20,000 bases of DNA from the NCBI GenBank assembly GCA_010405405.1, contig MU004231.1, forward strand, positions 1,978,645 to 1,998,644. The letters are read 5' to 3'. A program made the translations under genes and the position numbers. This document shows positions 1 through 20,000 of the stretch, one piece after another (the first letter of the stretch is position 1; every line of letters starts with the position of its first letter). This DNA comes from Microthyrium microscopicum (taxonomy: Eukaryota). The notes beneath the pieces are model-generated. The model searched no databases, was not told where the DNA came from, and worked only from the letters and a program-made list of their open reading frames with translations.

Positions 1-949
1 CGTTTGTTCATCGCCATGTCGATCTCTTTTCATGAAGGCATTGGAGGAATGATCAGAAGCGTCATCAATAGAAGTTCGTTCATGTGATTTGATCCAGTCA
101 ATCATCAAGGTGTTCGGTCGGGGAAGAAAAGCTTCTCCAAAATCTGACAAGCAGAGAGTGTTTCGTTGACCATCATTGCCGTTACTGACTACAGTTGACG
201 CCGAAGAAACCACACTGGCTGCAGAATTCAAACAGGTGCGTAGGTGATCCAATTGTTTGAATTGTGCGGATTGTTTCTTTGATGTACGCTCCTTGTTTCC
301 AAGCTGGGTGTTTGATTTCATCTTTTCTTCCATGGAGGCTAGTCGATAGTTCATGTCAATAGCCAGCTCCTGTATCGTTGAATTTACTTGATTCAAAGTT
401 GGGAGCCCAACCTGAAGAGCTTCGCTAGTAGAAGCTTGGTGCCATCTAGTGATTGTTTGGTCAGCAATAGATTCTGGGGTCACTGATATCTGTGTCAAGG
501 ACTTACAACAATGTCGTTTGTAAGGAAACCTGAATTGTATCTTTGTAGGAGCGTATCTGCTGCTGATATACAGCAATTTCATGGGTGGCCGCATGGAGTC
601 TAATGTGCTTTCGCGTAGAGTCTAAGAGATTCACATGCTTGTTGACGCGTACAATTGTGGTCTGAAGCGACTTGAGCGTTCCTTCCGCATCATCCAAAGA
701 CGTTTGAAGATGGCGCCAATGTGAGGTTAGACTTCCCTCAGATCTTAGAGAACTCTTTACTTTCGGTTCATCGATTATGTCTGTAACTTGGTCCAATATC
801 TTCTCGAAGGCCGTGACTTCTTGCAGAAGCCCATTAATTGCTGTCCCAACTAATTTCGTGCCGCTAATAAATTTCTTCAACTCCCAGCCGAGCCCGCTGC
901 AGAGGCTTGCAATGGTGAGCGACGAGACGACAATTGATAAGGGATCCAT
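1..949 (-). CDS. 5' part of a gene encoding a fungal N-terminal (HeLo-like / STAND-associated) helical domain protein; exon 1 949-507, intron 506-446, exon 2 445 to window edge
   Basis: The N-terminus MDPLSIVVSSLTIASLC...LLQEVTAFEKILDQV...IAVYQQQIRSYKDTIQVSLQT matches the 'MDPLSI' pattern typical of fungal N-terminal/HeLo-like domains. The 61-nt intron has a GTAAGT donor, GCTGAC branch site and TAG acceptor. Splicing gives LWHQASTSEALQ...LRTCLNSAASVVSSAST...SDFGEAF...MIDWIKS, open to base 1. The family call is from recall of the motif, not a database search. Confidence 0.75.
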
Positions 950-1659
950 GAGTTGGTAAGTTTATCAAAAATTCCATTGCAAACAGATCATTCCAAGTGA
1001 TGAAAGCTGGACTACACTTGATGAACAAGAACGTTTGACGCAAGAATCAGATTTAGTTGAACTTCTCCTTAGCTCAAAAGTTAATGATCATCTCGAAGAT
1101 AGTGGAGCCGCTACTCGAGGCGCTATAGATAGCGCGTAAAGGCTGGATGGCGGCCCGCGCCTCGATCTAGGCTGTTTTGGGATGTTTATGTTTCAGATTG
1201 CTGCATGTCGAGCGTTCAGCGCTTGTTTAAGCTCTGCCATTTGCGCTTGGCTTTGCGGCGCCTTGGGTCCTGCGAGGCGATCATTCACTCACTCATTCCT
1301 AATGGGCCAAAATGCCATCAGCCGACTTGCTTTCAAGCTTTACTGCAAGCCTACCCAGAACAGAATTGTGTACTTGGTGCTAATGGCGATCGCTTAGAAA
1401 GTAGAAGTACTTCCTAGTAAGATGTCTTAGATATGGTCTTTATTGGCCAGTCAGACAGGTGCCGTGCTTATACAGACTCTAACAAAACTAAAGTTTTTCT
1501 CTATCACCTATTAGTGCCTGTTTATGCAGCTTTATCATGTGCTGTGGTTGACCTCCAGAGTTCCTCGTCTTTCGCAACATACTTCAGCTCTGGCAGAAGC
1601 GCAACAGTGTAACTTATACATCTAGACAAAACCGGATCGCAAAAGCTCAGAAAACGAAA

Positions 1660-3758
1660 ATGGCTGGCCAGCCTTCTATCTCTGAGCAAGCAAGCCCACA
1701 ATCTCCTACCAGTCCAATACCTGAGCCGGATACTCAATCAATAACCTCAACTCGTCAATACTCTGATAATGGTCTCAGCATAAACAACGACACATATTAT
1801 GCAGAAACAAAATCTTCAGGCTCTTTTCAGACTTTCTATATCGCCTCGCAGCAACGAAAGTCTATAGGATCAAAACCTTCCGAATCATCTGCACAAAACC
1901 ATGAACACTTGGAGATGGACCAACCCGGCTTCTGGAGAAAATGGTTCCTAGAATGGTGGGGAATTGAGCTTCTGAGCTTAGGCTTCAGCGCACTATCTAT
2001 GGTTATTATCCTGATAGTACTTGCGCAATATGATGGCAAAGGACTACCTCAATGGAAACTCGGCATTTCAATAAATGCTTTTATATCCATCTTTGCTGGA
2101 TTTACCAAATCGGCTCTTTTACTCCCCACTGCACAGGCTCTTGGCCAGTTGAAATGGAATTGGTTTACCAAATCTCGCCCTATGCACGATTTTGAGCTCT
2201 TGGACAGTGCTAGTCGAGGGCCTTGGGGCGCTCTACTCCTCCTTGGTCGCATGAAAGGAATGTGAGTTACATCTTTGTTAGGTTCGTTCTTTAAAGAGTT
2301 GACTAATTCCTTCAAAGTACACTGGCGTCCATTGGGGCTGCTATAATTCTGCTTTCTGTACCGCTTGATCTTTTCTTTCAACAAATAGTGCAGTTTCCTA
2401 CGGTCTGGATTGTATCTGGGGATGCAACCCTCGCTCGGACAATCTATTACAACCCGGTTCCAAATGAATACTATGTACAGGACGATACTGTTTACTCGCC
2501 AGATCCTACTACTGATTCTGCGGTTGAACCACTTATTTGGTCAACGGGCAATCCTCAGCAAGTTCGTTCCAGCTGCCCCTCTAGAAGATGTACGTTTGAA
2601 CCGTTTGAGAGCCTTGGGGTGTGTAGTTCATGTATCGAACTACCCGACTTACTCAAATTTGGTGTTCGAAATGTTGTTGACAATTGGTCTGCGGATTCGG
2701 TGGCTAACCCAAACTTGGATAATCTCACAAACACGCCATCTGTCGGATGGTATTTGGAAGCACCTGGTCAAGATCCGATCCTGATGGCAGGATATTCTTA
2801 TCAGTCGAATGATACCTTAACTCCCAAGTCCATCCTCAGAGGAAGGATTGAACCCATGCGGGAAATGTTCACCAGACAAGCAAGATTCCCCGGTGGGACC
2901 ATCAACTTTCACAACATTACAAATCCATTGGCAGACTTCCTCATTGCATTCAATCTGGGAATTTTAGGTAGCTCGGATAGTGGGATATTTAATCAGACGC
3001 CCGTTGTTCACGAATGCGCTCTGTATTGGTGTGTACAAACCATACAGGCTCGCTTGGAGGGCGGGATCATTGCTGAAAACATCACTGCCACCCGCCAGCT
3101 TGTTTCAAGCCACGCTGATGATCCGTGGGACCCGGATACTAAGACGTTTCTGACAAATTTCACACTCACAAAGCCTGACTTACAGAACCCGAAGGGAGCG
3201 CTATTAAACTTCGGAGTCAGCAATATCACAACTCGCACAACGATCCAGGTTTCAGAAATATTCTCTCCTTCTAGCTGGACAGAGTTCAATGGTGACACTA
3301 CGATGGCGAAAGTGAATTGGAGAGGCAACCCATTCTACAATCGTCCCGTTGCAAATTCAGCGAACCCATGGAGCAGTCACAACGATCCAGTCGCGCATGT
3401 TGCAGCGATTGCTGAAGAGATGAGCAAGGCAATGCGGAACACTCCCCAAGGAGCGACTGATACATACGATCTTGTGATTGGAAAAGCATGGGAAGAACAG
3501 ATCCGAGTGCATATTATATGGGCTTGGATCGTACTGCCAGCGGTGCTAATGGCTATAAGTTTTGTTTTTCTGGCAGCGACAATGGCTCGAAGTTCAAGAG
3601 ATGATTTCATTGGAATTTGGAAGACTTCGGCGTTAGCAATCTTGTTCAACGGTTTTGGGGATGATGTACAGAGGAAGATAGGAGGCTCTTCTACGGAACG
3701 TTTAGGACAAGCCAAAAGAACGGCTAAAGATTTGACCGTCAGATTAGAAGAGGACTAG
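1660..3758 (+). CDS. DUF3176-family multi-pass membrane protein, paralog 1 (680 aa; exons 1660-2261, 2318-3758)
   Basis: Family motifs LGQLKWNWF, DSASRGPWG, DLFFQQIV, CPSRRC...LGVCSSC, ECALYWC and WKTSALAILF are present. The 56-nt intron GTGAGT...GACTAAT...AAG joins the two ORF-track ORFs in frame (KG-I-TLASIGAAII). There are four hydrophobic segments. Confidence 0.85.
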
Positions 3759-4322
3759 TGAGAAAACGCAATATCTTCAGTCTGAGTAGCTTAACAAAAA
3801 CCATTTCAGCAGACATGTCTGATTTGCTAAAGTTGGCCAAGTGGCATTGAAAATCATGCAGATGTCCAGTTCTGTTTTGGGAACGTGGATGAGGCTGACT
3901 GCGGCGATGTAGGCGCTTAGCCAGAAATTCCATCTGAGGGGCCGCTTTGGAGGCGTCTGCAGGATGCAGCTGCATTAGTCCTCTGTAAAGTAGTACTTAC
4001 AAGGTATAGGTTCCTTCAGGTAGACCGCTTGAACCAGGCGGCTATGCATCTATAAACTCCAATGCGGCTACAAGGCAATGTTGCGATGGAATGAATAATA
4101 GTGTAGAGATTCTTTCTTGTTTATGCGTAAGACTCCTAGAGCAATGTTCTATAGCATACTGTGCAGATTGCAAAGAAAGGAAGTGGTTGACCTCGCTGCT
4201 TTCTGATTTGCTTTAGTATAGACTGGTCTATTGGATCTTGCATTTCTTCCATCATTGTCTTTTCACTCCTTATGCTGGTATACTACAATCTGATCATTGT
4301 GCTTTGATCTCTATTCCAGAAC

Positions 4323-6485
4323 ATGGCCCACCTTTCTGTTCAGAGTCAGACTGTTCTAGATGAGCATCTCTCCTTATCCCCAAGGACACCAGATTTAGGT
4401 CAATTCCCTTCGCCAGTCAATTACGGATCAGTCACACCCACGTCAGAACATCATCCTTTTTCAGAAAGGAGTTCGACCCAATTCCAAAAATCCTTCGTGG
4501 AGAAGTTCCAGAATACGTCGGCAAACTTCACCTTCAACTCCAAAGGAGACGAACAATTATCACAAAGTTCGGCAAGCCATACCGTCGGAAGTCGACTTCA
4601 GCGAGAAATTGAGGATGGTTGGCTATGGGAAGCTCTCAGCTGGGTGATAAGTGCGGGCTGTATGCTAGCACTAACTGTTCTTCTGGGGCTTTATAACAAC
4701 AAGCCTTTACCGGCAAGGTGGCCTTCTGGCATCAGCCTGAACGCCGCTATATCTGTACTTTCTAGTATCGGAAAATATGCTCTCTCAGTCCCACTGGAGA
4801 ACTCGCTTGGCCAGCTGAAGTGGATCTGGTTTCGAAGCAAAAAGACAAAAAAATTGATCGATCTAGAAAGATTTGACGAAGCAAGTAGAGGACCATGGGG
4901 TGCTTTTCTTCTACTGTGGCACATCAAAGGAAAGTAAGTGTTGAGCGATTCAACGATCCTTATACTTGTTGCTAAAACGAGGAACAGAAAACTTGCCTCG
5001 TTCGCCGCCGTAATAACCATCTTATCTCTGGCAATGGATCCCTTTTTCCAACAAATTGTTGCATATCCGCAAAGGCCAGGCGAATTCGGTAAAAGCACGA
5101 TTACGAGAGCCGTAAAGTTCTTCACTCACGAAAACCTCGAGTACGCCAATGGAGGAAACTATAGTATTTCAGATGAGAGTATGTGGAGTGCTATGGAAAG
5201 CGCATACTTCGGTGACGGTAAAGAGTCAAAAATTGACGCATTCTGCCCTACATCAAACTGCCAATGGCCAGAATTCCAGACTTTGGGAGTTTGCAGCAAA
5301 TGCCATGACGCCTCCGAGCTGCTTCAATTTGGATGCATGCCAGAACGAGGGGAGTGGTTGACCCAGAGAAGCACAGCAATGCTGGGAATCAATCAAACAA
5401 TCAGTACTGCACCAGTCCTATCTTGCGGATGGTTCTTCAATGCCAGCTCTGAAGATCGTATGCTGATGAGTGGATATGTCTTGGATAATACCACATCGCC
5501 CCCAAGTCCTGGAGAGGCTCTTTTCATACGCTCTTTAGCTACTGCTACACCTGCAGATGCTGACAACGTCACTTACTGGGATCGATCCTACTATTACAAG
5601 AATGAGTCAAATGCCTTGCCATTTTGGGACTTTCTGGTTGTGATGAACAAAAACGTATCTTCGGTGTATCTACATGAACGCCCAGAGGCTGCTGAATGTG
5701 TTCTGCAATGGTGCGTCAAAAACATCACTGCGTCGGTCATCAACGGAGAGTACAAAGAGGAGATTGTCTCGACATTCATCAACGAGACTCAGGTTGGCTA
5801 TCCAGCTCGCCACGAATCCAAATGGAGGCCGCCTGGAACTTCATACATGCATGGTGTAGCAGATGTTATCATCGAGCCCCCAGGACAGGATGAGCAATTC
5901 TTCGTCCCAGACTATACGGTGTTCCAGACGGTCAACCCTTTCTACTGTTTTATTCCATCATATATGACAGTGGCAAATATCACAGCAAATCCACTTATGC
6001 GAGTTGATAACAAGAATACAGGTGGAATGGACAATTCCTACATACTGAACTTCAATCTCACTGAATGGTCAAAACCAAGCAACATATCCGTCTGGTCGGA
6101 CATAATGGCAACTGCAGTTACAAACACTATTCGAAGTTTTCCAAACAGTTCTGAGCCAGTTCCCGGTTTCGGAGGACTGGAGACTTATATTCACATTCAG
6201 TGGGCTTGGATATCACTGCCGGTGATCATATTATTTGGCACGGCTATGTTACTAATCTGTGTCATTATCACCGGACCAACAAAACAAGAAGGAGGAGTGT
6301 GGAAAACCTCTCCGCTTCCAATGTTACTTCATGGACCCAGTTCACAGCTGCGAGCAGATTTTGGAGATGCATGGAGTATGTACGATATGAGAAGGAAGGC
6401 CAGGCAGGTGGATGTCGTCCTCAGGGAAGAAGTAGATGGATTAAGGTTTCATCCTGATAAGAATGGAAGTTATGCTGAGAAATGA
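4323..6485 (+). CDS. DUF3176-family multi-pass membrane protein, paralog 2 (702 aa; exons 4323-4933, 4988-6485)
   Basis: Motifs LGQLKWIWF, DEASRGPWG, DPFFQQIV, CPTSNC...LGVCSKC, ECVLQWC and WKTSPL are present. The 54-nt intron GTAAGT...GCTAAA...CAG is at the same codon position and phase as in paralogs 1 and 3. Confidence 0.85.
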
Positions 6486-7767
6486 ACGGGTTGTGTACTA
6501 ACCAAGATAACAAGATCTGTACATAGGTAGTTCATTATTCTTTCTGTTCGCTTGATGTGCACATGATGAAGCAGGTCTACATTACAATATCCAAGATGAA
6601 GCGACTTCTGGAGTTTTTCATCAACGGTCATTCGCTTCAAGATTTTGGTCAGCTGCAAGCGAAGTGGAAGTCGTAGGGATTGGCCAGCACTTAGAACTGA
6701 CTGCAAGCATAATGCAAGTTCTTGTGATCAGTGGCCAACTGGATCAAAAGGCGATGTTCCTGCATTGCAGGCTGCAGTATTTCTGCCATGCGATGTGTGA
6801 GAATATTATGAGTAGAGTGCAGGCTCCTCACTGCCAGCCTCTGAAGTTAGAAAGGACGGTTTGGTGCAAAGTCCTTACAATTGAGCTCAACGATGGCGAA
6901 AAAGGGTAGGTGTTTACCAGCATAACAGGTAGCATCGACTTCTCCAAGTGAGGTGGGCCGAAAGCTTGAGCCAATGGCAAACATCGCGTTATCCGCCGAG
7001 TGAAGGTTCCAAAAATTCCTCAAACACTTCCCTCTCTCTGGGCGTAAAAAGGCCGCTGAAGGGGCCGCTGGAAATCATGCGAAGGCGGGGTTTCTTAAGG
7101 AAAAAGAAGCAGACAAGCAGGTTTTTAACCAGGCGGATAAAAATATCTCAAGGGCGACCGTCGAATCCGGGGGTTGGGCTGTGCGAGAAGAGCTGCCAGT
7201 ACTGGGAACCTATCAAAGCGCGTTGGCCGGCGCGTACGTGCATATGCAAAGCCACTCTGTTTGCCGTGATTGGCGATGTCTCGTTTAAGCTCATCGAATA
7301 ACAAAGTCTGCGTCTAGAAATCCAAGTTGATTTGCTCTTACAGCTCCAACTCTACCGAGAAGCAGGACTCATGATCCAAGAAGTGTCCGAGCAGACTGCC
7401 CGCGATGTACATATTTTACCGCTTCGAATGCAACTCCGCCCCACGCGATGCCTGTTACGGATGTCAGATAGGCCGCGGATGTTGACCACCTGCAACATTG
7501 AACCTACAGAGACTATCCTCGCCGCAGGATCCTAAATGCAACCAATTTGCAAGATGCGGGCTGGACCTCATAGGCATATCTAACTGCATGTCTACCCCTC
7601 CCACCCTGTTGTTGGTGTTGTACTCGGGTCCACACTTGCAATCGTGATCTTCAGTAACCTGTTGTAGCACCAAATTAGCTTCAAGAGGTCGATATTCATC
7701 TGTTTTGTTCTTTGCCATACCCATCTCTATCACTGATCCACATCACCCTGAGTGGTGTTGCTCTACC

Positions 7768-10469
7768 ATGGTCGATTCTCAATCAAGCAACATTAAACAG
7801 TTTATTCGAAGTGGAAAGTTCTCAAAACGTCTCAACCTGAACCGACCAAGAGCACCAGAGCCATCCCTTTCCACCATTCACTCCGCGGGGTCAGACGAAG
7901 AAGATGGCAATTCCACTGACATTGAGGATTTTCCGGAGGAGAAGAATGGAGTAGTGAAGGCGGTAGCAAGGGAGGACAATGCAGCCGATGGCTCTGAGTC
8001 TACGAACAATCCACAAGGTGGAAGGTTAGTCACTGGTCAAAGACCACTTCTATCTGGTGTTCTTTCCAATATCGCCAACCTCGCCAACCGGAGGTCAAAT
8101 ACCAGTCGGACCTCTACAGCAAGCCGGTCAAGTCGGACATCAATGTCCACACGTTCTTCAATTGCTTCTTCTACTGGCGGGCTGCCAACCATAACAGAAA
8201 TCCCTCCTCTGCCCGGGCTTGTTTCCGATCACGGTTCATTGCCGCCAACATCAGAACCACCCTCAACTCCGCCTTTAGAAGACCACATTATGCCGGTAAT
8301 ACCTCCCCATCCAGGTTTCACCCCAGTCCAGCAATGCGATAACAGCGACACTCATTCCCAAGGTTCAACACTTGTGGGATCTCCACCTCGTCACAACGGA
8401 AACTCTCAGATACCTCCATATTCTATTTCTGATGTATTTGCAAACTCACCACCTCCTCCTATGCCCTCATGGCCATTGCCATCAGATACAATGAGCGAAA
8501 AGAGTGGCAAGAGCTCTCTACCTTTAACAGCTTCGCCTCACTCTTCGCACTCCTTTGCCTCAACTCCAGCCTATAGCCCACCCTCATATTGTCAGCCTTT
8601 TGGGGATAGTAATGCCCCTGGCTCAAGATTCTCATGGCATGTTACACCAGTCGATCGGGCTCGAAACTGGTTTACTATTTGGTTCGTAGAATGGTGGGCC
8701 TTTGAAATCATTAGCTGGCTGTTTAGTGCAGTTTGCATGGCGATTATCTTGGGCGTTTTGTTCCGTTATAACAACAAAGAAATACCCCATTGGAGAATCG
8801 GCTTTACTCTTAATGCTTTCATTTCAATACTCTCGGGGTTCGCCAAATCTGCTCTTCTTCTTCCGACGGCAGAAGCGCTCGGACAACTCAAATGGAATTG
8901 GTTTACCAAGAAATCTAAAGCCATGCTAGATTTCGAAGTCCTTGACAGTGCTAGTCGCGGACCTTGGGGCTCTATGGTGTTGCTCGCACGAACTAAGGGA
9001 GTGTAAGTCTGACATGGTTGACAACCTACCGCCGATATGCTAATGTACTTTACAGAACCCTTGCCTCAGTTGGTGCAGCCATTATCCTGCTCTCATTACC
9101 GCTTGATCTATTCTTCCAACAGATTGTCCAGTATCCCAACGTAATGGTCGCACTGGGAAATTCAACTCTCACAAGATCGGTGTATTATGACCCTATTCCA
9201 GAAACAGTCTTGCAAAGCGGCTCTACGATCACGAACCCGAACGCGCAAATGGTCGCCAACCTGTGGGAGATGATAACTGCCAAGCAGCCTTTGCTCACGT
9301 CGCCTAACTTCACTTGCCCAACCAGCCAATGCAATTTTCAACCATTTGATACCCTTGCGATATGTAGCTCATGCACAGCGGTACCGGGCCTTCTTGAGTA
9401 CGGCTGCAAGAATGCTACCAATGAGTGGATGGCTGACGCATCTACTGACCCCGACGACTTTACTAATACAACTGCCTGCGGATGGTATCTCAATCCTCCA
9501 GGACAAACTCCCATCTTGATGAATGGATATGCCTACAACGCTTCTACTCAAACGCCTGGAGAAATCCTTGTTTCAAGAATCGTGCCATTGAGAGACATTT
9601 GGACTCGAAAACCCGTCCTTCCCAATGCCACTATCAACTATGGGGACATTATCAATCCGTTGGGCGATTTCATTATTGCGTCATCTCCGGATGCCAAGTC
9701 TGTTCTTTCAAACAAGCCTCCTGAAGTTATCGAATGTGCAATGTGGTTTTGCGCGCAAACACTCAGGTCTCAGATTAAAAATGGACAGCTCTCAGAGCAG
9801 ATTCTGAAGACTCAAGTAGTACCTCCAACGAATACTGGTAATCCTTGGAAGACATCTGCTTGGTACGACAACTCTTTCAACCTTACTCTTCCAGACTCCC
9901 GCAGCTCAAGTGGCTCATCTGTGTATGGAACTGGGAATTGGACGGGCCGAACCACTTTGGACATAGTACAAGATTTCGCTCCTTCGACCTGGACCAGCCA
10001 ATCCAGCCAGGATTCAACAATCGCAGGGAAATTCAATTGGAGATCAGGTACGCCAGACGTGAAAACGATTCCTTTGGAGACCAGTCCCTGGATCACGACT
10101 TCGAATGTTACCCATAGCGTGACAACAATGGCAGAAAGCATGTCCGCTGTCTTGAGACGAACTTCACATGGCTACTCAAATCAATTTGAGTTTATCCAAG
10201 GAATAGCCTACGACGTCAGGACTCACGTTCAGATACGATATTTCTGGATCATCCTACCTGCATGTTTGCTACTCTTCAGTTTTGTTTTTTTAATGGCGAC
10301 AGTCCTCAAGAGCTCGAAAGATGATAAGAAGATTGGCGTTTGGAAGAATTCGGCACTCGCGGTTCTGTTCAATGGTCCATCTGATGACGTTCAAGACCGA
10401 ATGGGCAGTCAGCTCAAGTTAGGCTCTGCAAGGGAGAAGGCACGGAATATTCGAGTGACGTTGGATTGA
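7768..10469 (+). CDS. DUF3176-family multi-pass membrane protein, paralog 3, with long Ser/Pro-rich N-terminal tail (882 aa; exons 7768-9002, 9056-10469)
   Basis: The first in-frame ATG is at 7768 in good context (ACCATGG). Motifs LGQLKWNWF, DSASRGPWG, DLFFQQIV, CPTSQC...LAICSSC, ECAMWFC and WKNSALAVLF are present. The 53-nt intron GTAAGT...GCTAAT...CAG splices in frame (KG-V-TLASVGAA). Confidence 0.85.
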
Positions 10470-11019
10470 TAAACCAATGGCTGCTTGCTTTCATCCGAAA
10501 TTATGTAATACCCATGAGACATGTTTATACGTTCAAATATTATACTTCACCTTTCTTAATTACGGAGTACATCATGAGACCATATTGACCTAGGCGAGTC
10601 CTCGGTTTACGGAATGTCTTGCAACGTCGAGGTTCCGATTATGGACTCAATTCTATTAACAATTAGTAGAAACACATTGACACACCTTGACCGCCGAGGA
10701 AATAGGTAACCGTCTGAAAGTCAGGAAAAAGGCCAGGCTTGCTTTTCTACCAATAAAATCTGCCAAGCGTACGGTCATCGAATACGGCAAGTCAATCTGC
10801 ACCGGCACCAGCAGCAAATCACTACGGTCATGCTAAGAGAGGGCTGAGGTGTTCAAGATATCTCGACCTGGTACGCCAGGCCGAAATGTAGCATATAATT
10901 GAAGTAATGAGTTGCCTCGTTCCATTCCTAATTTGAGACCAGTCCACTATGACAGAAGAAATTTTTGAGCTAAAAGATGTATCCCAACCAAAAGTATATA
11001 CAGAAATTTGTTGACATGA

Positions 11020-11075
11020 AAGAATCGAAGAGTCGAAGAATTGAAAAGTCGAAGAATTGAAAAGTCGAAGAGTTA
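11020..11075. repeat. Degenerate 8-bp minisatellite (~7 units, consensus AARARTYG) downstream of the KEP gene stop
   Basis: Read directly: aagaatcg aagagtcg aagaattg aaaagtcg aagaattg aaaagtcg aagagtta. Confidence 0.7.
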
Positions 11076-11220
11076 AAGATGTGTACAGTGAACGGAGGTT
11101 GGTCGAAAATGCTGGACTCGAGGAGCTCCTGGCTCTTAAGTCTGAATGTATAAGCTGCTGACACGATTAGCTCAATCAATGGTTGACAAGGCAGTATCAT
11201 CTGAAAACTCACGATCGTCC

Positions 11221-11654
11221 TCAGTATCCGCTTTGCATGGCATCTTTACGCTTCTCCTTGTAGCCACTTTGCATGGCATCTTTACGCTTCTCCTTGTAGC
11301 CACTTTGCATGGCATCTTTGCGCTTCTCTTTGTAGCCACTTTGCATGGCATCTTTGCGCTTCTCTTTGTAACCACTTTGCATAGCATCCTTGCGCTTCTC
11401 CTTATAGCCACTTTGCATGGCGTCTTTGCGCTTCTCTTTGTAGCCGCTTTGCATGGCATCTTTGCGCTTTTCCTTTACAAAGTGCTCTGTCTGCATATAT
11501 GTCAGTATGCATGGTTCGTATGTCTGGACTTTCAACTTACGCCTTCACTTCTGACAGCCATCGGAGCTATTGTACTGATCGAAGAGACAGGGGCGGCACT
11601 AGCTGTCCAGGCTAGAGCAGCGGACAATACCAGAAGAAGATTGACTTGAACCAT
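11221..11654 (-). CDS. Secreted Kex2-processed repeat protein (KEP) / fungal peptide or RiPP precursor, 127 aa; exon 1 11654-11541, intron 11540-11491, exon 2 11490-11221
   Basis: Spliced protein: MVQVNLLLVLSAALAWTASA|APVSSISTIAPMAVRSEG-TEHFV-(KEKRKDAMQSGY)x7-stop. It has a hydrophobic signal peptide with an A-S-A cleavage motif. The 50-nt phase-0 intron has a GTAAGT donor, ACTGAC branch site and CAG acceptor. Every repeat has a KR dibasic site, and all differences between repeats are synonymous in this frame. Confidence 0.92.
11224..11475 (-). repeat. 36-bp x 7 coding tandem repeat (KEKRKDAMQSGY)
   Basis: Seven contiguous 36-bp units, consensus AAR GAR AAG CGY AAR GAY GCY ATG CAA AGY GGH TAY on the minus strand. 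Confidence 0.97.
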
Positions 11655-13171
11655 AATGAATCTGACTTAAAAATGGAATGAATAGTTTGTGGAATACCAA
11701 GATAAATACTGAATGAAATGTACAAGGCTGAAGGCGGTTGATGTCAATTAGTTCAAGAACATGGAGTCCGAGGATCTTAAGTAGGTACAAGTAGCACGCT
11801 ATGGCACATGGGACAAGGCCAGCTGCTTGGTGACAGGACCACCGATAAGTCCACTAGATATCACATCCACAGCGGTTAGAGAGTTCACATACGAGGCAGT
11901 AATCAATCAATCGGAATGAAAATGAACAATGGCGTCATGCGGTACCAACGGCTAACCAGACTACCGCCTTGAAGTGTGATATCAAGAGTTGAATCGCAGC
12001 CAAGGTCCCAAGTTCATGACTACCTATTGCACAGATCAAGAAACGCAGCAGAAAATTACTTTGGACTCTAAAGATGTGTCTCAAGAGACGCCGTGATTGT
12101 CTTGTTCTGCATGAAGAACTCGAAATAATTGGTGCAATACGAACGCGATTCGTGAATGATGGACTAGAATGTTGCCACAAGACCAGGCTCAAGGTGATAT
12201 CGAGCCAGGCACAGCATGGCTTGCAGAGGATCGCACGTTGAATTCGTGGACTCTACAAATCAGGGCGTTCCATTGGCCTGACTGGCCTACAAAATTGCTC
12301 CATGTCAAAGAAAAGTGTACATTTCCACGCACCTTCCAAGGAGCTTTGGCCAGATATCAAGCATCGCGGAAGCCGGAAGGCCAATGCGTGCGCCCTGACC
12401 TGATGTTAGCCGAGGTGGCCGAATTGTGATTCGTTACCAGCCTTCAAAAAGTCGAGAAACTACGAAATTTGCTTAGAAAAAGATGGAGAGTGGTGATCAA
12501 ATGGACAATGTGGCGGCAGGGAGGTTGTGAAGAAGCTGGAAGCATCACAGCCAAAGCGCAACAAGGCTGCATGTGTTCCCTAACCATCAACAAGTCGCAA
12601 GCTCCCATGGCCAGCCTCACAGCAGTCCGATTTGCGGTCTTGAAACTCTGACTGGTGGACAGATCCTGGAATCGGGTCATCATTGGCCATGTCATGAATG
12701 TCAAATCTTAGCGTCCTGCAGGCTAGACCTGTGCCTTGCCGCGACTTGGATGCGTTCGCATACAGGCTCTGAAAGTAGAGCCTCCCTGAACACGCGCACA
12801 TGCAGTCTTTCATTGATTTCGTGATTGCCGATGTGCATCGTGAGTATGCATACGCGCTTACTCATCATCAGGTGAATGTCGTGAAAATGATCACAATCAC
12901 ATCCAGGATTCTTGGATGCGCTCGCCTTCCAGCCACGGAGACACTAGGGAAAGATGTGGATGAGCAAGCCATTTTTTACGCCGGAAGACGGCCACCAATT
13001 TCCACCAAGTGGGCCACGATGGCAGCTGGTAATCGGCCCGCGACGACGGGACATGCCTTCAGCCTACGGGAGCTCGAGTTGCAAAGGAGCTTTGACGAAG
13101 GCAAACGTCAACTTAGAGAGTGCTCGCCGATCAAAGCTCGAGGTCAGCCTTGCGTTCATCACAGTGTTGGC

Positions 13172-13360
13172 ACTCGAGTTAGTATAGTCGAGTACTAGTA
13201 CTAGTACGGCTAGTATAGAATTATTTTAATACTTACTCAACTAGACTAGTCCAATCAAGATCCAGGACTAGTACTAGTACTATACTAGTCTAGAAATATA
13301 TAATAAATACTCTACTAGTACTCAAATACTAGTACTAGTATTACTAGTATACTAGTACTA
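13172..13360. repeat. Cluster of short palindromic TACTAGTA/AGTACT-type repeats, likely RIP-mutated subterminal repeats of the transposon
   Basis: Many overlapping copies of agtactagtac / tactagta lie immediately inside the GC-to-AT transition. Confidence 0.6.
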
Positions 13361-14806
13361 GTTTTATATATAGATTAGGGTTAATATTATAGGGTTATTT
13401 TTATATTATTTAATTCGGAATTTTACGTAGATTACAATGGTATTATTAGTTTTTTAATAGCTAGTCTTATTCTATAGTTATTATACTTTAAACATAAAGT
13501 TATTTAATTATATTATATTTTTAAAGGTTATTTAGTTATATAGTACTTAATATTATAAATTACTTAATAATATTTTAGATTTAGGGTTCTAGATTTATAA
13601 TACATACGAAACTATAAAAATTAGACCTAAATATACTAATAATTAGTTTAAATACTAATAATTAGAAGTTAAGAGTATAAAACAATTAAGAAAAAGAGAT
13701 AAATCTTAAAAATTTATATAAATAACTTAATAGTAGTAGATTTTAAGATAAATATATAAATTATTATATATTTAGATTCATTAAAGTATAAGGAAAACAG
13801 CCCTAGAGTTAGTTTTTTAATAAGTCGCTTATATACTAATATATAGTAGTATTTAAGAGTTTTTAATAAATATATTAATAAAAGTTTAAGGTTTATATTT
13901 TAATACTAGATAAATAAGGAGTATTATAGGTTATTAAAGATCTTATATATATATTAGTATTATATATATACTATAATCTAGATTTAAGATCTTATCTAAG
14001 CTTAATAAAGATAAAAAATAATAATAAAGATAATAATTAATAATAATAATATTCTAAAAAGAAATTATATTTAAGACTTTAAACCTATATTATAGTAAAG
14101 ACCTTAGTAGTAAGTATATATTAGTCTCAACTATATTATATAAATATACTAAAATAGCTATATAATCTTAAATCTAAGATTATATTTAAGATTTATAAAA
14201 TAAGAATTTAAAATATATATCTTTTAAATAATTATTTTATAACTTAAATATAAGTAGCTACATAGTAGTAATATATATAAATATATATACTAAAATATTC
14301 TAGATTTTACGATCTATCTAATGCTATAGGTCTCAAAGCTTATTCAAGTCTAGTTTTAATACTATTACTAATAATACTATTTTATTTTTAATAATTATAA
14401 TTTACTTAATAAGCTAGAATAAGGGTTTTGCTATAGTATACCTAAAGTAAAAGGTATAACTATTATAATTATCTATATTTTAATTTATTTTATAGTATAC
14501 TAACTACTAATACCTATATTTAAGTAATAAAATTCTATATATTCTTAAAATCTTTATTTATTTATATTATATTTAATTCTTTTATTCTACTCTTTATAAT
14601 ATACTATTAACGTCTAATTTCTATATAAATTCTAATGCTACTAACCTTATATCCTATAAACTACTATCTAACCCTTTATTCTAATTTAAATAGTCTACTT
14701 TCATTTAATACAAATACTTATTTTAAGTTAAAACAACATTTTTTTATTTCTTTTATTTAAATACAATCCTAACTCTACTAACGCCTAAATAACAAATATA
14801 AACAAT

Positions 14807-17152
14807 TTAACTCCTCTAATAATTACTTTCCTCCTCGCTATCACTATCACTATCACTACTATCCTCTTCTAGTAAATATAATAAAGACTTTTATAGCTCT
14901 TTAATACTAGGCATTTGCCAGTTTTTTAACTAAATAATCCATTTAGAAGTTTCAGCTAAAAGCTTATTTCTATCATTAGAAATAATATTACCGCCAATAC
15001 TAAATATACTTTCAGCACTAGCTAAAGTAACAGGTATTATTAAGTATTTCTTAGCTAAGTAAAATAAAACAAGAAATTCTATTTGTTTTATATTCCAGTA
15101 TTTTAAAAGAGATATTTTAGGATCAGTAACGTGTACTTCTCTTAAATAACGAACAAATTCCTCTTCTATAGGAGTATTCTCACTAATTAGAATAAAAAAC
15201 TCGTTTTATTATTTATTTAGAATAATAATAAGAATATTACTATTTTAAGTACCTAAAGAACTAGGATTTAGCTTTCTAAAAGCTATATAATACTCGTCTT
15301 CAAATAGTTTAGATATATTACTTAGAATATCATCGTAGTAATATAATATACTATAAGGCATATTTTTAAAATACTTTGTTTTATATCTAGGATCTAGAAT
15401 TAATACTAGAATAAAAGGTTTTAACTTTTTTACCTATTCTAGATTATAAATCTTACAAAGATAGTACTCTTCTAGCTTTTTAATACCTACTTTTATAGCT
15501 TTAACAAAGTATTTACGCTCTAGATAATTAGCTAATAAAATAGATCTAACAGACATTAAAAATTCAAGCATCTTTTCTTCTAATTTATTAAATAAAGAAT
15601 AAATATATAAAAGCGTTCAATTTAATATAGTATAAATTTGCCCTTATAGAGTAACTATAGGTACATCAAAAAACTTAAGAATATCTTTTAAATTCTTTAG
15701 TACTAACTAATTAGCTTTATTAAAAGTAAACTTCTTTTTAAAGTTTTTATCCTTAGTATTTATAAAGACATATTCAACGCATAATTTAAGCTTAAAAAGA
15801 CACTCTAAAGTATAATACATAGAGTTCCATCTAGTATTATTATCTATAGGTACTTTAGTAATTTATACCTCTTTAGGAATTAATCCTTATTCAAGATAAA
15901 GCTTTCTAGATAATTCAAAGTTTTTTTAATATTCTATCTCGTATTTAATACCCTTTACTACTCTTTTAAGTCTACCTATAAGACTTTTAGAAGCTATATT
16001 ATCTAGAATAGCTTCTAGTTCAGCTAGTATAGTATTTACATTAATAAGAGTAGCTCTTTCTCTAGCAGATTTTATTTCTTTATCATAATTAACTAAAAAT
16101 ACTCTTAAAACAGTTTTAGCAACTAGATTAATTATATGCGCAACACATCAAATATCATAGAAATCTACAGTAGAGCCCTATAGTTCTTTTTCAGCTTTTA
16201 GCTATTCAATAAGTATAGTATTATTACTAGCGTTATCTCACAAAAAACTAATAATATTATTAAGACTTAAATCAAAAGACTTAATAATTCTATCAAATAC
16301 ACTATAAAGATAAATACTAGTATAATTAGAAGTTAATCTTTCAAATCCTAATAGCCTATACTATATTTTACAATCTTTACTAATATAAACTACTATAACA
16401 CCTAAAAAGGCATACTAATTAGAACTACTAGTCCAAGCATCTAGCGCAATTACAAAATAATCATTTCTAGACACTACAGCTTTTAATTCACGCTTTAGCT
16501 TCTCTTTAGCAGTATCATAAATAGAATATAGTAAATTCCTTATATTTTTACAATTAATTATAGGACTATAACAATTATAATACTTTAGTAGTTCTTTAAA
16601 AGAATTAGAACTATAAGCATTAAAAGAAAGGTTATTTTCAACTATAAATTTTACTATTAAGTGCATAGCACCTTCGTTAGTAAATTCCTAATTAGTATTA
16701 GCTCTTACTCGTTTATTACTAGTTATAGCTATAAAAAAAGGGGTATTATTACCTTTAGATTTAATTCTAGCGCGATATTTCCTAATAGTCTCTTTATTAG
16801 TTTCATCGTTCTTATTTAAAGTAACCATTTTATAGGCTGCTTTATAGTATTTAATAAAGTTAGAGGTTTAAAAACCTTCTAATTTAACTATAAGACTATA
16901 GGAACAAAGAGTATATCTAACTCTAACTTCTCTATGCTTAGTAACATCAATAGGAAGTAGTTCTCTAATAAATAGCCCATTAGAAAGAGCATAAGCTTTA
17001 GAATTTCTATCATTTAATTAAAAGTGCTATTTATTATACTTATAATAAGCATAACTAACATTACTAAAGATATTAGACGCACTATCTCCAGGCACTATAG
17101 AATTAGCATTTAATACTTAGCTAGCTCCTAGCATATTATTACTATCCATCAT
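14807..17152 (-). pseudogene. RIP-inactivated hAT transposase (~780 codons)
   Basis: Minus-strand translation gives ordered hAT motifs: a degenerate BED finger (Y[C]TLC...SNFIKY[H]YKAAY[H]), FIVENNLSFN, ALDAWTS (catalytic D), DNASNN, CVAHIINL (CxxH), NTRWNSMY, ILDPRYK, the C-terminal dimerisation domain LKYW...LAKKYLIIPVTLASAESIFSIGGNIISNDRNKL, and an acidic SDSDSDSEEE tail. Many premature stops are present. Confidence 0.92.
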
Positions 17153-17533
17153 TTTAAAGAATAGTAAACTTCTAAAAGAAAGAAATCTATAGAATAATAC
17201 TTAAAGCTAGATAAGCAAAAGTAAAGAGACAGTTCTTATTATTTATATTAATAGATAGATAGTATAAAATAACTAGTCTTAAATACCAAAACTAAGTATA
17301 GCAAAAAATAAATAAGAAAATATTTTTTTTTAATTTTAGAGATTTTAAAGATTTTTAGATATTTTTTTAGATATAAGTAAATCTAATAGCAAAATTACTA
17401 GAACAAGAGTAAACTAGATACAAGATAAATAATCAAAGTAAATAGAAAAGCTATAAAGCTATAATTGAAATAAAAGCTTAAAAAAATACTAGAAAAATAG
17501 TAAATAATCTAAATATTCTAATAGTAGAATTAG

Positions 17534-17824
17534 CTAAATAAACTAATACTAAAGAACAAGAGCAAATAAAAGCTAGAGGCTATAAAAGCTAATCCTAAGA
17601 ATAGAATAGTATAGAAATATATTATATAGCAATAGCTTTTATATAAAAAAACACTTAAAAAGTAGTTTCTAACTAGAATTTCTAGTAAAATACTAACTAA
17701 ATAAACTAATGCTAAAGAGCAAAAGCAAATAAAAGCTAGAGGCTATAAAAGCCTAACCCAAAAAGGGAATAGTATAGAAATATATTATATAGCAATAGCT
17801 TTTATATAAAAAAACACTTAAAAA
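17534..17824. repeat. Imperfect direct repeat, ~128-bp units at 17534-17661 and 17697-17824
   Basis: Both copies read ctaaataaactaat.ctaaaga..caa.agcaaataaaagctagaggctataaaagc...gaatagtatagaaatatattatatagcaatagcttttatataaaaaaacacttaaaa. Differences are mostly G/A and C/T transitions. Confidence 0.85.
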
Positions 17825-18631
17825 AAAAAGTAAAAAAGTCAAAAAATATAAATACTATATAGTAAGTATAAAAACAAGATTTAGGTAGTAAGAAGAAGTA
17901 GACTAGCTACAAATAATACAGAGAGTAACAGCTATAGATAGCAGTCTAGCTCACAGGGGGGGGGAATGTCTAAAAAACCAAGAATTCTAAGTAAAATCCG
18001 CCTCTATAAGTATACACACAACGCTAGATTAACACATACTAATCACCATCATATTCAGCAGGTTTAGAGCTACCAAACGCCATTAAGATTACCTCTTTTA
18101 GGCCAGTATTGCAAAAGTTATAGGTAATAATAATAAGGAGTAATATTAAAACTATAAAACAGTCTATTATAATAGAGTAAACGCATAGTAATAAACACAG
18201 TTTCAAGAGGCTAGACCCCATAAAACAACGCTAAACAGGAGTATAAACACCAAGAGTTTTAATAGTAAATACATTATTAACCCTTTTAATAATACCATTT
18301 ATATAGCTTGTTTACTTTATAACAATATTACCCCTTATTATTATTATACATAACTTTCGTAATACTAGCCCAAAATAGGTAATCTTTACGGCGTTTAGAA
18401 GCGCTAAACCTACTAAATACAATAGTACTATTTAGGTCTTCATCACGAGTCGTTATTATATATATATCCTTCAGTTACCCACAAAGAACTTACTTTTCAA
18501 CAATCCACCCATCACTTCTACTTTCCTATTAAGGACTACATTTCAGTAGTATCTAGAAGTAGCCTTAGAGGCTATTTCTACTTATCTTTTACTTTATTCT
18601 ATACAATATCTCTTAGTAAGAATTCTTTTTC

Positions 18632-18655
18632 TTTTTTTTTTTTTTTTTTTTTTTT
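18632..18655. repeat. Poly(T) tract, 24 nt
   Basis: Read directly. Confidence 0.9.
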
Positions 18656-18777
18656 ACTTATTAACTTTCTAGTCTCTATACCCAATCTAGTATACTTTTA
18701 TACTAGTTTTTAGTACTATTTAAATTAGTAAATTCTTCTCTATTAAATAGTATAGCTTTTATATTTTTATTAACCTC

Positions 18778-19788
18778 ATAGCGTAAGTTATCCATTCCTT
18801 TTTAACTTTTTTTTTTTTTACTTATTATTTATTATAGAGACGTAGCAACCGCTAGATATTTCAAAAGTAAGTCCCCCCTACTCCTCATTATAGCCTCAAC
18901 TAATTTATATTTTTTTATAGAGCTTTCCCTCAACAATTCCCATATCAAACTACAAAGATTCTTAAATAAATTCTTAGGTTACAAAAACGCCCTTTTATCC
19001 AAAAATAAATTAAACTATAATTCTTAGATACTACAACGTAAATAGGCAGGAAATCAGGAATTTAGATATATTATTTATATTCACCAAGAGTATAATCTAC
19101 GACGTGTATATCTCAATTTCTTACCCCTTTTAAAAGGAAGAAACGTTAAATCTTTTATAGTTTATTTCGTCTTAGAAATTAGGCAAGTTGATTACAAAGC
19201 TATATTCTTACATAATAGTAAGGAAACTACTATTCCTATTACTTACAAGCCTATTGCTATCTAGTCTTCTCGTAGTTCTAAAATAGAACTATCTTTACCT
19301 AAATTGATAATTAACTAGAAAGGTCTCAAAGCTAATTAGTCAGAAGCTACTTTTAAACCAGATCCTATAACACCTAGGTAAGCCCTTTATACTTCTTTTT
19401 ATTTAAATTATATACTAACTCTTTATAGTGGTAAAGATTATATACAAAAAGTATATAAATCTAACCCAAAATAGAATTCTAAGCTAAATGCTTCTCACGC
19501 TACAGAACGTTAAATTAAGCATTAAAAGCTACTAAATAACTATGCCCTAGCGAAGAAGGAACGAGTAGCTAAACAGAAGCTAAAGCATCTTCTTTAGAAG
19601 GTTAATAATATTACTTTTATTTACTTTATTTTACTAATTTTTAATAGAAACTAAAGCTTAAAAAAGCTATAGATTCACAAGAATCTAGCCCTACCCCTAG
19701 TACTACTTCTAATTCTACGTACATAGATAACGCTAGTATTAATACTTCTAATCTAGATATAGATTACGACCCAGATCGTTTCTTTTAG
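18778..19788 (+). pseudogene. RIP-inactivated five-exon gene of unknown function (~267 aa); exons 18778-18782, 18838-18866, 18921-19377, 19429-19600, 19648-19788
   Basis: Four 47-55-nt introns have GTAAGT/GTAAGT/GTAAGC/GTTAAT donors and TAG acceptors, and introns 2-4 have ACTAAY branch sites. Intron phases join into one continuous frame: [M]ADVATARYFKKLSLNNSHIKLQRFLNKF...DIDYDPDRFF*. The start appears as ATA (ATG after RIP). The 151-codon exon 3 has only five stops, all TAG. Confidence 0.7.
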
Positions 19789-20000
19789 TTAAATTTCTAT
19801 ATTTTTTCATTAAAGTTAGGATTTCCTTACAAAATTGCTTACATAATTAAAAAAAAATATCTACTATCTTCTAGAGCTAAATTTTCTTATTTAAACGCTA
19901 TATTTATTATATCTTAACTCTTAGTATTACCTATAGTATTTAATAAATAAGTTTTTTTAAAATTAATAATAAATATAAAAAATAAGAAGTAAATAAGAAA

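Follow-up and report, generated by a model that had tools for sequence, protein, structure and literature searches.

Three DUF3176 genes end beside a convergent repeat-peptide gene

The window, a stretch of 20,000 nucleotides from contig MU004231.1 of Microthyrium microscopicum (GCA_010405405.1), carries three co-oriented DUF3176 genes on the + strand and, facing them on the - strand, a gene for a repeat-peptide (KEP) precursor. Each DUF3176 gene consists of two exons: g1 (1660-2261 and 2318-3758) encodes 680 aa, g2 (4323-4933 and 4988-6485) 702 aa and g3 (7768-9002 and 9056-10469), the direct neighbour of the peptide gene, 882 aa. The single phase-2 intron of 53-56 nt lies at a position common to all three and measures 56 nt in g1 (GTGAGT..AAG). 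The gene models are letter-for-letter identical to the database proteins P0001 (g1, recorded as a hypothetical protein of M. microscopicum), P0099 (g2) and P0048 (g3). They match the PF11374 (DUF3176) HMM with E-values of 2.7e-34, 3.4e-35 and 1.6e-33 for g1, g2 and g3 (118, 120.9 and 115.5 bits), all above the gathering score of 27 bits; the part encoded by exon 1 also matches by itself. The most divergent paralog is g2, which is 25-27% identical to g1 and g3 in the part encoded by exon 2 and has a long branch in the tree. In g1, both members of a Cys pair that is conserved elsewhere are replaced by Val, and g3 has an N-terminal tail of about 300 aa rich in Ser, Thr and Pro. We tentatively consider that a sensor gene was triplicated in tandem within this genome, the sensor role itself being a proposal.

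The KEP gene (11654-11541 and 11490-11221, - strand; 127 aa) also has two exons, separated by a phase-0 intron of 50 nt (11540-11491). Exon 1 (11654-11541) encodes a predicted signal peptide and a pro-region; a Kyte-Doolittle scan found a hydrophobic stretch within residues 1-24, followed by Ala-x-Ala. Exon 2 (11490-11221) encodes seven identical 8-aa units, KDAMQSGY, six of which are followed by KEKR. Tandem Repeats Finder located this array at 11224-11475 (- strand) as 7.0 copies of a 36-nt period with 91% matches. With an N-terminal secretion signal and at least three near-identical units split by KR (dibasic) sites, the protein belongs to the KEPs, and the signal peptide with seven identical KR-delimited peptides described in the initial annotation is thereby confirmed. 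In the six full units, 8 of the 36 nucleotide columns vary, all of them at third codon positions and with no amino-acid change, while the other five reading frames of the array contain 1-8 variable residues. By this pattern of synonymous variation, the core peptide is under purifying selection. The precursor itself has no entry in a collection of 5.8 billion proteins, in which phmmer would detect it at an E-value of 1.8e-43.

The stops of g3 (10469) and the peptide gene (11221) are separated by a spacer of 751 bp (10470-11220) that includes the 3' UTRs of both genes and, at 11020-11071, a tandem repeat of 16 nt. The previously estimated distance of about 750 bp between three co-oriented paralogs and a convergent KEP stop is thus borne out by four gene models and by spliced RNA contigs. 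In RNA run X1, contigs over g1 (1529-3763, lacking 2262-2317), g2 (4133-6928, lacking 4934-4987) and g3 (7527-10943, lacking 9003-9055) skip exactly the predicted introns (2261>2318, 4933>4988 and 9002>9056), and the joint 11490>11541 matches the predicted KEP intron; the intron ends read GT..AG or CT..AC. A further intron was found in the 3' UTR of the KEP gene (joints 11213>11157 or 11154), and the peptide transcript contigs had a very high word depth, which is a rough measure of abundance. All four genes are thus transcribed and spliced in this one RNA sample, on which any co-regulation would rest. A shared promoter is ruled out because the orientation is convergent.

Around the peptide gene, the window includes 11.2 kb to one side and 8.3 kb to the other; 7 kb of these 8.3 kb are AT-rich and untranscribed. 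A scan of 16 window ORF translations gave no match to UstYa/DUF3328, tyrosinase or transporter families, in agreement with what had been read from the sequence before.

DUF3176 proteins combine a conserved membrane core with a divergent ectodomain

The AlphaFold2 model consists of a four-helix membrane bundle, with helices at residues 91-124, 138-168, 203-222 and 602-628, and a confidently modelled ectodomain of about 380 aa (pLDDT 92.6), a beta-rich domain at 229-597 between the third and the fourth helix. Most N-glycosylation sequons lie inside the ectodomain (8 of 9 in g1, 13 of 16 in g2 and 9 of 11 in g3). Together, these data uphold the topology proposed earlier, namely a cytoplasmic tail, 3+1 transmembrane helices and a sequon-rich ectodomain, and the protein is presumably located at the cell surface. 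The ectodomain model resembled no fold among solved structures (best Z 3.4), and no enzyme with a matching fold was found.

Mean pairwise identity amounts to 48.5% in the TM1-TM3 core, 38.0% in TM4 and the tail and 29.5% in the ectodomain. Cys, Gly, Pro and Trp account for most of the near-invariant ectodomain residues, joined by one Glu and two Arg, and the alignment of this domain lacks a conserved His-, Asp- or Ser-rich motif as expected for a catalytic site. This gradient, with a membrane core better conserved than the ectodomain, suggests a receptor-like pattern. No signalling domain was detected in the family, as PF11374 was the only domain in all 36 relatives scanned. One relative, P0187 (1318 aa), contains two PF11374 stretches and may either be built of two units or stem from gene models that were merged. 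The family as a whole comprises 7387 clusters at 50% identity (E<=0.001).

The pairing recurs in independent metagenome loci

Metagenome loci were retrieved by searching with nothing but the ectodomain alignment A1, whose 36 rows are the three window paralogs and 33 of 47 matches. The search returned eight loci. L003 and L008 as well as L004 and L005 were merged (identical sequences) and L001 was dropped (29 bp downstream), leaving six independent loci including the window, each with at least 500 bp downstream of the DUF3176 gene. In four of the six (window, L002, L003/L008 and L007), a convergent gene encoding a signal peptide and dibasic repeats lies 224-751 bp beyond the stop codon of the DUF3176 gene. 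When the entire 43,576 bp were scanned with looser settings, repeat-plus-dibasic ORFs appeared at those four places only.

The joint presence proposed from the window therefore holds for these four loci. It is partial in L006, where the convergent signal-peptide gene has one KR site and one core, and fails in L004/L005, where a SAP-domain gene takes the place of the peptide gene. The DUF3176 protein of L004/L005 is 58% identical to that of L002, and the peptide gene has been lost once within this clade. In the tree, g3 and the L002/L003 proteins fall into separate clades (support 100/99 and 100/100) about 2.7 substitutions per site apart.

The peptide genes of the different loci look homologous: their leaders gave weak tblastx matches (40-44% over 25 aa), and in the window and L007 genes a phase-0 intron, of 50 and 52 nt respectively, separates the leader from the repeats. 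The cores differ entirely between loci, while position and orientation of the gene stay constant. They are short, hydrophilic, free of Cys and charged rather than amphipathic; the window and L007 cores end in Tyr, and those of L002 and L008 contain none. Variable columns at codon positions 1/2/3 number 0/0/8 (window), 0/1/10 (L002) and 0/0/12 (L007), a distribution by which selection acts on the cores. Neither g1 nor g2 has a peptide gene of its own.

KEPs are rare: a survey of 1461 strains counted 7878 of them, which corresponds to about 5.3 per strain (Umemura, 2020, PMC7329392). With roughly five KEPs per genome set against 7387 DUF3176 clusters, the majority of DUF3176 proteins must lack a KEP partner. 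The same figure, assuming about 10,000 genes per genome, puts the probability that the gene immediately downstream of a given gene is a KEP at about 0.001 or less. The worry that a single locus might reflect coincidence can thus be laid to rest: with the same arrangement in three of five further independent loci and the outcome of the looser scan, pure chance adjacency at the window locus is refuted and we give it a negligible probability. By these comparisons the association is real and conserved, because it recurs in contigs retrieved by the ectodomain alone and in two deeply separated clades.

Comparison with known peptide systems

The closest parallel may be CWR-2, an allorecognition membrane protein of Neurospora belonging to the DUF3433 family. 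Of the 30 named ESM Atlas clusters closest to P0001, 19 carry PF11915 (DUF3433; score 0.94, 181 of 256 features), as ranked by one tool that works without alignments. A DUF3433 cluster model from this single source matched P0001 over 451 residues (121-680) with TM 0.50/0.54, model to model. The PF11915 HMM at E<=10 had no match in P0001, P0048, P0099 or P0187 (0 of 4), and it matched none of the 64 members of A4. According to its published description, CWR-2 has two DUF3433 domains, eight TM helices and two large extracellular domains that set specificity toward the product of the linked cwr-1. As in the window, a membrane protein with large variable outer domains is encoded beside the gene of an extracellular partner, and each half of CWR-2, as described there, orders its parts like one DUF3176 protein: TM, small outer loop, TM, cytosolic loop, TM, outer domain of 330-355 aa, TM. 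However, each window protein is a single unit with four TM helices instead of two units with eight, and the candidate partner is a repeat peptide, whereas that of CWR-2 is given as a chitin-active AA11 monooxygenase. The CWR-2 system is further marked by trans-acting fusion arrest and by discrete haplogroups that are in linkage disequilibrium with cwr-1.

With the dikaritins (ustiloxin, phomopsin, asperipin-2a), as characterised in PMC7329392, the window shares a signal peptide, KR-delimited identical cores that contain Tyr and a conserved neighbour gene for a membrane-anchored protein. In contrast, its partner DUF3176 differs in family and fold from UstYa/DUF3328, which has an HXXHC motif, and Tyr is missing from the cores at two related loci. 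A dikaritin-type RiPP cluster was rejected, as the 16 window ORF translations scanned contain no UstYa/DUF3328 near the precursor, nor a tyrosinase or transporter.

Like the yeast alpha-factor precursor, that of the window has a leader, Kex2 sites and tandem copies of a peptide whose identity selection maintains, but the window repeats start with Lys-Asp and lack Ste13-type X-Ala/X-Pro spacer dipeptides. The alpha-factor receptor Ste2 is a 7-TM GPCR, whereas the candidate partner in the window has four TM helices. An alpha-factor-type pheromone with its receptor was rejected on these two differences. In ascomycetes, the genes for pheromones and for their receptors are not known to be adjacent. 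Peptide and sensor genes are kept together, with fast peptide turnover, in the pheromone/receptor mating loci of basidiomycetes and in bacterial peptide quorum-sensing cassettes, although their protein families and processing chemistry are unrelated to the window module, and nothing in the window points to a mating-type or quorum role.

What keeps the two genes together

The recurrence is probably explained by a functional link, i.e. the pairing would be kept by selection. Its main competitor is an ancestral adjacency not yet broken, with DUF3176 and peptide acting independently. We consider this rather unlikely, but gene order inherited without function retains some weight because the sample is small, at six independent loci. 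The positive contigs L002, L003 and L008 come from records with neighbouring names, and with an ectodomain evolving this fast (29.5% mean identity) the species may be closer than protein distances suggest. On the other hand, the pair is retained in two well-supported clades that lie about 2.7 substitutions per site apart, though it was lost once within a clade at 58% identity. Nothing else is alignable between the loci, and the position and orientation of the peptide gene remained unchanged while its cores were fully turned over.

If the link is functional, DUF3176 could reside in the ER or Golgi, where its lumenal domain would modify, chaperone or escort the precursor as a new RiPP-like tailoring or export factor in a role like that of UstYa/DUF3328. 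There is precedent in PMC7329392, where 22% of the 7878 KEPs cluster with the membrane-anchored lumenal DUF3328, mostly as direct neighbours. Disulfides and sequons suit a lumenal as well as an extracellular domain, and the terminal Tyr of the window and L007 cores would fit. Yet the Tyr-free cores of L002 and L008, the missing enzyme fold and near-invariant residues without a catalytic-type motif make such a secretory-pathway partner improbable, as does the fact that the membrane core and cytosolic segments, not the large domain, are best conserved. That DUF3176 shields the producer from its own abundant peptide would account for a secreted product and a membrane protein being encoded side by side and for the very high word depth, rough as it is, of the peptide transcripts; since nothing in the cores resembles a membrane-active toxin, we regard self-protection as highly improbable. 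The idea of a heteromeric channel has no support of its own.

Among the functional readings, a receptor-like one is the most plausible because of the possible kinship with DUF3433/CWR-2, for which there is one source. That the link consists in peptide sensing by the DUF3176 protein is a tentative proposal, and it is with similar reserve that we view the glycoprotein as a dedicated membrane partner of the linked peptide. In such a conserved two-gene module, the KEP precursor would be processed by Kex2, as we infer from its KR sites, and release many copies of one short hydrophilic peptide. For the window, the expected product after Kex2 and Kex1 trimming would be KDAMQSGY with or without a KE tail. 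The convergently encoded DUF3176 glycoprotein would be anchored in the plasma membrane by its four-helix bundle and expose its fast-evolving, disulfide-bonded, glycosylated and beta-rich ectodomain. This domain would recognise the peptide from the linked gene; peptide binding and signalling are both putative, and the signal may be relayed via the conserved membrane core together with the conserved cytosolic loop and tail. The scheme would parallel the possible two-unit relative CWR-2, which reads the product of the linked cwr-1.

More speculatively, and with greater doubt, DUF3176 and DUF3433/CWR-2 could together make up one superfamily of surface receptors, distinct from GPCRs, in filamentous ascomycetes. 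Its members would combine a four-helix bundle with an ectodomain unlike solved structures, and their ligands would be encoded next door, here as a diffusible peptide released by Kex2. If true, the thousands of orphan KEP peptides that are not pheromones would gain a first class of receptors, and fungi might have a kind-recognition or quorum signal based on peptides. The recurrence of the pairing in distant relatives makes DUF3176 proteins candidate partners, perhaps receptors, of orphan fungal peptides.

Results

A repeat-peptide gene converges on three DUF3176 genes

Three tandem genes on the plus strand, g1 (1660-3758), g2 (4323-6485) and g3 (7768-10469), equal the database proteins P0001, P0099 and P0048, respectively. 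P0001, which matches g1 letter for letter, is annotated as a hypothetical protein of Microthyrium microscopicum. Each gene contains one phase-2 intron of 53-56 nt at a matching position, and all three match the PF11374 (DUF3176) HMM well above the cut-off, so the gene models and the HMM confirm the three co-oriented paralogs proposed in the initial annotation. In convergent orientation to g3, the minus strand encodes a Kex2-processed repeat protein (KEP) in two exons (11654-11541 and 11490-11221). Behind a hydrophobic leader and a short pro-region, this protein contains KDAMQSGY seven times, and KEKR follows six of these units. The stop codons of the two genes lie 751 bp apart, and the gene models thus also bear out the proposed convergent gene with seven identical KR-delimited peptides about 750 bp from the array.

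Across the six full 36-nt repeat units, we found eight variable nucleotide columns, all at third codon positions and without any change in the peptide, whereas the remaining frames have 1-8 variable residues each. The variation is therefore entirely synonymous in the KDAMQSGY frame, which identifies the coding frame and indicates that the peptide is kept identical by selection. A 167-aa ORF on the plus strand (11146-11649) runs antisense to the peptide gene and spans the repeat array. Annotators could mistake it for the gene; by the synonymous-site test it is not the selected frame, and it was rejected.

A search of the 48-156-aa proteins in a collection of 5.8 billion proteins yielded no homologue of the peptide gene at E≤0.01. 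According to a local phmmer run, the peptide protein would score E 1.8e-43 if it were in this collection. Its absence despite being detectable indicates that the gene is apparently unannotated, and surveys of annotated proteomes would have overlooked the KEP-DUF3176 pair. The repeat cores themselves are too short and too variable to be found by sequence searches.

Transcription and surroundings of the locus

The region is covered by a single public run of one sample, whose kind could only be guessed (0.84 of the sampled words). Contigs of this run skip precisely all four predicted introns (g1, g2, g3 and the peptide gene), with ends GT..AG or CT..AC, and their long pieces differ from the window by 0-1 letters. 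Hence, the run represents spliced RNA of M. microscopicum. Contig word depth, a poor measure of expression, was ~58 for g1, ~60 for g2, ~637 for g3 and 20,000-32,000 for the peptide gene; in this one sample, the latter value is a sign of strong transcription of the peptide gene.

The contigs also revealed an intron in the 3'-UTR of the peptide gene (11154-11213, minus strand), which begins 9 nt past the stop codon and uses two acceptors 3 nt apart. As the g3 contig extends to 10943, the convergent transcripts of g3 and the peptide gene may abut or overlap. Upstream of the peptide gene, positions 12007-12673 are transcribed (bin depth ~756), with no Pfam match in the four ORFs scanned. Possible sources of this transcription are a long 5' extension, a non-coding RNA and a small gene that lacks annotation.

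The G+C content is 44-50% in positions 1-13000 and 19-28% in positions 13001-20000. The AT-rich part holds many short tandem repeats and a single ORF of at least 80 aa, is devoid of contig cover in the run, and has the appearance of repeats degraded by RIP at the border of the gene cluster. At the other end (1-978, minus strand), a gene with an N-terminal PF17111 domain (PigL_N, E 3.7e-08) continues beyond the window start; its intron (446-506) was confirmed by RNA contigs. PF17111 was once described as a HeLo-like domain at the N-terminus of STAND proteins in fungi. On that basis, the gene would be a neighbour of the cell-death or nonself-recognition type.

DUF3176 proteins are predicted to carry a large ectodomain

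An AlphaFold2 model of g1 based on 54 relatives (pLDDT 82.3, pTM 0.73) predicts a disordered N-terminal tail (residues 5-87), four helices (91-124, 138-168, 203-222 and 602-628), a helical cytosolic segment (175-198), a beta-rich domain (229-597) and a helical C-terminal tail. The ectodomain alone (65 rows) was modelled with a pLDDT of 92.6 and a pTM of 0.92. The family has six conserved Cys, and the sequons lie mostly inside the ectodomain, both of which fit an extracytosolic location of this domain. In g1, Val at residues 317 and 343 (window about 2664 and 2742) replaces a nearly invariant Cys pair that is kept in g2 and g3, and the joint loss suggests that the two Cys form a disulfide.

Neither the whole model nor the ectodomain had a Foldseek match in the PDB at E≤0.001 (TM≤0.11), and an exhaustive VIA-align search with the ectodomain gave a best Z of 3.4, with none of 48,161 chains at Z≥5. 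These searches found no solved structure with the ectodomain fold. Herpesvirus gB and EFF-1 appeared as weak Foldseek rows with TM below 0.12, which we regard as noise. With the whole model, VIA-align returned only generic four-helix bundles (Z≤11.1), under the bar for helical bundles. The order of TM helices and loops resembles that of tetraspanins, but no tetraspanin was among the 50 VIA-align matches listed, leaving an analogy only.

The family is very large, comprising 7387 clusters (50% identity) at E≤0.001 and 588 at E≤1e-30. PF11374 was the only Pfam domain in all 36 relatives scanned. A search for longer proteins returned two (1318 and 1340 aa), each again with PF11374 alone. The shorter one, P0187 (source name Stemphylium lycopersici), has two PF11374 stretches in a single chain; either two tandem genes were merged in this model, or the protein genuinely has two units and an eight-helix layout like that of the Neurospora crassa allorecognition protein CWR-2.

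The pairing recurs in metagenome loci

We searched metagenomes with an alignment of exon 2 only (TM3, ectodomain, TM4 and tail; 36 rows, comprising the three window paralogs and 33 of 47 database matches). At least 597 pattern matches led to at least 10 confirmed stretches and at least 8 short loci, a small sample. L003 is identical in sequence to L008 and L004 to L005, and each pair was counted once; L001 comes without downstream DNA and was dropped. Among the matches listed, this left six independent loci, the window included, that extend for 500 bp or more past the DUF3176 gene.

In four of these six, a convergent gene with a leader and dibasic repeats lies behind the DUF3176 gene, with stop-to-stop gaps of 751 bp (window), 415 bp (L002), 484 bp (L008) and 224 bp (L007). 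When the full 43,576 bp were scanned with looser settings, ORFs with repeats and dibasic sites appeared in the same four loci only, among the matches listed. In L004/L005, a SAP-domain gene takes the place of the peptide gene. L006 has, 263 bp off, a convergent gene with a leader, KR and a single Cys-containing core (771-1064, minus strand): a similar leader and one KR site are followed by an 18-aa tail with two Cys and the stop. Judging from this variant, the array can apparently shrink to a single unit.

The cores differ completely, namely KDAMQSGY (window), QEFFDNDVG (L002), GDLGNGGSDGGY (L007) and a Q..GELVGDFGPVN type (L008), and the copies inside each gene vary almost solely at third codon positions. 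Beyond the DUF3176 gene, alignable sequence between window and loci was limited to short stretches in the leaders of the small convergent genes (40-44% over 25 aa). A phase-0 intron between leader and repeats is common to the window gene (50 nt) and the L007 gene (52 nt). Judged by these leaders and the common intron, the peptide genes are probably homologous despite their wholly replaced cores.

A maximum-likelihood tree was calculated from 49 rows, consisting of the exon-2 parts of g1-g3, L001-L004 and 42 of 188 fetched proteins (L005-L008 were omitted as duplicates or fragments). It placed g1 and g3 in one clade (support 100/99) and L002, L003 and L004 in another (100/100), with a path of ~2.7 substitutions per site from g3 to L002.

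A possible link to CWR-2

In the ESM Atlas, with PF11374 clusters excluded, PF11915 (DUF3433, the family of CWR-2) was present in 19 of the 30 nearest named clusters (score 0.94, 181/256 shared features). A DUF3433 cluster model from this single source aligned with residues 121-680 of P0001 over 451 residues (TM 0.50/0.54). The PF11915 HMM had no match at E≤10 in the 4 proteins tested or in 64 family members. CWR-2 is described as having eight TM helices, two DUF3433 domains and an extracellular part made up of a pair of small and a pair of large (330-355 aa) domains; it is linked to its partner gene cwr-1, and swaps of the large domains change allelic specificity. The order of parts in one half of CWR-2 is like that of one DUF3176 protein. 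A link of DUF3176 to this allorecognition receptor is thus possible, as a single-source lead. Further ESM Atlas neighbours of P0001 were PF28465 (DUF8406, 58% of members, score 0.95) and PF28351 (CLZ1_N, 10-18% of members), and membrane proteins of a DUF3176-like build may form a wider superfamily in ascomycetes.

Discussion

The initial annotation had worried that one locus could reflect chance adjacency, and the recurrence of the pairing in loci fetched with DUF3176 only answers this. One survey gives an average of ~5.3 KEPs per strain (PMC7329392). Assuming ~10,000 genes per genome, the chance of a KEP as immediate downstream neighbour is ~0.001, against four of six loci observed, which excludes chance adjacency for all practical purposes. 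A neighbourhood that was simply inherited and has no function seems less likely than not. The pair was lost once, in L004/L005, whose protein is only 58% identical to that of L002, yet it was kept over far greater distances, which argues for selection on the pairing. From these six loci, we consider it reasonably probable, but not more than that, that the pairing is kept by selection.

As to what would be selected, we tentatively prefer a module of peptide and surface sensor, in which a DUF3176 protein would sense the peptide from the convergent KEP gene. Conservation drops from 48.5% in the membrane core to 38.0% in TM4 and tail and 29.5% in the ectodomain, as would be expected for a sensor whose outer face varies. 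Against the sensor speaks that the relatives scanned have no known signalling domain. The reading is further weakened by the family size, since 7387 clusters compared with ~5.3 KEPs per strain mean that most DUF3176 members cannot have a KEP partner. When the ectodomain of g3 (residues 436-806) was modelled in complex with three repeats of the peptide, the prediction scored 0.00, with no call either way. A UstYa-like maturation or escort factor in the lumen is an unlikely alternative: as an enzyme, it would have to work with a large domain that has no conserved catalytic-looking motif, and two of the related cores have no Tyr. Self-protection by the DUF3176 proteins is very improbable. A dikaritin cluster is ruled out because DUF3328 had no match in the 16 window ORF translations scanned, in agreement with the earlier remark that no UstYa gene is visible, and an alpha-factor/GPCR pair is ruled out by the repeat-unit sequence and the DUF3176 model.

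To our knowledge, KEP functions and receptors are not known beyond mating pheromones, a few toxins and the dikaritins. KEPs number in the thousands in fungi, with 7878 counted in one survey (PMC7329392). In Fusarium graminearum, single deletions of six KEP genes are reported to be without a phenotype, and for the GPCR Gia1 a peptide or protein ligand is described as yet to be identified (PMC10589705). In the full-text literature searched, DUF3176 came up in one work only, as a domain that four Fusarium proteins carry in fusion with NDT80, and PF11374 and IPR021514 were not mentioned. The text and three supplementary files of the KEP neighbour-gene survey (Umemura, 2020; PMC7329392) contain neither DUF3176, PF11374, Microthyrium nor the core motifs; its Figure 6, which shows HMM profiles near KEPs and lay outside this search, may list DUF3176.

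We would place the KEP-DUF3176 pair among the peptide precursors kept beside a dedicated partner gene; that DUF3176 is a new receptor class would be the bolder reading. The conserved pair gives each of two orphans a testable partner in a very large family that is nearly without literature, and it draws attention to an ectodomain for which no solved structure gave a match, as well as to a potential tie to the allorecognition receptor CWR-2.

Follow-up and report, generated by a model that had tools for sequence, protein, structure and literature searches.

A repeat peptide precursor of the KEP class linked to genes for DUF3176 membrane proteins in Microthyrium microscopicum

RESULTS AND DISCUSSION

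Gene content of the precursor locus

We identified a small gene encoding a precursor with seven peptide repeats in the Dothideomycete Microthyrium microscopicum. The gene lies in a window of 20,000 nucleotides (the whole stretch of DNA that was analysed), at one end of an island of genes, about 23 kb long, that is bordered on both sides by AT-rich blocks with a RIP signature (Table 1). Within the island follow genes for a UBX protein, a GNAT acetyltransferase, a DUF3176 protein, a precursor of 66 amino acids, a protein with PigL_N and WD40 domains, three more DUF3176 proteins and, finally, the seven-unit precursor. The block at the left border (L003) is similarly AT-rich, and DUF3176 loci elsewhere in the genome (C2:2.85 Mb, C16 and C4:0.31 Mb) likewise lie within a few kb of such blocks.

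Table 1. Features in the analysed window (coordinates are window positions).
Feature	Position	Strand	Remarks
DUF3176 gene 1	1660..3758	+	exon-2 identity 40% with gene 3
DUF3176 gene 2	4323..6485	+	exon-2 identity 25-26% with genes 1 and 3
DUF3176 gene 3	7768..10469	+	convergent with precursor, 752 bp stop to stop; intron about 9003-9055
Precursor non-coding exon 3 (3' UTR)	11025..11154	-	piece of an X1 contig; end approximate, as contigs cannot fix transcript ends
Precursor intron 2 (3' UTR)	11155..11212	-	58 nt, GT..AG, starts 8 nt past the stop codon
Precursor coding exon 2	11221..11490	-	TEHFV, then seven units KEKR-KDAMQSGY (11475-11224), stop TGA
Precursor intron 1	11491..11540	-	50 nt; GTAAGT start, CTGAC branch site, GCAG end
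Precursor coding exon 1	11541..11654	-	114 nt, 38 aa: predicted signal peptide and short pro-region
AT-rich block with RIP signature	13250..20000	.	right border; TpA/ApT 1.48 against 0.65 in the island
hAT transposase remnant	14930-15205		inside the right AT-rich RIP block

Two other gene products of the island are of interest in their own right. The gene combining a PigL_N N-terminus with a WD40 propeller sits within the DUF3176 array (window 503-961 (-) and L002:8201-10000 (-)), and PigL_N-type N-terminal domains occur in fungal non-self-recognition proteins. In the public model P0126 (847 aa, L002:2970-6602 (+)) the GNAT ORF and the fourth DUF3176 gene form a single gene, through either an erroneous merger in the model or a true fusion; the acetyltransferase could acetylate something related.

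The precursor is a spliced gene

Splicing of the two coding exons gives a frame of 127 amino acids on the minus strand, while the frame of exon 1, if unspliced, reaches a stop two codons inside intron 1. The basis for splicing is the joints in assembled contigs. Two contigs of run X1, which is classed as RNA by a guess, none of the runs with the locus being recorded as RNA, carry the joint 11490/11541 with exactly 11491-11540 missing and with CT..AC at the ends of the missing piece. The joint 11154/11213, which corresponds to the 58-nt form of intron 2, is present in contigs of both X1 and X3, and a minor form of 55 nt with an alternative acceptor (joint 11157/11213) is also seen in contigs. 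With two introns in the X1 contigs, the precursor transcript has at least three exons. We regard the precursor as a real spliced gene with practical certainty.

A preliminary description of this DNA, made from the sequence alone, had proposed a hidden two-exon precursor and had suggested looking for a transcript across the intron 11540-11491. The X1 joint would be that of such a transcript, and the two coding exons stand as described, to which the intron in the 3' UTR has to be added. The signal peptide and pro-region that splicing was said to restore were likewise borne out: the N-terminus encoded by exon 1 is hydrophobic, A-S-A/A-P closes that stretch, and our own rule, based on hydrophobicity and small residues, predicts a signal peptide at about residues 1-20 (11654-11595).

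Some 60-odd other GT/GC-AG pairings were dropped in favor of the observed joint, and an ORF of 167 amino acids on the opposite strand (11146-11649) was rejected as a shadow; its amino acids change from unit to unit. A 16-bp tandem repeat (3.2 copies, window 11020-11073) lies at the end of the precursor 3' UTR. One X1 contig of 3388 bases has an end at 10943 and extends to the left beyond the compared stretch, which fits a transcript of the convergent DUF3176 gene. Contig pieces from X2 and X3, runs that bear other organism labels, are nearly all 99+% identical to the locus at a depth of 3-8, a measure that does not rank expression, and include no orthologous cores; they may be carry-over.

Repeat units and predicted peptides

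Exon 2 contains seven identical KEKRKDAMQSGY units and the TGA stop codon directly after the last, and TRF reports a period of 36 with 7.0 copies. No Pfam match in this exon exceeds the cut-off, and the repeats are accompanied by no other folded domain. The DNA of the units varies in nine columns, every one of them at a third codon position. All ten distinct variant alleles are synonymous, against 17 of the 108 possible single changes (naive P ~1e-8, which is overstated because most of the changes are transitions). Since the units differ by synonymous changes only, we judge the peptide sequence of the repeat to be under selection, and the repeat not to be a neutral minisatellite.

The processing enzyme Kex2 cuts after KR, and Kex1 strips basic residues from the C-terminus (PMC9769878). 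The genome contains one match to the Kex2 P-domain, in a frame of 891 amino acids, and three DPPIV_N loci of the DPPIV/Ste13 type. K-x-K-R is a good Kex2 site, and KE is thus perhaps mainly recognition sequence. By analogy with the known pathway, the predicted products are six KDAMQSGYKE peptides and one KDAMQSGY. The preliminary description had listed the same products; the repeat layout on which they depend is present, and their cleavage and secretion are deduced from the pathway. We consider it very probable that the precursor is processed to peptides.

With its signal peptide (by our own rule), at least three repeats, dibasic sites and lack of any other domain, the precursor resembles the KEPs, or Kex2-processed repeat proteins, as these are treated in the parts of the literature covered here: PMC6339444 (Le Marquer 2019), PMC7329392 (Umemura 2020) and PMC9769878 (Vogt 2022). 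Seven identical units separated by KR conform to the KEP layout of at least three similar units with KR, RR or KK between them, and the predicted product of ten amino acids falls within the commonest KEP size class of 9-24. The precursor is a new member of this class. It is unlike the known KEPs in having a core with no relative in the searches run and in being linked to DUF3176 genes. According to PMC7329392, 74% of the catalogued KEPs lack a DUF3328 partner and are not labelled as pheromones either.

Relatives of the peptide were sought in several collections. Of 3105 candidates with lengths of 48-156 amino acids, none is a homolog at E<=0.01. A search of 1.84 billion representatives returned 75 matches. 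All are generic repeats that agree with the unit at no more than 7 of 12 positions, and none is a precursor that has both a signal peptide and a similar core between KR sites. The Atlas search with the precursor gave a best score of 0.85 and no Pfam consensus, and 13 pattern matches in viral contigs included no relative. The precursor is single copy in the genome. We found no paper with MQSGY in the open-access literature searched, and neither MQSGY nor DUF3176 occurs in the supplements of PMC7329392 (three files) or of PMC6339444 (four files, the sequence table not among them); Table S2 of the former lists accessions without sequences and does not include Microthyrium. The novelty claimed for the core in the preliminary description agrees with these searches, in which no known peptide was matched. 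Exact-sequence look-up in the protein collection retrieved none of six small precursors (the exon-2-only ORF and five linked ones), so that such genes appear often to be uncalled and a blank search says little.

DUF3176 proteins encoded beside the precursor

The preliminary description did not mention the linkage to genes for DUF3176 membrane proteins, which we regard as the most informative feature of the locus. The four DUF3176 genes of the island form a subfamily of their own, scoring 407-615 bits against its profile where others reach at most 130. The pairing is not one to one, as four DUF3176 paralogs accompany two precursors in the island. The second precursor, at L002:7570-7770 (+) about 2.2 kb to the left of the window, is predicted to be secreted and has 66 amino acids, with two similar cores around KKR; the fourth DUF3176 gene is 1 kb upstream of it. 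An apparent intron just past its stop codon recalls that of the seven-unit precursor.

The product of DUF3176 gene 3 is 100% identical to P0123, a protein of 882 amino acids in which PF11374 is the only Pfam match. Its N-tail, about 300 residues long, is rich in Ser and Pro and has no signal peptide. Of the four membrane helices three are clear, and the fourth is weaker and placed within DUF3176 by inference. An ectodomain of about 370 residues is located between the last two helices and contains nine of the eleven N-glycosylation sequons. In the subfamily alignment, mean pairwise identity is 66% in TM1-TM3 and 50-52% in the C-tail and falls to 34-36% in the ectodomain, which is thus the least conserved folded part of the protein. 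Over 39 rows there is no conserved His column and no HxxHC; the invariant residues of the ectodomain are E225, E246, R366 and Y157. A variable ectodomain, a conserved membrane part and the lack of His/HxxHC together would suit a receptor better than a luminal enzyme.

The predicted model of the ectodomain is beta-rich (pLDDT 94, pTM 0.91). Compared with the PDB, it gave no Foldseek match at E<=0.001 and a best VIA match with Z 3.7 (rmsd 5.6, 64 aligned). A longer model matched helix pairs only, and the best sequence match had an E of 0.015. Weak matches of this kind to a predicted model show neither a new fold nor a different fold for the ectodomain. Complex prediction with the gene-3 ectodomain and a 32-residue fragment of the repeat scored 0.00 twice, in runs made without an alignment and with controls not folded, and counts neither for nor against binding. 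In the open-access literature searched, DUF3176 is named in one work, in another context.

Recurrence of the linkage in other fungi

A metagenome scan with the DUF3176 subfamily alignment yielded ten loci, of which eight are distinct and seven informative: L033 and L042 are identical over 538 bases, L039 and L040 have the same ORFs, and L037 has only 362 downstream bases. At five of the seven (L034, L036, L038, L041 and L042) a convergent gene encoding a signal peptide and R/KR-delimited repeats lies within about 0.5 kb. The core is QEFFDNDVG at L034 (gene at 2271-2804 (-)), APGxLGNGGSDGGY at L036, where the core, like KDAMQSGY, ends in GY, here before KR, SASWTPKKGAGSGISG at L041, and xxGDFGPVN at L042; L038 has two copies of a ESQPGFVEGGALE unit. 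These linked cores share no sequence and no reactive residue, and their charge ranges from acidic to basic. A sixth locus, L035, has a convergent secreted precursor of 55 amino acids with a single core, and the locus L039/L040 has an unrelated gene and no linked precursor.

The DUF3176 proteins at the metagenome loci are mostly 30-50% identical to one another and to those of the window. Those of L033, L034 and L037 are 65-76% identical, and the loci, which are few, are not fully independent. A detector of repeat precursors was positive at five of the seven loci (5/8 with L037) and in 4 of 240 control windows, with a Fisher P of 3.5e-7 that is optimistic, the detector being post hoc and the controls coming from fetched stretches of the Microthyrium genome rather than from the metagenome organisms. 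Two of the four positive controls are the precursor on contig C9, which is itself tail-to-tail with a DUF3176 gene.

Two details of these genes may be recorded here. The L034 core has Gln first and Gly-Lys-Arg last, the pattern of pyroglutamyl, amidated animal neuropeptides. In the L036 and L038 precursors there is, on a reading of the sequence, an apparent intron past the pro-region, as in Microthyrium.

In Verruconis gallopava, the accession number of a subfamily member, KIW05857.1, adjoins that of KIW05856.1, which Table S2 of PMC7329392 gives as a KEP of type 0 without DUF3328. This is the only one of five comparable subfamily accessions to adjoin a catalogued KEP; KIW04791, KIW01028, TID18948 and QDS77460 have no catalogued KEP neighbour in that table, and three accessions of Venturia inaequalis, one further V. 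nashicola accession and those of Parastagonospora were left out as not comparable. The DUF3176 protein of L035 is 58-69% identical to two of those four accessions and to a Venturia member. A neighbour with a single core, as at L035, would escape a catalogue of repeats, and this may explain the four misses.

DUF3176 genes of other subfamilies have a clear repeat precursor within 10 kb at one of their twelve loci in the genome. This precursor, on C9 (L009:5188-5952 (+)), is predicted to be secreted and contains five DPHHAAAKGAKKGKGAK-type units. Two UstYa/DUF3328 genes lie upstream of it, and the tail-to-tail DUF3176 gene, which belongs to another subfamily, lies downstream; C9 is thus a candidate RiPP cluster with both types of partner. 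On C14 (L026:5800-6130), five copies of a unit of about 70 nt, with no open frame, lie 6 kb away from a DUF3176 gene; they may have arisen by duplication of exon-intron units in a small minus-strand peptide gene.

We found no link between KEPs and DUF3176 in open-access text (figures, e.g. Fig. 6 of PMC7329392, fall outside this scope), nor any report there of a KEP beside an adjacent membrane receptor. From the neighbourhoods above, the precursor is probably functionally tied to DUF3176.

Comparison with CWR-2

Atlas feature neighbours of P0123 are DUF3433, DUF8406 and an oomycete cluster (0.94-0.95). Its predicted model aligns with a DUF3433 cluster at TM 0.60/0.56 over 467 residues, with a feature score of 0.94. 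At the sequence level, hhalign of DUF3176 against four DUF3433 units from the genome, with only four sequences on one side, gave non-significant probabilities of 0.05% and 0.04%, and hmmsearch gave no match; the best alignment places the DUF3176 and DUF3433 regions in register. We treat the likeness as a lead from predicted structures and not as membership.

The DUF3433 protein CWR-2 of Neurospora crassa has eight helices and four extracellular domains, two of them small and two large; the large pair sets specificity in trans towards the linked secreted protein CWR-1 (PMC12135175, PMC9550227). CWR-2 consists of two four-helix units with DUF3433 (PF11915), whereas P0123 has one unit with DUF3176; the predicted layout of the latter (four helices, a small loop and a large ectodomain) matches that of one half of CWR-2. 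In both systems the gene for a secreted product is linked to that for a protein which passes through the membrane several times and whose extracellular domain is large and variable, an arrangement present in the window and at five to six of the seven metagenome loci. The secreted partners differ, however: CWR-1 is an AA11 monooxygenase, and that of the window is a short peptide in multiple copies. The PF11915 genes of M. microscopicum are on other contigs than the precursor locus. At L060:3614-6922 (+) and L061:2013-5820 (-) there are two genes of CWR-2 type, with DUF3433 units in tandem and ectodomains of large size; no AA11 neighbour is evident from the listed ORF starts. Nothing was found in the open-access literature that joins CWR-2 with Kex2 repeats.

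A possible peptide ligand and its alternatives

We propose that signal peptidase would remove about 20 residues of the pre-pro-peptide, that Kex2 would cut after every K-E-K-R with Kex1 trimming R and K, and that six KDAMQSGYKE and one KDAMQSGY would be exported as linear, at most lightly trimmed peptides. These would be ligands of one or more of the neighbouring DUF3176 four-helix surface proteins, with the variable ectodomain binding the peptide and the conserved membrane and cytoplasmic parts relaying the signal. The two convergent genes would be inherited as a module in which the peptide differs between lineages, as one would expect of a signal of self, kin or density. The five of seven loci, with partners mostly 30-50% identical and cores that share no sequence, the Verruconis pair, the 66-aa precursor in the island, the conservation pattern and the DUF3433 likeness favor this reading; the single Verruconis case among five accessions, the one in twelve other loci, the four paralogs to two precursors and the lack of visible DUF3176-DUF3433 homology in sequence count against it, as do the small number of related loci and the post hoc detector. 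On balance we give a secreted ligand with linked DUF3176 surface sensors, with binding deduced from gene context, an even chance of being correct.

Alternatively, the DUF3176 proteins could be tailoring or escort factors of the secretory pathway that modify, trim or sort the peptide, as DUF3328/UstYa proteins do in dikaritins. The same linkage would follow, several DUF3176 copies per cluster resemble the 1.7 DUF3328 copies per KEP (PMC7329392), the invariant E225, E246, R366 and Y157 might serve such a role, and on C9 a DUF3176 gene lies in a cluster with both a KEP and DUF3328. However, the luminal domain would be the least conserved folded part of such a factor, it has no conserved His or HxxHC, the linked cores offer no common reactive residue, and the structurally similar DUF3433 family has a role in recognition. 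We consider tailoring unlikely.

It is similarly unlikely that the precursor is an ordinary stand-alone linear KEP whose neighbourhood reflects old synteny or a shared variable region, with no functional tie. Of 7878 KEPs, 6120 lack DUF3328 and 2560 are stand-alone (PMC7329392), and in Coprinopsis the knockout of six KEPs produced no phenotype (PMC9769878). Four of the five comparable accessions have no adjacent catalogued KEP, the island lies between RIP blocks, and a convergent gene pair could be kept by old synteny alone. Against this, orientation and short distance persist where the partners are 30-45% identical and the cores have been replaced, and five of seven loci contrast with 4 of 240 control windows.

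A peptide that acts as an antagonist or effector on other organisms or cells, with DUF3176 shielding the producer by binding in the manner of immunity, would show the same linkage and co-divergence, and KEP-derived peptides include toxins and effectors (PMC7329392). The peptide is, from its sequence, short, polar, about neutral and not amphipathic, however, and the charge of the linked cores varies from acidic to basic; we hold this reading to be distinctly improbable.

The preliminary description had pointed to dikaritins, in which Tyr is the cross-linking residue, and had likened the GY end to that of the asperipin-2a core (FYYTGY). In the dikaritin clusters (ustiloxin, asperipin-2a and phomopsin), as in the window, a Tyr-bearing KEP lies beside paralogous membrane-anchored proteins; the neighbours there are DUF3328 proteins, whereas in the island they are DUF3176 proteins without HxxHC, and no tyrosinase or transporter is present. 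A terminal aromatic residue of dikaritin type is a weak likeness, as Tyr occurs in 38.2% of KEPs without DUF3328 (PMC7329392). A dikaritin cluster would have a DUF3328/UstYa gene within about 15 genes. None of the genome's 22 UstYa/DUF3328 matches lies within 1.3 Mb (on this contig the nearest match is found at 0.67 Mb and the precursor at 1.99 Mb), none was found among the scanned flank ORFs, and the 16 tyrosinase matches all lie outside the precursor contig C2. The locus thus does not qualify as a dikaritin cluster, and the earlier hint is weak. That one of the 22 oxidases encoded elsewhere cross-links the core Tyr is very improbable, given a mean distance of 3.09 genes in the known cases (PMC7329392) and a contig without tyrosinase.

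Equally remote is the reading as a divergent mating pheromone of the alpha type, with Ste13 trimming the product to MQSGY(KE). The layout, similar to that of the MF-alpha and Ppg1/Ccg-4 precursors with an inferred Kex2/Kex1 route to a linear peptide, the single copy, the DPPIV/Ste13-type genes and the lack of a canonical two-Cys precursor by two narrow patterns (among the first 100 of 155 rows, and 16 of 16) are all compatible with it, but the core has neither the two Cys nor the PYGxPxG of Dothideomycete alpha pheromones (PMC6339444), no X-Ala or X-Pro directly follows KR, there is no reason why a pheromone should be encoded among DUF3176 genes, and its sensor is the GPCR Ste2, whereas the candidate sensor here is linked and not a GPCR. 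The trimming to MQSGY(KE) suggested in the preliminary description fits poorly, as K-D-A after KR puts Ala third rather than second and Ste13 could remove X-Ala only after loss of the Lys; the part of PMC10135057 covered here contains nothing on Lys at P1'.

Implications for KEPs and DUF3176 proteins

The presence of the KEP-DUF3176 arrangement in other fungi with entirely different peptides suggests an undescribed pair of peptide and sensor. Viewed apart from this context, the peptide would be one more stand-alone KEP. More tentatively, and at less than even probability, KEPs and DUF3176 proteins may form a widespread system of peptide signalling in filamentous ascomycetes that does not use GPCRs, in which a fast-changing peptide and a linked receptor of DUF3176/DUF3433 fold provide lineage-specific codes for self or kin. 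If this is true, orphan KEPs would gain receptors and DUF3176 its first function. Partner recognition by CWR-2 is called unclear in the Neurospora papers (PMC12135175, PMC9550227), and the ligand-sensor pair would offer a simple peptide model for recognition by CWR-2-like proteins. Each module comes with a peptide amenable to synthesis and a protein amenable to deletion or exchange.
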